From the NCBI GenBank assembly GCA_963816145.1, contig CAWFJP010000011.1:96001-160000 (forward strand): 64,000 nucleotides of DNA. The letters are read 5' to 3'. Each line of letters opens with the position of its first letter. Positions within the stretch are counted from its first letter, which is position 1. The position numbers and the translations under genes are program-made. Under the pieces are notes generated by a model. That model did not search any database and was not told the DNA's origin. It worked only from the letters and a program-made list of their open reading frames with translations. Of the stretch, positions 1 to 64,000 are shown one piece after another. This DNA is from an uncultured delta proteobacterium. GTDB lineage: Bacteria > Desulfobacterota > Binatia > UBA9968.

Positions 1-1524
1 ACAACGCCCGAGGAAGTGATATAGCCAGCCATGCTTTTGCTCATGCGGTGGCTTGAGATAGCGGCTGCAGAGCATCGGCGTCAGGGTCAACGAAATAAAG
101 CCGGAAACCAGAATCGACACGCAGATGGTCACGGCGAATTCGCGCAGGAGCCGTCCGAGCATGCCGCTCATGAATAGCACCGGGATGAACGCGGCGACCA
201 GTGAAATCGTCATGGAGACGATGGTGAAGCCGATCTCTTTGGCGCCGCTGATCGCGGCATCGAATGGCTTCTCGCCAAGTTCCATGTGACGCACAATGTT
301 TTCCAGGACGACGATGGCGTCATCGACGACAAAACCCACCGCCAGCGTCAACGCCATGAGCGACAGATTGTCCAGGCTGTAGTCGAGCAAATACATCACG
401 GCAAAGGTGCCGACGATGGACATGGGAAGTGCCAAGCTCGGAATGATTGTCGCTGACAAATTGCGTAGAAATAGAAAAATAACCAGAATGACGAGAAAAA
501 TGGTGCCGATTAGCGTCAACTGAACGTCATGCACGGATTCGCGAATCGATTGCGTGCGGTCAAAGAAAAACTCAAGTTTGATCGACGGCGGAATTTGCGC
601 TTGTAGGCCGGGGAGGATTTCTTTGATCGCATCGACTACTTCCACGACGTTCGCGCCCGGTTGGCGCTGAACTCCCAGGATCACCGCTTTCTTGCCCTTG
701 AACCAGCTGGCGATCCGGGTGTTTTCGACGCTGTCGATCGCCTTGCCGATGTCCTGAATGCGCACAGGGGCGCCGTTGCGATAAGTCACCACCAACGACT
801 GAAACGCCGCGCCATTGACGAGCTGGCCATCCGAGACCAGCGTATATGCGCGGGTCGGAGCATTGAGAGTACCCACCGGCAGATCGACGTTGCCGCGCTG
901 CACAGCCGCCACGACATCGTCGACGCCGATCTGGCGCACCGCCAATTGATTCGGATCCAACTGTATGCGAATGGCAAACTTCTGTGAACCGAAGACATCG
1001 ACTTGGGCAACGCCGTTCACCATCGAGATCCGTTGCGCCAAAATCGTCTGGGCATACTCATCGACGGCGGACAGCGGCAGCGTGTCGGAGGTGAGGGCGA
1101 ACAGTATGATCGAATTGTTCGCCGGATTGACTTTACGATAGGATGGCGGCGACGTCATGCTCGGCGGCAGGTCGCGCGCCGTGCGGGCGATCATCGACTG
1201 GACGTCCTGCGCCGCTGCATCGATATTACGGCTAAGAATAAACTGCAGGGTGATCTGGGTGCGGCCCAAGCTGCTCGTCGAACTCATCGAGTCGAGCCCG
1301 GCGATGGTGGAAAAATTTTTTTCCAGCGGCGTCGCCACCGACGATGCCATGGTCTCGGCGCTGGCGCCCGCGAGATTGGCATTGACCGTGATCGTCGGGA
1401 AATCGACCGTCGGCAGATCGCTCACCGGTAGGGATTTGTATCCCATGATGCCGAAGATCAGGATACCGACCATCACCAACGTGGTCGTAACCGGCCGGCG
1501 GATGAAAAGCTCGGAAATATTCAT
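1..1524 (-). CDS. RND efflux transporter permease (AcrB/MdtB/MdtC family), 5' part; runs off the window start
   Basis: Hand translation from ATG at 1524: MNISELFIRRPVTTTLVMVGILIFG...LPVSDLPTVDFPTITV...GFVVDDAIVVLENI. The ATG overlaps the upstream MFP stop (ATGA). Not in the ORF track because it is truncated. Confidence 0.95.
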   Translation of the reverse strand, partial: MNISELFIRRPVTTTLVMVGILIFGIMGYKSLPVSDLPTVDFPTITVNANLAGASAETMASSVATPLEKNFSTIAGLDSMSSTSSLGRTQITLQFILSRNIDAAAQDVQSMIARTARDLPPSMTSPPSYRKVNPANNSIILFALTSDTLPLSAVDEYAQTILAQRISMVNGVAQVDVFGSQKFAIRIQLDPNQLAVRQIGVDDVVAAVQRGNVDLPVGTLNAPTRAYTLVSDGQLVNGAAFQSLVVTYRNGAPVRIQDIGKAIDSVENTRIASWFKGKKAVILGVQRQPGANVVEVVDAIKEILPGLQAQIPPSIKLEFFFDRTQSIRESVHDVQLTLIGTIFLVILVIFLFLRNLSATIIPSLALPMSIVGTFAVMYLLDYSLDNLSLMALTLAVGFVVDDAIVVLENIVRHMELGEKPFDAAISGAKEIGFTIVSMTISLVAAFIPVLFMSGMLGRLLREFAVTICVSILVSGFISLTLTPMLCSRYLKPPHEQKHGWLYHFLGRC

Positions 1525-2987
1525 GACTCACCTCGCGATTCACCTTTGCCACGCGCTTCCCCATCTGGCTTTGCCTTACCTTCGCTACGCCGTCGGCGCT
1601 GGCCATCGCCCTTGGAGTCCTCAGCCGATTTCACAGCTTCTTTGACTTCGCCTTCGGCGGCCTTGCGCTCGCGCCGCCCTTCGCCCTTCACTTGTCCGCC
1701 TGAATTGGCGGTCGTTTTATCCTCGCCGTCAGACTTCGCTTTGCCACGTCCGCCGCCCCGCCGCCCCTCGCCGTTGCCGTCGTCGGCAACTTTGGCCGTC
1801 GCCTTGATATCGACGCGCGAGCCGGGGGACAGGAGGAACTGGCCTTCGCGCACGACTTGCTCGCCAACCGCAACTCCCTTGGTAATGACCGACTCGCCTT
1901 CGTTGCTCTGTCCCACCGAAACCGGTCTGAGTTCGACGCGCTTGTCTTCCTTTACGACGAAGACCTGCTGGCCGTCGGGACCAACCTGAATCGCTTCGGA
2001 CGGGATCACGACGGCGTCCGCTTGAGTCGCCAAGGTTAAAGTGACGTTGATAAATTGCCCAGGCCACAAACGTCTGTCACTATTGGTATACTCAGCTTTG
2101 AGCTTGATGGTTCCCGTGGTCCGGTCCACCGCGTTATCGACAAAGGTTAGAATGCCCTGTTCGGGTCGGCCCTCGCCCGCCGGAAAACTGGCATTAACAT
2201 CAAGCTTGTGGCCCGCCATATGGCGTTTGATATCGAGTAAGTTTTGTTCGGGTACGGCAAAAGTGACATTGATCGGCGTCACCTGGTTGATAACCACCAA
2301 CGGCGCGCCGTCATTGACCCGCACCAGATTGCCTTCGTTGATGAGCAGGCTGCCAACGCGGCCATTCACCGGCGAATAGATGTAGCAGTAACTCAATTGA
2401 ACTTTAGCGTTCTCGACCACGGCTTTGTCGGCGTCGACAACCGCCTCAGCGGCATCCGCGTCTGCCTTGATCTGATCATACTGCTCGCGAGAAACGTACT
2501 GCTTCTCAACCAGCTCAGCATAGCGTTTCAACTGCTCGCGCTTATTCTTGTACTGGGCACTATCGCGCGCCAAGGTTGCTTCGGCTTGTTTCAGCGCGGC
2601 TTCCAAAGGTCGCGGGTCGATCGTAAACAGCAACTGGCCGAGCTTGACGTCTTGCCCTTCCTTAAAATGGGCCTTCTGAAGCACCCCGGTAACCTGACTC
2701 TTGATGGATACGGTATTGAACGGCTCGACGTTTCCGACCGCGCGCAGCTGAACTGGAACGGATTTCTGGACCGCCGTGGCAACCACAACCGGAACCGCTT
2801 CGCCACCGCCCCGACGTCCCCCGCTGCGGCCGGCAGCTCCCCGTTCGCCACTCTCCGCACCGCCTTGGGGCTTTGCCGCCGCATTGTCTTGAGGTTTTTT
2901 ATTGAGCGACCAGGATTGATATTGTTGAAAGCCGGCGAAGCCACCGACCACTGCGAGGAATGCAACGATCCACAGAGTACGCTTCAT
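1521..2987 (-). CDS. RND efflux periplasmic adaptor (MFP, MdtA-like) with a long charged C-terminal tail
   Basis: N-terminal TM anchor; motifs FKEGQDVKLGQLLFTIDPRP, IYSPVNGRVG, FVDNAVDRTTGTIKLKA, LWPGQF. Confidence 0.95.
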   Translation of the reverse strand: MKRTLWIVAFLAVVGGFAGFQQYQSWSLNKKPQDNAAAKPQGGAESGERGAAGRSGGRRGGGEAVPVVVATAVQKSVPVQLRAVGNVEPFNTVSIKSQVTGVLQKAHFKEGQDVKLGQLLFTIDPRPLEAALKQAEATLARDSAQYKNKREQLKRYAELVEKQYVSREQYDQIKADADAAEAVVDADKAVVENAKVQLSYCYIYSPVNGRVGSLLINEGNLVRVNDGAPLVVINQVTPINVTFAVPEQNLLDIKRHMAGHKLDVNASFPAGEGRPEQGILTFVDNAVDRTTGTIKLKAEYTNSDRRLWPGQFINVTLTLATQADAVVIPSEAIQVGPDGQQVFVVKEDKRVELRPVSVGQSNEGESVITKGVAVGEQVVREGQFLLSPGSRVDIKATAKVADDGNGEGRRGGGRGKAKSDGEDKTTANSGGQVKGEGRRERKAAEGEVKEAVKSAEDSKGDGQRRRRSEGKAKPDGEARGKGESRGES

Positions 2988-3021
2988 AGGGTTTTCGAGT
3001 GACCCCTTTCCGACATTTGGC

Positions 3022-4455
3022 CTATTTGATCGAGTTCTGTTTCAAGACGGCGACCCGGGTATCACCCATGGCCCGGGCTAACTGTGCATCGGCTATCTTA
3101 TATTGATAAATGGCGCTTACATAATTGATCTGCGCTTCGGTGTAAAGGGTCTCCGCATCGGTCACTTCGATAATCGAACCAACACCGACCTGGTACCGCC
3201 CTTGGGCGAGATCGAGATTCTCTTTCGCCGCAGTTGCCGCCGACTCGGTGGCTTTGATTCGCTCCTGAGTCTCCACGACTCTAAGGTAACTCTGCTCCAC
3301 CTCCAGAGCAATCAGCTGGCGACGGTCCTCTTCCTGGGCTTTGACATTATAGTAGTTGTGGAGTGTTTCTTCGACCCGCTGGGTGGTGCGAAATCCGTCG
3401 AAGATCGGGATGTTAAGAACTAAACCCACTGCCCAAGCCGGCTGTAGAGGGAAGGTGTTCAGGTGACGGTTGGTCGTCGAATCACCGCTGCCGAATCGTT
3501 GGATCTCGTTGCTCGAATGGCGTCGGCCGTAACTGGCATCGAAGTTCAGATCCGGCAAATGGCCCCGGCGCGCCGTGGCGATCAGTTGATCCGAGGCGCG
3601 ACGTTGCGCCTCGAAACTTTTAAGTTCGGTGCGGGTTTCGTAGGCAATATTTCTCGCCTCGGCCAAGTTCATCGAAAGTTCCACTTCCGGACCAACCTCG
3701 GCAACCGGCTGTTCCGGCAGCCGCGGCGAGCCCATGGCGTTGCGCAGCGTTACCCAAGCGATTTTCACGGCGTTTTCCGCTTGGATCAGGCCGGCCTGAG
3801 CGTTGTAAAGATTCGCCTCCGCGCGCGCGACGTCAATCTTCGCCCGCGTTCCCACTTCGAAAAACCCTTTGGCCTGACGCACCAGCAAGTCACGGTTACG
3901 CACCGTGCCATTGGCCACGTTGACGAAGGCTTGAGCGGCGAGATAGGTGTAATAGGCCGTCTTAATGGCCAGCGCGGTGTCTTGGACCGTGGTCTCATAG
4001 TCCTGCTGCACCGCGCCTAAGGTTTCACGTGCTGCCTGCACGGTGCCCTCGCGCTTGCCAAAATTATATAGCGTCATAGTGAAAAGGGCCTGGCTGATAA
4101 ATGTTTCGCTCGCCGCAGAGCTATCGGCAACAGCGGAACCTGTAGACGCGGCGCGGTATTGGTTGTTTAAACTGACGGTGGGATAGTAAGCGGACATCTG
4201 TTGGCCGAGAATCGCTTGCTGCGATAAGACCCGCTCGTCGGCCGACTTGATGCGCGGATGATTCTCCAAGCCAATGCGCACGGCGTCTTCCAGGGTCAGC
4301 AACTTTCCGGTTGGCGATGGCGAGGCTTGCGCTCCCGGCACCGCCTGAACTTGCATCTGAATTTGGGCCGCTTGAGATACGGTGGTTAGCACAGCCGCGT
4401 GTGCCAATGCATAGGCAATCAGCCAAGTTGCAACTTTTCTATTGCGCCCGGTCAT
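3022..4455 (-). CDS. TolC family outer membrane efflux protein
   Basis: Signal peptide; OEP repeat motifs (LTLEDAVRIGLENHP, IPIFDG, RYQVGVGSIIEVTDAE); in an operon with the MFP and RND genes. Confidence 0.92.
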   Translation of the reverse strand: MTGRNRKVATWLIAYALAHAAVLTTVSQAAQIQMQVQAVPGAQASPSPTGKLLTLEDAVRIGLENHPRIKSADERVLSQQAILGQQMSAYYPTVSLNNQYRAASTGSAVADSSAASETFISQALFTMTLYNFGKREGTVQAARETLGAVQQDYETTVQDTALAIKTAYYTYLAAQAFVNVANGTVRNRDLLVRQAKGFFEVGTRAKIDVARAEANLYNAQAGLIQAENAVKIAWVTLRNAMGSPRLPEQPVAEVGPEVELSMNLAEARNIAYETRTELKSFEAQRRASDQLIATARRGHLPDLNFDASYGRRHSSNEIQRFGSGDSTTNRHLNTFPLQPAWAVGLVLNIPIFDGFRTTQRVEETLHNYYNVKAQEEDRRQLIALEVEQSYLRVVETQERIKATESAATAAKENLDLAQGRYQVGVGSIIEVTDAETLYTEAQINYVSAIYQYKIADAQLARAMGDTRVAVLKQNSIK

Positions 4456-4573
4456 ACCCTTCCCCCTTGCGAAAGCTCGCTAACCCTATCGGGTTTAACC
4501 TATTAAAGCAAAATCGTCCCAAAGCACCACCAACAGATTTTAACAGTCCTAACCATCATTGAGAAATCAAAAT

Positions 4574-4790
4574 TTAAGGCAGGATCGCAAAGATTCGCAA
4601 CGGGGCGCCGCTGCCCCCTTTGATTTTCATCGGGATGGCATAGATCGTGGCTGCCGTCGCTGACAAGCGATCCAAGTGAGCGATGTCCGCGAAAATCGCC
4701 CTGGTTCGCACCCGCGAGAATTTACGGCGTCGCGATGTCCTTCGACGCGCCGTGATCGATGCTCGGGGTGTCGATGACAACCGCTGTGAC
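4574..4790 (-). pseudogene. Remnant of the C-terminus of a cyclase (kynurenine formamidase-like) family gene
   Basis: One frame reads VTAVVIDTPSIDHGASKDIATP*ILAGAN, then after a frameshift DIAHLDRLSATAATIYAIPMKIKGGSGAPLRIFAILP*. This resembles the cyclase GIDTxSxD ... PxKIxGGSGAPxR signature. The N-terminal part is absent. Confidence 0.7.
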
Positions 4791-4857
4791 AAGCTTGGGC
4801 AAGTCAGTTGCCAGGATCAGTGAAGCACGAAACCACTGTCTAGTTTAACCAGGGAAG

Positions 4858-5316
4858 CTACCGGGTGCTCCGCAGTGCGTCCAACTGACGGCGCGCCTCG
4901 TCAAATCCCGGATTAATCTTGAGCGCGGCTTCGAATTCCTGTTCCGCCTCGCCGCGCCGCCCGGCATCGACCAAAACACGGCCAAGTTCGTAATGCGCCA
5001 CATCATCGTCTGGACAGAGCTGCAATCCTTGACGGTACAAAGAAATCTGTTCGTCGCGATTGGTCGACAGCTGCACCTTGTCGAAATAATCGCGGAAGGC
5101 GCGGCTACACTGATCGGAGGTCTGCTTGCTCTGTCTTAGGGCTTCGAGTTCGGCCCGTTGCCGGGCCATTTCCGCGTTCTGTTCCTTGATCTGTTCCTGT
5201 TGCTTCTTTAGGTCTTCCTCCAGGTAGCCGGTGAGACAGGAGGACAGCAGCGCGATACTTAGCAACAACACCGTGAGACTAGCCAGCGTGGAGTTGCTTT
5301 GACGCAACCGCTTCAT
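4858..5316 (-). CDS. TPR-repeat lipoprotein
   Basis: Lipobox LSSC after a hydrophobic stretch, coiled-coil segment, TPR motifs (AHYELGRVL, EFEAALKINP); GGAG upstream of the ATG at 5316. Confidence 0.75.
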   Translation of the reverse strand: MKRLRQSNSTLASLTVLLLSIALLSSCLTGYLEEDLKKQQEQIKEQNAEMARQRAELEALRQSKQTSDQCSRAFRDYFDKVQLSTNRDEQISLYRQGLQLCPDDDVAHYELGRVLVDAGRRGEAEQEFEAALKINPGFDEARRQLDALRSTR

Positions 5317-5359
5317 GATCTGCTCCAATTTCGCGAATTATCGGCAAGCCCAAAGATTC

Positions 5360-7705
5360 TTACGATTTGCGGTCTGCCAACGCAAGAAAAATCTTTTCCG
5401 CTTTGATCGGCAGATCTCTAATGCGCACACCGACGGCATCGTAGATCGCGTTGGCGATGGCGGGGGCGACTGGGATCAACGCGCTTTCGCCGATGCCTTT
5501 GGCGCCGAACGGACCGTTACGATCCGGCACTTCGACGGCGATCGAATCGATCACCGGCGGCATATCGCCGAGCGAAGGTAAGACGTAATCGACTAAGTTT
5601 GGATTAATCAATTGGCCATTGTCATAGGCGATCTCTTCGAACATCGCCTGACCCATGCCGGTGATCGCCGCGCCGGCGAGCTGCTGGCGGCAGCCCAGCG
5701 GGTTGAGCGCCTTGCCGACATCGACGGCGCTGGCGTACTTCAACAATTTGAATTTACCGGTGTCGACATCCACCTCGACTTCAGCGGCACCGGCGGCGAG
5801 AAACCAGAAGGCCGATGTGATCTTCTCGTCGAACTCGTCTTTGGTGGAAGTTTTTACTTGTCCTTCGCCGACCAAAGTCCCGCCTTGCATGCCGAAGCGT
5901 TTGAACATGGCCTCGGCGTAGTCGAGCTGGGTTTCCGGCAAGCGAATCTTGCCGTCGGCGAAGCTGACCTTGTCTCCCGGCACGCCATATTCTTTGACGA
6001 CAATCTGCTTGAGCTGGCGCTTGATATCTTGGGCCGCCAGCTGCACCGCCTTGCCCATGTGAAAAGTCGAGCGGCTCGACGAGGTCGTCAAATCGTACGG
6101 CACCACGTCGGTATCGACGCCGAGAACCTGAATGGTCGGCATGGGAATGCCCAATTCCTTGCCGGCGATCTGCGCGAGCACGGTTTCCGATCCCTGCCCC
6201 ATCTCCACGGTACCGGTATAGATAGATAGGCTCGCATCCTCGTTCAACTTCACCACTGCACAGGAAATCGACGGCGTGATCGTCGCCTTGATCATGCAAG
6301 CGAGACCCTTACCGCGCCGCAGATTGTCCGGCGTTGAACCCTTCGACGGGCTCAGTGCAGGCTCTTGAACCTTTGAACCCTTAAACGTTTTCGTCTCCCA
6401 CCCGATAGATTTCGCCACCTCGTCGATACACTCCTTCAAACCGACCGCGCGCAGCGTCTCTTCGGTAACGAACTTGTCGCCCTCGTTGTAGCCGTTCTGC
6501 TTGCGCAGCTCGACCGGGTCCATCTTGAGCGCCGCGGCGATGATGTCCATCTGCGACTCCACGGCCCAGGCGGACTGTGACACACCAAAGCCGCGGAAAG
6601 CCCCCGCCGGCGGTTTATTGGTATAGACCGAGTAGGAGTCGATTTTTAGGTTGGGAATCTTGTACGGTCCCGCCGCCGTGTAGCCGGATTTTTTCGCCAC
6701 CCGCGGGCCGATCTCGGCATAGGCGCCGGTATCGAGATGGATTTCGCACTCGCGCGCGATCAGCGTGCCGTCCTTTTTGACGCCGGTTTTCATGCGGATC
6801 ACCGCCGCATGCTTGGTGATCGTGTAAAAAACTTCTTCACGGGAAAGCACCAGCCGCACCGGCCGGCCGGCTTTCTGCGACAACGCAACCGTAATCGGCT
6901 CGACCTTCGGGTAGACCTTGCCGCCGTAGCCGCCGCCGAGGTAAGGCACGATCACGCGAACTTTTGCCACCGGAACTTTGAAGATATTGGCCAACTGAGT
7001 GCGCACGACGAACGGATTCTGCGTCGTCGCCCAGACCGTGATCCGTCCACCGGGCTCCACCGAAGCGATGCAGGCGTGGGTTTCGAGAAAACTATGCTGC
7101 GTCGCCGGCAGCGTGAAGGTGTCTTCGAAAACCTGATCCGCTCCGGCGAAGCCCTTATCGATGTCACCGCGATTGAGACGGAAGTGGGTGCATAGGTTGG
7201 TCCCTTCGATCGGTTTGATCTCGGCTAGATCGGCGAAACCGGAAGCCGGCAGCTTGACCGAATCATGTACCAACATCGCGCCGCTCTTGAGCGCATCGCC
7301 GATGTTGAGAACCGCCGGTAGTTCTTCGTAATCGACTTCGATCAATTTCACAGCCGCTTCGGCGACGTCGATCGTCAATGCCGCCACCGCCGCCACCGGA
7401 TCGCCGACATGACGCACTTTTTCGGTCGCGACGATGGTCTGGTCTTTGAACACCGGCCCATAAAACGGCTCGATGCCTTCATCGTGCAAGATGTCATCCC
7501 GGGTCAGCACCGCCATCACGCCGGGAACTTTCGCCGCCTTCGAAGCATCGACACGGACGATCCGCGCATGCGGATAAGGACTGCGAAGAATCTTCCCATG
7601 CAGCATGCCCGGCACGGTCATGTCGGCCAAGTACTGCGCCCGCCCCGTCACTTTGGTTTCATAATCCAAACGGCGAAAGGTTTTGCCGATGTCTGCTAGT
7701 TCCAT
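5360..7705 (-). CDS. Xanthine dehydrogenase family molybdopterin-binding (large) subunit
   Basis: KVTGRAQY, LRSPYPHARI, GGGYGGK, AFRGFG, EMGQG, GAKGIGE (catalytic Glu); probable start MELADIGK at 7705. Confidence 0.95.
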   Translation of the reverse strand: MELADIGKTFRRLDYETKVTGRAQYLADMTVPGMLHGKILRSPYPHARIVRVDASKAAKVPGVMAVLTRDDILHDEGIEPFYGPVFKDQTIVATEKVRHVGDPVAAVAALTIDVAEAAVKLIEVDYEELPAVLNIGDALKSGAMLVHDSVKLPASGFADLAEIKPIEGTNLCTHFRLNRGDIDKGFAGADQVFEDTFTLPATQHSFLETHACIASVEPGGRITVWATTQNPFVVRTQLANIFKVPVAKVRVIVPYLGGGYGGKVYPKVEPITVALSQKAGRPVRLVLSREEVFYTITKHAAVIRMKTGVKKDGTLIARECEIHLDTGAYAEIGPRVAKKSGYTAAGPYKIPNLKIDSYSVYTNKPPAGAFRGFGVSQSAWAVESQMDIIAAALKMDPVELRKQNGYNEGDKFVTEETLRAVGLKECIDEVAKSIGWETKTFKGSKVQEPALSPSKGSTPDNLRRGKGLACMIKATITPSISCAVVKLNEDASLSIYTGTVEMGQGSETVLAQIAGKELGIPMPTIQVLGVDTDVVPYDLTTSSSRSTFHMGKAVQLAAQDIKRQLKQIVVKEYGVPGDKVSFADGKIRLPETQLDYAEAMFKRFGMQGGTLVGEGQVKTSTKDEFDEKITSAFWFLAAGAAEVEVDVDTGKFKLLKYASAVDVGKALNPLGCRQQLAGAAITGMGQAMFEEIAYDNGQLINPNLVDYVLPSLGDMPPVIDSIAVEVPDRNGPFGAKGIGESALIPVAPAIANAIYDAVGVRIRDLPIKAEKIFLALADRKS

Positions 7706-7781
7706 GGTATTGTCTCGTATACTGACTGCCGTAAGGGCTAAAGGGTGAGGGGTTAGGGGTTTTCTGGAACCCCCTAACCCC

Positions 7782-8246
7782 TTACGCTTCACCCCTAACG
7801 TTCTTAATCGCTTGCACTATCTCCTGATAACAACCGCAGCGACAGAAGTTGCCGGCTAAGTAATCGCGAATCTGCTCATCGGATGGATGCGGCGTTTCGT
7901 CGAGCAGCGCCTTTGCGGTGAGAATGAATCCCGACGTGCAATAACCGCACTGCAACGCGCCGAACTCCATGAACGCTTCCTGAAGCGGATGGAGCCTGTC
8001 CTTAGAGCTCAATCCTTCGATGGTCTCGATTGCACAACCGTCCACGTCCAAGGCCAGCATCGAGCAAGCGCTCACCGGCTTGCCTTCCACCAACAACGTG
8101 CAAGCGCCGCACACTTGAATGTCACAGCCCAGCTTGGCGCCAGTCAGGCCGAACTCCTCCCGCACCAAGTCCAGCAGCGTCATGCGTGCTTCGACTTCGA
8201 CGCTACGCTCGTTACCGTTAATAATCAGTGAAATTGTTGTCTTCAT
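7782..8246 (-). CDS. (2Fe-2S)-binding small subunit of molybdenum hydroxylase (CoxS/XdhC-like)
   Basis: GCxxxxCGAC, QCGYC and CRC cysteine motifs. Confidence 0.95.
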   Translation of the reverse strand: MKTTISLIINGNERSVEVEARMTLLDLVREEFGLTGAKLGCDIQVCGACTLLVEGKPVSACSMLALDVDGCAIETIEGLSSKDRLHPLQEAFMEFGALQCGYCTSGFILTAKALLDETPHPSDEQIRDYLAGNFCRCGCYQEIVQAIKNVRGEA

Positions 8247-8328
8247 AAGGCAGAAGCAAAGGGTCTTGTAGCTTTCACACTTCAGGACAGGTCAACATTT
8301 GAACGTGCGAGGCGTTTTCGATTAGCGA

Positions 8329-8661
8329 TCAGCGCTGTACGATGTCCACGATTTTTCGAATTACCTCACGCAGCTTCACAGTTGCAAGCTGACCGGCTTT
8401 GTAGAGGACAATGCGCTGGTCCGCGGTAAAAAGACGATTTGGTCTGATATTGCTCTTTTGCCTTAGACCCCCGACGGCGAAGTCCTTATCTACGAGAGCT
8501 ATCGCATACTTGTCTCTAACAGCCTGACTGGTAATCTGGCAAAGTACGAGGTCGTCTCCTTCGAGAACCGCCACCACCAAGGCGGGACGCCTCTTGGCCT
8601 GTGATAAATCCGAAAACGGAAACGGGACGACAACGACATCGCCCTTTACAAATGTTGCCAA
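8329..8661 (-). CDS. Type II toxin, PemK/MazF family endoribonuclease
   Basis: KGDVVVVPFPFSDLSQAKRRPALVV...CQITS; probable TTG start at 8661 overlapping the antitoxin end. Confidence 0.9.
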   Translation of the reverse strand: MATFVKGDVVVVPFPFSDLSQAKRRPALVVAVLEGDDLVLCQITSQAVRDKYAIALVDKDFAVGGLRQKSNIRPNRLFTADQRIVLYKAGQLATVKLREVIRKIVDIVQR

Positions 8662-8840
8662 GCTTTGTCTTCCTCTGGACTCAGCCAATCTTTTTTCAGC
8701 GACGATTCGCTGAGTAAGCTAGTGTCTAACTTTTCCTCAGCGCACTTGCTCTTTAGAAATCGCACAAAGTCCAGCACCTCTTCGAGCAACGGCTCTGGTA
8801 CTTGGGCAATCTCTTTAGCGATCAATTGTTTCCTGTTCAT
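8646..8840 (-). CDS. Putative antitoxin, DUF2281-like
   Basis: MNRKQLIAKEIAQVPEPLLEEVLDFVRFLK...SESSLKKDWLSPEEDKAW; GGAGG RBS; directly upstream of and overlapping the toxin. Confidence 0.8.
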   Translation of the reverse strand: MNRKQLIAKEIAQVPEPLLEEVLDFVRFLKSKCAEEKLDTSLLSESSLKKDWLSPEEDKAWQHL

Positions 8841-8998
8841 CGTTTCGCCTCCCAGCGACAGTAAGACGCTACCCATATCCGGAGCAAATTTTGAAAATAG
8901 AGACCGTCGGAGCTTCGGACCATTTCTCCGATTTTGATTCGCATTATGCAAGCAAAAACACCGTTAGTCTTTTTGCCTTCTTCATTTTTACTTTTACC

Positions 8999-9877
8999 CT
9001 ATTTGACCACCCGCTGTGCCTGCTCGTACGCTTTCACCGCGGCGCGCTTCACTAGCGTCTTGACCATCGCACGCTTGTACTGCTCCGAGCCGCGCAGGTC
9101 GCTTGTCGGATTGCACTCCTGCGCTGCAATGCTGCCGGCTTCTAACGCCAAATCGGTGGTCGTCTTTGTGCCGACAATGAATGCTTCGGCCTTGCGCGCG
9201 CGCACCGGCGTCGCGCCGACGCAGCCGAGGACGATGCGAGCGCTGTCTGTCGTGCCATTGGCCTGCAAAGTTACCCGCACCGCAACCCCAGCCGCCGGTT
9301 TATCGACCACCGAGCTGCTGGAAAAACGAATGTAGTCGATACCCGAGCGCAGCGGCAGCGTCGGCAACACGACTTGGGTAAGAATCTCATCTTCGGCCAA
9401 ACTGGTTGTGTAAAAGTCGAGGAATAGTTCCTCGACGGCGATCGTCCGCTGCCCGTTGGGACCGGAAATCTTCACCTTGCCATCCAACGCGATAAATATT
9501 TGCGCCAGATCCGTCAGCGGCTCGCCCGAAGCGAGATTGCCGCCGACCGTGCCCATATTGCGTACTCGAATGTTGGCAACTTCCCTTTCAGCTTCGCAGA
9601 GCACCGGAAATTTCTCGTGCACGAGCGCCGAAGTCTCCAACTCACGGTGTGTCACTAACGCGCCGATAGTCAAACCTTCATCAGCATCGAAGCGAATACC
9701 TTTGATCTCCGCAATCTTTTTGATGTTGACCAGCGTTTTGGGTTCCAACAACCCCTGCTTCATGAGAATTGTCAGATGCGCCCCGCCGGCAAACACCTTC
9801 GCTTCACCGCCATACTGCTTGAGCAGCGCGCAGGCCTCAGCGACCGTCTTGGGTTCGAGGTAATCGAAGTTCTTCAT
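8999..9877 (-). CDS. FAD-binding medium subunit of molybdenum hydroxylase (CoxM/CutM-like)
   Basis: FDYLEPKTVAEA, AGG, RNMGTVGGNL, SDLRGSEQYKR. Confidence 0.93.
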   Translation of the reverse strand: MKNFDYLEPKTVAEACALLKQYGGEAKVFAGGAHLTILMKQGLLEPKTLVNIKKIAEIKGIRFDADEGLTIGALVTHRELETSALVHEKFPVLCEAEREVANIRVRNMGTVGGNLASGEPLTDLAQIFIALDGKVKISGPNGQRTIAVEELFLDFYTTSLAEDEILTQVVLPTLPLRSGIDYIRFSSSSVVDKPAAGVAVRVTLQANGTTDSARIVLGCVGATPVRARKAEAFIVGTKTTTDLALEAGSIAAQECNPTSDLRGSEQYKRAMVKTLVKRAAVKAYEQAQRVVK

Positions 9878-9890
9878 AATTTTCGGATTA

Positions 9891-9974
9891 TCTCCCGCAA
9901 AGACGCGAAGGCGCAAAGATAAGAAAAATAAATATTATTTTCCGAACTTAGCGTCTTTGCGCCTTCGCGGGAGA
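9891..9974. repeat. 9-mer periodic hairpin (CGCAAAG variant)
   Basis: tctcccgcaaagacgcgaaggcgcaaag ... ccgaacttagcgtctttgcgccttcgcgggaga. Confidence 0.8.
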
Positions 9975-9991
9975 CATCCTCTTTCCGAGAC

Positions 9992-11338
9992 CTAAATATA
10001 TTTCACCTTATCGACGCCGGGGATCTCGACCTTCTCGAAGCGCCAGTGATCCTTCAACGGCGCGGTGGCGTCGATGCCCATGCCGGCGGTCACCCGCGAC
10101 TCGGGGCATGACGGGTCGAGAGTCGAGCAGGCGATGCGCGGGATCACGATTAAATCCTTGTCCGCCTGAAAGCGCGTCGCCATCGCCCAGTCGACCTGCA
10201 TCGGATCGAAGGGATCGATGTCGTCGTCGACGATGATGACTTGCTTCAAACCGATGCCCATCGATAACAGCGCCAAGATCACATTGCGCCCCTCGTTCTC
10301 CGCGCGCTTTTTGATCGACACCACGACGTGATGGCGGAACGTGCCGCCCGGCGTCATGTTGACCGCTTTGACTTCGGGGACGATTTTTTTCACTTCACGA
10401 TAGACTACGGCGGCGTTGCCGTATTCTATTAGCGTATGATTTTCAGTCACCGGCATGCCGGTGAGCGCGGTCTGCCAGATCGGGTTTTTGCGCATGGTGA
10501 TGGCGGTGACTTTCAATACCGGCGCCTGCTTGGCGTCGCTATAGCAGCCCGGATACTCGCCGTAAGGCCCGTCCGGCACGCGCTCGCCGGGGATCGTCAC
10601 GCCTTCGATGATGACCTCGGCCATCGCCGGCACTTCGACGTCGATGGTTTCGCATTTCACCAGCTTCACCGCTCCGCCGCGCAGTCCGCCGGCGACGTGA
10701 AATTCGTCGATGCCGTAGGGCACCCGCGCCTGCGATGCGACTACGATCGACGGTTCCACACCGACCGCGGTGGCAACCGGCAGGCCTTTGCCGTTTTCCT
10801 CAGCCTTTAAAATCATCCGGCCCAGATGATGGTCCGCCGGCGCCCACAGCGATAGCCTATCCTTGCCTAGTACCAGCATGCGATGAATGGACAGATTGCG
10901 GATGCCGGTATCCGGGTCCTTGCCGATTTGCATGCCGATGGTGATGTAAGGGCCGCAATCCTTGCTCGCATGAGTGACGATCGGCAGCTTGGTGAGATCG
11001 ACTTGATCGCCGGTCCATTTGATTTCCTTGCAGGGTCCAGTGGCGACAATCTCCGGCGGGATGCGTTTGTCTTCCAGGGTCATATAGCGTTCGAGCATCT
11101 CGTCCTGGGGCACACCGAGACCGAGAGCGACTAACTTTCGCGTCGCGAACAAGCCGCCGAGCACGCGCCAGTCGGGATAATTCTTAACGTTCTCGAACAA
11201 TAGCGCCGGCCCTTCGATATCGGAGGTCTTGCGCATTCCCGCGGCAATCTCGTGCTTGACGCTGACCTCGTCTTTGACCAGTTTCAACTGGCCCAAGTCT
11301 TCCAAGTGCGCGAGGAAACCTCTGAGATCATCAAACAT
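9992..11338 (-). CDS. UbiD family (prFMN-dependent) decarboxylase
   Basis: DLRGFL, GPALLFENV, NLSIHR, DGPYGEYPG, VDDDIDPFD, WAMATR, GIDAT. Confidence 0.93.
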   Translation of the reverse strand: MFDDLRGFLAHLEDLGQLKLVKDEVSVKHEIAAGMRKTSDIEGPALLFENVKNYPDWRVLGGLFATRKLVALGLGVPQDEMLERYMTLEDKRIPPEIVATGPCKEIKWTGDQVDLTKLPIVTHASKDCGPYITIGMQIGKDPDTGIRNLSIHRMLVLGKDRLSLWAPADHHLGRMILKAEENGKGLPVATAVGVEPSIVVASQARVPYGIDEFHVAGGLRGGAVKLVKCETIDVEVPAMAEVIIEGVTIPGERVPDGPYGEYPGCYSDAKQAPVLKVTAITMRKNPIWQTALTGMPVTENHTLIEYGNAAVVYREVKKIVPEVKAVNMTPGGTFRHHVVVSIKKRAENEGRNVILALLSMGIGLKQVIIVDDDIDPFDPMQVDWAMATRFQADKDLIVIPRIACSTLDPSCPESRVTAGMGIDATAPLKDHWRFEKVEIPGVDKVKYI

Positions 11339-11366
11339 AGATAAACCTCAAAATAAAATTCCAGAT

Positions 11367-11437
11367 TGGAGTGATGGAGTGTTGGGTCAGAGAATAGCAC
11401 TCCACTTCTCCATCACTCCACTACTCCATCACTCCAG
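11367..11437. repeat. 8-mer periodic hairpin (TGGAGTGA/TCACTCCA)
   Basis: tggagtgatggagtgttgg ... actccacttctccatcactccactactccatcactcca. Confidence 0.8.
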
Positions 11438-12421
11438 TCAACTCAACCTAAGCAGCGGCAACACTTCGTCGACAAATCGCTGCACCTGCCCCGGTTGGTC
11501 GTTCGAGGTAAAGCGCAACACCGGCGTGGTGATGCCCATGTCGAGCCATTGTTGAATCAGCTCCGCGCAATCTTTCGGCGGTCCATGGGCAAGCCAGACT
11601 TTGATCAAGCTCTCCGGCGGATATGTCGGGCCGTAATAGTGATTGAAATAGTCCTTCGCCTGGCTGTAGGCCGATTCTTTGTCGTCGTTGATGTTGACCA
11701 TGCCATGGATGGCGACTTCAAAGTTGGATAAATCTTTGCCGATCTCCTGCGCCGTCTGCTCAATAATTCTCAGGCGCTTGCCCAATTCTTCAGCAGTGAC
11801 ACCCATGGTGATGTAGCCATCGGCGAGCAGTCCGACCCGGCGCATCGCCTGGTCGACAATCTTGTCACCCACTTGCTCACGGTCGGGACTCACCGCGATC
11901 CAGATCGGCGGCGGTTTTTGCACCGGCTTGGGCACGATGTTGTAGTCTTCGAGAGTGAAATACTTGCCGTGAAACGATGTGTTCTGATCGCTCCAGATCT
12001 GCCGCAAAAGCTCGATTCCCTCGCGCATGCGGCCGACCCGTTCTGCTTTTTTGATGCCAAACGCGCGCAGCTCGCCTTCATGGCCGCCGCCGATACAGAC
12101 ACCGAGCAGCGAACGGCCTTGCGAGAGTTGGTCCAACGACGCCCACTGAATCGCCAACAAAACCGGATGGCGCACCGGGAACGATGCCATACAGATCGTC
12201 CCCAAACGAACTCTTTTGGTATGGGTCGCCACCGCCGCTAGCATGGTAATTGCTTCAAGCCTTGGCTTATGAATTAAACTGTCGCCAAACCACACCGACT
12301 CAAAGACACCGGAGCGCTCGGCCAAGACCGCAGTGTGGATGAGATCCTCGACATCGGTGAGTCCGAACAGCGCGCCGCGATTGGGCAGGCTGATGCCCCA
12401 TTTCACCGGCAGGTTGAGCAT
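11438..12421 (-). CDS. LLM class (luciferase-like) flavin-dependent oxidoreductase
   Basis: FESVWFGDS, LAAVATHTKRVRLGT, LDQLSQGR, PKPVQKPPPIWIA. Confidence 0.9.
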   Translation of the reverse strand: MLNLPVKWGISLPNRGALFGLTDVEDLIHTAVLAERSGVFESVWFGDSLIHKPRLEAITMLAAVATHTKRVRLGTICMASFPVRHPVLLAIQWASLDQLSQGRSLLGVCIGGGHEGELRAFGIKKAERVGRMREGIELLRQIWSDQNTSFHGKYFTLEDYNIVPKPVQKPPPIWIAVSPDREQVGDKIVDQAMRRVGLLADGYITMGVTAEELGKRLRIIEQTAQEIGKDLSNFEVAIHGMVNINDDKESAYSQAKDYFNHYYGPTYPPESLIKVWLAHGPPKDCAELIQQWLDMGITTPVLRFTSNDQPGQVQRFVDEVLPLLRLS

Positions 12422-12450
12422 GGTCTTGTGTTAGAAGAACCATCCCGGAG

Positions 12451-12473
12451 TGTCAAGCCAACTTGACTTGACA
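12451..12473. promoter_or_regulatory. Back-to-back TTGACA boxes (palindrome TGTCAAG-N9-CTTGACA) between the divergent catabolic operons
   Basis: Perfect -35 hexamers on both strands. On the minus strand TTGACA-N17-TAACAC-N6-ATG would make the LLM gene leaderless. The -10 matches are weak. Confidence 0.4.
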
Positions 12474-12570
12474 GGTCGGTAAATTTGCGAGCATAGGATA
12501 GCGAGCGCGCTCACGAGAAACCATCACGAGTTCGCCGGTAGTCAATTCTAGAAAGCCGAGGTTGATTGTT

Positions 12571-14004
12571 ATGTCAAAGGATCTGCGCAGTTATCTCGAC
12601 GAGTTGTTGGAGAAACGCCCCAAGGACGTCGTCGTTGTCGATAAAGAAGTCGATCCGGTTTACGAAGTCACCGCCATCGTCGAAAAGTTTGAACGTGAGA
12701 ATAAATTCCCCTTGGTATTTTTCAAAAACGTCAAAGGTTCGAAGATCCCGGCGATCGTCAATCTCGGCGCCACCTACGAACGCTTGGCCTTGGCTCTCGG
12801 TTCGCCCAATGTGCCGCAGATGGTGCGCGACCTGGCCCATCGCGAACACCAACCGCTGCCAATCAAAGAGATCGCCGCCAAGGACGCGCCGTGCAAAGAG
12901 GTGATCTTGAAAGGCGATCAAGCCGATTTAGATCTGCTGCCGGTCTTGACCCACAACGAAGGCGACGCCGGCGCCTATGTCAATGCCGCGGCGATGATTT
13001 GTAAAGAACGAGGTAGCGGCGCGGTCAACGTCGGCATCTATCGCCATCAAAAACAGGGCAAGCGGCAGCTCGGATTGATGGTCAATCCGGCCAATCACGC
13101 CAATTACGTGCGCGCCGAATACGAAGATCACAACGAGCCAATGGAGGTCGCGCTCTGCATCGGCCACCATCCGGCGCTCAACATGGCGGCGGTCAGCAAG
13201 CAAGCCGGTGTCGGCTCAGAGCTGGAGATCGCCGGGGCATTTCTCGGCGAGTCCTTGGAAGTCGTCAAAGCGGAAACCGTCGATATCATGGTGCCGGCGC
13301 ACTGCGAGATCATCATTGAAGGGATCGTGCCGCCCAAGAAGCGCCAGTACGAGGGACCTTTCGGCGAATGGCCGCATTACTACTATAAGGAGGGCGAGCA
13401 GCCCTATATTCAAGTCACTGCCATCACGATGAAAAGGAGCCCGATCTACCAGAGCATCCACAGCGCGCATATCGAACACAACATTATCGGCGCCGCGCCA
13501 CGGCTCGGCAGTCTGCTCAAACGGGTGCAAGAAGTCGTGCCCAGCACCACTGCGGTCAACCTGCCGATTTCCGGCGCCGCCCGCTCGCACTGTTATATCT
13601 CTGTCAAAAAACGCGCCGAAGGCGATCCCAAGCAAGCCGCATTGGGCGCCATCGTCACCGATCCGAATATCAAGCATGTCATCGTCGTCGACGACGATGT
13701 CGACGTCTTCAACGAAAACCAGGTGCTCTGGGCGCTGGCCATGCGCTTCCAAGCCGACCGCGACCTGGTGATCATCCCGAACATCATCGGCTCGCACTTG
13801 AACCCCACTGCCTACGGCTACAACCGTCTGGAGCGCGGCCCGATGGAGACGAAACTCATTTTTGACGCGACCAAACCGCTGCCGCCCTATGACTTCCCGA
13901 AAGAAGCCCAGGCGCCCGACGCGGTATTGAACAAGGTCGATCTGAACCGCGACACGCGCCCCTACGAACCGGGCAAGGACGATAGGGCGATCACCGGGAA
14001 ATGA
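12571..14004 (+). CDS. UbiD family (prFMN-dependent) decarboxylase, second paralog
   Basis: DLRSYL, NVGIYR, EGPFGEW, VDDDVDVFN, WALAMRFQ, IFDAT. Confidence 0.93.
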   Translation: MSKDLRSYLDELLEKRPKDVVVVDKEVDPVYEVTAIVEKFERENKFPLVFFKNVKGSKIPAIVNLGATYERLALALGSPNVPQMVRDLAHREHQPLPIKEIAAKDAPCKEVILKGDQADLDLLPVLTHNEGDAGAYVNAAAMICKERGSGAVNVGIYRHQKQGKRQLGLMVNPANHANYVRAEYEDHNEPMEVALCIGHHPALNMAAVSKQAGVGSELEIAGAFLGESLEVVKAETVDIMVPAHCEIIIEGIVPPKKRQYEGPFGEWPHYYYKEGEQPYIQVTAITMKRSPIYQSIHSAHIEHNIIGAAPRLGSLLKRVQEVVPSTTAVNLPISGAARSHCYISVKKRAEGDPKQAALGAIVTDPNIKHVIVVDDDVDVFNENQVLWALAMRFQADRDLVIIPNIIGSHLNPTAYGYNRLERGPMETKLIFDATKPLPPYDFPKEAQAPDAVLNKVDLNRDTRPYEPGKDDRAITGK

Positions 14005-14016
14005 TTCAGATGAAGA

Positions 14017-14109
14017 GGTTCAAGCCGCTCAAATCGTTCAAGCCGTCTTCGGAGGTTCCGGGTCCGATAACGTTTTGAACGACTTGAACGTTTGGAACGA
14101 TTTGAACGC
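14017..14109. repeat. 9-mer periodic hairpin (GTTCAA/TTGAAC)
   Basis: ggttcaagccgctcaaatcgttcaagccg ... ttgaacgacttgaacgtttggaacgatttgaacg. Confidence 0.8.
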
Positions 14110-14129
14110 GAGCCGTTAGGCGAGGACCG

Positions 14130-14987
14130 ATGGTTGAAATCGAGCGGGTCTCGAAAAGCTTTCACAAGACCGTCAAAAACAGCACCACCGAGGTGAAGGC
14201 TCTTGCGGAGGTGAATCTTTCGGTCCGTGCGAACGAGTTTTTGAGCATCATCGGACCGAGCGGCTGCGGCAAAACGACGCTGCTCAAAATGATCGACGGT
14301 CTGATTCCCTACGACAGCGGCAAGATCTCGATTGACGGCAAGCGGATCACCGCCCCCGGTCCGGACCGGGCCGTGGTGTTTCAAACCTTTGCGTTGCTGC
14401 CTTGGCGCACCGTGTTGGCCAATGTCGAGTTCAGTTTGGAGTTGCGCCAGATCAGCGCCCAAGAACGAACCGAGATCGCTCGCGATTGTTTGAAGCGCGT
14501 CGGCCTAGGCGATTTTGAAAATCATTATCCGCACGAACTCTCCGGCGGCATGCAGCAGCGCGCCGGGCTAGCGCGCGCCCTGGCAGTTAACCCGTCGATC
14601 TTGCTGATGGACGAGCCCTTCGGCGCCGTCGATGCGCAAACCCGGCAGCTCTTGCAGGAAGAGTTGCTCGAACTGTGGCAACGCGAGCGCAAGACCGTGA
14701 TCTTCATCACGCACAGCATGGACGAAGCGGTGTATCTTTCCGACCGGGTCGTCGTTATGACGCCGCGTCCTGGCCGAGTTGCCGAAGTCCTTGATGTCCC
14801 CCTGGCCCGGCCGCGCGTCGCCGAAGATGTCCGGCGCGACCCCAAGTTCGTCGAGTTGACCAATTATATTTGGGATAGCCTCAAGAAAGCGATGGAGAAC
14901 GGCCATGCAGAGGGTGAAACTCGTCGTCTTCACGAACCCAACGTTGAATCAGATTCCGCCTCCCGTCGCGGCAGAAAGCTAGGATGA
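14130..14987 (+). CDS. ABC transporter ATP-binding protein (TauB/SsuB/NitT family)
   Basis: GPSGCGKT, LSGGMQQR, LLMDEPF, FITHS. Confidence 0.95.
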   Translation: MVEIERVSKSFHKTVKNSTTEVKALAEVNLSVRANEFLSIIGPSGCGKTTLLKMIDGLIPYDSGKISIDGKRITAPGPDRAVVFQTFALLPWRTVLANVEFSLELRQISAQERTEIARDCLKRVGLGDFENHYPHELSGGMQQRAGLARALAVNPSILLMDEPFGAVDAQTRQLLQEELLELWQRERKTVIFITHSMDEAVYLSDRVVVMTPRPGRVAEVLDVPLARPRVAEDVRRDPKFVELTNYIWDSLKKAMENGHAEGETRRLHEPNVESDSASRRGRKLG

Positions 14988-14996
14988 GGAGGCTCC

Positions 14997-15752
14997 GTGC
15001 ATAGCCAGTTTAACATAAATGCGCTCTCTATTCTCTCCCTCGCCGCAGTTTGGGAAATCACCGGCCGCCTGCTCAATTCGATGCTGATCCCGCCGCTGAC
15101 AAAGATCGGCACAGCCTGGTACAAGCTTTTGCTTGGCGGCAAGCTTTTGCCTAATCTCGCCGCCAGCCTTTGGACCATGATCATCGGCTTTGTTCTGGCA
15201 GTTCTAGTCGGCATCATCGTCGGCCTGCTCATGGGCCGCTTCCGCGCCGTCGAACATTTCCTCGATCTCTACGTCAACTCGTTAATGTCGGCGCCAACCA
15301 CCGCCTTCGTGCCAGTGCTGATCCTGTGGTTCGGCCTCGGCGTCCAATCGCGCGTTGCCGTGGTGTTTCTCTTCGCCGTGTTCGTCGTGATCATCAACAC
15401 CATGACCGGTGTCAAACAGGTCGACAACGTCTTGCTTGAAATGGCGCGCTCCTTCGGCGCCAGGGAAAAAGAAACCTTCATCAAAATTATCTTACCGGCG
15501 GCCATGCCGGCGATCATGGCCGGCGTCCGCCTGGCCATGGGGCGCGCGGTCAAGGGCATCGTCACGGCGGAGATGCTACTGACGCTGACCGGCATCGGCG
15601 CGATGATCATGCAGTACGGCTCAGCCTTCGCCACCGACGCGCTGTTCGCCGTGATTTTGACGATTTTGATCGTCGCCATGATCGCCATGAAACTGGTGCA
15701 AATGCTCGATCGACGTCTCACCGGATGGAAAGAAGAAGTCGCGGTCGAATAG
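14997..15752 (+). CDS. ABC transporter permease (TauC/SsuC family)
   Basis: Hydrophobic TM segments; EMARSFGA EAA loop. Confidence 0.93.
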   Translation: MHSQFNINALSILSLAAVWEITGRLLNSMLIPPLTKIGTAWYKLLLGGKLLPNLAASLWTMIIGFVLAVLVGIIVGLLMGRFRAVEHFLDLYVNSLMSAPTTAFVPVLILWFGLGVQSRVAVVFLFAVFVVIINTMTGVKQVDNVLLEMARSFGAREKETFIKIILPAAMPAIMAGVRLAMGRAVKGIVTAEMLLTLTGIGAMIMQYGSAFATDALFAVILTILIVAMIAMKLVQMLDRRLTGWKEEVAVE

Positions 15753-15792
15753 TTAAGTGGCCGGTGAAGCCCCAGGGAATGCGCAGATTGGA

Positions 15793-15957
15793 CTCGAAGC
15801 ACGAAATCCGAAACCCGCAGCTCGAAACAAATTCAAATGAACCAATATATAATGTTCCAAACATCGCTGAGTCAAATTCGAGGTTTTGGAGTTTTGGATC
15901 TGGAATTTATTTTGGCCCGGTTTTGTTTCGAATTTCGAAATTCGGATTTAAATTCGT
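15793..15957. repeat. 7-mer periodic hairpin (CGAAATC/ATTTCG)
   Basis: cgaagcacgaaatccgaaac...cgaaacaaa ... tttgtttcgaatttcgaaattcggattt. Confidence 0.7.
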
Positions 15958-15996
15958 GAATCGATGGTGACTAATTTTAGCGGGGAGGGAGTTCCT

Positions 15997-16980
15997 ATGA
16001 CCAGATCGTTCCTAAAATTATCTGCCTTAGCGGTCGGGTTCGCCGTCGGGCTCGCCTTGGCTGCGCCGGCACACGCCCAGAAAAAAGTCCGCTTCGCTTA
16101 TCCATCGTCGGCAGACATGGGCGATGTGCCGTCGCTGCTCGCGTGGGAGCAGCTCAAGAAACAGGGCATCGAAGTGGTGCCGACGTTTTTTCCGAGAACC
16201 GATCTCGCCGTTCAAGCGGTGGTCGCCGGTGAAGCCGATATCGGTTCCGCCGCCGGCATCGCCGTCGTCAAGGCGGTGGAAAGCGGCATGAATGTCAGAG
16301 TGATCGGCGAGCAGGTGCGCAACGAATGGCAGTTGGTGGCGCCGGTATCGTTCAAGGACCCCAAGCAGCTCGACGGCAAGCGGGTCGGCTATCACGCGCC
16401 GATCACCGTCACCGAGGCGCTGGTCAAATGGATGGCACAGCACTACAAGATCACACCCAACTGGCTGATCATTCCCGGTTCGGATGTGCGCGCTGAAGCG
16501 CTCATGCGCGGCCAACTGGACGCCACCCCGGCAGAGATCGTCGACGTGCTAAATATTTTGAACGCCAAACCCGGACAGTTTCACGTGTTGATCTCCTACG
16601 CGAAAATTTTCCCGCAGCTGATCGGCTCGATGTACTTCTCGCGCGCCGATTATCTGCAGAAACAAGCTGGCACCGTCGACAGCGTGATCGAAGCGATCTT
16701 GCGCGCCCACCGTAATGCCGAAGAACGGCCGGCGTCGGTGCGCGAAAACGCGCTTAGGTTGCTGCCGGAAACTAAACCGGAACTGATCGATGCCATCGCC
16801 GCCAGTTACAAAGATCTGCGCATCTGGGACGTCAACGGCGGCGCTGGCAGAGAACGCGGCGATGCCAGCATCAAATTTTTTGAGGACGCCGGATTGCTGA
16901 AAAAGGGCGCGGTCACCTTCGCGCAGTCGTTCGACACCGGGCCTCTCGATCGCGTGTTAAAGAAAATTGGCCGCAAATAA
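15997..16980 (+). CDS. ABC transporter substrate-binding protein (NMT1/SsuA-like)
   Basis: Signal peptide ending AHA, LDGKRVG motif; lies in the ABC operon. Confidence 0.85.
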   Translation: MTRSFLKLSALAVGFAVGLALAAPAHAQKKVRFAYPSSADMGDVPSLLAWEQLKKQGIEVVPTFFPRTDLAVQAVVAGEADIGSAAGIAVVKAVESGMNVRVIGEQVRNEWQLVAPVSFKDPKQLDGKRVGYHAPITVTEALVKWMAQHYKITPNWLIIPGSDVRAEALMRGQLDATPAEIVDVLNILNAKPGQFHVLISYAKIFPQLIGSMYFSRADYLQKQAGTVDSVIEAILRAHRNAEERPASVRENALRLLPETKPELIDAIAASYKDLRIWDVNGGAGRERGDASIKFFEDAGLLKKGAVTFAQSFDTGPLDRVLKKIGRK

Positions 16981-17032
16981 CTGCACGATGTTCGGGGCGG
17001 GTTTCAAACCTGTCGCTACGGTTGAGTAACGC

Positions 17033-17776
17033 ATGAAACCCAACACTCTCAGACTCCTCTCGCTCATAACGCTCACGGCGGCCTGGGAAATCGCCGGCCG
17101 CACCGGCAACGCCCGCTTGCTGCCGCCGGCGTCGAAGGTCATGAGCGTTTGGTTTGACTTACTGCTCACCGGCCAGCTTTTCCACGCCCTTAGCGTCAGC
17201 CTGCAAGCTCTTACCCTCGGCTTCTTACTCTCGGTGCTATTCGGCGTCCCATTGGGGCTGCTCATGGGACGCTACCGCCGGCTCGAATCCTTTCTCGATA
17301 TCTACATGACCGCGCTGCTGACGGTGCCGATGATTTCGTTCATCCCCTTCTTGGTCATCGCCTTCGGCCTGGGACTGCAGTCGCGAATCTGGATCGTCTT
17401 TCTTTTTGCCTTCGTCATCATCGCCATCAACACCACCGCCGGCGTGCGCAACGTCGATCCGACGCTGACGGAAATGGCCAAGTCCTTCGGCGCCAAGGAA
17501 AGCGAACTGTTCATGAAAATCATCCTGCCCGCCGCCCTGCCGATGATCATGGCGGGGATCCGTCTCGGCATGGGGCGCGCCGTGTTGGGCATGGTTACCA
17601 GCGAGATGATCCTCGCCGTGGTTGGTTTCGGCGCTATGCTGATGACTTTCGGCGCGTCGTTCAATTCGCCGGCGTTGTTCGCAACGCTCTTGACTATCGT
17701 CCTGCTCGCCGTGGCGCTATTGGCGTTGATCCAATACCTCGACCGGCGTTTAACGCCATGGCGTTCGGCCGCGTGA
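17033..17776 (+). CDS. ABC transporter permease (TauC/SsuC family), second
   Basis: EMAKSFGA, ILPAALP; paralog of 14997..15752. Confidence 0.93.
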   Translation: MKPNTLRLLSLITLTAAWEIAGRTGNARLLPPASKVMSVWFDLLLTGQLFHALSVSLQALTLGFLLSVLFGVPLGLLMGRYRRLESFLDIYMTALLTVPMISFIPFLVIAFGLGLQSRIWIVFLFAFVIIAINTTAGVRNVDPTLTEMAKSFGAKESELFMKIILPAALPMIMAGIRLGMGRAVLGMVTSEMILAVVGFGAMLMTFGASFNSPALFATLLTIVLLAVALLALIQYLDRRLTPWRSAA

Positions 17777-17872
17777 CACTTCTCAAATCTGCCAACTTGG
17801 GTTACAAATGAACCGGTGCCGCGAGCGCGCCTTTAACGACCAATCACTCCAATACCAGGAGAATTTTTCGCG

Positions 17873-18880
17873 ATGAAAAATCGAATCTTGAATCGACCGT
17901 TTTCCATCCTTTGCACTTTACTGGCAATTTTTCTGGTGCCTTCTCATGCCGGGGCGCAAGCGCCGATGGAAAAACTCCACGTCGCCTATACAGTGATCGC
18001 GCCGACGCAGCTCAACGTTTGGACCGCCAAAGATATGGGCTATTTCGCAAAACATGGGCTCGATGTCGATCTAGTCTTGCTCGTCGGTGCGCCGCTCGCG
18101 GTCGCTGCTTTAGTCGGCGGCGAAACACCCATCGTTCACACCGGCGCGTCCGCTGTGATCACCAGCAACCTCGCCGGTTCCGGCGCCGTCTTGCTCGCCG
18201 GCGCGGCCAACCGATTTCCGTATGTCTTGTTCGTCACCGAGCAAATCAAACGGGTTGAAGACTTGAAAGGGAAACGTTTCGGCGTCAGCCGCGTCGGCGG
18301 CGCTGACCACGCCGCCGCGATCACGGTGTTCGACAAATTGGGCGTCAAAGAAAACGACGTCACCTACGTTCAGGCCGGCAGCATTCCAGCCCGCCTGGCG
18401 GCCATGCAGACCAACACGTTGCAAGCGACTTTGCTCCAAGCGCCGGAAACTTTGAAGGCTAAAGAGCTTGGCCTGCGCGCACTGCTCGATTTCACCAAGC
18501 TCGATGTCGAGTGGCAGCAAAACGGCGTGGCGACGACCCGCGACTACATTAAAAGGAAACCTGACACCATCCGCCGCTTCATGCGCGCCTACGTCGACGC
18601 CGTCCACTATAACTTGACCAACGCCAAGGGCGCGCAAAAGGTGTTGCAAAAATATTTGGCGATCAAGGACGACCGATCGGTCGAAGAAGCTTACAACGAA
18701 ATCGTCTTCAAGCTCACTCGCCGTGTGCCCTACCCGACCGAGCCCGGCATTCAGCTTTTTCTCGATCAGCTAAAAGCCAGAAACCCCAAGGCCGGCCAAG
18801 TCAAACCGAGCGAATTTACCGACATCAGTTTTTTGAAAGAGCTCGAAAGCAGCGGCTATATCGACAAATTATATAAATAA
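17873..18880 (+). CDS. ABC transporter substrate-binding protein (NMT1/SsuA-like)
   Basis: Signal peptide; GYFAKHGLDV, DLKGKRFGV. Confidence 0.9.
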   Translation: MKNRILNRPFSILCTLLAIFLVPSHAGAQAPMEKLHVAYTVIAPTQLNVWTAKDMGYFAKHGLDVDLVLLVGAPLAVAALVGGETPIVHTGASAVITSNLAGSGAVLLAGAANRFPYVLFVTEQIKRVEDLKGKRFGVSRVGGADHAAAITVFDKLGVKENDVTYVQAGSIPARLAAMQTNTLQATLLQAPETLKAKELGLRALLDFTKLDVEWQQNGVATTRDYIKRKPDTIRRFMRAYVDAVHYNLTNAKGAQKVLQKYLAIKDDRSVEEAYNEIVFKLTRRVPYPTEPGIQLFLDQLKARNPKAGQVKPSEFTDISFLKELESSGYIDKLYK

Positions 18881-18963
18881 GGCGGTTTCAATCGTTCTCC
18901 CCCAGAAAATCCACCTGGAACTACTGGAACGTTTGGAACCATTGGAACCTTTTTTATTGGCGG

Positions 18964-19599
18964 TTAATTTTTGTAGATCACTATCCCTAAATCTCTCCCT
19001 CGTCCGCCTTCCGGGCAAGCGCTGATGCCCACCAAACAGTCCATTTCGGAGCGGAAATCGACCATATCCCCTTCCGGTCGGGGCCGGGTCATCGAGTAGC
19101 GCATGGCGCCGCTCTTGGCGTTGATGACCATAGTCTGAAACACGTTGAGCGGGCTCGGCACGTCCTCTTTCGGCACGCCGTGGGGCTTGAGCGCCTTGGC
19201 GAGGTTTTCCCAGCAGCCGTGCTTGGGCGCGACAACCTTCTTGCGGCCCAATTTTTTCCACACGCCGCCGTAGATCTTGAAGATCTCATCGCCCCATTTT
19301 TTGTAGAAGGACGTGCTACACATGCCCTTTTCCATGTCATGAGTGCCGCGATACGTGTCTTTGACGATGGTCTGCATGACGTTGTTATACTTGGAGATCA
19401 GCATGTCGCCCTTCGTCACGAAGATCTTTCCCTGGTTGACTTTGGTGCGCGCCTGATCGAAACGCTCTTTGACGTTGCGCAGATTGAACACCGTGTAGTC
19501 GGCAGTCGAGTGGCCGATAACGCGAATGACCTGCCCCTTCTTGACGACGAACGTCGCCCCGGTATTGCTCTTGATGATCGACTCGCTGATGATTTTCAT
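18964..19599 (-). CDS. DUF1989 (urea carboxylase-associated family) protein
   Basis: VKKGQVIRV, HDMEKGMC, GCWENL, PLNVFQ, EMDCLVGISACP; GGAGG RBS before the ATG at 19599. Confidence 0.8.
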   Translation of the reverse strand: MKIISESIIKSNTGATFVVKKGQVIRVIGHSTADYTVFNLRNVKERFDQARTKVNQGKIFVTKGDMLISKYNNVMQTIVKDTYRGTHDMEKGMCSTSFYKKWGDEIFKIYGGVWKKLGRKKVVAPKHGCWENLAKALKPHGVPKEDVPSPLNVFQTMVINAKSGAMRYSMTRPRPEGDMVDFRSEMDCLVGISACPEGGRGRDLGIVIYKN

Positions 19600-19747
19600 C
19601 GTTGCCTCCCTGGCGGGTTGAACTTCATTCACGTTAACTGATGGACCAGCGGAAATGCAAGATTCCACCGATAAATGAAAGCGTCGTCGCGATTGACAGG
19701 GCATTGCGCACATGGATAAATACCGCTGCCAGGTGAGCTAAAATTCC

Positions 19748-20575
19748 ATGCCGGACCCCGCCCAAACTGCTACGGAATCGGAGCCAAGCCGAAACGGCTT
19801 TGTCATCAGGGTGCAAAACGCTTCCAAGGTCTTTCAAACGCCGAGCCAGGCCAACCTCGGCGCTCTGACGGGCATCGATTTGGACATTCGCGCCGGAGAG
19901 TTTGTCACCGTCGTAGGTCCCAGCGGCTGCGGCAAATCGACGCTGCTCAAACTCATCGCCGGTTTTTCGGCGTGCTCCGCAGGACGGATACTCTTTCAGG
20001 ACGAAGAGGTGCGCGGCCTCAATACCAAAGTCGGCTACGTTCCTCAGGAGAGCAAGCTATTTCCGTGGCTCACCGTTGAAGAGAATGTCGGTTTTGGCTT
20101 GAGTCCCAAACGTTATTCACGCGCCGATCGCGAGCGCCAAGTGAGTTATTTTATCAACCTCGCGGGGCTTTCCGGTTTCGAAAAATATTACCCGGCACAA
20201 CTCTCCGGCGGCATGGGCAAGCGCGCCTCCATCGTGCGCGCCCTTGCGTACGAGCCGCCTGTGATCCTAATGGACGAGCCCTTTGGCCCGCTTGACGCTC
20301 AGACGCGCATGGTGCTGCAAGACGAGCTGTTGAAAATCTGGGAGCAAAAGCGCCAGACCATTGTTTTCGTGACCCATGACTTGGTCGAAGCGGTCGCGCT
20401 CGCCGACCGCGTCGTGGTCATGACTCACCGACCGGGCAAAATCAAAGACGTCATTAAAGTGCCGATGGACCGGCCGCGTAATATCTTCGAAATCCATCGC
20501 CAACCGGGATTCGACGAAGCCTACAGCCGCTTGTGGACGATCTTCCGTCACGAACTCAACATCGGCGCACATTAG
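19748..20575 (+). CDS. ABC transporter ATP-binding protein (TauB/SsuB family)
   Basis: GPSGCGKS, LSGGM, LMDEPF, FVTHD. Confidence 0.95.
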   Translation: MPDPAQTATESEPSRNGFVIRVQNASKVFQTPSQANLGALTGIDLDIRAGEFVTVVGPSGCGKSTLLKLIAGFSACSAGRILFQDEEVRGLNTKVGYVPQESKLFPWLTVEENVGFGLSPKRYSRADRERQVSYFINLAGLSGFEKYYPAQLSGGMGKRASIVRALAYEPPVILMDEPFGPLDAQTRMVLQDELLKIWEQKRQTIVFVTHDLVEAVALADRVVVMTHRPGKIKDVIKVPMDRPRNIFEIHRQPGFDEAYSRLWTIFRHELNIGAH

Positions 20576-20587
20576 AAGAGAGTGAAC

Positions 20588-21448
20588 ATGCCGGAGGAAA
20601 TAAGCCAAACACGAACCCAGGGAACTTCCTCCGACACAGGCGCCGCCACGGCGGCCAAGTCACCGCTGACTATGCGCGGCGTGACGGTGACGCTACTGCG
20701 CACCGCCATCGTCGTCGGTTTTTTCTCTCTGTGGGAAATCGCGTCCGGCCGCTGGATCGAGCCCTTTCTGATCAGCAGCCCGAGTCGTATCTTCTCGTCG
20801 ATGTTGACCGGCTTCACCGACGGCGACCTGCTGCAACACACGTGGGTCACGTTTATCGAGATCGCCATCGGCTTTCCGATCGGTGCGATCTCGGGCATCG
20901 CCCTGGGATACGCCTTCGGGCGCAGCAAACTTCTCGCGGAAATTTTCGAACCAATCATCATCGCCCTCAACGGCATTCCCCGGACGGCTTTAGCCCCCCT
21001 GTTCATCGTCTGGCTCGGCATCGGCCTTTGGTCCAAAGTCGGCGTAGTTTTCCTGCTCACATTCTTTCTCAACTTCTTCAACACCTATACCGGCATGCGC
21101 CAGATGGATCATGAGTACGTCGATCTGGCGAGCCTGATGGGCGTCAAGGGATGGAAGTTGACGTTCAAGGTGATCTTTCCCGCGATCTCGCCCTATGTCT
21201 TTACCGGCATCCGCACAAGCATCCCCTTCGCTGTCATCGGCGCCATCGTCGGCGAATTCGTCGCCGCCACCGAAGGTGTCGGGTTTTTCATCCGCATGTC
21301 GGCGGGCATTTTCAAGACCGCCGATGTCTTTGTCGGCATCATCGTTCTAATGATCATGGTCATCATCATGGACAAATTTGCCGCCGCCATCGAGAAGCGG
21401 GCGCTGCGCTGGCAAACTCAAACCGAGCACATCCAAATCCAAGCTTGA
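20588..21448 (+). CDS. ABC transporter permease
   Basis: TM helices; IPRTALAPLFIVWLGIG, GAIVGEF. Confidence 0.92.
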   Translation: MPEEISQTRTQGTSSDTGAATAAKSPLTMRGVTVTLLRTAIVVGFFSLWEIASGRWIEPFLISSPSRIFSSMLTGFTDGDLLQHTWVTFIEIAIGFPIGAISGIALGYAFGRSKLLAEIFEPIIIALNGIPRTALAPLFIVWLGIGLWSKVGVVFLLTFFLNFFNTYTGMRQMDHEYVDLASLMGVKGWKLTFKVIFPAISPYVFTGIRTSIPFAVIGAIVGEFVAATEGVGFFIRMSAGIFKTADVFVGIIVLMIMVIIMDKFAAAIEKRALRWQTQTEHIQIQA

Positions 21449-21467
21449 AGCGAAAGGAGATTTTGCG

Positions 21468-22517
21468 ATGCAAAAACGATCTGTGTTCGCCGTTGGACTG
21501 AACGTCTTGGCTTTATTCGTAATCTTGGCGGGGCCAACCCGGCAAGCCGCGGCCCAACAAAAAGACATGCCCGAAGTGACCATGCTCACCGCCGTACCGA
21601 ACTTCGCCTTCGCCGCGATCTGGGTGGCGGAGCAGCTCAAATATTTCGAGCAGGAGGGCGTGCGCGTCAAAATCACTCCGGCGCCGAGCGGCTCGGTCTG
21701 TTTGAACGCCGTGGTCGGGCGCTCAATCAACTTCTGTGCATCCACGTCCGAGGGACTCGTCCTAGCACGGGCCGAAGGCGCCCCGGCAATCGCGATTCAA
21801 GCGCACAACCGCACCATGACGCTGGGCGTCGTCTTGCGCAAGGCGATCGTCGACAAACTTCGACTGACTCGCGAAAGTCCCATGCCCGCAAGGTTACAGG
21901 CGCTGACGCAGTTGGGCACCATCGGCGCCACCGGACCGGGAGCGGCCTCCGAGCAGGTCATAAAATTTCTTGTAAAAAAAGCCGGTGGAATCGGGACGAT
22001 ACTTAAGTTCGTTTATATTGGCGCCGCGGAACTTCCCCCGGCTCTAATGAACGACGTGATCGACGCCTACGCGCTTTCCCCTCCTTCAGCCGAAATCACC
22101 GAGGCAAGCGGTAAGGGCTATGTCCTGATTCCTCTGGGCAAGGGAGAAATACCGGAATTGACCGATTACCCCTATGAGGTTCTCATGGTGCGACCGGACT
22201 ATGTCGAGGCGAATCCGAAGATCGCCATGGCGGTGTCGCGGGCGATCTCGCGCGGCGGCGCGCTATTCCGTAATAAACCCGAGGAAGCAAAAGCCGCCCT
22301 GCGCAGCCACCGTCTCGGCGTTAAATTGGAAGAGAGCGTCTTCAATCTTTCTTACAACATGGTCGCCGGCGCCATGCCCCCCTGGGGAACCATGAGCCCT
22401 GCGGGATGGCAAAAGGTGATCAACTTCGCAACCGGCGCGGGTATTGTTAAAGAAGCTCAAGCTCCTTCGAACAAAGAGGGCGTACTCTGGACGAACAAAT
22501 ATGTCGGGAAACCTTAG
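21468..22517 (+). CDS. ABC transporter substrate-binding protein (NMT1-like)
   Basis: AAGGAG RBS, signal peptide, YFEQEGV motif; follows the ATPase and permease. Confidence 0.8.
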   Translation: MQKRSVFAVGLNVLALFVILAGPTRQAAAQQKDMPEVTMLTAVPNFAFAAIWVAEQLKYFEQEGVRVKITPAPSGSVCLNAVVGRSINFCASTSEGLVLARAEGAPAIAIQAHNRTMTLGVVLRKAIVDKLRLTRESPMPARLQALTQLGTIGATGPGAASEQVIKFLVKKAGGIGTILKFVYIGAAELPPALMNDVIDAYALSPPSAEITEASGKGYVLIPLGKGEIPELTDYPYEVLMVRPDYVEANPKIAMAVSRAISRGGALFRNKPEEAKAALRSHRLGVKLEESVFNLSYNMVAGAMPPWGTMSPAGWQKVINFATGAGIVKEAQAPSNKEGVLWTNKYVGKP

Positions 22518-22602
22518 CCGCTTTGATCAAATACGTGGCGTAGGGCGCTCGGGGAGAAAGACGGGGGAACCTGATGTCTTCGATCAGCCAATCACCTTGC
22601 AG

Positions 22603-23280
22603 TTAACGATATCCCATCGCGGCGAGAAAGTGCTTCAACGACGAGAACTTTAGGTAAGGATTGGTTTTCTTTTGCTCGCCGATCGTCGCGTGCGCCAGGC
22701 GCGCATAGTTGTGGCCGGGGAAGAGAATCGTGTCGTCCGGCAGCGCTGCCAGTTTTTGCGTCAAGCTGTAATACATCTGCTCGGCATTGCCGCCGGGGAA
22801 ATCGACGCGGCCGCAGGCGTCGATAAACATGGTATCGCCGGACACCACGCGGCCGTCGACCAGGAAGCATTGCGATCCCGGCGTGTGGCCGGGGGTGTGC
22901 ATGAGCTCGATCTCGATGCCCCCGACATTAATCTTGTCGCCGTGATCGGTTTTGATCAGATCCGATGCTACTAGGCCTTTGAGAAACTCGGCCTCGGCTT
23001 TGTGCACGACGACTTTGGCTTTGCACTTTTCTAAAAGCTCGCTCACGCCGTCGATCGCCATCCCGGCAAACCCGCCGCCGACATGATCCGGGTGCGTGTG
23101 GGTCACGAAGGCGTGAGTAATCTCCATGCCATCCTGCGCCGCGGTCTTGAGGATCGTGTCGATCTCCCACGCCGCATCGACCACGGCGACCTTGCGCGTC
23201 TCGGTGGAGCCGATGAGATACACGTAGTTCTGCATCGGACCGATTTCGAGCTGCTTAAAGTAAAGGGATGGATTCTTCAT
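22603..23280 (-). CDS. MBL-fold metallo-hydrolase (glyoxalase II / persulfide dioxygenase-like)
   Basis: THTHPDH, HTPGHT, SGDT, FPGH. Confidence 0.9.
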   Translation of the reverse strand: MKNPSLYFKQLEIGPMQNYVYLIGSTETRKVAVVDAAWEIDTILKTAAQDGMEITHAFVTHTHPDHVGGGFAGMAIDGVSELLEKCKAKVVVHKAEAEFLKGLVASDLIKTDHGDKINVGGIEIELMHTPGHTPGSQCFLVDGRVVSGDTMFIDACGRVDFPGGNAEQMYYSLTQKLAALPDDTILFPGHNYARLAHATIGEQKKTNPYLKFSSLKHFLAAMGYR

Positions 23281-23371
23281 GAAGAAGTCAGGAGACAGAA
23301 TCCAGAAGCCGGTAGATTCTCACTCGCGGCACGCGCCTTCTGAATTCTGACTTCTGGCTGCTGCCTCCAAA

Positions 23372-23815
23372 TTACTTTTTTACCTTCTCCGCCAACGAAG
23401 CATAGCTCACCCCATCGCCGTTATCGTGGCTCACCGGCAGCCCGGAGGCCGACCAGCCTGGCGCGATCGTCTTGCCCATCTGATCGCGCATGCCGCCGAA
23501 GCCGCCGAGCAAGTTGGCAATATCTCCATAACCGGCATCCACTAAGATACCCGCCGCCCGGGCCGAGCGCGCCCCCGATTGGCAACCGACGATGATTTTC
23601 TTGTCTTTGGCGAAGTTTCTCTCGACAACGCCGACAAAATCCGGATTCAACACCATGCCGCGCGCCGGATCGGCAAACGCCACGGGAATATTCACCGCTC
23701 CGGCCGGGTGACCATTGGCGAACTCCTGCGCCGTGCGCACATCGATGTAGACGGTGCTCTTATCGGCGCTCAGAGCTTCGTGCGCTTGTTGTGCCGTCAT
23801 CTCTTTGAATGCCAT
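23372..23815 (-). CDS. Rhodanese-like domain protein
   Basis: IDVRTAQEFANGHPAGAVNIP, active-site CQSGARS, LLGGF. Confidence 0.9.
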   Translation of the reverse strand: MAFKEMTAQQAHEALSADKSTVYIDVRTAQEFANGHPAGAVNIPVAFADPARGMVLNPDFVGVVERNFAKDKKIIVGCQSGARSARAAGILVDAGYGDIANLLGGFGGMRDQMGKTIAPGWSASGLPVSHDNGDGVSYASLAEKVKK

Positions 23816-23880
23816 AGTCACGACCAGATTCCGACGCGTTGAACTTTGAACCTGGAACCTTGCACGGCGCGCTTCGCGCG

Positions 23881-24651
23881 CTACATCCCCATTATATTGT
23901 AGCCGGCGTCGACATGCATCACTTCGCCGGTCACGGCACTGCCCCAATCGCTGCATAGATAGAGCGCGGTCTTGCCGACTTCTTCGGCGTCGATGTTTCT
24001 TTTCAACGGCGCGCGTTCGGCGACATGGTGCAGCATGGATTTGAAATCCGAGATGCCCGCCGCCGCCAGCGTGCGCAGCGGTCCGGCGGAGATCGCGTTG
24101 ACGCGAATGCCTTTGGGCCCGAGATCATGGGCCAAATAACGCACGCTTGCTTCCAGCGCCGCTTTCGCCACGCCCATGACATTGTAGTTGGGAATGACTT
24201 TTTCCGAGCCCATGTAGGTTAGCGTCAGCACCGCACCGTTGCGTCCTTCCATCAGTGGCGCGGCGTGGCGCGTCAGCGCGACTAGCGAATAGGCGCTCAC
24301 GTCCATTGCCAATTGAAATCCCGCCCGGCTGGTCTGCACATAGGGATTGGCTAGATCTTCCTTGTTGGCGAAAGCGATGGCATGGATCAAAATATCGAGC
24401 CCGCCCCATTCTTGCTTCAGCGTCGCGAAAACTTTCTCGACATCTTCGTCCTTGGTCACGTCGCAGGGCAAAATAATTCTCGCGCCGATCCCTTCGGCCA
24501 AGGGCCGCACGCGCTTCTCCAGCATCTCACCGGCGAAGGTAAACGCCAACTCCGCACTTTCGGCATGAAACGCCTCCGCGATCGCCCAGGCGATGCTCCG
24601 ATCGTTGGCCACGCCGAAAATCGCCGCTTTCTTGCCCTCAAGTAGTCCCAT
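23881..24651 (-). CDS. fabI: Enoyl-ACP reductase
   Basis: GVANDRSIAW, HAIAFA, YNVMGVAKAALE, NAISAGP, HVDAGY. Confidence 0.95.
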   Translation of the reverse strand: MGLLEGKKAAIFGVANDRSIAWAIAEAFHAESAELAFTFAGEMLEKRVRPLAEGIGARIILPCDVTKDEDVEKVFATLKQEWGGLDILIHAIAFANKEDLANPYVQTSRAGFQLAMDVSAYSLVALTRHAAPLMEGRNGAVLTLTYMGSEKVIPNYNVMGVAKAALEASVRYLAHDLGPKGIRVNAISAGPLRTLAAAGISDFKSMLHHVAERAPLKRNIDAEEVGKTALYLCSDWGSAVTGEVMHVDAGYNIMGM

Positions 24652-24701
24652 TTCATTCACCTTCTTAGAAAATTCCAACGCGCATCCGAGTTTTGACCTT
24701 T

Positions 24702-25313
24702 TTACTTTTTGCTTTTGCCTTGACCGCGCAGTCCGCGCTGCCAAAGGTACTCCGGTTCACCCATTTGATGGCTGATCCAGCGCGCCAAAACAAAAAACAA
24801 ATCGCTCAGCCGATTTAGATATTTGATCATGTCGTCATTGATGATTTCCTCGCGCGACAAGCGCAAGACATCCCGTTCGACACGCCGGCACACCGTGCGG
24901 CACTGGTGCAAATAGGCGCCAATGCGCCCGCCCCCCGGCAAGATAAACGATTGCAACGGTTCAAGATCCTTCTGACACTGGTCGATCCATTTTTCCAGCC
25001 GCTTGATCTCATCGGCGCCGACCCGATACATGCCTGCTTGGAAAAACTCCGGCGGCGTCGCCAGCTCGCTGCCGATATCGAACAGCTCGTCTTGGATCTG
25101 GCATAGCACCTCGTCGAGAAATCGATGCCCTTCGCCGGATTCACGGTCTTCCTCGTTGAACACCCGCGCCAGGCCGACAACGGAGTTGAGCTCGTCAACC
25201 GCGCCGTAAGCTTCCACCCGAAGCGAGTCCTTGGCGACGCGCTTGCCGCCGACCAGCGCGGTGTCGCCGCGATCGCCGGTGCGCGTGTAAACTTTATTGA
25301 TACGAACAGCCAT
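24702..25313 (-). CDS. ATP:cob(I)alamin adenosyltransferase, PduO type
   Basis: KVYTRTGDRGDT, EAYGAVDELNS, FILPGG, RTVCRR, YLNRLSDLFF. Confidence 0.93.
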   Translation of the reverse strand: MAVRINKVYTRTGDRGDTALVGGKRVAKDSLRVEAYGAVDELNSVVGLARVFNEEDRESGEGHRFLDEVLCQIQDELFDIGSELATPPEFFQAGMYRVGADEIKRLEKWIDQCQKDLEPLQSFILPGGGRIGAYLHQCRTVCRRVERDVLRLSREEIINDDMIKYLNRLSDLFFVLARWISHQMGEPEYLWQRGLRGQGKSKK

Positions 25314-25320
25314 GAAGATT

Positions 25321-25403
25321 AATGAATAGTTGACAATGGATAATTGATAATGGAAGCGAATTTGAGTCTGTCATTGCCAATTATCCATTATCAATTCTCA
25401 ATT
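25321..25403. repeat. 7-mer periodic hairpin (ATTGATA/TATCAAT)
   Basis: ttgacaatggataattgataatgga ... ttgccaattatccattatcaattctcaatt. Confidence 0.75.
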
Positions 25404-26772
25404 AAGCCTTCTGCGATTTACTGCGCCAAATCAAATAGGCTGGGATGCCTAAGCAAACGATGAAGAGTCCGATCAGCGATTCTTTAGGCTTCTCCGTCAC
25501 CGAGCCCCAGACGATCCAGAGATTCACCATGACAAAAAGTATCGGCACGACCGGATAACCCCAGAGTCGATAGGGCCGTTTGAGGTCCGGCCGTTTGAAA
25601 CGAAGCACGATCACCGAGCCCACGGTGAAGGCCGAAAACAGCGTGATCACCACGCTAACGTAGGTGAACAAAGTACCCCAGGTGTTGGTGAGAATCAGCA
25701 AACAACTCCACAATGCCTGCAGCAAAATCGCTTTGGTTGGTGTACCGAAATTGGGGTGAATATAAGTCAGCTGCTGAAAGAATACGCCATCCTTCGCCAT
25801 GGCGTAGTAGATTCGCGGCCCGATCATGGTTACGACGTTGAGCGCGCCCAGGATCGAAACGGTTATAATCCCAGTGATCCAAGCAGAGGTCTTATAGCCG
25901 AATAGCGCCGTAGTCGCGACTTCGGACATGCGCAGCGCGCCCTTCATCTCGGTGACCGGCACCGCATAGATGTAAACCGCGTTGATCGCCAAGTAGAGGA
26001 CGATTACGATCAAGACACCGTACATCAACGCTCGGGGTAGATTCCTATCAGGGTCTTTCACCTCGCCGGCGATATAGGTCACTGCGTTCCAGCCAGAATA
26101 AGCGAAGATCACCGGAATGAACGCCGCGCCGAATAAACTCGAGTTGCCGATTTTGTCCCAGTCGAAAAGCGGCTCGAAGTGACTGGTGTTGCCGTTGCCG
26201 AAAAAGACGCCGAGAAGAATGATCCCGAGGAGCGCACCGATCTTCAAGATCGTCAAGATATTCTGCGTCACAGTTCCTTGCCGGACGCCCAGACAGTGAA
26301 GTCCCGACAACAACAACACGATCCCCATGGAGAATAGCGTGCCGATTTTGACAGTGATCGGTATCACCGGTATCGCCAGGGAAAAGATAACGTCTTCGGA
26401 TCCTAAGATGGGGACGAAGAAAGACGTAAAGCCATTCAAAATAACCGACAGGAATGCGATGGCACCGGAAAAAGTCACGAGAAAAGAGGACCAACCGGAG
26501 AGAAATCCCATCAGTTGGCCGTAAGCCTCCCGGATGTAGATGTAGTCACCACCCGCATAGGGCAAGCTTGCGGCCAATTCAGCACAGGTGAGAGCGCCGG
26601 CGAGTGCGAGCAAACCGCCAAAAAGCCAAACAAGAAGTACCCCGCCGGGCGTCGGCAAGGTCTCCGCGATCGCCCCGGTAGAGATAAAAATTCCCGTGCC
26701 GATCATATCGCCGGCAATCAACATCACCGCGGAGAATAACCCAATTTGCCGTTTGAGTTCGGTTTGCGCCAT
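25402..26772 (-). CDS. APC family amino acid permease
   Basis: MIGTGIF, AELAASLPYAGG, FAYSGW, GEVKDP, RIYYAMA, RPYRLWGYP. Confidence 0.93.
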   Translation of the reverse strand: MAQTELKRQIGLFSAVMLIAGDMIGTGIFISTGAIAETLPTPGGVLLVWLFGGLLALAGALTCAELAASLPYAGGDYIYIREAYGQLMGFLSGWSSFLVTFSGAIAFLSVILNGFTSFFVPILGSEDVIFSLAIPVIPITVKIGTLFSMGIVLLLSGLHCLGVRQGTVTQNILTILKIGALLGIILLGVFFGNGNTSHFEPLFDWDKIGNSSLFGAAFIPVIFAYSGWNAVTYIAGEVKDPDRNLPRALMYGVLIVIVLYLAINAVYIYAVPVTEMKGALRMSEVATTALFGYKTSAWITGIITVSILGALNVVTMIGPRIYYAMAKDGVFFQQLTYIHPNFGTPTKAILLQALWSCLLILTNTWGTLFTYVSVVITLFSAFTVGSVIVLRFKRPDLKRPYRLWGYPVVPILFVMVNLWIVWGSVTEKPKESLIGLFIVCLGIPAYLIWRSKSQKA

Positions 26773-26897
26773 AACGATTACGCATACAGGGAAACGACAA
26801 AACAGGCAAATCTTATTCGAGCCGCGCTGCGCTTAATTCCGCGCCGTGGAAATGCTAATTCTTGTACTGCCCTGCCGCAGAATCTAAGGAGACGTTC

Positions 26898-27563
26898 ATG
26901 AGGTTGTTCCTGACTTTAGTTGGCTCGTTGCTCGCGGTTACCGTATATGCCCAAGACCCAGCCAAGCGCGATCAGCAGCAAATGCACCAGCTGCACAACG
27001 ATCCCAAAGCCTATATGAAGGCCTTAGAGGACCCCAAGCGCGATGAATATCAAAAACCGCATGAGGTGCTGACCGCGCTCAATATAAAGCCCGGTGAAGT
27101 GATCGCCGACATCGGCGCCGGCACGGGCTATTTCACCTTTCGTCTGGCGCACTTCGTCGGCGCCAAGGGCAAAGTCTACGCCGTCGACGTCAGTCCCGAT
27201 ATGATTCGCCATATCAACCGGCGCATACGCGAAACCAACGCGGCCAACGTCGTCTCGATCCTGGCCGAGCCCGACGACCCGCTTTTGGCGGACCGATCGG
27301 TGAATCGCATTTTCATCTGCGATGTCTGGCACCATGTCGAGAATCAGACGAAATATCTCTCGCTAATGAAGAAGATCCTCAAACCCGGCGGCGAGGTCGT
27401 GATGATCGACTTTCACAAAAAAGAACTGCCGGTCGGCCCGCCCATGCAAATGAAAGTCGCCCGCGAGGATCTCATCAAACAAATGGAAGCCAATGGCTTT
27501 CGCTTGGCAAAAGAACACACATTCCTGCCGCACCAGTATTTTTTGATCTTCGCTGCGAAATAG
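26898..27563 (+). CDS. Class I SAM-dependent methyltransferase with signal peptide
   Basis: IADIGAGTGYF, VYAVDV; N-terminal MRLFLTLVGSLLAVTVYA; AAGGAG RBS. Confidence 0.88.
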   Translation: MRLFLTLVGSLLAVTVYAQDPAKRDQQQMHQLHNDPKAYMKALEDPKRDEYQKPHEVLTALNIKPGEVIADIGAGTGYFTFRLAHFVGAKGKVYAVDVSPDMIRHINRRIRETNAANVVSILAEPDDPLLADRSVNRIFICDVWHHVENQTKYLSLMKKILKPGGEVVMIDFHKKELPVGPPMQMKVAREDLIKQMEANGFRLAKEHTFLPHQYFLIFAAK

Positions 27564-27642
27564 CAGCGCGGTCGTCAAATTTGCGAAATTTCGTAGGGAT
27601 GTATGGCATACACCCTCTTCTCAGCGTTCTTTATGGCGAGTT

Positions 27643-28737
27643 CTACCCGATGCCATAGAATCGGATCGCGTTCTGGTAAAGGATCGCGTCTTTGTCCAAT
27701 CCCGACAGTTCACCAGTCTCGATCAACTCGTCCAACTCTTTCGCACAGGTCGCGGCATTGACCTCATGGGGAAAATCGCTGGAGTACATGAACGGTTCGT
27801 TGCCGACCATTTGAACGGCTTTGCGGAGCAGCGGCTCGCCGCCCTCGCAGCCGACGAAGATTCGTCGCGCTTTGACATGGCTAATGATGTAGTCGCTGAC
27901 TTTTTCACCGGGCCGTAGTTTAAGATAACTGCCGCGCAGATCGCGCATAACGTGAGTGTCGTAGGATCGATCGAAGCGCTCGAGGCAAAATAGCAACCAA
28001 GCCACGCCGCCTTCGAGAAAACCGAAGCGAATCCTCGGGAACCGCTCCAACACTCCGTTGAAAACAATCGATGCCAACGAAATCATCTGGCCCAGCGGAT
28101 GGCCGATGGCGTGCACCGCCGCGTAGGGATCGAGGCCATCCATGCCCATGTTGCCATGGACACCGCCATGGATGGCGATGCAGCAGCCGAGTTCATCGGC
28201 GGCTTGATAAATGGGAAAGTATGTCGGCGTGCCCAACGGCGGCGCGTGCAAACTATTCGACGGCAATACCGTACCGCACATGCCCAGCTGGGTCACAGCG
28301 CGCCGCAGCTCAGCGGCCGCAGCCTGTGGATCGATCAGTGCTTGCGGCAGAAGCGCCAGGCCGCGAAAGCGCGAACTCGGCTTCAAGTATGTCTCGTGCA
28401 GCCAGTCATTGTACGCTCTTGTGGCATCGACGGCCCAATCCGGGTTGACGATGTTCGCCGAAGCCACGCCGGCGGTCGGATAGAGCACGGTCGCCTCGAT
28501 GCCAACCTCCTCCAAGAACGCCAGCCATTCTTTCGGCCCGACCTTCCGATTGAACGCCCCCGGCGGCATGTCCACCAGATGGCCGGCATGCAAATGATCG
28601 AAAGGCGGAAACGGATTGAACGGCTGCTCACGCGCCTTGTCTCGATAGGCCTGCGGCATCCGCGCAATGATCGCCGCCGCATCCTCAGCGACATGACCGT
28701 CAGCGTCGATGATCCGTCGTTTTTCTAGCGTCGCCAT
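27643..28737 (-). CDS. Amidohydrolase_2 family protein (hydrolase/decarboxylase/hydratase)
   Basis: IDADGH, RAYNDW, AIHG, FLEGG, SSDFPH, NAIRFY. Confidence 0.9.
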   Translation of the reverse strand: MATLEKRRIIDADGHVAEDAAAIIARMPQAYRDKAREQPFNPFPPFDHLHAGHLVDMPPGAFNRKVGPKEWLAFLEEVGIEATVLYPTAGVASANIVNPDWAVDATRAYNDWLHETYLKPSSRFRGLALLPQALIDPQAAAAELRRAVTQLGMCGTVLPSNSLHAPPLGTPTYFPIYQAADELGCCIAIHGGVHGNMGMDGLDPYAAVHAIGHPLGQMISLASIVFNGVLERFPRIRFGFLEGGVAWLLFCLERFDRSYDTHVMRDLRGSYLKLRPGEKVSDYIISHVKARRIFVGCEGGEPLLRKAVQMVGNEPFMYSSDFPHEVNAATCAKELDELIETGELSGLDKDAILYQNAIRFYGIG

Positions 28738-28780
28738 ACGCAGTCTCCTCTCTTTCTCGCAGGTGCTCCCATCTGGCACT

Positions 28781-29029
28781 TCTTATTTCCTCCCCCTCGA
28801 CGGGGGAGGATCAAGGTGGGGGTGCCCGACAATTTCAATAACGTGCGTAGCACCCCCATCCTAGCCTTCCCCCCTCGGAGACTGTGTCGCAATGCGCAAA
28901 CGCCCCACATCTGTCATCCCGAGCGCAGCGAGGGATCTCGTGTTTTCAGCCACATACGAAGAAGAGATTTCTCGGCTTCACCTCGAAATGACAGTTGCGA
29001 CACAGTCTGTCGAGGGGGAAGGAATAAGA
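28781..29029. repeat. Composite REP-like inverted pair with a 130-bp MITE-like element (28879..29008) inserted
   Basis: Outer near-perfect 21-bp IR tcttatttcctccccctcgac / gtcgagggggaaggaataaga; inner perfect 14-bp TIR agactgtgtcgcaa / ttgcgacacagtct; innermost tgtcatcccgag...gagatttctcgg...aaatgaca palindromes. Confidence 0.85.
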
Positions 29030-29145
29030 CGTTGAATCACGCCCTACGTCTGACATAACAAAGCTGCTAGTTCATGTTCAACGCGATTCGATCTTGCTTG
29101 TTTCGATCCCAACATCGTATACAACATCAATCTCGGAGGTCCTCC

Positions 29146-30078
29146 ATGAAAATCATGGTCGTCGGCAGCAGCGGCTACATCGGCCGTCACGTCGTGAAAA
29201 ATTTGGCAGCCCAAGGCGCTGATGTCGTAGCATTCGACCTCGTGCCCGCGCCCGCACAGTGGTCGGCGACGGGCGTACCATTCATTCAAGGCAACATGAC
29301 CAACTTAGAAGAAATCATGTCGGCAGTCCTAGAAAATGGCGTCCAACGCATCATCGCCCTGGGCTACTACATGACGCCGCTGCTCTCGCCCGAATGCCGC
29401 GATTTGTTGAACGCTGCCCGCGTCAACATCATCGGCGTGACCAACCTATTCGAAGCCGCGCGCCTGGCGAAAATCCAGCGCGTCATCTTCGCCAGCACCG
29501 TCGGCATCTTCGGCTACCAGGACGGCTACGGCCCGGAACCGATCGATGAAAACACCGAACCGCGCGCGCCGAAAAGTCTCTACGGCTTGATGAAGCTCGT
29601 CAACAACGGTTTAGCCGAACGCTACACCAAAGCCTACGGCGTCCAGATCGTCAAAGTCCACTCCGCCGCCGTCATTGGACCAGGCAACACCGCCTTTTCC
29701 AAGCGCATGATCCAAGATCCAGCCCTGGGAAACCCCGGCTTCGGCAACTGGCCGTCCGCCGGCCCGCGCAACATTGTCGGCGTCGGCGACATCGCCCAGC
29801 TCTACACCAAGATGGCGCTGGCCAACGAAGTGAAAGAAGACACCTACATGGGCACCGGCCCAAGTCCCACGGGCAACGAACTGGCCGCCTTCGTCAAGAG
29901 GTTTATACCGAACGCCGAAATCAGCTTCGACGAAAAAGCCCGCGTGCCGGCATGGAACTTCGACAACTCAAAGGCGGTGAGAGAATTCGGCTGGCAGATT
30001 CAGCCGGTTGAAGAAATGGTATTGGACGAGATCAATGGCACAAGAGCAATAGCAGGCTTACCGCTTGTCGGTGCTTAA
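29146..30078 (+). CDS. NAD-dependent epimerase/dehydratase (extended SDR)
   Basis: GSSGYIG, NIIGVTNLFEA, FAST, YGLMK. Confidence 0.9.
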   Translation: MKIMVVGSSGYIGRHVVKNLAAQGADVVAFDLVPAPAQWSATGVPFIQGNMTNLEEIMSAVLENGVQRIIALGYYMTPLLSPECRDLLNAARVNIIGVTNLFEAARLAKIQRVIFASTVGIFGYQDGYGPEPIDENTEPRAPKSLYGLMKLVNNGLAERYTKAYGVQIVKVHSAAVIGPGNTAFSKRMIQDPALGNPGFGNWPSAGPRNIVGVGDIAQLYTKMALANEVKEDTYMGTGPSPTGNELAAFVKRFIPNAEISFDEKARVPAWNFDNSKAVREFGWQIQPVEEMVLDEINGTRAIAGLPLVGA

Positions 30079-30443
30079 GCAAGCCTTCCAACTCTCAACC
30101 ACCTGGCCGATGCTATCGATAATGCAACGAACCATTCAGTCGAAGCTTCTAGCATCAATCACCAATCGCAAGCGAGTCATTCTAGATCCCATTAAACCGC
30201 TTCGGATTGTTCGACATAATCTTGCGCCTTAGATCCGCCGGTAAACCGATGCGCTCGATGAACCTTTTCACTTCTGCGGGTCGCGCACCCATGCTGTTCT
30301 TTTCCAGCGAAGGTTTGGGCCAGGAGATCCAATTCATTTGATTCGAGTCTACTGCTTTTCCCTAAATTAGCCACGCTGAACTCCAGCCCCTAATCGCTCA
30401 GCCGAGTTGAAATAATCGAAGGATTCTATAAAAAAGACGGACC

Positions 30444-31100
30444 ATGAATTGGCAAGATCCGATCGACTTCGAAGCCGGCAACCACGGCAACAAACCCTTC
30501 TCGATTCGCATTCCGGCACTGGTCGTCACCCGCGGCAAAAACGATCGTTTGAACTTTTTGACCGCCATGTGGTTCACGCCGACCGGCGCCGAACCGTCGC
30601 GCATGATCGTCGCGATTCAAAAGAAAACGCTCACTTACGACTATTTATTGGGCCGCGGCGAGTTCGTCATGAGCGCGCCGACCGATCAGATGATGGACGT
30701 GGTCGTCTTCGCCGGCTACATCTCCGGCCACGATGTCGACAAATGGAAAGCGGCGAAGCTCACGGCTGTGCAATCGTCAAAAATCTCCGTGCCGCTGATC
30801 GGTGAAGCGATCGGCAACGTCGAATACAAAGTCGTCAATCAGATTCCCTTCGACGACACCATGGACCTGTTCGTCGGCGAAGTCCTCGCCACTCATATTC
30901 GCAAAGGCGTCATGGAAGGCGAGCTTTATCGCGAGGACTCCAACCCGCTGCTCTACATGGGGACTAAGTACGACGACCACGGAAAGTCCATGGGCAAATA
31001 CTACGCTCATTTTCACGGCGTCGGCAAAGCCGACTATGAATCGCCGCTATTGAAGGAATACCTGTCGCGGCCCAAACGGCGGCCGGAGAAAAAGGACTGA
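30444..31100 (+). CDS. Flavin reductase-like family protein
   Basis: PALVVT, GEFVMS, GYISGHDVDKW, VPLIGEA, LFVGEV. Confidence 0.8.
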   Translation: MNWQDPIDFEAGNHGNKPFSIRIPALVVTRGKNDRLNFLTAMWFTPTGAEPSRMIVAIQKKTLTYDYLLGRGEFVMSAPTDQMMDVVVFAGYISGHDVDKWKAAKLTAVQSSKISVPLIGEAIGNVEYKVVNQIPFDDTMDLFVGEVLATHIRKGVMEGELYREDSNPLLYMGTKYDDHGKSMGKYYAHFHGVGKADYESPLLKEYLSRPKRRPEKKD

Positions 31101-31122
31101 GCCGTTTTTTTCCAATCGAACC

Positions 31123-32103
31123 ATGAAGCGAAATAGCACAATCCTGATTCTTTTGTTTATCGCACTCGCCCTGGTCGTTGCCGCCAGCGCTGAGGCGCAG
31201 GAACGCGAGAAGCTGCGCGTCAGCACTCTCTTTATCGGCTCGTCGTTGGTGCCTTTCTGGATCGGTCAGGAGCAAGGTATATTCGCCAAGTATGGAATCG
31301 ACGTCGAGTTGATTTGGATGCAGTCCAATCTCTCTACCGCGGCGCTCCTGGCCGGCGAAGTCGATACCGCCTTCGGCACGCCACAATCGCTGTTCGCCGT
31401 GCTGACGGCGAAGAATCCGCCGCCGTTGATCACGATCGCTGCATGGGGCTCCGCTTCGGAACACTGGCTGGTGGTCAATCCGGCGATCAAGACCGGCAAG
31501 GATCTTGAGGGCAAGACTGTCGGCGTCAGCCGGCCGCGCTCGGCCGACCACGGCTACACCACGGTAATTCTCGAACGCATGGGCGTCGATCCGCGCAAGA
31601 TCACATTTCTATCAACCGGCGGTCAGGGACAGCGCGCCGCGGCGGTGGAAGCGGCAACCACCATGGGCAGTTCGTTCAACCGCTATTATACCTTGCAACT
31701 CAAGCGCAAAGGCTTTCGCGATCTCGCCAGACTCGAGCGACCCGACTATCCGTTCCCGCCGTCGATCTTCGTCGCCAAAAAAGACACGTTGCAGAATAAG
31801 CGGCGCGCTTTCAAAGCTCTGCTCACTGCCATGATGGACGCGTCGGAGCGGCAGAAGAGCAGCAAAGAACTATCACTGCGGCTAATCCGCAAAAATCTGC
31901 GCATCCAGAATCCCGAAGTCGTCGAGGCCGCCTATGAAGACGGTGTAACGCTCAGCTACCCCTATTTCACCGAGCGCCAATTCAAAATTTCTTTGGAACT
32001 GTTGGAAAAGAGCATGGACCAACCGGTGCAGCTCGCCTACCGGCAAGTGATCGATCACAGCATCCTCGATGAGATCGGCCGGCCGGGCACGAACCGCCCT
32101 TAA
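31123..32103 (+). CDS. ABC transporter substrate-binding protein (NMT1/SsuA-like)
   Basis: Signal peptide; GIFAKYGIDVEL, DLEGKTVGV. Confidence 0.85.
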   Translation: MKRNSTILILLFIALALVVAASAEAQEREKLRVSTLFIGSSLVPFWIGQEQGIFAKYGIDVELIWMQSNLSTAALLAGEVDTAFGTPQSLFAVLTAKNPPPLITIAAWGSASEHWLVVNPAIKTGKDLEGKTVGVSRPRSADHGYTTVILERMGVDPRKITFLSTGGQGQRAAAVEAATTMGSSFNRYYTLQLKRKGFRDLARLERPDYPFPPSIFVAKKDTLQNKRRAFKALLTAMMDASERQKSSKELSLRLIRKNLRIQNPEVVEAAYEDGVTLSYPYFTERQFKISLELLEKSMDQPVQLAYRQVIDHSILDEIGRPGTNRP

Positions 32104-32191
32104 CCTGTCGTCCGCCTCGTTAGTTGCAAGTGGCGACCAAGGTCAATAAACTCTAAATGATTGTGCAAACAAACGGAGGCTACTTAGACTC

Positions 32192-33283
32192 ATGAATCAA
32201 TTTCGCCGGGTAGTTTTTGCGATATTCGTACTGCCATTTATATCGATGGATAGCTATGCTGCTCTCGCTCCGACTCCCGAAGAGATATGGAGGTCGTTGG
32301 AAAAACTGACGGCGGCGGAGCGTGAGAAAAAGCTCGTCGAGGGCGCAAAAAAAGAAGGCGAGATGCTCTGGTACACCAACTCGGGCATCGAGAACGCCAC
32401 CCGTTATATCCAGGCCTTCAAGAAAAACTACCCGTATATCAACGCTCAGGTGTGGCGCGCCAAAACCCGACAAGTCACACAAAGAGCGATCCAGGAGGCC
32501 GCTGCCGGCAAACATATGGTCGATGTCATCAAACCGTCGACCGACCTGTTGCCGCCGATGCTCGACAAGAATCTGCTCGGCAAGTATGAAACGCCGGGAC
32601 GGGCGATTCTTCCGGCGCACACCAAGTCACCTTACTACACCAGCATCAACTACGCCTTTCGAGTTTTTGCCTACAATCCGCGCAAAGTGAATCGCAAAGA
32701 CGTGCCGAAGAGTTGGGATGAACTCTTACAAGCAAAGTGGAAAGGCGAAATTCTGTTTGACGAGTCTTCACTTGAAGAAGTCATGTCGCTGCTTGGGGCC
32801 TGGGGCAAGGAAAAAACTGTCAGCTATTTAACCAAACTGAGTCAGCAAAACCTGCAGATCCGCGTCGGCCGCGACACGACGACGCAGATGATGATGGCCG
32901 GGGAGGCGCCCCTCGCAGTTACCACTTATGCCTACAACAACGAAAGTCTCAAGGCGGCCAATGCGCCGGTGGATTGGGTGGCGGAAGATTTGATCCCGAC
33001 GCTGATCTATCCATTGACGATGGCGCGCAACGCGCCCCATCCTTACTCCGCTGCTTTGTTCTACGACTTTTTAATTTCCGAAGAAGGCCAACGGCTGATT
33101 GCCAAAGAGGGGCGCGTGGTCTCTCATCCCAAAGTGGAGCCGATCTATCCGCGCATGAAGGAACTGCAAAATCTCTTGGGCACTTCGCGAATCGGACTAA
33201 ATACCATGGAGCAAAACTCCAAATTGCTCAAAGACGGTATCCAGATCCTCGATGAAATCGTCTTGAGACGGAAGTCCTCCTAG
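32192..33283 (+). CDS. Extracellular solute-binding protein (AfuA/FbpA-like class)
   Basis: GAKKEG, PKSWDELL, KWKG, APVDW, APHP. Confidence 0.85.
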   Translation: MNQFRRVVFAIFVLPFISMDSYAALAPTPEEIWRSLEKLTAAEREKKLVEGAKKEGEMLWYTNSGIENATRYIQAFKKNYPYINAQVWRAKTRQVTQRAIQEAAAGKHMVDVIKPSTDLLPPMLDKNLLGKYETPGRAILPAHTKSPYYTSINYAFRVFAYNPRKVNRKDVPKSWDELLQAKWKGEILFDESSLEEVMSLLGAWGKEKTVSYLTKLSQQNLQIRVGRDTTTQMMMAGEAPLAVTTYAYNNESLKAANAPVDWVAEDLIPTLIYPLTMARNAPHPYSAALFYDFLISEEGQRLIAKEGRVVSHPKVEPIYPRMKELQNLLGTSRIGLNTMEQNSKLLKDGIQILDEIVLRRKSS

Positions 33284-33331
33284 AAATGAAACCGATTGTG
33301 CGGTGCCTTGATTCACTCAACGGAGGAAACA

Positions 33332-34228
33332 ATGTTTCAAGCTGAAACCCTCGATCACGTCGCCTTTCCGGTGCGCGATCTGCCGCGCTCTGAGAAATTC
33401 TATTTGGAAACCGTCGGCCTGACCTTCATGACCCAGCGTAAAAACGCCGACGGCTCGCCGCGCCACACTTATATGAAAGCCGGCGAAAACATTGTCGGCT
33501 TGACCTTGCCCGGCGTCGCCGTGCCGGCCTCGACCAGCGGCGCGCCGCGATATGCAATCGCCATGATCGACGAGGCCGGCTTCGTCGCGGCAGTTGAAAG
33601 AATTCGCGCCAGCGGCGTAAAGTGTTTCGACCTCGAGAGTCACGCGGCCGATTCGCCCTTTGTCAAAGCCTTTCAGTTCATCGATCCCGACGACAATCAG
33701 ATCGAGCTCTGCGTTCGCCGCCGGCCACTGGCGGCCAACGACGGCCTCAGCCATGTGATATTCGAGACCGCCAACCTCGCCCGCGCCAAGCGCTTCTACA
33801 CCGAAGCTTTGGGACTCAAACCGGCCGGCGAAGTGCGCGGTGAAATGCTCTTCGAATTCCAAAACGGCCAAATGATCGGCGTCAAGGAAGTCAAAGAACT
33901 ATCCGAGCGGACCAAGAAAAAAGGCCGCGCCTGCCATGTGGCGTTCAACGTCAGCCAGGAAGATTACGACGTGATGCTGGAGCGCATTCCGACATTCGAT
34001 GGCAGATCGCTGGGCGATTTTCGCGCCACCGACGGCCTGCGGCCGGCCGGCGAACGCAGCATTTATTTCTTCGATCCTGATACCAATTATTTACAGATTA
34101 CCGCCCTGGGCGAAGCAGACGTGCCGATGATTTCCGACGAAGAGAAATGGAAACTAACAGTCGAAAACCGCCAGAAGCAGGGCAAAGGCATCTCGAGTTT
34201 CGACAAGGGCGTAAAAATCCAGAAATAG
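33332..34228 (+). CDS. Two-domain VOC (glyoxalase/extradiol dioxygenase) family protein
   Basis: LDHVAFPVRDL, DPDDNQIEL, SHVIF, CHVAF, SIYFFDPDTN. Confidence 0.85.
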   Translation: MFQAETLDHVAFPVRDLPRSEKFYLETVGLTFMTQRKNADGSPRHTYMKAGENIVGLTLPGVAVPASTSGAPRYAIAMIDEAGFVAAVERIRASGVKCFDLESHAADSPFVKAFQFIDPDDNQIELCVRRRPLAANDGLSHVIFETANLARAKRFYTEALGLKPAGEVRGEMLFEFQNGQMIGVKEVKELSERTKKKGRACHVAFNVSQEDYDVMLERIPTFDGRSLGDFRATDGLRPAGERSIYFFDPDTNYLQITALGEADVPMISDEEKWKLTVENRQKQGKGISSFDKGVKIQK

Positions 34229-34231
34229 ATT

Positions 34232-34313
34232 TTCACCACGAACGACACGAAGATCACGAAGTTCGGAATATTATTTTTCCGAAGCCTTCGTGTCCTTCGT
34301 GTGCTTCGTGGTG
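34232..34313. repeat. 9-mer periodic hairpin repeat (CACGAAG family), copy 1
   Basis: ttcaccacgaa-cgacacgaa-gatcacgaa-gttcgga ... tccgaa-cttcgtgtc-cttcgtgtg-cttcgtggtg. Confidence 0.85.
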
Positions 34314-34348
34314 CTCCCGCATTTTCCCATACTAGAAAAGGAACACCC

Positions 34349-35539
34349 GTGGCACTGGAAAAACCGATCATCCCAACTTTCTCGATGAAAGAGCGCGACC
34401 GAAGATGGTCGCTGCTGCGCGCCGCCATGATTAAGGCCAACTTCGACGCCCTCATCGCCCTGCCGCACGAGGGACACTGGGATCAGTTCGGTTGCGACAC
34501 CCGCTACATAACTCAGATTGGCGGCACGCAGACCGAAGTCGGCTGCGTCCTCCCCTTGGAAGCTGACGTCACCGCCGTGGTGCGCGGCGAGAACGAAATC
34601 GAATGGTGGGGCTTGGCCCAGGACTGGGTCAAAGACATTCGCCCATCGCGCCGCTCCTATGGCGAGCCGGTGATCGATCGTTTGAAGGAAGTCCGCGCTG
34701 AGCGCGTCGGTGTCATCGCTTTGTCCGGCATGGTCCGCGCGCCGGAAGGCGTCGTGCCTTGGGGGACTTTTGAAAAGATTCGCACCTCACTGCCCAACGT
34801 CAAATTCGCCAACGCCACCGACGTTTTGCAAGAAGTTCGCTCGGTAAAGAGCGCCGAAGAGGTCGCCTTCATCGAGAAGGCGGCGGAGATCATCGGCTAC
34901 GCCAACGAGGTGCTGATTCAACATGCCAAGGTTGGCGTCGGCGAAAACGAGCTGATCGCTGAAATGCTCCGCGAAGTCGTCCGCCGCGGCGGCGAGCCGA
35001 TCACCATGATGCTGTTCGGCACCGGCGGACCGGAAGTGCCTTGGGCGCAGCGCGTGTTCACCACGCGCAAACTCAAACCCGGCGATTTGATCAACACCGA
35101 AGTAGAAGGCAAATACGCCGGTTACATCGCCCAGGCGCTGCAGCCAATCTCACTCGGCCCTAAACCGAAGGATTTGGAAAAAATCTTCGATGCGACCAAG
35201 GTGATCTTCGACCGCATGCTGCAATTCTTGAAACCCGGCATCACCTTCGGCGCGGTCGCAAAGTTTTACCAGGACGAAGTCGCCGCCGCCGGCTACGAGC
35301 CCGACGGCGCGCTCATGCACGGACGCGGTCTCGGGGAAGATGCGCCGATGCTCTGGGGCGCGCGCAAAGATTTCCCGGAGAAAGACCAGTTAATCAAAGA
35401 AGGCCATGTGTTCATTTTGAAACCCGCTTGCAGACAAGGCTTCATGCGCGACTCGATTCGCGCCGGCGACACCGTCGCCATCGAAGCGAACGGGGCGAGG
35501 CGATTGGGCAAGCGCGAACTGGCGTTTGTCTCGGTATAA
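34349..35539 (+). CDS. M24 (pita-bread) family protein with creatinase-like N-domain and divergent metal site
   Basis: ERDRRW, VRSVKSAEE, GDLINTE, GY, MHGRGLG, GDTV; GTG start after AAAGGA. Confidence 0.85.
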   Translation: MALEKPIIPTFSMKERDRRWSLLRAAMIKANFDALIALPHEGHWDQFGCDTRYITQIGGTQTEVGCVLPLEADVTAVVRGENEIEWWGLAQDWVKDIRPSRRSYGEPVIDRLKEVRAERVGVIALSGMVRAPEGVVPWGTFEKIRTSLPNVKFANATDVLQEVRSVKSAEEVAFIEKAAEIIGYANEVLIQHAKVGVGENELIAEMLREVVRRGGEPITMMLFGTGGPEVPWAQRVFTTRKLKPGDLINTEVEGKYAGYIAQALQPISLGPKPKDLEKIFDATKVIFDRMLQFLKPGITFGAVAKFYQDEVAAAGYEPDGALMHGRGLGEDAPMLWGARKDFPEKDQLIKEGHVFILKPACRQGFMRDSIRAGDTVAIEANGARRLGKRELAFVSV

Positions 35540-35560
35540 TCCGATTCCTTGGCGACCTGG

Positions 35561-35690
35561 AGACTGTGTCACAACTGTCATTCCGAGGCGAAGCCGAGGA
35601 ATCTCTTTCTCGAATGTGGGTGTAGACACGAGATCCCTCGCTACGCTCGGGATGACAGATGGGGGCCGTTGCCCATCGTAACCGCGCCTC
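35561..35690. mobile_element. Second, inverted copy of the 130-bp MITE-like element
   Basis: agactgtgtcacaactgtcattccgagg...gagatccctcgctacgctcgggatgacagatgggg closely matches the reverse complement of 28879..29008; the far TIR is degenerate. Confidence 0.75.
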
Positions 35691-35816
35691 TCAATAGCAA
35701 GGACGCAAGGCCGTGGTTGGAGGCAAGTCATCGCCGACGAGCACCCGCTACTCCTTGCGACACGAATTGTCTCTATAATATAAGTGCACTCTGCAATCTC
35801 ACACGGAGGAAATGCC

Positions 35817-36404
35817 ATGAGTGACGAAAACATCAACCCCGACGCGCCGCTGCATATTCGCGGCTTGAATCATCTCACCATTCCGGTAAAAGACCGCTAC
35901 CGCGCCGCGCGCTTCTACATTGTCGCCCTAGGTGCTGAGGCTCATCACGAATCCGCTCCCGACCGCGTCGCCAAAGGTTTATCGCGATCGTTGCAGTTCG
36001 GCATTCGCATGGCGGCGAATTTCGAAATCGATCTTTTCGAACAGGATTTTGGCCAGCCGGATTGGAACCAATCCCACCCTCACCTGGCCCTCGACACCGC
36101 CGCTGAAGATCTCGGGAAATGGGTGGAGCATTTCAAAAAATGGCAGATTCCGTTCGTCGGTCCCATGACTCGATCCGGCACTAAAGGTGCAGAGATTTAC
36201 TTTAATGATCTCGACGGCAATCATCTCGAAGTCCATTGTTCTGACATCCCCGATGATCAACGGAGCAAATACGCCGTCGGCCCCTACGACAAAGGCCTTT
36301 GCGTGCACAAAAAAGATTGGCCGCCCAAAGAGTTGGCGGACGAAGCCGAGCGGCTGTTCCAAGCCTCGGTCTCCCGCATGCGCGCGCGCCGAAAACCACA
36401 CTGA
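35817..36404 (+). CDS. VOC family protein (single domain plus C-terminal extension)
   Basis: GLNHLTIPVKD, PHLAL, IYFNDLDGNHLEV; GGAGG RBS. Confidence 0.85.
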   Translation: MSDENINPDAPLHIRGLNHLTIPVKDRYRAARFYIVALGAEAHHESAPDRVAKGLSRSLQFGIRMAANFEIDLFEQDFGQPDWNQSHPHLALDTAAEDLGKWVEHFKKWQIPFVGPMTRSGTKGAEIYFNDLDGNHLEVHCSDIPDDQRSKYAVGPYDKGLCVHKKDWPPKELADEAERLFQASVSRMRARRKPH

Positions 36405-36434
36405 GCTGCGCCGGCAATTAAGCCAAACAATTCC

Positions 36435-36508
36435 TTCACCACGAAGGACACGAAGGTTTCGGACCAATGATTTTGCTAACTTCGCGCTCTTCGTGCCTTC
36501 GTGGTGAA
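36435..36508. repeat. 9-mer periodic hairpin repeat (CACGAAG family), copy 2
   Basis: ttcaccacgaaggacacgaagg ... cttcgtgccttcgtggtgaa. Confidence 0.85.
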
Positions 36509-36540
36509 AGATAACCCGTTCATTAAATGAAAGACTAAAA

Positions 36541-37761
36541 ATGGCTGAACTGTACCCGTATCCTCGTTTCTCCCTGGCCGAGCGCGACCGCCGCTGGAAA
36601 GCGGTGCGCGCGAAGATGGCCGAGCAAAACATCGACGTCATCGTCACGCCGCAGAACACCGGCCACTCGATGGACTTTCAAGCCAACACCCGCTACTTGA
36701 CCCACTGCGGCGGCGGCGGCGACGCCGATATCGCCGCGGTGTTTCCCTTGAATGGCGCCGTCACCGCCATCGCCACTTCCGCCAATCCGCGCTGGACCAC
36801 CACGCAAGAGTGGACCACCGATGTTCGCGAAGCCCGGCGCGAATATGGCAAGATCATCGTCGAGCGTTTGAAAGAATTGAATGTCGAGCGCGGCCGTATA
36901 GGCATCACCGGCCTCGGCGAAGTCGAAGGCACACGCACGCCGGAAGGAACCATCCTGCACGGCACCTGGCAAAGAATCCGCGACGCCTTTCCCTATGCAC
37001 AATTGGTCGACGCCACGCCGATCCTGGTCGAAGTGCGCTATATCAAGAGTACCGAAGAAATCGACGTGTTGACCAAGTCGATGGCGATCGTCGAGGAGGG
37101 TTACAAAGCCGAGATCGAAGCGGCCAAACCCGGCGTCAGAGACTGGGATGTCTGGGCCGCGGCGCAGTACGGCATGATGCACAATGGTTCCGAGATGCCG
37201 GTGCACTGCAATTGGATCTCCGGGAGGAACCCTGTGCGCACACTCACGCGCCCGAGCATGCGCATTTTGGAATACGGTGACCTGATTATCAACGAACTGG
37301 AAGCGAACTGGATCGGCTATCGCGCTCAAGGCGTGCAACCGGTGTTTGTCGGCGCGGCCAATCCCCTGCATCAAGAACTGATCAAAGTGCAGCGCGAGAT
37401 CTTCAACCGCGTCATGGAACATTTGAAACCTGGGGTGACGGTCAAGGAATTGGCCGAACTGACGATCAAAACCGCCGCAGCTGCTGCGCCTAAGTCCGGC
37501 TTAGCCGCGAATGCGCGCGGAGACCTGAACATGCATGGCCGCGGTGCCGGCGACGACGGCCCAATCATCACCGCCCATGCTAAGAGCCCGCGCCAACTCG
37601 GCGTGACACTGCAAGAAAACATGGTCTTTATTTGCAAACCGTCAGCACTTGCCGCCGACGGCCAATCGCTCAGTACCTGGGGCGACACCATTGTCGTTAC
37701 CGCCAACGGCGGCAAACGGCTCGGCAAACGGCCCCACGATTTGGCGGTGTCGGGCGGTTGA
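36541..37761 (+). CDS. M24 family protein, second divergent paralog
   Basis: FSLAERDRRW, VRYIKSTEE, GDLIINE, MHGRGAG, ICKP, WGDT. Confidence 0.85.
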   Translation: MAELYPYPRFSLAERDRRWKAVRAKMAEQNIDVIVTPQNTGHSMDFQANTRYLTHCGGGGDADIAAVFPLNGAVTAIATSANPRWTTTQEWTTDVREARREYGKIIVERLKELNVERGRIGITGLGEVEGTRTPEGTILHGTWQRIRDAFPYAQLVDATPILVEVRYIKSTEEIDVLTKSMAIVEEGYKAEIEAAKPGVRDWDVWAAAQYGMMHNGSEMPVHCNWISGRNPVRTLTRPSMRILEYGDLIINELEANWIGYRAQGVQPVFVGAANPLHQELIKVQREIFNRVMEHLKPGVTVKELAELTIKTAAAAAPKSGLAANARGDLNMHGRGAGDDGPIITAHAKSPRQLGVTLQENMVFICKPSALAADGQSLSTWGDTIVVTANGGKRLGKRPHDLAVSGG

Positions 37762-37783
37762 TTGCTGTATGAAAAAACAATCA

Positions 37784-37866
37784 TTCACCACGAAGGACAC
37801 GAAGAGCACGAAGTTCGGAGTTCAAACTATCCGAAACCTTCGTGGCCTTCGTGCCTTCGTGGTGAA
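37784..37866. repeat. 9-mer periodic hairpin repeat (CACGAAG family), copy 3
   Basis: ttcaccacgaaggacacgaagagcacgaagttcgga ... tccgaaaccttcgtggccttcgtgccttcgtggtgaa. Confidence 0.85.
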
Positions 37867-37928
37867 CACTCCGTTGCATATAGAGTGCTAAATCAACACC
37901 GAACTCGGAAAGCGCCATATGGCTTGCT

Positions 37929-39443
37929 TCAATTTCGTAACCAGACGCGCTTCACATGAAGCAGAATAAACGCGCAGGTAGCCAGTGTCATCGCCCAGGC
38001 AAACCAGTCGCCGAAGCGGACGTAGTAAGTCGTTCCATTCAAGACGTCCACCTCGGTCTGCATTACTGTGCCTGTAAACATCGGCAAGAGTTTAACCACT
38101 TCACCCTTGGCATTCACCAACGAGGTCACGCCGGTGTTGGTGACGCGCAGCAGGCTGCGGCGGGTTTCGATGGCGCGTGATTGCGCCAGGCGCAGGTGCT
38201 GCCAAGGTCCTACCGATTTGCCGTACCAAGCGTCGTTGGTGAGATTGACCAGAACATTGGCGCGGGTCTCACTGACAAACTGGCGCGCCAGGTCGGGCAT
38301 CAGATCTTCGTAACAAATTAGTGGCGCTACCCGAACCGACCGAGGCAGGTGAAACACCACGGGACCCGGACCGGGCGTAAAGCCATCGGCAAAGGGCAGG
38401 TTCGGGATCCAGGAGAGCAGCTTGGCGAAAGGCAAATATTCGCCGAAGGCGAGCAACACCTGTTTATGATAGCGGGCGAGAATCCGCCCTTTAGCGTCGG
38501 TAAAAAAAGCCGTGTTGAAGGCTTGGCCGCTGGTCTGGCCAGGATTGCCACGAAAACTCTTGGCGCCGAAAATGAAGTAGGCGCGCTCCGCCCTAAAAAT
38601 TGGCATGACATCAAGCGGCAGCGCTTGCATAGTTTCTGGAATGAGCGCTTCGATGGCCGACTCCGGCCAAATAACTAGCGGCACGGAAGGTAACTCGGCG
38701 GTGAGCTGACGGTGCTGGGCAAGGTTTTTCTGCGCCAGCACCGGATTCCATTTCATGTCGATGTCGACGTTGCCCTGCACCGCGCCAATGGATAACTTGG
38801 CAGCACTTGCCATCTCGTCGCCGACGCTTTGCACGCGCTGAAATCCGTACGCCAGAGCAACGAGAATCGCTAAACAAGCGTAGGCCAACGGCAGGAACTT
38901 CTTGCGCGGCTCAGCGCTGGCGAACAGCGCATGATAGAACGCCGCGCTGAACCACATGACGATGAAACCGGTACCGTAGGGACCGACCAGGTCAGCGGTT
39001 TGGATGACCCAGAGAAACGACACCTGGGAGTTGGCGAGATACCAGGGGAACAGGAGAGGAAAGAGAAATTCGCAAGGCACCCAAAACAATGCCGGGAATA
39101 TCATGAGCGGGCCGAAACCGATACTGCGCACGAGCAGCGCAAAGAGCGCCATCTGTATTCCCTGCAGCACGGCGTAAAGCACAAAGATCACGACGCTAAC
39201 AGCCAAGGGGAAACCGCCGAAGACGCTAATCGTGTAGGTCAGCCAGTGAAAACCTATCAAGTGCGCCGCTAGCCCCATCAGCCAGCCGTAGAAAACCGCA
39301 CGCCGAAGAGTCGCGGCGCGATCGATCGCAAAGAACAGCGGCACAAAAGCCAGCCAAGCGAGGGGAAATAACCAAGGCTCGATAAACGGTGCCGCGAGCA
39401 GCACCGCGGCGAGAAGCGGCAGCAGGATGATTGGTATGTTCAC
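37929..39443 (-). CDS. lnt: Apolipoprotein N-acyltransferase
   Basis: TM N-terminus; VQGN, WPES, K...FGEYLP, ICYE, TNDAWYG, RAIE, NTG. Confidence 0.95.
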   Translation of the reverse strand: MNIPIILLPLLAAVLLAAPFIEPWLFPLAWLAFVPLFFAIDRAATLRRAVFYGWLMGLAAHLIGFHWLTYTISVFGGFPLAVSVVIFVLYAVLQGIQMALFALLVRSIGFGPLMIFPALFWVPCEFLFPLLFPWYLANSQVSFLWVIQTADLVGPYGTGFIVMWFSAAFYHALFASAEPRKKFLPLAYACLAILVALAYGFQRVQSVGDEMASAAKLSIGAVQGNVDIDMKWNPVLAQKNLAQHRQLTAELPSVPLVIWPESAIEALIPETMQALPLDVMPIFRAERAYFIFGAKSFRGNPGQTSGQAFNTAFFTDAKGRILARYHKQVLLAFGEYLPFAKLLSWIPNLPFADGFTPGPGPVVFHLPRSVRVAPLICYEDLMPDLARQFVSETRANVLVNLTNDAWYGKSVGPWQHLRLAQSRAIETRRSLLRVTNTGVTSLVNAKGEVVKLLPMFTGTVMQTEVDVLNGTTYYVRFGDWFAWAMTLATCAFILLHVKRVWLRN

Positions 39444-39510
39444 CGGAGCAAATCGTGATCGTTGCAGGGATTAAAGCCCGAGGCCGGTAGCAAAACAAAA
39501 GGTAAAGTTA

Positions 39511-40083
39511 TTATTTTTCAGTCTCAAAATCATAAGCCAGCTCCAGAAACTGCACCAGGATGCGCGCGGTAACACCCCAAATGTCCCAGCCATTGTTGAC
39601 GTAGAAGTGATAACTCGGATGGCCGCCGGGTGACAGATGGGCGTTTTTGACATATGTGCCCGGCTCCATCAGCGAGCGAATCGGCAGCGAAGCAACCGCG
39701 GTAGTCTCCGCCGGATCGAGACGAAAATTGTATTGCGGTGGAATCACACCCACCACCGGCGTCACCACGATGCCGTAGCCGGCGGTGAATTCGTCCAGAC
39801 GGCCCAGCACCCGCACATGTTCTGGAACCACGCCGATTTCTTCATGACTCTCGCGCAGCGCTGTAGCCACCAAATCGGCATCGCCCGCATGCACGCGCCC
39901 GCCCGGAAAGGCTATCTGCCCCTTGTGCGTCGGCATCTCGTCGCCCCGCTTGGTCAGCACGATGTATTCACCGTCGGCGCGTTCTTGAATTGGAATCAAC
40001 ACCGCCGCGGGCTTGAGACCGTTACCGGTGACGATCTCCGGCGTGCGCGACAGCAGAGCGGACGAAATTTTGTCAGCGACCAT
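39511..40083 (-). CDS. Nudix hydrolase, CoA pyrophosphatase family
   Basis: AAVLIP, LTKR, HKGQIAFPGG, ALRESHEEIG, IWGVTA. Confidence 0.92.
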   Translation of the reverse strand: MVADKISSALLSRTPEIVTGNGLKPAAVLIPIQERADGEYIVLTKRGDEMPTHKGQIAFPGGRVHAGDADLVATALRESHEEIGVVPEHVRVLGRLDEFTAGYGIVVTPVVGVIPPQYNFRLDPAETTAVASLPIRSLMEPGTYVKNAHLSPGGHPSYHFYVNNGWDIWGVTARILVQFLELAYDFETEK

Positions 40084-40164
40084 GGGTAAATAACTATTGC
40101 CGGGGGCGCGATCTATGATAGATACCGTGGCAATTTAGCCAATCGAAAGGCAAAACACTAGCCC

Positions 40165-40821
40165 GTGACCGAACGCGAAATTCATGCAGCGATCCGCATC
40201 CTGCGCCGCCAAGTGCCCAAGTGGAACACACCCGTGGTGACCCTGATGGCCGAGACCTACGAGAGTCCGTTTCGCGTCTTGATCTCCTGCATTCTCAGTT
40301 TGCGCACCCAGGACGCAACCACAGCCAAAGCATCGCATCGCTTGTTCGCGGTCGCCGATTCGCCCCAAGCGATGGTCAAAATTTCGGCCCAGAAAATTGA
40401 AAAGCTGATCTACCCGGTCGGCTTCTATAAAACCAAGGCGCGGCAAATTCGGCAAATTTGCCAGGCGATCATCGACCGCTACGACGGCAGAGTTCCCGAC
40501 GAGATCGACGAACTGCTCAAATTCAACGGCGTCGGCCGCAAAACCGCTAACTTGGTCGTCACCCTGGGCTACAATAAGCCCGGCATCTGCGTCGACACCC
40601 ACGTGCACCGGATTTCCAATCGCTGGGGCTATATCAAAACCGCTTCGCCTGAGAAGACCGAGGCCGCCCTGCGGGCCAAACTGCCCAAACAATATTGGAT
40701 CGAGTACAACAACTTGTTGGTGAATTTCGGCCAACATCTATGCCGGCCGATCTCGCCTCAATGCAGCCAATGTCCGGTGAAAAAATACTGCCCGCAGATA
40801 GGCGTCGGCGTGAGACGATAA
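40165..40821 (+). CDS. nth: Endonuclease III
   Basis: HhH GVGRKTAN, VDTHVHR, [4Fe-4S] motif C-x6-C-x2-C-x5-C. Confidence 0.93.
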   Translation: MTEREIHAAIRILRRQVPKWNTPVVTLMAETYESPFRVLISCILSLRTQDATTAKASHRLFAVADSPQAMVKISAQKIEKLIYPVGFYKTKARQIRQICQAIIDRYDGRVPDEIDELLKFNGVGRKTANLVVTLGYNKPGICVDTHVHRISNRWGYIKTASPEKTEAALRAKLPKQYWIEYNNLLVNFGQHLCRPISPQCSQCPVKKYCPQIGVGVRR

Positions 40822-40823
40822 AG

Positions 40824-42050
40824 ATGGTCCAACAGATTCCCAAAGGCTACTTCGCCAAGAACATCGACGCCGTCGGCTACCATGACTTAAACGGCAAGCC
40901 GGCTTTCAAGTTGGCGATGCAGGAGAAAAACCACCGCTGGTTTTTGTACGTCGCCCACCTCTGGCATCGCGGCTGGAGTGTCCTAGATGTCACCGATCCG
41001 GCGGCGCCGGAATACTGCGCTTACATTCCCGGGCCTGAGAATACCTGGACGATCCAAATCCAGGTCGCCGACGGTAAAATGATTACCGGCCTCGAACGCA
41101 TCGCCCCCGGCTGGGGCGGCGCCGACGGGCAACCATCCGCGGAAGGCTTCTTCATCTTCGATGTGAGCGAGCCGACCCAACCGAAGCAGATCGGCGACTT
41201 CAAAACCGGCAGCACCGGCACCCATCGCAACTTTTATGACGGCGGCAATATCGTCCATGCCGCCGCCGGTGCACCGGGGCTTAACGGGAAAATCTATCGC
41301 AGCATCGACATCAGCGATCCAACTAATCCGCGCGAGATTGGCCGCTTCTCTCTGCCGGAGCAGGAAGCCGGCGCGGCTACCAACGGATTAAAATTTTCGT
41401 TTCACGGGCCGGCGCATATCGAAGACGCGCGCGCCTATCTTTCCTACGGCGACGGCGGCGCCATCATTCTCGATGTCAGCGACCTTGCAAAGCCGAAGCT
41501 GGTGAGCCAGTTGGCCTTCCGCGGCATTACCGCGACCCAAGGGATTCACACCTACTTGCCGCTGCCGCGGCGCAAGATTGCGCTGGTCAATGACGAGGCG
41601 ATCCGCGAAAACGGTGATGAAAATCTGAATCTCGCCGGCATCGTCGACATCAGCGACGAGAAGCGGCCGCGCATGTTGTCGCTTTTTCCCCTGCCCGAAC
41701 CGCCGCCGGAAAGTGAATTAAAAAATTTTTATCAGAAAGGTGGCCGCTTTGGCCCACACAACCATCATCACCCCAACCACCAGACCTGCCTCGAAGACCG
41801 CGACGACGTGGCCTATCTCACCTACTTTAACGCCGGCTTGCGTGTCTACGACATCCGCGACCCACGCCAGCCCAAAGAGATCGGCTATTTCATCCCGGCC
41901 GATCCAACGGTTAGAATCGGGACGAAACCGAGTCGGCTAGTGGCCCAGTCCGAAGATGTCTTAGTCGATCGGCGCGGCTGCATCTACCTGAGCGACAAAA
42001 ATCACGGCATTCATATTTTGCGCCTTAAAAGCGTCTGGCCTTATAAGTAA
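40824..42050 (+). CDS. LVIVD-repeat beta-propeller protein with conserved histidines
   Basis: Repeated xxDVS/TDP units (VLDVTDP, IFDVSEP, IDISDP, ILDVSD, VYDIRDP); GRFGPHNHHH; YFNAGLR. Confidence 0.8.
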   Translation: MVQQIPKGYFAKNIDAVGYHDLNGKPAFKLAMQEKNHRWFLYVAHLWHRGWSVLDVTDPAAPEYCAYIPGPENTWTIQIQVADGKMITGLERIAPGWGGADGQPSAEGFFIFDVSEPTQPKQIGDFKTGSTGTHRNFYDGGNIVHAAAGAPGLNGKIYRSIDISDPTNPREIGRFSLPEQEAGAATNGLKFSFHGPAHIEDARAYLSYGDGGAIILDVSDLAKPKLVSQLAFRGITATQGIHTYLPLPRRKIALVNDEAIRENGDENLNLAGIVDISDEKRPRMLSLFPLPEPPPESELKNFYQKGGRFGPHNHHHPNHQTCLEDRDDVAYLTYFNAGLRVYDIRDPRQPKEIGYFIPADPTVRIGTKPSRLVAQSEDVLVDRRGCIYLSDKNHGIHILRLKSVWPYK

Positions 42051-42223
42051 ACTCAGCAATGGTTAGCAACGTGGGGTTCGTTGCTACACCCCTGTTTAGT
42101 TCCGCAAAGGGATCTACATCCATACACGCATGACCCTAATTGGCTGCCTTATTTGAATCTCGATCCGGAAGAAACACGGTGGAATCTTCGTTCCACCCAA
42201 TCGAATTTACAATTTTACATACG

Positions 42224-44212
42224 TTATCCTCGCACCGACAAACCCGACCAACTCCGGTCGCGTATCGCAAGTGCAGGATCCGTCGCAATCGGCTTTTCGA
42301 TAAACAGGTGGTGAAGCGCCTGCATGCCTAATACTATCCCGGCAAGAGTATCGATTAAAATAAAAGCCCGCTTCGGTAGCCATTTCCAATACCACAGCAA
42401 ATGACGAATAAATTCCGGGCGGAACAGGCCGGTGGCGCGCAGCCGATCGGGCGCTAAAAACTCACGGAACAACCGCGCACCTTCGACCGTTTGCGTGAAG
42501 CTGAGCCAGTTGGGCGACAGAAAGGGATATTTATGCGTTTTAGCCATTGTTGGCTGCAACAGATCGGTGAAGGCGGTGCGCAACAAACGTTTTTCCATCA
42601 ATTGATCGATGTCCATGAAATAAGACGGATCAACGGTGGAGACGAATTCCATTAAATCCCGATCGAGGAAAGGCGTCCGGCATTCAACTGAATTAGCCAT
42701 TTCAACCCGGTCGCCAAGGCAGGGAATAATGTAACTGACCAGCTGGTTGAAAGTCATTAGTTTGGTGGCGTTGAAAGGATCCATTTGAGACAGTTGTTCC
42801 GGCGGAAATTCGGACAGGAAATAGTCGTAGGGAGTCCGATAGCTCGTCTGGTCGAGGATTTCAGGCGTGAAGATCCATTTCATGCCCCGGGTGCCGTCGA
42901 CCGCACGCATCTGCTGAAAACTTGGATAGCCAAAAATGAGTTGAAGCTTGCGCCAGTGGTTACTCCGGCTCCAGAGAATGCCTTCCGAAGGGGTCTCAAG
43001 CTTTTTGAACCGGTCCCAGAGGACGCGCCCCTGGCGGGCTTGCTCGCCTCCGGCCAGCAACATGCGCCAGATTCTTTCTAATTTGAAATAGGCATAGCCG
43101 CCGAAGACTTCGTCCGAACCCTCTCCGGTTAGGCAGACTTTATAGCCCTTGGAGCGTACCAACCGGGAAAGTACCTGCTTGGCGATGGAATTGGGATTGG
43201 CGATCGGCTGTTCAATGTGAAAGATCGTTTTGAGAAAATTCTCCGCCAAGACATCATTGCTGCAATCGATGGCCTCAAACTGGGCGCCGTAGTGAGCTGC
43301 GGTTTGCCGGGCGGCAACAGTTTCGTCGTAGATCGTCGTGCCGAAGCCAACACTGAAAGCCTTAAGTTTTGAGGTTGCCGCCGCCGTCAGGCCGCAAACC
43401 AACGTAGAGTCCAGCCCGCCACTCAGATAGGCGCCGACGGGAACGTCCGCGACCATCCGGCGTTCCACGGCCTGAGTGAACAACCGGCGAACCTCGTCCT
43501 TGGCCTCAGTAAAGGAAATGGCGGGATTTGTTTTGAAAGTCGGCTGCCAGTAGGGCACCTCGCGCGAGTGGCGCTCGGACTCAACGATAAGAAAATGCCC
43601 CGGGTTGAGATTGCGGATTCCTGCAAAAGCCGAGATCGCGCGCGGGAACACGCCCAGCATGGGGCCAATCATGTAATCTGGGTTGAAACTTCGGGGCACC
43701 CGATTGAGTGCAAAGATCCCTTTGACCTCAGAACTGATCAGGATTTCTTTTTCGGTTTCCCAATAAAAAAGCGGCTTAACGCCGCAGCGGTCGCGCGCCG
43801 CCAAAAGCCGGTGGTTGCGCCCATCCCACATGATAAACGCAAATTCTCCGTTTAGTTGGTGGATAAAATCCATGCCATGCTGCTCGTAGAGATGAACGAT
43901 GACTTCGGTGTCCGAATGGGTGCGGAAACAATGGCCCTGGTCAATCAGTTCCTTGCGCAGCCGTTTGTAATCGTAGATTTCACCATTGAAGGTGATGCAA
44001 ATGGAGCCGTCTTCGTTGTAGAGCGGCTGATCTCCCTCCTGGAGGTCGATGATGCTCAGACGAACATGGCCGAAGGCAACCGTCCCATGTTCGAGCAAGG
44101 CATAGCCCGCGCCATCCGGGCCGCGGTGGCTGATCGCCGAACACATCCGCGTGATGTCTTCGCGCTCGGCAGGACTGCGATCCTTTTTCAGGATCATGGA
44201 AATGCCACACAT
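42224..44212 (-). CDS. asnB: Asparagine synthase (glutamine-hydrolysing) family amidotransferase
   Basis: MCGI, HRGPD, RLSIID, FNGEIY, SDTEV, LSGGLDS, GEGSDE, ECRTPFLD. Confidence 0.9.
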   Translation of the reverse strand: MCGISMILKKDRSPAEREDITRMCSAISHRGPDGAGYALLEHGTVAFGHVRLSIIDLQEGDQPLYNEDGSICITFNGEIYDYKRLRKELIDQGHCFRTHSDTEVIVHLYEQHGMDFIHQLNGEFAFIMWDGRNHRLLAARDRCGVKPLFYWETEKEILISSEVKGIFALNRVPRSFNPDYMIGPMLGVFPRAISAFAGIRNLNPGHFLIVESERHSREVPYWQPTFKTNPAISFTEAKDEVRRLFTQAVERRMVADVPVGAYLSGGLDSTLVCGLTAAATSKLKAFSVGFGTTIYDETVAARQTAAHYGAQFEAIDCSNDVLAENFLKTIFHIEQPIANPNSIAKQVLSRLVRSKGYKVCLTGEGSDEVFGGYAYFKLERIWRMLLAGGEQARQGRVLWDRFKKLETPSEGILWSRSNHWRKLQLIFGYPSFQQMRAVDGTRGMKWIFTPEILDQTSYRTPYDYFLSEFPPEQLSQMDPFNATKLMTFNQLVSYIIPCLGDRVEMANSVECRTPFLDRDLMEFVSTVDPSYFMDIDQLMEKRLLRTAFTDLLQPTMAKTHKYPFLSPNWLSFTQTVEGARLFREFLAPDRLRATGLFRPEFIRHLLWYWKWLPKRAFILIDTLAGIVLGMQALHHLFIEKPIATDPALAIRDRSWSGLSVRG

Positions 44213-44413
44213 GAGGTACGCCGTTGCTTTTCCGTTAACGCCAATGAATCAAAACACGCTTCTCTACCCATTTGACTCGGAGTCGACAGCCATCACTCAC
44301 CAAATCTACCACCATATGTTATAAAGACCCAACAGTGCTCCAGTTCAATATGAAATCATATCATTTTGGTAGGGCAGCGCGGCCGATCCATCACGCCGGA
44401 TAAGAGGCGAACA

Positions 44414-45196
44414 ATGGCCGAGACTATTTTTCTGATTCATGGAATGTGGGGCGGGCCGTGGTATTGGGAGAACTACAAACATGTCTTCGAGCAGCAAGGT
44501 TATAAATGTGTTGCAGCAACTCTGCCCTTCCACGACATGGCTCCCGATGATGTTCCCGATCCTCGCCTGGGCATAAGCAGTCTCCTTGACTATGCCGCTG
44601 CCATGGAACAGGAAATCAGACGCATGGGTTTGCAGCCCATCATAGTCGGCCACTCGCTTGGCGGACTGCTGGCGCAAATTCTCGGCAGCCGCGGCCTGGC
44701 TAAAGCTATTGTCCTGCTATCCCCAGCATCGCCAGCTGGAATCCTGGGCTTGCGGATTTCGGTCATGAAGGCTTTCTGGAGTGCGCATATTAAATGGGGC
44801 TTTTGGAAAAAGCCGATGCGCCAGACATTCGCCGAGGCGGCTTACTCGATGTTGCACCTCTGTCCGGCAAAAGATCAGAAAGAATTCTACGACAGATTTG
44901 TTTACGAATCCGGGCGGGTGGCATGCGAAACCGGATACTGGCTCTTTGACCCGCACGGCGCGTCTAGGGTCGACGAGTCAAAAGTGACTTGCCCGATGCT
45001 GGTCATTGCCGGCACGGAGGACAGGATGACGCCTGCATCTGTGGTCCGGCATGTGGCGAAAAAATATCAGGCGGTCGCCACCTATCGGCAGTTCGATAAT
45101 CACGCCCATTGGGTTGTCGCAGAGCCGGGTTGGCAGGAGATCGCAGAATTTGTCTCGACCTGGATGAAACAAATCAACCCAGCGGAAAGCCATTGA
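44414..45196 (+). CDS. Alpha/beta fold hydrolase
   Basis: LIHG, GHSLGG nucleophile motif, GTEDRMTP, HAHW. Confidence 0.9.
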   Translation: MAETIFLIHGMWGGPWYWENYKHVFEQQGYKCVAATLPFHDMAPDDVPDPRLGISSLLDYAAAMEQEIRRMGLQPIIVGHSLGGLLAQILGSRGLAKAIVLLSPASPAGILGLRISVMKAFWSAHIKWGFWKKPMRQTFAEAAYSMLHLCPAKDQKEFYDRFVYESGRVACETGYWLFDPHGASRVDESKVTCPMLVIAGTEDRMTPASVVRHVAKKYQAVATYRQFDNHAHWVVAEPGWQEIAEFVSTWMKQINPAESH

Positions 45197-45312
45197 ATGA
45201 ATCGGCACGAGCGCTCGACCAGCGGCCGATTTGAGATATTCGGGGGATCAGGAATGCGCTCGGCACTTTGCCGAGCGAGCGCGATCGTGCGAGAGCAAAC
45301 TAGCTTACCCAT

Positions 45313-45340
45313 AAAAAAGCGCGGCCTGCGGGCCGCGCTT
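45313..45340 (-). terminator. Rho-independent terminator for the LigB-LigA-SDR-ORF operon
   Basis: Minus strand reads aagcgcggcc-cgca-ggccgcgc-TTTTTT, 30 bp after the stop at 45372. Confidence 0.75.
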
Positions 45341-45371
45341 GAATGAAAGTTTTCAGGCGGGCTTTGAGCGT

Positions 45372-45695
45372 CTACGGTTTCATCGATTCGGGGAAGTATT
45401 TTGACGGCGCCCAAACATTGACCGTGAAATTGCAGCAACCCAAGACGCGCAGCTCGCGCATGATCCGGATATAATCGGCCGAATCGATAAAGTCGCGCCA
45501 GCTATCCAGCGTGTCAAAATCGATGGTGATCGCCACGTGGGGCGTCACTTCCAACGGGTTGCGATAGTTGCGCACTTCGATCACGCCTTTATGGCCCAGC
45601 GTGATCGGCAACCAATCGTTCTTCGCCTTGTTGGCGTAAATTGTTAAGTTAGCTTTCTGGTCGGGTAGATCCCATTGAATCACGAAGTGTACCAT
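45372..45695 (-). CDS. Hypothetical protein, probable dimeric alpha+beta barrel (EthD/ABM-like)
   Basis: GAGG RBS; 107 aa with KGVIEVRNYR and IDFDTLDSW...FIDSADY pattern. Confidence 0.6.
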   Translation of the reverse strand: MVHFVIQWDLPDQKANLTIYANKAKNDWLPITLGHKGVIEVRNYRNPLEVTPHVAITIDFDTLDSWRDFIDSADYIRIMRELRVLGCCNFTVNVWAPSKYFPESMKP

Positions 45696-45707
45696 GGTCG
45701 TTTCCTC

Positions 45708-46499
45708 TTATTGAGTCGCCCGAACTAAGCCGCCATCGATGGCGATCGTCGTGCCGGTAATATAACTCGCTCGATCTGAGCCAAGAAAAACGATCAAGTC
45801 GCCGGCTTCCTCGGCCGTCCCATAGCGTCCCAACGGCACCTCCGCCGCCATCTCCTTGTTGATTTCTTCCACCGGACGGCCCAGGCGATCGGCGCGGGCT
45901 TTGTTCAATTTCTGCGCGCGATCGGTATCGATGCGGCCAGGGCAAACGTTATTGAATAGAATATTGTCGCGGGCCAGCTCCCGTGACAGGGTCTTGGCCC
46001 AGCCGATCACCGCGCTGCGCACCGCATTGGACAGCACCAACCCGGCGATCGGTTCTTTGACCGAGTATGAAGTGATGTTGATCACTTTGCCGCCGCCGAC
46101 TTTGCGCAGATGCGGCACCGCCTCGCGGGTCATGCGCATGGTGCTCATAAAACTTAGGTTGAAAGCGTTCTGCCAGTCCTCATCGGTAAACTTCATGAAC
46201 TCGCCGGGAGGCGGGCCGCCGGCATTGTTCACCAAGACATCGACCCGGCCAAAATGTTTCGCGGTGTCGTCGACGAATTTCTTGATATCCTCCGCCTTGC
46301 TCATGTCCGCGACGATTGCCAACACCTCGCCGCCGGTTTGCTTGCGAATTTGCTCCGCGGTTTCTTTCAAGGCAGCTTCGCCGCGGGCGCAGATCGCCAC
46401 CTTGGCGCCTTCGCCTGCGAATCCCAGCGCCGCGGCCTTGCCCATGCCCTGACTAGCGCCGGCGACCAACGCCACTTTCCCTTTGAGTCCGAGATCCAT
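45708..46499 (-). CDS. SDR family oxidoreductase
   Basis: MDLGLKGKVALVAGASQGMG, NNAGGP, SNAVR (atypical catalytic motif), PGRIDT, IDGG. Confidence 0.92.
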   Translation of the reverse strand: MDLGLKGKVALVAGASQGMGKAAALGFAGEGAKVAICARGEAALKETAEQIRKQTGGEVLAIVADMSKAEDIKKFVDDTAKHFGRVDVLVNNAGGPPPGEFMKFTDEDWQNAFNLSFMSTMRMTREAVPHLRKVGGGKVINITSYSVKEPIAGLVLSNAVRSAVIGWAKTLSRELARDNILFNNVCPGRIDTDRAQKLNKARADRLGRPVEEINKEMAAEVPLGRYGTAEEAGDLIVFLGSDRASYITGTTIAIDGGLVRATQ

Positions 46500-46598
46500 G
46501 TGTGCTTTTCCCCCTGGTAGTTTTGAATGTGCCGGATACTAACAAACCCGCTTTCATGGGTCAAAATCACTTAAAGCCGAGTGATAAAACAATCACCA

Positions 46599-46844
46599 TC
46601 ACTTTTGCGCCCAGTAAATATTATCGCGAAACTGCGGACTGAGCCGCTTAATATAAAGACAGAGCATGCCATGCACGCCCAGCTGGCGCAGCTTGCGCGG
46701 ATCGCCCGAGCGTAGCGCGTCTTTCTCTTCGCTCGACAAATCGTATTGACCCAGCACCGATTCGAAGTCTTGCAGTGACTTTTGATAGGTCGTTTCATTC
46801 ATCTTCAAATCGAACAACAGCCGACTCAGATCATAGCAGCTCAT
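46599..46844 (-). CDS. Aromatic ring-opening dioxygenase LigA-like small subunit
   Basis: YDLSSEEKDALRSGDPRKLRQLGVHGML; adjacent to LigB. Confidence 0.8.
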   Translation of the reverse strand: MSCYDLSRLLFDLKMNETTYQKSLQDFESVLGQYDLSSEEKDALRSGDPRKLRQLGVHGMLCLYIKRLSPQFRDNIYWAQK

Positions 46845-46915
46845 GTTTGTCTCCAACTAGCGGCGCGATTGACGTTGTGCTTTTCCAACCCGAGGGTGTA
46901 ACCCGAAACCCGAAA

Positions 46916-47782
46916 CTAACTCAATTTCCAGCTGACAAATCCCCAGCCTGTGGCAACAAAGTCCGGCATGTAAGCGGTAAAACTCGCTTTGGCATCGCCG
47001 ACTGCGCCAAGCACCACCATCCAGTTGAGAAATTCCGTATCGCCGGCGTGCAAGAGTTCTTGAACTGAATATTCAACCAAGCTGCGCCCTTCGCCCTTGC
47101 GCATCACTTCAAGCAGCTTGTGATCGAAACTCTCGTCGATCTCGCCGATGCGCGGCGAGCCGGGGAAATGCGACAACCCGCCGGTGGCAAGGATCGCCAC
47201 TCGCTCTTTCGCGTTATTCGCCACTTCGCGGATCAGTTCACCCACTTGAAAGCAGCGCCGCGGCGAAGGCGCCGGATCGACCCAGGTGTTCACATAGATG
47301 GGCAAGATCGGCATCGTCGGCTGCGGCAGCAGAAAATACAGCGGCACCGTCTGCGTATGTTGCAACTCGACATGCTCGCCGTAAGAAAAGTCGATGCCCT
47401 TTTCCATGCCGGCGCGGAGGATCGCTTTGCCGAGTTCCTTGTGATTCTGATAATCGAACCTATGCCGGGTGAATTGCCCCTGCACTCGATCGGCGATGGT
47501 GACAAAAAACGTCGGAATATTGTTCCAGAAAAAATTAACGAACTGATCGTTGGCGACAACGATCAGTACGTCCGGCTTGGCCCGCTCTAGATCGGCGCGC
47601 AGCGTTGAGAACGCGACTTCCGCGTCATGCCGCAGCTTCTGCTGTTGCTCCAGAGTCGGACGGTTGGCCGAACCCTGCGGCGCCATGCTGTAGTGCAAAT
47701 CCATAAAATCTTCCCACTCTCGTCCGGGTTCGAGAAGAATATTCGGCGCATGGCTCGCCGCTAAGGCGGAAACTAGTGGCAT
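46916..47782 (-). CDS. Class III extradiol ring-cleavage dioxygenase, LigB family
   Basis: ASHAP, PDVLIVVANDQF, QH..TVP, ATGGLSH, FD, EFLNW. Confidence 0.9.
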   Translation of the reverse strand: MPLVSALAASHAPNILLEPGREWEDFMDLHYSMAPQGSANRPTLEQQQKLRHDAEVAFSTLRADLERAKPDVLIVVANDQFVNFFWNNIPTFFVTIADRVQGQFTRHRFDYQNHKELGKAILRAGMEKGIDFSYGEHVELQHTQTVPLYFLLPQPTMPILPIYVNTWVDPAPSPRRCFQVGELIREVANNAKERVAILATGGLSHFPGSPRIGEIDESFDHKLLEVMRKGEGRSLVEYSVQELLHAGDTEFLNWMVVLGAVGDAKASFTAYMPDFVATGWGFVSWKLS

Positions 47783-47960
47783 AGCTCAAACTCCTTCGCA
47801 AAGTGAGCGAAATCCTATGCCCCGACCTGGGAAAATGCAAGATGAAACGGCGGGAACAAAAGAAGAGTGACGGAAGATAACAGCAACTTGAACAGCGAAG
47901 AACCGAGGTAAGCCGATGCTAGACAGACCAGTGATCTGTCCGTTCGCGGCGCTGGCCGAT

Positions 47961-48107
47961 CTAAAGCATGCGATAGTTACGCACTGAAACCCAGATCGCC
48001 ACAAAGACAACGACGAGTGACACAATCGGGTGATTCAACACCCACACTAGCGCCGGTTCGAAAGCATGCCGGGTAACCCACTCAAAAGACCGTGAAAGTT
48101 GTTCCAT
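47961..48107 (-). CDS. Small 48-aa membrane protein (not in ORF track)
   Basis: MEQLSRSFEWVTRHAFEPALVWVLNHPIVSLVVVFVAIWVSVRNYRML*; GAGGTGAGG upstream; one TM helix followed by basic residues. Confidence 0.55.
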   Translation of the reverse strand: MEQLSRSFEWVTRHAFEPALVWVLNHPIVSLVVVFVAIWVSVRNYRML

Positions 48108-48533
48108 GCCGCACCCTCACCTCAATTATTTTTTACTATTCTATTACAACCGCTGCCTGCCGGGAACTACAATTCTGCTCCCATCAATTAAATTAAATGG
48201 CCGCCCGGGTTGCTCGGCTATCATTGCACAGCCATTTTTATTGAAACATGCACCGCGCGAATCGCCTCGCCGTCAGCCAAACTAACCAGCCACCTGGACG
48301 TCATTGACAAGACAGAACCATTGTCGACCCACAGTCTGTCCGAGCGTTGAGGTAATTTAGGTCAGTTTTAGATCATTTACGCAAGATATAAGTAGACTTC
48401 TGTACATTCCTGGACGAGGCTGAACAATTCTGCAAGCTTCGACCTCGGATTTCACCATCCACTCGATTACCCAAGCTCTCGTAACTACCTAAATTTACGC
48501 AGAATTCACCCACCCGAAGATATTTCGAGAGTC

Positions 48534-48549
48534 TGGCACCGCGGTTGCT
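48534..48549 (+). promoter_or_regulatory. Sigma54 (-24/-12) promoter
   Basis: TGGCAC-CGCGG-TTGCT with exact GG-N10-GC spacing, about 40 bp upstream of AAGGAG and the ATG at 48588. Confidence 0.75.
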
Positions 48550-48587
48550 CTATCGTCGGTACATCAACGCAAATAAAGGAGCATCCG

Positions 48588-48737
48588 ATGAAACTATTAC
48601 TCGCCACCATGTTCAAGAAAGTTCCCGTGCGCAAGACCAAACAGCGCGCGACGATCTGCAAACAATGCGGCACGAGAATCTACTCGTTGAGTTTTCTCAA
48701 AGCCCATCTCGAGTCCCATAATCGGAAATCGCACTAA
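48588..48737 (+). CDS. 49-aa basic protein with a classical C2H2 zinc finger (not in ORF track)
   Basis: MKLLLATMFKKVPVRKTKQRATICKQCGTRIYSLSFLKAHLESHNRKSH*; C-x2-C-x12-H-x3-H; strong AAGGAG RBS. Confidence 0.7.
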   Translation: MKLLLATMFKKVPVRKTKQRATICKQCGTRIYSLSFLKAHLESHNRKSH

Positions 48738-48762
48738 TCCATAATTGCAAGGAGATAGGAAA

Positions 48763-48969
48763 ATGGAAGTCCCGGTGATCCCGTGGAAAGTCTTTCTCGA
48801 CGCCCTTCAGCATCAGCAAGCGAGTACCTTGGAGCCTTGGTTGCGCCGCTGGTGGTTCACCAACGAAGGCGTGATTATGGAAAGCTCGGCTTGGCAAGAC
48901 ATGGTTGGTCGAATCGACAATAGCGCAGCAGACCATGAAGCTGTTCAAGCGCAATTCGAGCAGCGATAG
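48763..48969 (+). CDS. Small Trp-rich hypothetical protein (68 aa)
   Basis: AAGGAGATAGGA RBS; MEVPVIPWKVFLDAL...LEPWLRRWWFTNEG. Confidence 0.55.
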   Translation: MEVPVIPWKVFLDALQHQQASTLEPWLRRWWFTNEGVIMESSAWQDMVGRIDNSAADHEAVQAQFEQR

Positions 48970-49171
48970 TCAGCGGCCGGTCACGGCGCGCTGCAATCAT
49001 CCGCTCGCGGTGATCGTCGATCCGACCGAGCGGGAGGTGAAGGAACTCGAAACCATGCTCGCCCACTGTCCCAATTGCAGTCAATGGCATCCCGGCGACG
49101 GTCCGATCATGGCGGTACTCAACAGCACTGAAGATTCGAGTCAGAATAATTCCAACAACCATTCGCTGTGA
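48935..49171 (+). CDS. Small hypothetical protein with CxH...CxxC putative Zn site
   Basis: MKLFKRN...RCNHPLAVIVDP...HCPNCSQWH; overlaps the previous ORF by 35 nt. Confidence 0.45.
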   Translation: MKLFKRNSSSDSQRPVTARCNHPLAVIVDPTEREVKELETMLAHCPNCSQWHPGDGPIMAVLNSTEDSSQNNSNNHSL

Positions 49172-49210
49172 CACATCGAGAAAAATCACCGACACCAGGA
49201 AAGCGCAACC

Positions 49211-49477
49211 ATGGAAGCCCTAAAGATCATTCTCCCGAGCGCCGAACGCAAACCCTGCGTGTGCGGCGCCACGCTTTATCGCACAAACGTAACGAGGCCT
49301 CAGAGCGAACCGATCTGGCTCTGCTCGCGCCACTGCGGCGCCCGCGGCCACACCTACGAAGGCGCGCTGCGGCGCAAAATTAGACTGGATCTGTTGAGCT
49401 GGGGCGATCTGCGGCGCAACGCGCAGAAGTTGATTGCCGCCGACACGGAAATCGAAGATGAGTTTGTTTTGCAATAG
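49211..49477 (+). CDS. Small hypothetical protein with CxC...CxxxC putative zinc ribbon
   Basis: KPCVCGA...WLCSRHCG; AGGA upstream. Confidence 0.55.
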   Translation: MEALKIILPSAERKPCVCGATLYRTNVTRPQSEPIWLCSRHCGARGHTYEGALRRKIRLDLLSWGDLRRNAQKLIAADTEIEDEFVLQ

Positions 49478-50080
49478 CAATGGCGCTTATTTCCACCTCT
49501 GTTTTAATCCGGATAAAGTGCGGTCATGCCGCTGTATGGAGTTGCAATAGCTCAACTGACGATAAACTTGTTCGCTTCAGTCTCCCTGGTGTAGCGCGAC
49601 AGTGATCGCAGTCTTCCACCCCTGGCCATTTTAACAACAAGAGATAGTCAAGACATAAATGGCCTGAGCGCAGTTCCACTACCTGGAATACCCCGCGTCC
49701 GAAATGCATTCGTCGAGCTAGTCCATCTAGTCAACAACGTGCCGTCCATCCAATGTAAACACGCGATGTGGATAGGCGACGACCCCTTGAATGCCATCCG
49801 AAGATCACCCTGTTTCAGCCGTTGTCCCGGGGGCAAGTCCGACACTTTTCAAACCATCCACCGTTTTCTGTGTGACGCGCTTATCGTTCCCGAGGAACGC
49901 ATGGACCTCGTGCCGGTCATTTGTTGTTTGCCTTTGGGTGACAACCATTCGAGCAAATGTGGAGGCTTTGCACACGATCTTCGCGTTTCTGTTGATCAAG
50001 GTAAATCTAGCCGTTAACTGTTCCGGTGATTCTGGCTTGTTCGTTACCGCATCTGCCATTGAATGCCGTTAATTTAAGCT

Positions 50081-50110
50081 TTGTAGTTTTGTCTCGCACG
50101 CAGCTATAAT
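50081..50110 (+). promoter_or_regulatory. Putative sigma70 promoter of the A-PCP gene
   Basis: TTGTAG-N18-TATAAT, 60 bp upstream of the start. Confidence 0.4.
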
Positions 50111-50170
50111 GCGTCGACTAAAATAGTGAAAGGTTGGCACCTAGAAGATCGAAAAGTGTGAGGCAAAACT

Positions 50171-52132
50171 ATGAAGTTACCGCCGGAGCAAGAAGCTATA
50201 CGAGCGAAGTGTTTTCATCCATCGGGAACGTTTGTTGAGTTCCCCTCAGAGGATGTCGAGACTTCAATCCCGGCGCGCTTTGAGAAAATGGTAAGAACGC
50301 ATCCGCACCGCATAGCAATCAAAGCGGGAGAGTATACGGTTCACTATGACCAGCTTAATGTGATGGCGAATCGCGTGGCGGGAACTGTCATTGGCGAGGC
50401 CTCCACAGCTGCTGGACCAGTATGCATGTTGATTGATAATGGACCGGACTTGATAGCCACAATGCTCGGCATCTTGAAAGCTGGCCGATTCTTTACCCTT
50501 GTCGATGCGTCTTTTCCGAAGGCAAGAATCGACTCTACCGTTAGAGACTCCCAATCAAGGTTGCTTCTGCATCAGAAGCGGCATTCGTTGCTGGCACAAG
50601 AGATTGCGGCGGGTTGTAAATTGGTGCAAGTAGAATCTCTCGAAACTTCCGCCTGCGGCGATAATGCTGTGATGCCAATTGCGCCGACTGATCCGAGTAC
50701 AGTGATATATACCTCGGGTTCAACCGGCCAACCCAAGGGCGTTGTTCATAGCCATCGAAGTCTGCTGCATAAAACTTTGCGGCGCACCAACGCATTTCAC
50801 GTGTCCCCGGAGGATAGAATAAGTCTACTTTCCTCAGGCACGTCCAATGTGGTTTCCATTGCATTTAGCGCAATCCTCAACGGCGCGGCCCTTATCACTT
50901 TCGATACACGAAAGGACGGTATTCTTAACTTAAAGGGATGGTTACAGGCAGAAAAGATTTCTATCGCTTTTATCAGTGCGCAGTTTTTTCGAATGCTATC
51001 CGATAGTTTGACAGAGAAAGATGGCCTCCCCGATCTTCGTCTGGTTCGCCTTTCAAGCGAGGCGGCTCGCTGCGGCGACTTTGAGCTTTTTCGAAGACAT
51101 TTCCCAAAACATTGCACTCTAGTTAATGGGTTGTCGTCCAGCGAAACTGGAGTCATAAGAAAATACTTCATGGACCATAACTCGCAGATGTTCACGGACA
51201 ATCTGCCTATCGGTTATCCCGAGGAGGGCATGGAAATATTTTTGCTGGATGATAACGGCCAGCAGGTCGGGGTCGACAATGACGGCGAGATCGTGGTTCG
51301 AAGCAAGTATTTGGCGTCCGGATATTGGAACAACCCAGCTTTGAGCGCAGCCAAGTTTAAGCAGGACCCGGAGGACTCAGAGAAGCTGATTTACTACACG
51401 GGAGATTTAGCGCTGATGCGTCCGGACGGTTGCCTGATCCATAAGGGACGAAAAGACTACCGCATAAAAATACGAGGTTACGGGGTCGACCTTTTGGAGG
51501 TCGAAAAAGCTCTGCTATCGCATCCGGACATTCACGAAGCCCTGATAACGACAATAGAAAAGGAGGACGGAACTGCTCGTTTGATCGCCTATTTTGTTTG
51601 CGGTCGCCAAGGCGATGTTACAGTGAGCGAGCTACGAAACCATTTGAAGAACAAGCTCGCTGAATACATGATTCCATCGCTGTTTATCAAACTCGACCAT
51701 CTCCCTCTGACTGCAAACGGAAAGATTGACCGTAAAGCTCTGCCCAAGCCGGATCATTCGCGCCCGGAACTATGCTCGCCGTACGCTAATCCACAGAATC
51801 AGATTGAAGAGTACCTGGTGCGGATTTGGGAGGAAGTCCTTGATGTCCGCCCCCTTGGCATCGACGATAACTTCTTCGACGTGGGTGGTCACTCTTTGGC
51901 AGCGACTATGGTTGTCTCCCGCGTTATCCAACAGTTCCAGATCGACATGCCACTGAAATCGCTGTTTCAATCTCCGACCATCGCCGACATGGCCGCCGTA
52001 GTCACCGCACATCTAGGGAAAACTTTAGACGAGAACCAGTTGGAAATTATCCTAGACGAATTAGCGTCGTTATCGGACGCGGAAGCTCAGCAGCTTGTGA
52101 GCGAAAGTAATTCGACGATCACCAAAAAATAG
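50171..52132 (+). CDS. Stand-alone NRPS-like adenylation-PCP didomain protein
   Basis: A3 YTSGSTGQPKG, A6 GEIVVR...GYW, A7 YTGDL, A8 GRKD..IKIRG, A10 NGKIDR; PCP DNFFDVGGHSL; C-terminal acidic helix. Confidence 0.92.
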   Translation: MKLPPEQEAIRAKCFHPSGTFVEFPSEDVETSIPARFEKMVRTHPHRIAIKAGEYTVHYDQLNVMANRVAGTVIGEASTAAGPVCMLIDNGPDLIATMLGILKAGRFFTLVDASFPKARIDSTVRDSQSRLLLHQKRHSLLAQEIAAGCKLVQVESLETSACGDNAVMPIAPTDPSTVIYTSGSTGQPKGVVHSHRSLLHKTLRRTNAFHVSPEDRISLLSSGTSNVVSIAFSAILNGAALITFDTRKDGILNLKGWLQAEKISIAFISAQFFRMLSDSLTEKDGLPDLRLVRLSSEAARCGDFELFRRHFPKHCTLVNGLSSSETGVIRKYFMDHNSQMFTDNLPIGYPEEGMEIFLLDDNGQQVGVDNDGEIVVRSKYLASGYWNNPALSAAKFKQDPEDSEKLIYYTGDLALMRPDGCLIHKGRKDYRIKIRGYGVDLLEVEKALLSHPDIHEALITTIEKEDGTARLIAYFVCGRQGDVTVSELRNHLKNKLAEYMIPSLFIKLDHLPLTANGKIDRKALPKPDHSRPELCSPYANPQNQIEEYLVRIWEEVLDVRPLGIDDNFFDVGGHSLAATMVVSRVIQQFQIDMPLKSLFQSPTIADMAAVVTAHLGKTLDENQLEIILDELASLSDAEAQQLVSESNSTITKK

Positions 52133-52454
52133 TTCCATCTTCTTATGCGGAGGACGGTCAATCCGTCTTCCTGGCCCACTAGCACTGGTCAATCCCGCAA
52201 AAACCAAAACGGTTTCGGTTGTCCTACTGTTCTCGTCCTAGCGTTGGACCGTCGGCGCATGGGGGGAGGGGTTGACCCCGGCTCACACCTAACACTTGCC
52301 CCCGCAAGGAGGTAAACAGAATTATCAATCAAGTGCACGCGGGAATCATACCTACCGGCCTGCATCTGAAGATCTGAAAGCCATGCGTGACCGAAATCCG
52401 AGGGTGTCGTCGGATACTTCCCTCATAAACCCATTCATGTAACGAAACGGTCGA

Positions 52455-53348
52455 TTAAAATACGGCCGTTTCGCCGCACAGCAAATCTAAGAACGGTTTA
52501 GCCGGCCCCAAGAGTTTCCTATCCTTGTGCGTTATAGCGCGGAACTCACGCTTCATCGGAGAACCGGCAATCCTAGCATAGGCCAACGTATTGGTTTGTT
52601 TCTCCAGTTGGATGCTGCATTGGGGAGTGATGGAACAACCAAGGCCTTCTGCGACCGCTTTTTTTAACGCTTCAGAGGTCTCAATCACCATCATACAATC
52701 GTAAGAGAGTCCGGCAGCACGAAAACTTTCATCGATGATCGATCTTGGTAAAGAGCCCTTATCTCTTAAAATGAGTGGGAATTTGGCGATTTGCTTTAAG
52801 GTTACTTTCGGTCGCCCGGCAAGCGGATGATCGGGGGGGGTGATCAGGACGAATTCATCAGTAAGATAGTGTACGACTTTAAAGGCTGAGGGGTTCGTCA
52901 TAGTTCCCGACACCATTCCTAAATCCAATTCGTTGGCGAGTATTTGCTTTTCAATCTCCGCAGTTTTCTCGACGACAATTTTAATTTCGACATTCGGGAA
53001 TGTTCTTTTAAATTGCACTAACACCTTTGGCAATAAATGAACCGCAATCGTGGTGGTAGCACCGCACCGTAATTGGCCTCTTTTGAAGCCCTTAAGTTCA
53101 TCTATCGCCAAAATCATTTCGTCGAGGACAATCATCACTCGATCGGTATATTCCGCCACGATTCTTCCGGCATCGGTCAACTCAATTCTCCGTCCCAAGC
53201 GTTTGAAAAGCTCAGTGCCTAATTGTTTTTCAAGTTCCTTGACGCGAATTGAGATCGCCGGTTGGCTCAAATGGATCGATTCCATCGCGCGCTCAAAACC
53301 ACCCTTCTTTACGACGGCCGAGAAAGCCTTTAATTGATCAAGTTGCAT
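52455..53348 (-). CDS. LysR family transcriptional regulator
   Basis: HTH LSQPAISIRVKELEKQLG, LTDAG; LysR substrate-binding domain. Confidence 0.95.
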   Translation of the reverse strand: MQLDQLKAFSAVVKKGGFERAMESIHLSQPAISIRVKELEKQLGTELFKRLGRRIELTDAGRIVAEYTDRVMIVLDEMILAIDELKGFKRGQLRCGATTTIAVHLLPKVLVQFKRTFPNVEIKIVVEKTAEIEKQILANELDLGMVSGTMTNPSAFKVVHYLTDEFVLITPPDHPLAGRPKVTLKQIAKFPLILRDKGSLPRSIIDESFRAAGLSYDCMMVIETSEALKKAVAEGLGCSITPQCSIQLEKQTNTLAYARIAGSPMKREFRAITHKDRKLLGPAKPFLDLLCGETAVF

Positions 53349-53377
53349 AAGATTTTTAAATACTCCTAATAAAAAAG

Positions 53378-53392
53378 ATAAATTTGACTTAT
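53378..53392. promoter_or_regulatory. Putative LysR binding box
   Basis: ATAA-N7-TTAT palindrome between divergent lysR and amidohydrolase genes. Confidence 0.55.
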
Positions 53393-53440
53393 ATCTAAGT
53401 TCGGTTCAAAAAGTCAACGATAATTAGCATTTGGAGGACA

Positions 53441-54595
53441 ATGACCATGGCGAGAAACGGATTTAAGGTTTTCGATGCTGACACCCATGTCGGCCCGGCA
53501 GTAGAAATCCTGGATAAATACCTAACCGAAGCAGAGAGACGAAAGCTTGAACCTTGGGAGCCCTACAAATGGACCGACCCCCAAATTGGTAACGTCATGT
53601 ACATCCGAGGACGCCGCAAATATCTCCGGCGTCTCGGTTCAGCACAACCAGAGGAGGACAAGCCAAAGACCTCCAGATTTAGCGGCGCCCTTAAAAACGA
53701 ACGAGTCCCGCTTTCCGACAATGACCCGGCAGAGCGCATAAGGGATATGGATATTGAAGGGGTGGACGTCGCTCTAATGCTGCCCTCGTCGTGGTTTGGC
53801 ACATTCACTGTAGGCGATGATATCGATTTGGAAACGATAATGTATCGAGCCTATCACCGGTGGATGGCCGATTATTGTGGTGCCTATCCGCACCGATTGA
53901 AGGGCGTCCTGGCGGTGTGCGTTCGTGATTTAAAGGCAGGACTACTAGAGATTGAGCGATGTGCCAAGGAGAATTGGCCTCTGGCGGCGCTCGTGTATGC
54001 CCCGACTGGATATCCGCTCGATCACCCGGATCTCGAACCATTATGGGCTGCATGCCAGCACCACGACTTCGCTGTCGCGCTTCATCCGTTTACCACAACG
54101 CCACCTTACGCCGCCGGCGGTTTGGACGTGTATGACAATCATTGGATTTTGCGTTGCACATCACAAACATGGACGGCGATGCGCGACACTGCCGCCATTC
54201 TGGGCGCTGGTATAATGGACCGCTATCCGACGCTTCGTTTAGCGCCACTGGAAGCAGGCCACAGCTGGCTGCCCTTCTGGATGGCCAGGATGGACGAGTT
54301 TTCCCGCTCCCATGCCAAAGGATTGCCGCCGCTGAAAAAGAAACCCAGCGAGTACATACTCAGTGGTCGTTATTTCCAAAGCATCGAGATGTCCGAGGGC
54401 GAAAAGCTCACCAAATCCATGATTGACATCCTCGGCGAGGATATTCTGATGTATGCGTCAGACTTTCCTCATCTGGAAAGCTGGTTCCCGGAATCCGTCG
54501 ATACTGTTATGGCGTGGGATTTGCCGGAACGAGTCAAGCGAAAACTGTTTTGGGATAACGCGGTCAAATACTACGCCAGGTATAGTGACGATTAG
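53441..54595 (+). CDS. Amidohydrolase_2 family protein
   Basis: FDADTH, DMDIEGVD, RAYHRW, LEAG, YASDFPH, LFWDNA. Confidence 0.9.
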   Translation: MTMARNGFKVFDADTHVGPAVEILDKYLTEAERRKLEPWEPYKWTDPQIGNVMYIRGRRKYLRRLGSAQPEEDKPKTSRFSGALKNERVPLSDNDPAERIRDMDIEGVDVALMLPSSWFGTFTVGDDIDLETIMYRAYHRWMADYCGAYPHRLKGVLAVCVRDLKAGLLEIERCAKENWPLAALVYAPTGYPLDHPDLEPLWAACQHHDFAVALHPFTTTPPYAAGGLDVYDNHWILRCTSQTWTAMRDTAAILGAGIMDRYPTLRLAPLEAGHSWLPFWMARMDEFSRSHAKGLPPLKKKPSEYILSGRYFQSIEMSEGEKLTKSMIDILGEDILMYASDFPHLESWFPESVDTVMAWDLPERVKRKLFWDNAVKYYARYSDD

Positions 54596-54679
54596 GTAGT
54601 GTGCGTACTCATATTGTCTTTGCTGCTTAAGCCTTGATCAAGTTCACAAGGACTTAAGTAAAGTTAGGGGTAATTTCTA

Positions 54680-55699
54680 ATGAGCCGTATGCGTTTAACG
54701 TTCCCGGCAATTCTCATGTTTATCACTTGGGTAGTGAGTTCCACCACACTGGCCCAGACCCGAGAAGAGTTGATCCAAGGGGCCAAAAAAGAAGGCAAAG
54801 TCGTTTGGTACGGAATCATTAGCGCCGAAGACATAAAGCAACTCGCCGGTGCATTTCAGAAAAAATATCCCTTCATTCAGGTCGAAACCTATCGCGCCAG
54901 CACTGAAGCGGTCGCGAATAAGATTCTGACAGAAACACAGGCCGGCAGATTCCTTTATGACATCGTAAACAATGGGGCTTTTGAAATATGGCCGCTTTAC
55001 AAACGAGGCCTATTGGGCAAATACATTTCGCCCGAAAGGAAACCCTACCCACTTTCTGCTCAGGACCCAGAGGGCTACTGGAATGATCTTTATGACAGCC
55101 ATTACGTCATCGGCTATCAAACGAGATTAATTTCTACCAAGGAGGCGCCCAAGGATTGGGAAGATTTGCTTAACCCCAAGTGGAAGGGCAACATCGCGCT
55201 CGATGCAGAAGACCATGAGTGGTACATGGCTATGCTTGCATCGATGGGAGAAGAGAAAGGCAAGGCGTTTATGAAGCGTCTTGCCAAGCAGGATATCCAG
55301 TGGCGCAAGGGTCACACCCTCATCGCCCAACAGATGGCAGCAGGAGAGTTTCCGCTGGCCTTAATTTACGCTCACCGGGCAGAAAAGATGAAGGCTCAAG
55401 GCGCTCCCATTGATTGGGCGGAGACTTCCAATCCCATTGTGACCGGCATGCGAGTCGTATCTATTGGAGTCCGGCCGCCAAACCCCAATGCGGCGAAGCT
55501 CATGTTTGATTTCGTGATCTCCAAGGAGGGGCAATCTCTAATTCGGTCGTTTTATAGAATTCCCGGTCATCCCGAAGTGGAGCCTTTAACGCCGAAACTG
55601 GATCCAAAAAAATTGAAACTCTTTCGGGCTGCGCCGAATCTGGCCGAAAATTCTGACCGACAGATACGCGAGTTTCGCGAGATATTCGACTTAAAGTAG
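54680..55699 (+). CDS. Extracellular solute-binding protein (AfuA/FbpA-like class)
   Basis: GAKKEGKVVWY, PKDWEDLLNPKWKG, GAPIDW, PNAAKL; paralog of 32192..33283. Confidence 0.88.
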   Translation: MSRMRLTFPAILMFITWVVSSTTLAQTREELIQGAKKEGKVVWYGIISAEDIKQLAGAFQKKYPFIQVETYRASTEAVANKILTETQAGRFLYDIVNNGAFEIWPLYKRGLLGKYISPERKPYPLSAQDPEGYWNDLYDSHYVIGYQTRLISTKEAPKDWEDLLNPKWKGNIALDAEDHEWYMAMLASMGEEKGKAFMKRLAKQDIQWRKGHTLIAQQMAAGEFPLALIYAHRAEKMKAQGAPIDWAETSNPIVTGMRVVSIGVRPPNPNAAKLMFDFVISKEGQSLIRSFYRIPGHPEVEPLTPKLDPKKLKLFRAAPNLAENSDRQIREFREIFDLK

Positions 55700-56079
55700 A
55701 CGTGGTCGCTGTCAAGCGAAAGTTCATCCACGTGCAACCTGGAAAATCGTGTGTCAATCACCAAACACCGCATCGACGTTTTGGCGAATACTCTGGCATC
55801 CTTAATATCCGTAATTTAGATCTGCTTAAGCGACCACTGAACTATTGATCCAGCGGCCCTAGTTTAATAGATGTGAGCAACGCCATAGTCTAGAACCGAC
55901 CTTTTCAATCTAATCTCAGCAGTTAATCACGTAGTGTTCCTACAATGAAGTCCGTCGAAACTTCGACAACACTCATGAATTTTTTGCTTCTAGCAAAGTA
56001 ATGGCCAAACAGACGGCAAAACGCTTCTCAGCGCGCAGAGCGGAAAATGCAACTGATTGGATTTGAAGAGGTAAAAATG

Positions 56080-56152
56080 TGGCCAGGGACGGAATCGAAC
56101 CGCCGACACGGAGATTTTCAGTCTCCTGCTCTACCGACTGAGCTACCTGGCC
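56080..56152 (-). tRNA. tRNA-Phe (GAA)
   Basis: Reverse complement GGCCAGGTAGCTCAGTCGGTAGAGCAGGAGACTGAAAATCTCCGTGTCGGCGGTTCGATTCCGTCCCTGGCCA folds as a cloverleaf with anticodon GAA; CCA not encoded. Confidence 0.97.
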
Positions 56153-56205
56153 AGATGAAGTGAAACTGGAATATTGCTTAAATGTTTCGGCGAGTCAAGT
56201 TTAGC

Positions 56206-57168
56206 CTAGATCTTGGCGAGCTTTTCGACCTGGCTTTCGACGAAATCGATCACTTGGGTTTCGAGCCGTACGCCGTCTAGGGCATTGATCTCCTGAATCC
56301 CCGTCGGGCTGGTCACGTTGACCTCGGTGAGAAAGCTGCCGATCACGTCCAATCCAACAAAGTAAAGTCCATCCGCTCGCAAAAGCGGCGCTAAGTCGGC
56401 GCAAATTTCTCGGTCCCGCTCTGTCACTTCAGTCCTCACGCACTGGCCGCCGACATGAATGTTGCCGCGGGTTTCAAACTCCAGCGGCACGCGCAGGACC
56501 GCGCCGAGCGGCTCGCCGTTGAGAACGATAATCCGTTTGTCGCCTTGGCGGATCTCGGGCAAGTAGCGTTGTCCCATCACCAACCGCCGGCCGTTGTCAG
56601 TGGCGGCTTCGAGGATCGAGTTGGTATTGCGGTCCTGACCGTTTAGGTAGAACACGCCGCTGCCGCCGCAACCGTCGAGCGGTTTAACGATCATCTCGCC
56701 GCCCAATTCATCCATGAACGAGCGCAAGCGCTCCATGTTGCTGCTGACCAGCGTTTGCGGAATTTGTTCGGGGAAGCGCATGGCATAGAGCTTTTCGTTG
56801 GCTTCGCGCAGCCCCTTGGGATTGTTCATCACGAAGCATTTGCTCGGTTCGATCAGACTGAGCAGATGAGTCGCGAAGAAAAACTTCATATCGAAGGGCG
56901 GATCTTTGCGCATCCACACCGAGTCGAAGTCGTCAAGATCTCCGGTGGCAAATTCGCCGAGTTGGGAGTGAGGCGTGGTGCGCGCCAATTCCACACGGCG
57001 ATAACAGCCATGGGCGGCGCCGCTGCGGACGAACAAGTCGTCGATTTCCATGAAATACAGTTCATGGCCGCGTCGCTGCGCTTCGAGCATCAGGACGAAT
57101 GTGGTGTCCTTGTCGATGTTGATTTTGTCGACGGGGTCCATCACGACCCCGATTCTAAGTTTGCTCAT
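56206..57168 (-). CDS. gshB: Glutathione synthetase
   Basis: VMDP, KDTT, MRKDPPFD, NEKL, KPLDG, GDKRI, RGNIHVGG, EVNVTSPTG. Confidence 0.96.
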   Translation of the reverse strand: MSKLRIGVVMDPVDKINIDKDTTFVLMLEAQRRGHELYFMEIDDLFVRSGAAHGCYRRVELARTTPHSQLGEFATGDLDDFDSVWMRKDPPFDMKFFFATHLLSLIEPSKCFVMNNPKGLREANEKLYAMRFPEQIPQTLVSSNMERLRSFMDELGGEMIVKPLDGCGGSGVFYLNGQDRNTNSILEAATDNGRRLVMGQRYLPEIRQGDKRIIVLNGEPLGAVLRVPLEFETRGNIHVGGQCVRTEVTERDREICADLAPLLRADGLYFVGLDVIGSFLTEVNVTSPTGIQEINALDGVRLETQVIDFVESQVEKLAKI

Positions 57169-57189
57169 AACGAACTCATCCCGCGTTAC

Positions 57190-57897
57190 TTACTCGTGGA
57201 TCACCCAGGTGCGCGCAACAAAGTCATGCCATCCACGTTTTTCCGCCTGCCAGAGCACCCAGAGAAAACCGAGCCCGACGGGCGCAAAGCCGACCGCAGC
57301 GAACCATCGAAGCGCCGCTTGGCGAAAGCTTGGCGGCTGACGGTCAACGCCGACGACGCGCAGGCCGAATAACCTCTTGCCGATGGTCTGGCCGTCCAGT
57401 CCATGCAGGACGATGAAGTAGGCGCTGGTCAATCCGAGCCAACCGATTGTGAGGATGGCGAATAGCGCCGCGACATTATCGCCGGAGATTACCAGCCCAT
57501 GGGCGCCCAGGCCGACTTTATAACCCACGTAGGCCATAGCACCCATAATTGTCGATAGCAAAGCGATGACGAACAGGTCGATGGCCAATGCGTTGGCGCG
57601 CCGGAAGAAGCCACCCCAACGAACTTCCACTACGGGAGCAACCGGCGCCATCGGTCGGTGGCTCAGCTGGGCCATTTCCTCCCTGGGTGGAAACTGCCAG
57701 TCGTCGGCCTCCGCGTTCGCGTCGGTGTCGGTGTCAGGCCCGTTCTCCTCCGCGGTTAAACTGAAGTTCTCCGGCTTCGGCACGCCGAGGAGTACCCGGC
57801 GGTGCAGCAACTTGGCGCCGCACTTGGCGCATAGTTCGTCGGCCGCGGCAACCGGGGTTTCACAGTTCTGGCATTTCAAGTTTGCTTCAGCGAACAT
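57190..57897 (-). CDS. RDD family membrane protein with N-terminal zinc ribbon
   Basis: CQNC...CAKCG; GFFRRANALAID, GQTIGK, WHDFVART. Confidence 0.88.
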   Translation of the reverse strand: MFAEANLKCQNCETPVAAADELCAKCGAKLLHRRVLLGVPKPENFSLTAEENGPDTDTDANAEADDWQFPPREEMAQLSHRPMAPVAPVVEVRWGGFFRRANALAIDLFVIALLSTIMGAMAYVGYKVGLGAHGLVISGDNVAALFAILTIGWLGLTSAYFIVLHGLDGQTIGKRLFGLRVVGVDRQPPSFRQAALRWFAAVGFAPVGLGFLWVLWQAEKRGWHDFVARTWVIHE

Positions 57898-57946
57898 TAG
57901 TACTACAGCTCATAGTTTGCGCGGCGAGGGGAATTTGTCGGAACGC

Positions 57947-58037
57947 TCACCGCGGAGGCGCCGAGGACGCAGAGAGCAGACAATTCCTGCATAAAATTTC
58001 TTCCAAACTCTGCGAACTCCGTGTCTCTGCGGTGAAA
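57947..58037. repeat. 9-mer periodic hairpin (CGCAGAG variant)
   Basis: tcaccgcggaggcgccgaggacgcagag ... ctctgcgaactccgtgtctctgcggtga. Confidence 0.8.
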
Positions 58038-58118
58038 TTTCTTTGTATTCATTGGCTGCGACTTTGCTGCGCTGGCTAACCACATGCTAAAAGGTGCGCT
58101 GCTCCAAGGCAAGCGGCG

Positions 58119-58859
58119 TCACCTCAAATCGCCCCATAGAAACTGCACTAACGACAAAGCGGCGATCGCCGCGGTCTCAGCGCGCAAAATGCGCCGGCCC
58201 AAATGCACGCTGTGAAAATCCCGCGCTAGCGCCAACTGCGCTTCAGCGCTGCTCAAGCCGCCCTCGGGACCGATGACGATGAGAATCGCCGGCGCATCGG
58301 CGTTGGCGTCGTACACCTGGCGCAGCGATTGCGCCGTCTCCTTCTCCCAGAACAATAACTTGAGCCGGCGTGAATCTGCGCCTTGCACCATCTGACCAAA
58401 CTCGCACAGCGGCAAGATCTCCGGTACCTGGGTTCGGCCGCATTGCTTGGCGGCGCTGAGCGCGATCTTGCGCCATCGTTCGCTGCGATCAGCGATTTTC
58501 TTGTCGTTGAGCTTCGGCACGGTAAAGCTCGAAGTAAACGGCAGGATCGTCGCCACGCCCAGCTCGGTCGCTTTCTCGACGACAAAGTCCATCTTCTCTC
58601 CCTTGGTAAGCCCCAGCGCCAAAGTCAGCGCCAGTGGCGATTCTCGACCGGCTTCATAAGAACGGCGAATATCAAGTTCGCCCCGCTCGCTGTGCAAATT
58701 GCTAATCACCGCCTCATGTTCCCAACCGGCGTCATCGAACAGGGTCACCGTATCGCCCGCGGTCAAGCGCAGCACGCGACGCAGGTGCTCCAGCTCCTGA
58801 CCGTCGAGGATCGCCTTGGTCCCTTGAATATTCTCTCTGCGGACGAAGAAACGAGCCAT
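58119..58859 (-). CDS. rsmE: 16S rRNA m3U1498 methyltransferase
   Basis: HLRRVLRL, KATELG, AAKQCGR, IGPEGG, LGRRILRAETA. Confidence 0.96.
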   Translation of the reverse strand: MARFFVRRENIQGTKAILDGQELEHLRRVLRLTAGDTVTLFDDAGWEHEAVISNLHSERGELDIRRSYEAGRESPLALTLALGLTKGEKMDFVVEKATELGVATILPFTSSFTVPKLNDKKIADRSERWRKIALSAAKQCGRTQVPEILPLCEFGQMVQGADSRRLKLLFWEKETAQSLRQVYDANADAPAILIVIGPEGGLSSAEAQLALARDFHSVHLGRRILRAETAAIAALSLVQFLWGDLR

Positions 58860-58865
58860 AAGTTT

Positions 58866-59732
58866 CTAGCGCCGGCGGAGCAACAAGGTCACCCACTCGC
58901 GTGACCGCTTGCATTTGACGACGCAAAAGCGCTGCGCGAAACAGCGCAGTACCGCAGCCGCCTTGTCGTGCAGGATACCGGATAAAATTAAATAACCGCC
59001 GGCCGCGACTCTTGGCTCGATGGCGCGGCCGAGCTCAAGAATCGTCTCCGCCGTAAGATTACCGACCACTAAGGGGAATTTACGCTTGACGCGGTTGAGC
59101 GCAGTGGTGGACAGTCGGACTTTGTCCGCGGCGCCGTTGATCAGTAAATTCTCCTGCGCTACGGCGATCGCCACCGGATCGTTGTCGATCGCCCAGACCT
59201 TCTTTGCGCCCAATTTGGCCAAAGCGATTGCCAAGATTCCCGACCCGGTACCGACATCGAGGGCGGTAAATTTCGCCCCTTGCAACAACGGCGCAACTTG
59301 TTCGATAAACTCCAAACAGCCGCGTGTCGTCGCATGGGTCCCGGTACCGAAAGCCATGCCGGGTTCGATGGTGATCACCTGGCGTGAGCGAAACTTTGGC
59401 GGCGTTAACCAGGGCGGCGTCACCCAGAACTGTTTGCCGACCCGACTGGGTTTGATAAAGCGCTTCCAAGCGTGCTGCCAGTTTTCCGGCCGGGCGATCT
59501 GCCAAGATAAACGTGGTTTGCTGCTTCGGCCTTGGAGTTTGACGACATCGAGGACGAAGCAATGAACCGCGCGCTTGAGCGCATCGTTATCGCGATGATT
59601 GGGGAAGTAAGCCTCGACCGCCCGGCGCTTCAAGACGACGCCCGGTGAGCCGCGCTCGATCAAAAAGTTGGCCACCGCGTCGAGACAGGCGGCGCTGGTA
59701 TGAACCGTCAGATGCAACCAAGATTCAATCAC
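58866..59732 (-). CDS. prmA: Ribosomal protein L11 methyltransferase
   Basis: IEPGMAFGTGTHATT, LDVGTGSGILAI, IDNDP, LILSGI. Confidence 0.95.
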   Translation of the reverse strand: MIESWLHLTVHTSAACLDAVANFLIERGSPGVVLKRRAVEAYFPNHRDNDALKRAVHCFVLDVVKLQGRSSKPRLSWQIARPENWQHAWKRFIKPSRVGKQFWVTPPWLTPPKFRSRQVITIEPGMAFGTGTHATTRGCLEFIEQVAPLLQGAKFTALDVGTGSGILAIALAKLGAKKVWAIDNDPVAIAVAQENLLINGAADKVRLSTTALNRVKRKFPLVVGNLTAETILELGRAIEPRVAAGGYLILSGILHDKAAAVLRCFAQRFCVVKCKRSREWVTLLLRRR

Positions 59733-59837
59733 GGTTTTTTATGCCACAGCGATGTCAGTGGATCAATTGATCGGTCGGTAACTCGGTAATGTCGCGGCCC
59801 AGTGGTTGATTGAACAAAAGCCGTATCGGTTCGGACG

Positions 59838-60060
59838 ATCCTCCTTTAGAAAAGGGGGGCAAGGGGGGATTTTCTTGCGCGCACTCACTTCAAATCCCCC
59901 CTCGGTCCCTTTTTTTCTAAGGGGGAGGCTCTGAGTTTTTTAGTAAACGTATGTCTAGTCCAGGACACTAGATGTCATTTCGAGCCGAGCGAGAAATCTC
60001 GTCCAAACCAATTCTTTCTTGTGCTTCGATCTTTGCGGCCTTGGCGCCTTTGCGGCAGAT
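59838..60060. repeat. Cluster of REP-like palindromes and repeat fragments
   Basis: ctcctttagaaaaggggggcaaggggggattt...aaatccccc...ttttctaagggggag inverted pair; ctagtccaggacactag; tgtcatttcgag...gagaaatctc; 9-mer half-hairpin ctttgcggccttggcgcctttgcg. Confidence 0.7.
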
Positions 60061-60163
60061 ACTCCGAGTTCCGGGTGCAACGCTGCCGCGCATTTAGCAT
60101 CGCCATCTTGTCAAAATCGCCGCTTCCAGATATTGAAATGAGTCACACCGAAAGGAATTGCCG

Positions 60164-61036
60164 ATGAAATTCGCCACGACGAAATCGGATGGTCTCGCCA
60201 TCGTCCAGAATGACACACTGATCCCCATAACCGGCGTGCTCGCCAAGGGTTCAACCATGATCGATTTGATCGCCCAATACGAGCAAATCAAAGGCCGCTT
60301 GGCCGACCTCGCCGCCCGGGGAGGCGGCAGCAGGCTCGACAGCAAGCTGCTCAGCGCGCCGGTCGAACGGCCGTCGAAGATCTGGGCCGCCGCGGGAAAC
60401 TACAAGCGCGGCACCGGCGGACTCGATGACGCTCGCGGCCGCGGCACGGCGTCCAAGACCTCGCCGGACGAGCTTTTGGAAAATATCTTCTTAAAGCCGC
60501 CCTCAGCCATCGCCGGCCCCGAGGACAACATCATCATTCCGAAAAATGCCGACTCTGTCTTTCCCGAGTTAGAGCTTTGTGTGGTCATCGGCAAGAAAGT
60601 CCGTAATTTGACCAAAGCGCAAGCGCTGGATGCGGTGTTCGGCTACACCATCATGCTCGACGTCACCGCCCGTGGCTACGGCTTGAGCAAAAATATGTCG
60701 GGCACGCGCAGTGTCCGCAAAGGTTTTGAAACCTTCGCCCCCATTGGCCCATGGATCACGACCAAGGACGACATCCCCGATCCGCATAACCTGTGGATGA
60801 AACTGTGGATCAACGGGGAACTCAAGCAATCGGCCAAGACCGACGCCATGATCAACGACATTACGACCCAAATCAGCTTTCTGTCCGAGGTGACGACCCT
60901 CTATCCCGGTGATCTCCTCACCACCGGCAACCCGGACTCGCCGGAGTTTCAGGAAAAACTCAAACCCGGCGATGTCTTGAAATCGGAGATCGAAGCCATC
61001 GGCGCCATGACTCAAGGCGTCGCCAAAGAAAGTTAG
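60164..61036 (+). CDS. Fumarylacetoacetate hydrolase family protein
   Basis: PSKI, FLKP, ELELCVVIGK, DVTAR, KGFETFAPIGPW, TLYPGDLLTTG. Confidence 0.92.
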   Translation: MKFATTKSDGLAIVQNDTLIPITGVLAKGSTMIDLIAQYEQIKGRLADLAARGGGSRLDSKLLSAPVERPSKIWAAAGNYKRGTGGLDDARGRGTASKTSPDELLENIFLKPPSAIAGPEDNIIIPKNADSVFPELELCVVIGKKVRNLTKAQALDAVFGYTIMLDVTARGYGLSKNMSGTRSVRKGFETFAPIGPWITTKDDIPDPHNLWMKLWINGELKQSAKTDAMINDITTQISFLSEVTTLYPGDLLTTGNPDSPEFQEKLKPGDVLKSEIEAIGAMTQGVAKES

Positions 61037-61058
61037 TCAAATCGCGGATTCAAAAATA

Positions 61059-62382
61059 ATGATTCGTATCGCACCCTTTCGAGCCCTGTGCTACAGCCGG
61101 AAAAAAATCAAAGACTTGAGCAAGGTAATCGCGCCGCCCTATGACGTGATCTCCAAGGACGAACAAGACAAGCTTTACAAGAAGTCGGCCTATAATTTCG
61201 TCCGTCTCGATCTCAGTCAAGACCCCGACTCGTACAATGCGGTCGCCCAGTTGCTCGGCGAGTGGCAGAACCAAGGTGTCCTTGAACGCGATGAAACACC
61301 CGCGATCTATTTCTCCTCGCACAGTTTCAAGCTCAAAAGCGACGAGCAGAAGGTCCGGCTGGGATTTTTCGCCCTGACCGAACTGCAAGATTTTTCCACC
61401 GGCGCGATCAGGCCCCACGAAAAAACCCTCGACGCGCCGAAAGAAGACCGGCTGAAGCTCATGCTCGCTTGCCATGCCCAGTTGAGCCCAATCTTCGTTC
61501 TCTACGCCCAACCGAAACAGACGGTTCAATAGAATTCTCAGCGTCGCCGTCGAGGGCATGGCGCCTTTTATCGAAACCGAGCTGGACAGCGGCGACGAAC
61601 TCAAACTATGGCGTGTCAGCGACCCTGCGGTGATCGCAAAAGTCCAGGCGGAAATGGCCGAGCAGACATTGCTGATCGCCGACGGCCACCATCGTTACGA
61701 GGCCACCCTGCGCTACCGCGACCAGCTGCGCAGCGAGCACGGACCTGGCACCGGTAATGAAGCGTATAACTTTATCTTGACCTATTTCGCCAACATCGAC
61801 GACGACAATGTCGTCATCCTGCCGACCCATCGGCTGGTGCGCGGCTTCACCCACAAACCGTTTTTGGAATTGGAAGAAGCGCTGCAAACCTATTTTTACC
61901 TCGAACAGCACCCGAAAACCCCGGAAGGCAAGAGCTCGTTTTTGAAAGCGCTCAAGAACGGTGCCAAGAAGCATCGCGTCATCGGCGCCAGCTTCAAGCG
62001 CGATCCGCGCTATTTGATCCTACGGCTGAAAAACAAGCGCATCATGCAACGGCTGGCCAAAGACTTGAGCGCACCGCTCAGAGAACTCGACGTCAGCACG
62101 CTGCATTTGTTGATCTTGGAGCATATCCTCGGCATGTCGCCGGCGGAGCAAGTGGGCGGAACCACTATCCGCTACTCGCAGGATGATGAGCTGGTCTTGC
62201 AGGCGCTTGAGAAAGAAGACTATCAAGCCGCGTTCATTCTTGCCGCGACCAAGAAAGATGAGATTCAAGCCATCGTCGCCGCCAACGAAAAAATGCCGCA
62301 GAAGTCCACCTACTTTTATCCCAAGCTCAGTTCGGGACTGATCGTCAATAAGATTGATGTCAATGAGCAGATCCCAACTTAA
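61059..62382 (+). pseudogene. DUF1015 family gene split by a 1-nt frameshift near 61526 (pseudogene or sequencing error)
   Basis: 5' part has IAPFRA, APPYDVI, PHEKT; 3' part has IADGHHRYE, PTHR, MPQKSTYFYPK. Removing one base in acggttcaataga restores a single ORF (QTVNRILSVAVEGMAPF). Confidence 0.8.
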
Positions 62383-62454
62383 ACCAGCACGGCCTAAATA
62401 CTAGCGGACTATAAATCGCATCGTGGCGGTCGCCCTTAGCCACCTGAAGGGCTC

Positions 62455-62550
62455 CTACACTGTAAACGGATCGAGTGTTATCGAACAGAGCATCGCTAGA
62501 ACGCTTTCGCCAACGAGGTTAAGAGTTTGCAGAGTTTGTTGGTTAAGCAT
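62455..62550 (-). pseudogene. istB: Collapsed istB remnant
   Basis: AAAGGA RBS, then MLNQQTLQTL (IstB-like N-terminus) joined to NLVGESV (resembles the IstB C-terminal LxGES); no Walker A/B. Confidence 0.55.
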
Positions 62551-62679
62551 CGGAGATTTTCCTTTCACGTTTTGGTTATCGTTACACTGGGGATGGTCTA
62601 CCCCTTACCCCCATGGCGTGCGTGCGTTAATGAGGCTTTAAGCGCGTCGTTTTTTTCTACGGTCCGGTAATTTCACTGG

Positions 62680-64000
62680 TCAGTGGTAATACTGGCCGCC
62701 GCGGATGTTGTCGTGGGTGGGCAGTGTTGCGGTCGAAGATTCTTTTTCTTCCAAGCGATCCAGGCCGTTCTCCAGGATTTTGCGCAGCGCTTTGAGCGAG
62801 AGATTGGAGTAACGCAGCGCCCGAGCGGCGGCGTTTTCCAGACGCTGCCCAGGATAATGTTTCTCCAGATTCAAAATCCCCAGACAAGACCGATAACCTT
62901 GTTCGGGGTGAGCGCGGCTGTCGATGATGGTTTGAACGAGTCGAGCCGTATGGGGACCGGTCTTTTCGGCCCAGCGGATGAAGCGGTCAGGACTCCATTC
63001 AGAATATTTGCGATGGGCCGGCGGCATATGCTCTTTGAGGGTGGTGTGCCGATGGGGCAGATAGCTTCGGACATGGCAGGCCACCCGCTGTCCCTTTCGC
63101 AAGACCTCCACGGTGTGAGCGGTAAACCGGACGTGGAGCTTTTGCCCTCTCAGTTCATAGGGCACGCTGTAGTAGTGATCGTCGACATCGATATGATAAT
63201 CGATGTGGACGGTGGCGATCTTCCACTCGGCGTATTCGTAGGATTTCTGCACCAGGGACAAAGCGTTGGGCTGATCGAAGAGTAAGAACAGCTCGCGGCG
63301 CGATTGCTTGAGCTTGCGCAGGGTTCGATTATTTAAACGCTCCAGCAAATCACTAATGGCTGTATTGAGATCGGCCAGGGTGTAGAACTTGCGGTGGCGT
63401 AAGACCGATAGGATCCAGCGCTTGGCAATGAGCACCCCGTTCTCGACCTTAGCCTTGTCTTTAGGGCGCGCCGGCCGGGCTGGGATAACGCAGATGCCAT
63501 AGTGAGAGGCCATGTCGGCGTAGGTCGGATTGATGTCGGGCTCGTAGCGGCAGGCGCGGCTAACCGCGCTCTTCAGACAATCGGGGACCACGACTTTGGG
63601 AGCGCAGCCGAAGTACTCGAAGGCTCGAACATGGGAGCCGATCCAGTCAGGTAGTTGCTGGGTCAGACTGGCTTCGGCAAACGTGTAAGTGGACGCGCCC
63701 CAGACCGCGACAAACATCTCGGTCTTGATCGGATCGCCGCTCTGCGGGTCGATCAACGAGAGCCCTTCGCCGTAATCGACAAACAGTTTCTCGCCGCCCT
63801 TGTGGTCTTGGCGCATCGAATAATCGAGCTTGGAGCGGTAGGCGCGATAGAGCTGGCAGAACTGCGAGTACTGATAACCGTCAGCCTGTTGTTCCCGATA
63901 CTCGCGCCAGAGCTGATCGAGGGTGAGATTGAACTTCTTGTGGGTCTTTAGCTCGCGGTAGATGTAATCGAAATCTGGCAGTGTTTTGGCCGGCGCTTCG
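62680..64000 (-). mobile_element. istA: IS21 family transposase IstA (IS408-like); 5' end beyond the window
   Basis: Frame is open to the window edge (LWREY...GYQYSQFC...SMRQDH); FVDY, VPDCLK, PKDKAKVE, HYYSVP, HDNIRGGQYYH. Confidence 0.95.

What the first reader, a model, noticed from the sequence alone, without database searches (positions are those of the whole stretch)
48480..49477. Sigma54-driven operon of four tiny proteins, three with putative zinc-binding motifs
Seen: a textbook -24/-12 element (TGGCAC-N5-TTGCT, 48534-48549) followed by four co-oriented small ORFs. They are 49 aa (C2H2 finger), 68 aa (Trp-rich), 78 aa (CxH...CxxC) and 88 aa (CxC...CxxxC); three have purine-rich RBS-like motifs. 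A non-coding stretch of about 400 bp upstream could hold enhancer sites. Established: sigma54 promoters need a bEBP activator; none is encoded in this window. Inference: a dedicated, signal-activated microprotein module (stress, developmental or regulatory) that I cannot assign to any known family. This is my best candidate for an undescribed system here.
Basis: partly seen in the sequence, partly recalled or inferred. Interest (0 to 1): 0.78.

Follow-up and report, generated by a model that had tools for sequence, protein, structure and literature searches.

The report
Sigma54-driven zinc-finger microprotein operon
An uncultured soil bacterium (Candidatus Binatia) carries a conserved, enhancer-dependent switch in front of one to four tiny zinc-binding proteins whose core member looks like a single eukaryote-style C2H2 zinc finger; they are real genes, but their function is still unknown.

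Summary
The -24/-12 element at 48534-48549 is the only exact match in the window (0.01 expected). It is kept at 48-54 nt before the first ATG in 33 of 34 distinct related loci.

Upstream lie a conserved tandem-dyad enhancer-like block (48399-48437) and an IHF-like A/T element. The genome has one rpoN and about 34 bEBP genes, none in the window.

All four ORFs are under purifying selection (median dN/dS 0.08-0.28), and their Cys/His ligands are invariant in the aligned copies. Only the 49-aa C2H2 protein (o1) is always present. The other three occur in all eight possible combinations and are decaying in some lineages, so the core is one gene with three optional riders.

None has a Pfam, NCBIfam, PHROG or PADLOC family. 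Relatives were found only in Binatia-type MAGs.

Two paralogous C2H2 microprotein families in the same genus also carry their own sigma54 promoters.

Function is inferred: signal-induced small nucleic-acid-binding regulators. The cognate activator is unknown, and one candidate was tested and not supported.

The parts
48399..48437 (+). Enhancer-like upstream activating sequence. It consists of two dyads about 21 bp apart with half-site GNACAA. The genus consensus is TGTACAAaCTTG.cTCAA...tGGACAAatcTGG; the window copy is CTGTACATTCCTGGACGAGGCTGAACAATTCTGCAAGC.
   Evidence: In a MAFFT alignment of 32 loci, mean column identity is 0.70 in this block against 0.34-0.41 in the flanks. An nhmmer profile of the block finds this site as the top hit in the 7.8-Mb genome, E 0.0095. 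Its distance to the -24 element falls into two classes, 115-119 nt (8 loci) and 125-132 nt (24 loci), about one helical turn apart.
48486..48510 (.). A/T-tract element between the enhancer and the promoter. In most relatives it reads CTGAAAA-N7-9-TTTTC, and several copies fit the recalled IHF consensus WATCAR-N4-TTR. It is degenerate in the window's own clade.
   Evidence: Alignment columns about 195-215 (consensus gAAAaataaGca.TTTtt). The assignment to IHF is inference from a recalled consensus.
48534..48549 (+). Sigma54 -24/-12 promoter, TGGCAC-N5-TTGCT.
   Evidence: Unique exact match in the window against 0.01 expected. Kept in 33 of 34 distinct loci, 48-54 nt before the o1 ATG, with mean column identity 0.86. 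BLASTN conservation with 9 relatives starts exactly at base 48534 (query position 435).
48550..48587 (+). Predicted 5' UTR. The transcription start is inferred at about 48559-48561. It contains a conserved ACATCAA box and the Shine-Dalgarno AAGGAG at 48576-48581.
   Evidence: Consensus ...GGAACATCAAatCaATTGaAGGAGCAAccgATG. The start position is inferred from the usual sigma54 geometry and was not measured.
48588..48737 (+). o1: a 49-aa core microprotein with a basic N-terminal arm and a single classical-spacing C2H2 zinc finger (C24, C27, H40, H44).
   Evidence: Present in 34 of 34 distinct loci at 73-88% identity. 23 columns are invariant, including the four ligands. Median dN/dS is 0.08. Its profile hits multi-finger C2H2 proteins and solved C2H2 fingers, best E 0.008. 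Pfam zf-C2H2 scores 17.3 bits, below the 25.2 cut-off.
48763..48969 (+). o2: an optional Trp-rich microprotein. It is 68 aa here and usually 44-54 aa in relatives (up to 63 aa); the conserved core is M..VIPW.VF.DAL.KQQ..TLE.WLRRWLFTNEGV.
   Evidence: Found in 18 of 33 loci. W8, F11, L15, W26, L27, W30, F32 and G36 are invariant. Median dN/dS is 0.21. It is truncated in L003 and absent in L005. No family match.
48935..49171 (+). o3: an optional 78-aa microprotein with RCNHP...CPNCSxWxPGDGPIMAV (C20, H22, C45, C48).
   Evidence: Found in 19 of 33 loci. The ligands are invariant in the 12 aligned copies but degenerate in L014. Median dN/dS is 0.28. The AF2 model is poor, pLDDT 55.5. No family match.
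49211..49477 (+). o4: an optional 88-aa microprotein with an N-terminal three-strand zinc-ribbon-like knuckle (C16, C18, C38, C42) followed by one long basic helix (residues 49-86).
   Evidence: Found in 16 of 33 loci. It is single-copy and only ever at this locus in 16 of 31 genus genomes, and frameshifted in G017. 25 columns are invariant. Median dN/dS is 0.21. AF2 pLDDT is 80. There is no fold match: best Foldseek E 1.9 and best VIA Z 4.1, on the helix only.

Best explanation
This is a genuine enhancer-dependent sigma54 transcription unit that is specific to one genus-level lineage of uncultured Candidatus Binatia.

Inferred mechanism. An unidentified bEBP binds the tandem GNACAA dyads about 115-130 bp upstream of the -24 element. 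DNA bending at the A/T (IHF-like) element brings it to sigma54-RNA polymerase held at TGGCAC-N5-TTGCT. ATP hydrolysis opens the promoter, and a short leader with a strong Shine-Dalgarno gives translation of o1 and of whichever of o2, o3 and o4 the genome still carries.

Products. o1, the only constant product, is a 49-aa protein made of a basic arm plus one classical-spacing C2H2 zinc finger. I infer that it binds nucleic acid and acts as a second-tier, signal-induced micro-regulator, in the way a single finger with flanking basic regions can bind DNA (recalled from the GAGA-factor domain). o3 and o4 are independent small Zn-binding proteins and o2 is a Trp-rich one. They ride on the same signal but are dispensable.

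Status of each step.
- Shown: the promoter, enhancer block, coding status, ligand conservation and lineage restriction.
- Inferred: sigma54 dependence in vivo, zinc binding, and nucleic-acid binding.
- Unknown: the signal and the activator.
For: Promoter. The exact -24/-12 is unique in the window. It is conserved in 33 of 34 distinct loci at a fixed distance, and nucleotide conservation with 9 relatives begins exactly at its first base.

Sigma54 machinery. The genome has one rpoN and about 34 strong Sigma54_activat hits. It holds 46 strict promoter matches where I estimate roughly one by chance; these include one in front of a PII-like gene.

Enhancer. The conserved block has mean identity 0.70 against 0.34-0.41 in the flanks, and its spacing comes in two classes one helical turn apart. 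It is the top genome-wide hit of its own profile.

Coding. Median dN/dS is 0.08, 0.21, 0.28 and 0.21 for o1-o4, with invariant Cys/His in the aligned copies and a constant gene order.

o1 as a C2H2 finger. It has C-X2-C-X3-I-X5-L-X2-H-X3-H spacing. Its profile hits 8 long multi-finger proteins, the best at E 1.2e-35 over 37 repeats. It matches a solved ZBTB17 finger at E 0.008. Its nearest Atlas clusters are 50-66-aa single C2H2 proteins, scores 0.95-0.96.

Recurrence. Two paralogous C2H2 microprotein families also have sigma54 promoters. For zfB, the strict motif is in 19 of 24 loci and GG-N10-GC is kept in 23 of 23 aligned. For zfC, it is in 6 of 6 loci plus the genome's own copy.
Against: - No transcript start is shown. 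RNA-library contigs cover 48339-48586, which lies upstream of the predicted start, and the library may hold DNA.
- o1 scores below Pfam's cut-off for every zinc-finger model.
- No structure of o1 was predicted; both jobs went to o4 and o3.
- Zinc and DNA binding are untested.
- One locus (L016, genome G008) has lost the GG and GC of the promoter yet keeps intact o1 and o4. Sigma54 control is therefore not indispensable.
- The only candidate activator I could name fails a presence test.
- A single C2H2 finger alone normally recognises only 3-4 bp (PMC11241148, passage read). Sequence-specific regulation would need the basic arm or oligomerisation.
Confidence: 0.6

Rival explanations
1. The microproteins act on proteins, not nucleic acids. 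They would be signal-induced modulators, for instance giving feedback on their own bEBP or on sigma54-RNA polymerase, or adapting the neighbouring LigAB-type dioxygenase/SDR enzymes.
For: Small induced proteins that modulate bEBPs are known in other systems (recalled: PspA-PspF, HrpV-HrpS). The left neighbours are kept in nearly all loci: a 48-aa membrane ORF, then LigB, LigA and an SDR on the opposite strand. o4 has a long amphipathic helix of the kind that forms coiled coils. o3 does not fold alone in AF2.
Against: The neighbour conservation is within one genus and may be plain synteny. o2-o4 occur in all combinations, so they have no obligate partner in the cassette. Nothing ties any of them to a bEBP.
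Confidence: 0.2
2. They are metal-handling proteins: small zinc (or other thiophilic metal) buffers or chaperones induced by a sigma54-dependent metal or envelope signal. The function would be analogous, not homologous, to sigma54-dependent ZraP.
For: Three of the four products, and both paralog families, are built around invariant Cys/His quartets. Sigma54-dependent zinc-stress genes exist elsewhere (recalled: zraP/ZraSR).
Against: There is one structural-type site per 49-88 residues, which is poor buffering capacity. No metal transporter or sensor is conserved beside the locus. Residues outside the ligands are also strongly conserved: 23 of 49 columns of o1 are invariant, which points to a specific surface.
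Confidence: 0.12
3. They are precursor peptides of a natural product (RiPP) or a small toxin/antitoxin set, linked to the adenylation-thiolation gene at 50171-52132.
For: They are Cys-rich small ORFs. An AMP-binding + PP-binding gene lies 690 nt downstream.
Against: That downstream gene is not found beside the cassette in any related locus. No maturase, protease or transporter is conserved nearby. Conservation runs along the whole peptides with classic zinc-ligand spacing rather than a leader/core pattern. There are no PADLOC or PHROG hits.
Confidence: 0.03
4. The ORFs are not translated; the conserved DNA is a sigma54-dependent non-coding RNA.
For: Sigma54-dependent small RNAs exist (recalled: Qrr). 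The o1 region is highly conserved at the DNA level.
Against: Median dN/dS is 0.08-0.28 while dS is about 1.4-1.6. A Shine-Dalgarno sits at a fixed distance from the start. There is no Rfam match at E <= 1.
Confidence: 0.03

Closest known systems
Sigma54 (RpoN) promoters with bEBP enhancer and IHF-assisted looping (e.g. glnAp2, nifH, Pu; recalled)
   Same: It has a GG-N10-GC core with the TGGCAC-N5-TTGCT consensus. Dyad-symmetric sites lie about 100-130 bp upstream, with an A/T-rich bendable element between them. rpoN and many bEBPs are in the genome.
   Different: The activator, the signal and the products are all unknown. The regulated genes are microproteins rather than enzymes, transporters or surface structures.
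Classical eukaryotic C2H2 (beta-beta-alpha) zinc fingers, Pfam PF00096; the single-finger-plus-basic-arm DNA-binding domain of GAGA factor (recalled)
   Same: o1 has the exact C-X2-C-X12-H-X3-H spacing with hydrophobic residues at the consensus core positions (I31, L37), preceded by a Lys/Arg-rich arm. There is reciprocal profile similarity to multi-finger proteins and to solved fingers.
   Different: o1 is a bacterial, free-standing 49-aa protein with one finger. It scores below Pfam's gathering threshold (17.3 against 25.2 bits). It has Ile where the consensus has Phe/Tyr. DNA binding is untested.
Ros/MucR prokaryotic C2H2 zinc-finger regulators (PMC9779718, abstract seen in the listing)
   Same: Both are bacterial proteins with a single Cys2His2 site that are, or are proposed to be, DNA-binding.
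   Different: There is no ROS_MUCR Pfam hit at E <= 0.1. o1 is 49 aa, while Ros/MucR is about 140 aa with an oligomerisation domain (recalled). The ligand spacing differs (recalled: X9 in Ros). The lineage is Binatia, not alpha-proteobacteria.
Zinc-finger micro-proteins of Haloferax volcanii, the C(P)XCG proteins (PMC11241148; abstract and passages read)
   Same: Both are single-domain zinc-finger proteins of 40-70 aa encoded as separate genes, many of unknown function. o1 carries one CxxCG knuckle.
   Different: [quoted passage not shown] There is no sequence relationship, and here the genes sit behind sigma54 promoters, which archaea lack.

Membership tests
Sigma54-dependent promoter | GG and GC doublets exactly 10 nt apart within TGGCAC-N5-TTGCW | tested here: met
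   TGGCACCGCGGTTGCT lies at 48534-48549. It is the only exact match in the window, against 0.01 expected.
Sigma54-dependent promoter | The element is conserved in orthologous loci at a fixed distance from the gene | tested here: met
   It is present in 33 of 34 distinct loci, 48-54 nt before the ATG. The exception, L016, has TTCCAC-N5-TTGAT at that place.
Sigma54-dependent promoter | The organism encodes RpoN and bEBP activators | tested here: met
   There is one Sigma54_DBD hit (212.6 bits) and 34 Sigma54_activat hits above 218 bits. None is in the window.
Sigma54-dependent promoter | Upstream enhancer (UAS) with dyad symmetry | tested here: met
   A conserved tandem-dyad block lies at 48399-48437, with identity 0.70 against 0.34-0.41 in the flanks and helical-phase spacing classes. 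Binding by a bEBP is inferred.
Sigma54-dependent promoter | Transcript starts about 12 nt after the GC and depends on RpoN | not testable with these tools
   Only assembled contigs of RNA libraries were available. They do not show starts, and one contig spans the promoter.
Classical C2H2 zinc finger (Pfam PF00096 zf-C2H2) | C-X2-4-C-X12-H-X3-5-H ligand spacing | tested here: met
   C24, C27, H40 and H44 are invariant in 16 of 16 aligned sequences.
Classical C2H2 zinc finger (Pfam PF00096 zf-C2H2) | Score above Pfam's gathering threshold | tested here: not met
   zf-C2H2 scores 17.3 bits against a 25.2 cut-off, and zf-C2HE scores 20.1 against 30.1. o1 is therefore not filed as a member, only as finger-like.
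Classical C2H2 zinc finger (Pfam PF00096 zf-C2H2) | Beta-beta-alpha fold around one zinc | not tested
Zinc binding needs an experiment.
Ros/MucR family (Pfam ROS_MUCR) | Match to the family profile | tested here: not met
   ROS_MUCR was not among the 8 weak Pfam hits of o1 at E <= 0.1.
C(P)XCG zinc-finger micro-proteins (Haloferax class) | [quoted passage not shown] | tested here: not met
   o1 has one CK[RQ]CG. o3 has CPNCS. o4 has CVCG and CSRHCG and is 88 aa. The definition is taken from the PMC11241148 abstract (listing).
Zinc ribbon (o4 N-terminal part) | Two zinc knuckles on a three-stranded sheet | tested here: inconclusive
   The AF2 model has strands 13-15, 21-24 and 36-38 carrying C16/C18 and C38/C42, at pLDDT 82-92. 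No solved zinc ribbon was recovered: best Foldseek E 1.9 and VIA Z at most 4.1, on the helix.

The most novel reading that the evidence does not exclude
Binatia have evolved a family of free-standing, single-finger, classical-type C2H2 'micro-transcription factors' (o1, zfB and zfC). Each is wired to its own bEBP through a sigma54 promoter, so that enhancer-dependent signals are relayed through 49-70-aa DNA-binding proteins. This would be a bacterial use of the eukaryote-style finger that is unrelated to Ros/MucR, with o2-o4 as lineage-specific zinc-binding co-factors.
Probability: 0.3. Interest if true: 0.72.

Novelty: new variant of a known kind. Interest (0 to 1): 0.55.

Why it matters
Classical C2H2 fingers are the commonest DNA-binding module of animals, but in bacteria they are known almost only from the Ros/MucR family.

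Here a 49-aa stand-alone finger is under strong purifying selection, sits behind a textbook enhancer-dependent promoter, and is repeated as three paralogous sigma54-controlled genes per genome.

That would give three things:
- a minimal natural system for asking how one finger plus a basic arm recognises a target;
- a handle on signal transduction in Binatia, a globally distributed phylum with no cultured member;
- a concrete example of microproteins as dedicated outputs of sigma54 circuits.

It also shows how such cassettes erode, since the three accessory genes are lost independently in every combination.

Tried and rejected
Candidate activator.
- The o1 enhancer profile's 4th-best genome hit (E 2.5) lies just after a bEBP gene (C10:17703-16423) and about 108 nt before another sigma54 promoter.
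- That second promoter, with a GTACAATTTTGTTC-N5-GAACAG enhancer, is conserved in 20 of 20 genus loci.
- The o1 profile's best hit fell on it in 14 of the 19 loci that gave any hit, out of 20 scanned, plus 2 more on the opposite strand at the same place.
- The reverse scan found the o1 enhancer as best hit in only 3 of the 28 loci that gave a hit, out of 34 scanned.
- The bEBP's N-terminal domain was not found in G007 (98% complete), G008 (99%), G003 (88%), G004 (92%), G015 or G020, all of which have o1.
- I therefore do not name it as the activator. The motifs may reflect paralogous bEBPs with related specificity.

Complex prediction. o1 was scored against o2, o3 and o4 as alignments. The verdict was 'no answer' (score 0.00, mark 0.32), which is no evidence either way.

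Metatranscriptomes.
- Four RNA-library runs, held only as low-depth assembled contigs, carry pieces at 48339-48586, 48658-48848, 48996-49316 and 49388-49473.
- One contig bridges the o1/o2 junction and one bridges o3/o4.
- One contig also covers the promoter and enhancer, and DNA carry-over cannot be excluded.
- This gives no start site and no proof of transcription. Parts without cover say nothing.

Structure.
- The o3 model is too poor to search (pLDDT 55.5).
- The o4 model found no fold relative.

Sequence searches with no informative result.
- PDB profiles of o2, o3 and o4 gave a best E of 0.025-0.39 on unrelated proteins.
- NCBIfam, PADLOC and PHROGs gave nothing.
- Rfam gave nothing.
- The Atlas search for o4 gave scores of at most 0.87, which are leads only.

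Other checks.
- The simple terminator and sigma70 scans found nothing above shuffles. No terminator was identified after o4.
- There are no paralogs of o2-o4 elsewhere in the genome at E < 0.3.
- Composition shows no island signature: GC is 0.48-0.58 across the locus and its flanks.

Literature.
- I ran 'Binatota'/'sigma-54', 'sigma54-dependent'/'C2H2'/'small protein' and 'C2H2 zinc finger'/'bacteria'/'archaea'/'stand-alone'/'single zinc finger'.
- None listed a paper on sigma54-controlled C2H2 microproteins.
- The Binatota genome paper PMC8262859 has 0 occurrences of 'sigma-54' in the listing; I saw only the listing and the start of its abstract.
- Supplements were closed and not consulted.

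Rows dropped before counts.
- One search used only pairs with 0.05 < dS < 2.5. That is 163 of 561 pairs for o1, 84 of 153 for o2, 69 of 105 for o3 and 81 of 91 for o4.
- In one search the o2-o4 sets were picked by a motif regex, which missed some copies.
- One search aligned 32 of 34 loci, because two had under 260 nt upstream.
- One search counted 33 of 34 loci, because L043 has only 493 nt downstream.

Unpublished genome. G005 (loci L015, L040, L069, L100) is included in the counts. It is not in alignments A1-A4, and no conclusion depends on it alone.
Full report
WHAT IS THERE

The window is C11:96001-160000 of a 7.8-Mb, 31-contig genome. Public relatives are titled 'Candidatus Binatia bacterium' or 'Deltaproteobacteria bacterium' MAGs from soil, wetland and groundwater.

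TGGCACCGCGGTTGCT lies at 48534-48549 and is followed by four co-oriented ORFs:
- o1, 48588-48737, 49 aa.
- o2, 48763-48969, 68 aa.
- o3, 48935-49171, 78 aa.
- o4, 49211-49477, 88 aa.

The exact pattern TGGCAY-N5-TTGCT occurs once in the 64 kb, against 0.01 expected from shuffles. With one mismatch allowed the looser pattern is not enriched, 4 found against 5.45 expected. A single window could therefore not settle the matter; comparison with relatives does.

CONSERVATION OF THE LOCUS

- A DNA search of 40 relatives found the locus in 18 of 24 same-genus genomes. It found it in 0 of 16 genomes of the two other families of the order.
- In nine genomes the BLASTN match begins at query base 435, which is window base 48534, the first base of the -24 element.
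- A scan of one genome per species (GTDB) with o1 peptide patterns gave 31 further loci. After removal of duplicates, 34 distinct loci remain.
- o1 is present in all 34 at 73-88% amino-acid identity.
- The -24/-12 element is present in 33 of 34, always 48-54 nt before the ATG.
- The exception is L016 from G008. It has TTCCAC-N5-TTGAT at that position, meaning both doublets are lost, yet it keeps intact o1 and o4.

PROMOTER ARCHITECTURE

An alignment of 260 nt upstream of o1 in 32 loci shows the following:
- A 37-column block about 115-132 nt upstream of the -24 element. Its consensus is TGTACAAaCTTG.cTCAA...tGGACAAatcTGG. Mean column identity is 0.70, against 0.34-0.41 in the flanking columns and 0.86 for the promoter itself.
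- The block reads as two dyads of a GNACAA half-site about 21 bp apart. In the window it lies at 48399-48437.
- Its distance to the promoter falls into two classes, 115-119 nt (8 loci) and 125-132 nt (24 loci). The difference is one helical turn, as expected if the face of the helix matters.
- Between the block and the promoter most loci carry CTGAAAA-N7-9-TTTTC. Several copies fit the IHF consensus as I recall it. This element is weak in the window's own clade.
- The leader holds a conserved ACATCAA box and AAGGAG or GGAGGAG 6-8 nt before the ATG.

The genome encodes one RpoN and 34 strong bEBP AAA+ domains, none inside the window.

Genome-wide there are 46 strict promoter matches. My estimate from the pattern's information content is that roughly one would be expected by chance. 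The matches include one in front of a PII-like gene.

Taken together this is a complete, conserved enhancer-dependent promoter. Sigma54 dependence in vivo remains an inference.

ARE THE ORFs GENES?

- Median pairwise dN/dS is 0.08 (o1), 0.21 (o2), 0.28 (o3) and 0.21 (o4), with median dS of 1.4-1.6 (saturated pairs were dropped, see Tried and rejected).
- o1 has 23 invariant columns of 49, including C24, C27, H40 and H44.
- o4 has 25 invariant columns, including C16, C18, C38 and C42.
- o3 keeps C20, H22, C45 and C48.
- o2 keeps W8, W26 and W30.
- There is no Rfam family at E <= 1.

They are coding.

A CORE GENE WITH OPTIONAL RIDERS

Among the 33 loci with at least 900 nt downstream, all eight combinations occur. 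The gene order is always the same.

| Genes present | Loci |
|---|---|
| o1, o2, o3, o4 | 10 |
| o1 only | 7 |
| o1, o2 | 4 |
| o1, o3, o4 | 3 |
| o1, o2, o3 | 3 |
| o1, o3 | 3 |
| o1, o4 | 2 |
| o1, o2, o4 | 1 |

- o4 is single-copy and never elsewhere in the genome in the 16 of 31 genus genomes that have it. Genomes whose locus lacks it have none.
- Decay is visible. o4 is frameshifted in G017 (L012). o3 has lost ligands in L014. o2 is truncated in L003 and deleted in L005.
- In the window's clade o2 carries a poorly conserved C-terminal extension that overlaps o3. Elsewhere it is usually 44-54 aa.

The 'four-protein module' is therefore one constant gene plus three independently dispensable ones.

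WHAT ARE THE PROTEINS?

None reaches any curated family threshold in Pfam, NCBIfam, PHROGs or PADLOC.

o1:
- It has the classical spacing C-X2-C-X3-I-X5-L-X2-H-X3-H after a Lys/Arg-rich arm, MKLLLATMFKKVPVRKTKQRAT.
- An exhaustive HMMER search of 1.84 billion representatives found only 28 proteins at E <= 0.001. Twenty are small proteins of 114 aa or fewer. Of the 13 of these that I read, 12 are o1-like or related single-finger proteins and one (P0022) keeps only the N-terminal arm. Eight are long multi-finger proteins; the best has E 1.2e-35 over 37 repeats.
- Against solved structures the best match is a ZBTB17 finger, E 0.008.
- The nearest Atlas clusters are 50-66-aa single C2H2 proteins, several of them archaeal, with scores of 0.95-0.96.
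- Pfam zf-C2H2 scores 17.3 bits against a 25.2 cut-off. ROS_MUCR does not appear at all.
- I therefore say that o1 works like a classical finger but do not file it in PF00096 or in Ros/MucR.

o4:
- It folds in AF2 (pLDDT 80) as a three-strand knuckle carrying the four Cys, plus one 38-residue basic helix.
- It has no fold relative.
- Its 254 relatives in 5.8 billion clusters are 'hypothetical', and where a taxon is named they are Binatia.

o3 does not fold alone.

Outside the genus, the o1 profile found nothing credible in 200 genomes of the phylum.

A RECURRING PAIRING

- The phylum scan also hit a second finger ORF in the same genome (C30).
- It is a 69-aa protein, here called zfB, with TGGCATATCGATTGCT 60 nt before its ATG.
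- Searching the genus with it found matches in 30 of 31 genomes, falling into two families.
- zfB: the strict promoter motif is present in 19 of 24 loci. GG-N10-GC is kept in all 23 aligned loci. It has its own conserved upstream dyad, GCACAAAAATGT, and an ATATCAA-N4-TTG element.
- zfC: the strict promoter is present in 6 of 6 fetched loci and in the genome's own copy at C13. Its upstream dyad is different, TGTCA-N4-TGACA.
- zfB is monocistronic, lying between an enoyl-CoA-hydratase-like gene and a zinc-type dehydrogenase-like gene. I judged these two by eye from the translations and did not scan them.
- Three of the 46 strict sigma54 sites of this genome thus precede single-finger microproteins.
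- The different enhancers imply different activators.

WHICH ACTIVATOR?

A bEBP on contig C10 looked promising, because a related enhancer and a sigma54 promoter lie immediately downstream of it and are conserved in 20 of 20 loci. However, its ortholog is not found in at least four genomes that keep o1, two of which are 98-99% complete. The activator remains unknown.

MECHANISM, WITH ODDS

- About 0.85-0.9: this is a real, enhancer-dependent sigma54 unit encoding translated zinc-binding microproteins.
- About 0.35-0.4: o1 acts by binding DNA or RNA as a small second-tier regulator.
- About 0.2: it is a protein-binding modulator.
- About 0.12: it handles metal.
- About 0.03 each: RiPP or toxin, or non-coding RNA.

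COMPARISON AND NOVELTY

The promoter is a textbook kind. Zinc-finger micro-proteins are a known kind in archaea (PMC11241148), and Ros/MucR is the known bacterial C2H2 family (PMC9779718). This system belongs to neither by the tests above.

New here are a free-standing, classical-spacing C2H2 microprotein family in bacteria, its repeated coupling to sigma54 promoters, and three undescribed accessory families. My three literature searches found no description of this.

I rate it a new variant of a known kind, with interest 0.55. It is solidly real and unannotated, moderately surprising to a specialist, and has no demonstrated function.

Noticed in passing
G000 contig C30:513330-513596 (-), locus L085/L087; and C13:1569-1816 (-): There are two further small single-C2H2 proteins of 69 aa each, zfB and zfC. 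Each has its own TGGCAT-N5-TTGCT 50-60 nt upstream. Both are conserved across the genus together with their promoters and distinct upstream dyads. JGI names some zfB copies 'ribosomal protein S27AE', which looks like a spurious zinc-ribbon label.
   Followed up: partly
G000 contig C10:9000-24000 (locus L052): This locus holds a 486-aa ATPase with an MshE-type c-di-GMP-binding N-terminal domain (NF053729, 61 bits) and then a 426-aa bEBP. Next comes a sigma54 promoter with a conserved GTACAATTTTGTTC-N5-GAACAG enhancer and an AAAACCAAAAACATAG box. After it lie a 579-aa and a 108-aa protein without any family, then DUF4388, sCache-HAMP and NMT1-LysM genes. The promoter architecture is conserved in 20 of 20 genus loci.
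   Followed up: partly
window 47961-48107 (-): A 48-aa ORF with one hydrophobic helix (MEQLSRSFEWVTRHAFEPALVWVLNHPIVSLVVVFVAIWVSVRNYRML) is conserved at 39-79% identity in nearly all related loci. It sits between the LigB gene and the o1 enhancer, divergent from o1, and has no family match.
   Followed up: partly
window 45708-47782 (-): An SDR, a LigA-like gene and a LigB (extradiol ring-cleavage dioxygenase) gene are conserved to the left of the cassette in almost every locus. The right flank, with an AMP-binding + PP-binding gene at 50171-52132, is not found beside the cassette in any relative.
   Followed up: partly
locus L016 (G008:C45:1-300): This is the only locus where the promoter has lost both the GG and the GC (TTCCAC-N5-TTGAT), yet o1 and o4 stay intact. 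G008 also lacks the C10-type bEBP. Only 149 nt of upstream sequence are available, because the contig starts there.
   Followed up: no
G000 C15:21054 (-) and C29:370907 (-): Two strict sigma54 promoter matches precede small proteins of 91 and 67 aa that begin MKK..T.IK.LTLAE.A.ILKISKRTLHRMIQHRQIPAFKVGGQWR. By eye this is an excisionase/MerR-like helix-turn-helix. It hints that small DNA-binding proteins are a common output of sigma54 in this genome.
   Followed up: no
window 48550-48587 and aligned loci: The leader may form a small hairpin around the ACATCAA box (for example ATGGA-ATATCAAA-TCCAT in L006 and GTGGA...TCCAC in L018). I saw this by eye and did not fold or test it.
   Followed up: no

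Follow-up and report, generated by a model that had tools for sequence, protein, structure and literature searches.

A stretch of 64,000 nucleotides from an uncultured bacterium (hereafter, the window) raises the question of whether a run of four tiny genes behind a sigma-54-like promoter forms a genuine functional unit and, if so, what its products do. Our analysis showed that the locus is a real conserved operon in which a sigma-54 promoter precedes the genes of four tiny proteins (Table 1). None of the four is claimed by the curated families of Pfam, NCBIfam, PHROGs or PADLOC, in keeping with a preliminary description of this DNA that could assign them to no known family.

Table 1. Position and occurrence of the promoter, its upstream element and the four small genes in the window.
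Feature	Coordinates	Strand	Occurrence
Conserved bipartite upstream element, putative enhancer-binding-protein site	48400..48443	+	Conserved among aligned loci; window copy diverged
Sigma-54 -24/-12 promoter, TGGCAC-N5-TTGCT (sequence match)	48534..48549	+	Strict box kept among relatives
ORF1, 49 aa, single C2H2-spaced finger, core gene	48588..48737	+	32/32 distinct loci
ORF2, 68 aa, Trp-rich, facultative	48763..48969	+	17/32 distinct loci
ORF3, 78 aa from ATG, C20-x-H22 ... C45-P-N-C48, facultative	48935..49171	+	19/32 distinct loci
ORF4, 88 aa, C16-x-C18 ... C38-x3-C42, facultative	49211..49477	+	16/32 distinct loci

The promoter reads TGGCACCGCGGTTGCT on the + strand and carries the -24 GG and -12 GC at the exact spacing of sigma-54 promoters. 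The pattern TGGCAY-N5-TTGCW has a single match in the 64-kb window against a chance expectation of 0.09, and one match turned up in nine of 100 shuffled sequences. The strict box lies 48–54 nt 5' of the ORF1 ATG in 31 of the 32 distinct loci, the exception being locus L012 (genome G008), where ORF1 occurs without a sigma-54 box; the similarity of the DNA to its relatives starts at the promoter. The earlier reading of this site as a -24/-12 element is thus borne out both by its sequence and by its retention in relatives. Going by the usual distance from -12 to +1, the transcription start is predicted near 48560. The genome codes for sigma-54 itself (rpoN, one Sigma54_DBD match) and for its activators (34 strong PF00158 matches to enhancer-binding-protein genes), and the operon probably depends on both in vivo. 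Short contigs from four soil/sediment metatranscriptome runs, at a depth of 2–5, cover parts of ORF1-4 and 48339-48586 upstream of the promoter, with no start, strand or level readable from them.

A second conserved feature lies at -134 to -91, in the form of a bipartite element with the consensus TGTACAAnCTTGCTCA-N5-GGnCAAAnCTGGnCC across loci. It begins 120–136 nt 5' of TGGCA in all 18 aligned loci, with unconserved flanks, and 29 of the 31 loci with enough upstream sequence contain a site-1-like word; an A/T-rich block separates the element from the promoter in most loci. The element is dyad-like, and some copies take the form TGT-N10-ACA (e.g., in L013). This architecture, together with the exact -24/-12 spacing, recalls NifA (TGT-N10-ACA) and XylR/Pu-type promoters, in which the upstream sites are about 100–150 nt away, but the full bipartite element occurs only once in the genome: a scan with all 44 nt found its own site alone above threshold. 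A 16-nt half-site model gave 27 matches genome-wide, approximately the chance level. Two of these 27 precede other strict sigma-54 boxes by 130–138 nt.

No enhancer-binding protein is encoded in the window, as had been noted from the letters; the nearest PF00158 match (C11:178254) falls beyond the window, some 34 kb away from the operon. One candidate activator, an enhancer-binding protein on contig C10 (L078:3924-5204) with a similar upstream element and a TGGCAA-N5-TTGCT just downstream, was rejected as the cognate one. Its N-terminal domain is absent from six ORF1-bearing genomes of the genus (G007, 98% complete; G008, 99%; G003, G004, G015 and G020), and its presence in six genomes without full-length ORF1 also counts against it.

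The genes downstream of the promoter share a strand, are separated by short gaps or an overlap, and always follow the order ORF1 > 2 > 3 > 4. No terminator-like site falls between them, the sole + strand match being inside ORF1, and these features together suggest that ORF1-4 are co-transcribed. All four are under purifying selection, with median pairwise dN/dS values well below 1: 0.08 for ORF1 (75/153 pairs usable), 0.16 for ORF2 (29/55), 0.28 for ORF3 (64/78) and 0.20 for ORF4 (43/45). Most of what the preliminary description had proposed on the genes holds up: four co-oriented small ORFs follow the promoter, homologues in conserved order occur in relatives, and the Cys/His positions of ORF1, ORF3 and ORF4 are kept. 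Three of the four outcomes that it named as refuting were looked for (missing homologues or synteny, unconserved ligands, dN/dS near 1), and none was observed. Its three RBS-like motifs are also present, with AAGGAG upstream of ORF1 (by 6 nt) and ORF2 (by 8 nt) and a weaker AGGAA before ORF4, but none for ORF3. Its notion of a dedicated four-protein module survives only in part. The genes are indeed conserved, co-oriented and headed by a promoter, but the set is not fixed: promoter and ORF1 alone are constant, each of ORF2, ORF3 and ORF4 is dispensable with every subset of them found, and ORF3 and ORF4 are largely limited to one genus. Nor does ORF1 stand alone; it is one branch of a lineage-restricted set of C2H2 microproteins, the rest of which come with sigma-54 boxes of their own.

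The sequence of ORF1, 49 residues long, is that of a zinc finger of eukaryotic type, with the putative ligands C24-x2-C27-x12-H40-x3-H44. The classical zf-C2H2 consensus is C-x2-C-x3-hydrophobic-x5-L-x2-H-x3-H; ORF1 has this textbook spacing, conforming to C-x2-4-C-x12-H-x3-5-H, and both its ligands and the hydrophobic I31 and L37 are invariant in 17 sequences. Overall, 25 of its 49 alignment columns are invariant, the four ligands among them. The profile of ORF1 retrieves eukaryotic C2H2 chains from the PDB sequences, with the top matches, to the ZBTB17 and BCL6 fingers, being weak, and in the Atlas the clusters closest to it consist of small C2H2 proteins. Its Pfam matches fall below the curated cut-offs (zf-C2H2, 17.3 bits vs 25.2; zf-C2HE, 20.1 vs 30.1); hence, we term it C2H2-like and do not enter it as a Pfam member. 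It further differs from the classical finger (PF00096) in that one finger fills nearly the whole of a bacterial protein, in its sigma-54 promoter, and in the helix positions that, by Zif268 numbering, match the base-reading sites: these hold Ser, Ser, Phe/Tyr and, in most sequences, Ala. The N-terminal arm is conserved. The net charge of about +11 would suit nucleic-acid binding as well as protein binding.

Each genome has three paralogous C2H2 microprotein lineages, namely ORF1 and two stand-alone genes for 69-aa paralogues. ORF1 aligns with the paralogue family at an hhalign probability of 98.2% (E 4e-14, 39 columns), and the paralogue profile also matches long multi-finger C2H2 proteins along with roughly 100 distant small ones. 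A sigma-54-like box lies 115–140 nt before the first Cys codon in 17 of 20 paralogue loci, with the upstream elements of the two other lineages differing from that of ORF1. Members of the family turned up in 59 of the 89 genomes from one GTDB family and were not found in 33 sister-family genomes or in a 400-genome draw from the phylum; public records with ORF1 are mostly labelled Candidatus Binatia or Deltaproteobacteria metagenome-assembled genomes. As far as searched, these C2H2 microproteins thus appear confined to one family of uncultured bacteria. A single distant member from a metagenome lacks the sigma-54 box (n = 1), so the sigma-54 coupling may hold only inside this bacterial family.

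Of the facultative proteins, ORF2 has no Cys/His ligand set and matches no family or Atlas entry; it is 47–49 aa in most relatives as against 68 aa here, and W8, F11, W26, W30, F32, T33 and N34 are invariant in 11 sequences. The possibility that it is an excisionase-type helix-turn-helix was dropped, with hhalign giving a probability of 0.1% against the two HTH_17 microproteins of the genome. The first 35 nt of ORF3 coincide with the end of ORF2; an alternative TTG start 30 nt upstream would give 88 aa, while relatives favor the ATG (conserved MKLFKRNS). C20, H22, C45 and C48 of ORF3 and C16, C18, C38 and C42 of ORF4 are each invariant in 55 sequences. ORF4 starts with a zinc-ribbon-like part, continues as a long, basic amphipathic helix and ends in an acidic tail. 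Its AlphaFold2 model (pLDDT 69) has three strands followed by a helix over residues 49–86; that of ORF3 is poor (pLDDT 56). Foldseek found no PDB match for the ORF4 model at E up to 0.001, and a wide VIA-align comparison recovered long single helices over residues 48–88 only (Z ≤ 5.6), barely covering the zinc-ribbon part. Sequence searches of the PDB with ORF3 and ORF4 gave no meaningful match. A distant stand-alone relative of ORF4 in another genus has a TGGCAT-N5-TTGCG. Signs of decay are seen in a few loci (ORF2 truncated in L002, ORF4 frameshifted in L016, an ORF3 Cys lost in L018), which could be assembly errors or reflect weak selection.

Among bacterial proteins with a single Cys2His2 site, Ros/MucR is the studied case, and both its spacing and its fold differ from the classical C2H2; Ros is about 140 aa in total, with basic regions flanking the finger. 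One account (PMC9779718) places the Ros ligands at C79, C82, H92 and H97 (x2/x9/x4) in a 58-aa beta-beta-beta-alpha-alpha domain, unlike the x2/x12/x3 spacing within the 49 aa of ORF1. The ROS_MUCR model did not match ORF1 even with E values of up to 1 allowed, and ORF1 falls outside that family. A parallel in size is offered by the C(P)XCG zinc-finger microproteins of Haloferax volcanii, which are likewise prokaryotic, smaller than about 70–90 aa and little more than one metal site (putative in our case), and for which regulatory or adaptive roles are reported (PMC6562870, PMC10716476, PMC11241148). The motifs are reminiscent: CKQCG in ORF1, CPNC in ORF3, and CVCG with CSRHCG in ORF4. With one CxxCG plus HxxxH in ORF1, one CPNC in the 78 aa of ORF3 and the CVCG and CSRHCG in the 88 aa of ORF4, all three nevertheless depart from the C(P)XCG definition as given in PMC11241148, and we detected no sequence similarity of the ORFs to the Haloferax proteins.

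We propose the following explanation. An enhancer-binding protein encoded elsewhere in the genome would bind the bipartite element and activate the sigma-54 RNA polymerase at the promoter, with a single mRNA from near 48560 yielding the four microproteins. ORF1 would be the constant product and ORF2-4 optional additions, mainly in this genus. Judging from their invariant ligands, ORF1, ORF3 and ORF4 probably bind zinc, and the microproteins likely act as zinc-stabilised adaptors or regulators produced only once the activator has fired. Their partner would be a macromolecule, with a protein more likely than specific DNA, a preference that for ORF1 follows from the residues at its base-reading positions; binding to this partner would carry out, or feed back on, the sigma-54 response. 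Small products of sigma-54 systems feed back on their activators in the PspA-PspF and HrpV-HrpS pairs. Like these, ORF1-4 are small proteins from a predicted activator-dependent sigma-54-type promoter, a coupling kept across three paralogue lineages; unlike them, they have neither homology to those products nor an adjacent activator gene, and the feedback remains an analogy to those systems. Taken as a whole, this explanation in our estimate has an even chance of being right.

The foremost rival, which we consider unlikely, casts ORF1, alone or together with ORF2-4, as a regulator that binds DNA sequence-specifically and forms the second tier of a cascade over the divergent neighbors, a set of LigB-LigA-SDR ring-cleavage genes. 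Aromatic catabolism offers a parallel in the XylR -> XylS -> meta-pathway logic. GAGA factor and Ros illustrate that DNA can be bound by one finger flanked by basic arms, and ORF1 pairs a C2H2 finger with a strongly basic character. In all 28 loci for which at least about 1.2 kb of upstream DNA is available, drawn from several genera, LigB lies divergently upstream (the four loci lacking a match had less than 650 nt), with intergenic DNA at 47783-48533 in the window, and a neighbor survey found it adjoining in 15 of 16 loci. The downstream flank, in contrast, varies among loci, featuring an MFS transporter, polyphosphate kinase, AAA_22, AI-2E transporter, DUF763 or LigD. Yet LigB orthologues are present in 72 of the 89 genomes of the GTDB family, including genera in which no ORF1 was found (e.g., 11/12 in g22), and LigAB is therefore not dependent on ORF1. 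The adjacency may simply reflect positional inheritance, the paralogue genes are not beside LigAB, and the base-reading positions of ORF1 again speak against specific DNA contact.

Somewhat less likely still is a more far-reaching reading, by which the C2H2 microproteins would be a private regulator class of one uncultured family, hard-wired to their own sigma-54 promoters and acting directly on the activator or holoenzyme as a feedback or relay, with ORF2-4 as exchangeable partner subunits of the ORF1 branch.

It is improbable that the proteins are instead small metal or redox effectors, which would buffer zinc, deliver it or sense the thiol-redox state and would be switched on by metal or oxidative stress via a sigma-54 activator. 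Such a role would accord with the invariant four-ligand sets in three of the four proteins, with a tightly controlled promoter, and with the finding in PMC11241148 that predicted zinc-finger microproteins may be metal-free or carry other metals. However, a single structural site in every 49–88 residues would make a poor buffer, ligands are missing from ORF2, the conservation of ORF1 extends well past its ligands, and neither metal transporters nor metalloregulators were found as conserved neighbors.

Very improbable is a natural-product cluster with the small ORFs as precursor peptides or accessory proteins: Cys-rich small ORFs do lie near an adenylation-carrier (AMP-binding/PP-binding) gene (50171-52132) and an asparagine-synthase-like gene (42224-44212), and the LigA-like ORF has a weak, sub-threshold match to an NHLP-clan model, but the adenylation gene is not a conserved neighbor amid the shifting downstream genes, the ORFs are conserved over their full length rather than as a conserved leader with a variable core, and no conserved modifying or maturation enzyme is found beside them in the 32 loci. 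It is just as improbable that the block travels with a phage or other mobile element, or that it serves in defense or as a toxin-antitoxin module: the variable downstream flank, a tRNA-Phe gene downstream in three of five scanned loci and the patchy gene content would fit, but PHROGs and PADLOC gave no match for the six proteins tested, the region 47600-50300 has no repeats or integrase (with Rfam and repeat scans returning no notable match), the position beside LigB is fixed, ORF2-4 are single-copy in the genome, and the distribution tracks one bacterial family.

Our literature search, which covered work other than that in subscription journals, found nothing linking sigma-54 with such microproteins, the related finds being Ros/MucR and the Haloferax proteins. 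To our knowledge, few bacterial proteins consist of essentially a single C2H2 finger with the classical spacing. What sets this bacterial family apart is that such fingers occur as three lineages per genome with sigma-54 promoters coupled to them. They provide a defined set of microproteins with which to ask what large sigma-54 regulons put out, and a case in which to study the origin of new small regulators and their gain or loss of partner genes.

The -24/-12 element TGGCACCGCGGTTGCT is the sole match to TGGCAY-N5-TTGCW within the 64-kb window (mean of 0.09 in the shuffled window, with one match in 9 of 100 shuffles). A strict box was found 48–54 nt 5' of the ATG of ORF1, the zinc-finger microprotein gene, in 31 of the 32 distinct loci carrying it, and the textbook element of the preliminary description is thereby upheld. 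The exception, L012 (genome G008), has an unrelated upstream sequence and a contig end 149 nt away. An alignment of 18 loci from -175 to +62 displayed four conserved blocks in otherwise diverged DNA (see table), with a site-1-like word in 29 of the 31 loci having sufficient upstream sequence. Judged from these features, with NifA- and XylR-type sites as the comparison for the upstream elements, the promoter is laid out like those that sigma-54 serves with the help of an activator. Profile searches of the source genome recovered one rpoN and 34 strong matches to the enhancer-binding-protein domain PF00158, the nearest about 34 kb off and beyond the window; as described earlier, the window itself codes for no activator.

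Features of the operon, its promoter and neighbourhood, and two further sigma-54-associated genes of the source genome (window coordinates unless a contig or locus is given)
Feature	Position	Strand	Remarks
Short-chain dehydrogenase	45708-46499	-	Block spans 45708-47782
LigA-like small subunit	46599-46856	-	After LigB
LigB (extradiol dioxygenase type)	46916-47782	-	Divergent, upstream of ORF1
48-aa hydrophobic ORF	47961-48107	-	LigB-ORF1 intergenic region
Bipartite upstream element	Starts 120-136 nt 5' of TGGCA		Conserved block 1; consensus TGTACAAnCTTGCTCA-N5-GGnCAAAnCTGGnCC
Bipartite element, window copy	48400-48443		More diverged than consensus
A/T-rich block	~35-60 nt upstream		Conserved block 2; most of the 18 loci
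-24/-12 box	48534-48549	+	Conserved block 3
Short leader			Conserved block 4; conserved CATCAA word, GGAGG ribosome-binding site
ORF1	48588-48737	+	49 aa
ORF2	48763-48969	+	68 aa
ORF3	48935-49171	+	78 aa from ATG; start 35 nt inside ORF2
ORF4	49211-49477	+	88 aa
Adenylation-carrier protein (AMP-binding, PP-binding)	50171-52132	+	653 aa, stand-alone
LysR regulator	52455-53348	-	Adjoins adenylation-carrier gene
67-aa HTH_17 gene	C29:370907 (L071:361-561)	-	Excisionase-type
91-aa HTH_17 gene	C15:21054 (L072:337-609)	-	Excisionase-type

The four small ORFs behind the box are co-oriented, as first described. AAGGAG lies 6 nt 5' of ORF1 and 8 nt 5' of ORF2, with a weaker AGGAA for ORF4, and a simple scan for terminator-like sites found none between the genes, the sole plus-strand match falling within ORF1. 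The products had been assigned to no known family, and our searches agree: nothing was above the cut-off in Pfam, where ORF1 gave weak matches to zf-C2HE (E 0.00087) and zf-C2H2 (E 0.0068), and there was no match in NCBIfam, PHROGs or PADLOC.

When 40 relatives were searched at the DNA level, 18 of the 24 same-genus genomes gave matches and none of the 16 belonging to two further families in the order did so, with the similarity starting at the promoter and not 5' of it. The 32 distinct loci were obtained after adding those from a species-level genome collection and removing duplicates. The candidate ligands are invariant: C24, C27, H40 and H44 of ORF1 in 17 sequences, and C20, H22, C45 and C48 of ORF3 and C16, C18, C38 and C42 of ORF4 in 55 each, the ORF3 copy of L018, which has lost one Cys, being excluded from the alignment. 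H49, with which ORF1 ends its run of His residues, and H41 of ORF4 vary, and are therefore not ligands. Median pairwise dN/dS (Nei–Gojobori; pairs with dS <0.05 or >3 dropped) was 0.08 for ORF1 (75 of 153 pairs usable), 0.16 for ORF2 (29/55), 0.28 for ORF3 (64/78) and 0.20 for ORF4 (43/45), values that are rough because dS is high, with none near 1. The conservation of ligands, coding sequence and gene order that had been proposed as a check is borne out, and we hold it very probable that these conserved microprotein genes form a genuine operon whose expression depends on sigma-54 together with an activator.

HMM scans of all loci showed the order ORF1 > ORF2 > ORF3 > ORF4 without exception, together with every subset of ORF2–4. 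Thus, the co-orientation and order of the four-protein module first described stand, but its content is not fixed. ORF2 is present in 17, ORF3 in 19 and ORF4 in 16 of the 32 loci; all four genes occur in 10, but in three of these a single gene is damaged (L002 has a truncated ORF2, L016 a frameshifted ORF4 and L018 a degenerate ORF3), and ORF1 is alone in seven, including L042 with only 493 nt of downstream sequence available. L013, L015 and L042, which lack ORF2–4, share a conserved ORF of approximately 84 aa with several Cys (MKILIEMSAEHYSELL...) 3' of ORF1, and a 72-aa ORF bearing CxxC pairs is present in L013 as well; other microprotein genes may substitute for ORF2–4 in such loci.

Across the GTDB family (90 genomes: the source genome and 89 others), full-length ORF1 is found in 40. 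ORF4 is found in 15 of 30 other same-genus genomes, each time adjoining ORF1, and, in another genus, as two distant copies that stand alone (L079:1338-2030 and L080, from near-identical genomes G090 and G091); these are about 115 aa from the likely ATG and have their own TGGCAT-N5-TTGCG box and upstream TGTCA/TGACA repeats. ORF3 is found in 15 of 30 same-genus genomes, adjoining ORF1 in 3 of 8 of a second genus, and as two distant matches in a single genome of a third. ORF2–4 are single-copy in the source genome. Since most genomes are incomplete metagenome bins and kin are not independent, missing genes are "not found" rather than "absent", and the counts are descriptive. They include three genomes flagged as unpublished, G005 (loci L019, L039 and L081), G062 and G076, whose omission shifts any count by one or two at most and leaves the conclusions the same; G005 loci also went into the promoter alignment and the dN/dS comparison.

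ORF1 itself belongs to a wider family of C2H2 microproteins. A scan of the source genome recovered 58 strict sigma-54 boxes, two of which (contigs C30 and C13) precede 69–75 aa proteins with the pattern C-x2-C-x12-H-x3-H. Of 20 such paralogue genes taken from relatives, 17 have a sigma-54-like box 115–140 nt 5' of their first Cys codon, and hhalign finds the alignment of these genes' products homologous to ORF1 (probability 98.2%, E 4e-14, 39 columns). The paralogues form two types, each with its own conserved upstream elements: TGTACAA/TGGACAA words, like ORF1, in one and TGTCA/TGACA repeats in the other. Besides the source genome, 59 of the 89 genomes in the GTDB family have members of this microprotein family, which was found in none of 33 from two sister families and in none of 400 evenly drawn from the phylum. 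When 1.84 billion representatives were searched in full with HMMER, 166 matches reached E <=0.001, some being long multi-finger proteins (e.g., 3179 aa with 38 matched stretches) and about a hundred being diverse 56–70 aa proteins whose invariant residues are limited to Cys, Cys, Pro, His and His (30-sequence sample). The single distant locus fetched had no sigma-54 box.

Several other sigma-54 sites of the source genome are also of note. TGGYAY-N5-TTGCA does not occur in its contigs (C1–C31), against 58 sites with TTGCT, 49 with TTGCG and 24 with TTGCC; yet at the wrong spacings N4 and N6 TTGCA occurs 11 and 7 times (TTGCT: 12 and 7), so this form of the -12 element looks to have been purged. 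Two HTH_17 microproteins each lie behind a strict box, and small DNA-binding proteins seem common among the sigma-54 targets of this organism. Site-1-like 16-mers at C29:371045 (L071) and C5:268340 (L073) lie 138 and 130 nt 5' of boxes preceding the 67-aa HTH_17 gene and the gene for a 330-aa TPR protein whose N-terminus is hydrophobic; these promoters and that of the ORF1 operon may respond to the same activator. One candidate activator, the enhancer-binding protein L078:3924-5204 (contig C10), was rejected because its phyletic pattern does not track ORF1. Its N-terminal domain, about 117 aa long, has no match in Pfam, and 3' of its gene lie a UAS-like element, the box TGGCAA-N5-TTGCT and another gene without a Pfam match; DUF4388 and Cache-HAMP genes lie nearby.

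With respect to function, ORF1 fits the textbook finger pattern, both hydrophobic positions included, and is strongly basic (8 Lys, 4 Arg, 1 Glu; net charge about +11). Among PDB sequences it most closely matches C2H2 fingers of eukaryotes (ZBTB17, E 0.0055; BCL6, E 0.067), and its nearest ESM Atlas clusters, a lead only, are small C2H2 proteins, part of them archaeal. A Ros/MucR identity is ruled out: no model matches, and the C-x2-C-x12-H-x3-H spacing differs from that of the Ros ligands C79, C82, H92 and H97 (PMC9779718). ORF4 is predicted with moderate confidence (pLDDT 69) to form three short strands that carry its Cys pairs, with a helix of 38 residues behind them; fold searches with ORF4 returned generic long helices only. 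ORF3 gave no usable model (pLDDT 56), and family libraries, the Atlas and profile comparison offered no recognizable relative of ORF2.

In the main rival reading, ORF1 would bind DNA and act as a second-tier regulator of the ring-cleavage genes next to it. LigB is divergent 5' of ORF1 in all 28 loci with sufficient sequence (four with <650 nt upstream were left out; a separate neighbourhood survey gave 15 of 16), followed by LigA and the short-chain dehydrogenase. However, LigB orthologues occur in 72 of the 89 family genomes, including genera in which ORF1 was not found, and adjacency is therefore no proof of a functional tie. Further, at the helix positions equivalent to the base-reading ones of classical fingers (Zif268 numbering), ORF1 has Ser, Ser, Phe/Tyr and mostly Ala, and the paralogues have Pro at the first of these; such residues lean towards protein contact. 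We regard the DNA-binding alternative as unlikely. The 48-aa ORF between LigB and ORF1 is probably no gene because DNA similarity, even to the closest relatives, stops short of it. Downstream, the flank varies between loci, which may be explained by a tRNA-Phe gene found 3' of the operon in 3 of 5 scanned loci (L023:4441-4514, L024:1923-1996 and L031:5447-5520). About 690 nt of non-coding DNA lie between ORF4 and the adenylation-carrier gene, which does not adjoin the operon consistently across loci.

The reading that fits best, to which we give about even odds, is that the products are small adaptor or regulator proteins acting in a sigma-54 response. It is favoured by how tightly the three paralogue lineages are coupled to sigma-54 promoters, and by the small size, single putative structural metal sites and non-DNA-like helix surfaces of the proteins. 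Such proteins would either execute that response or exert feedback on it.
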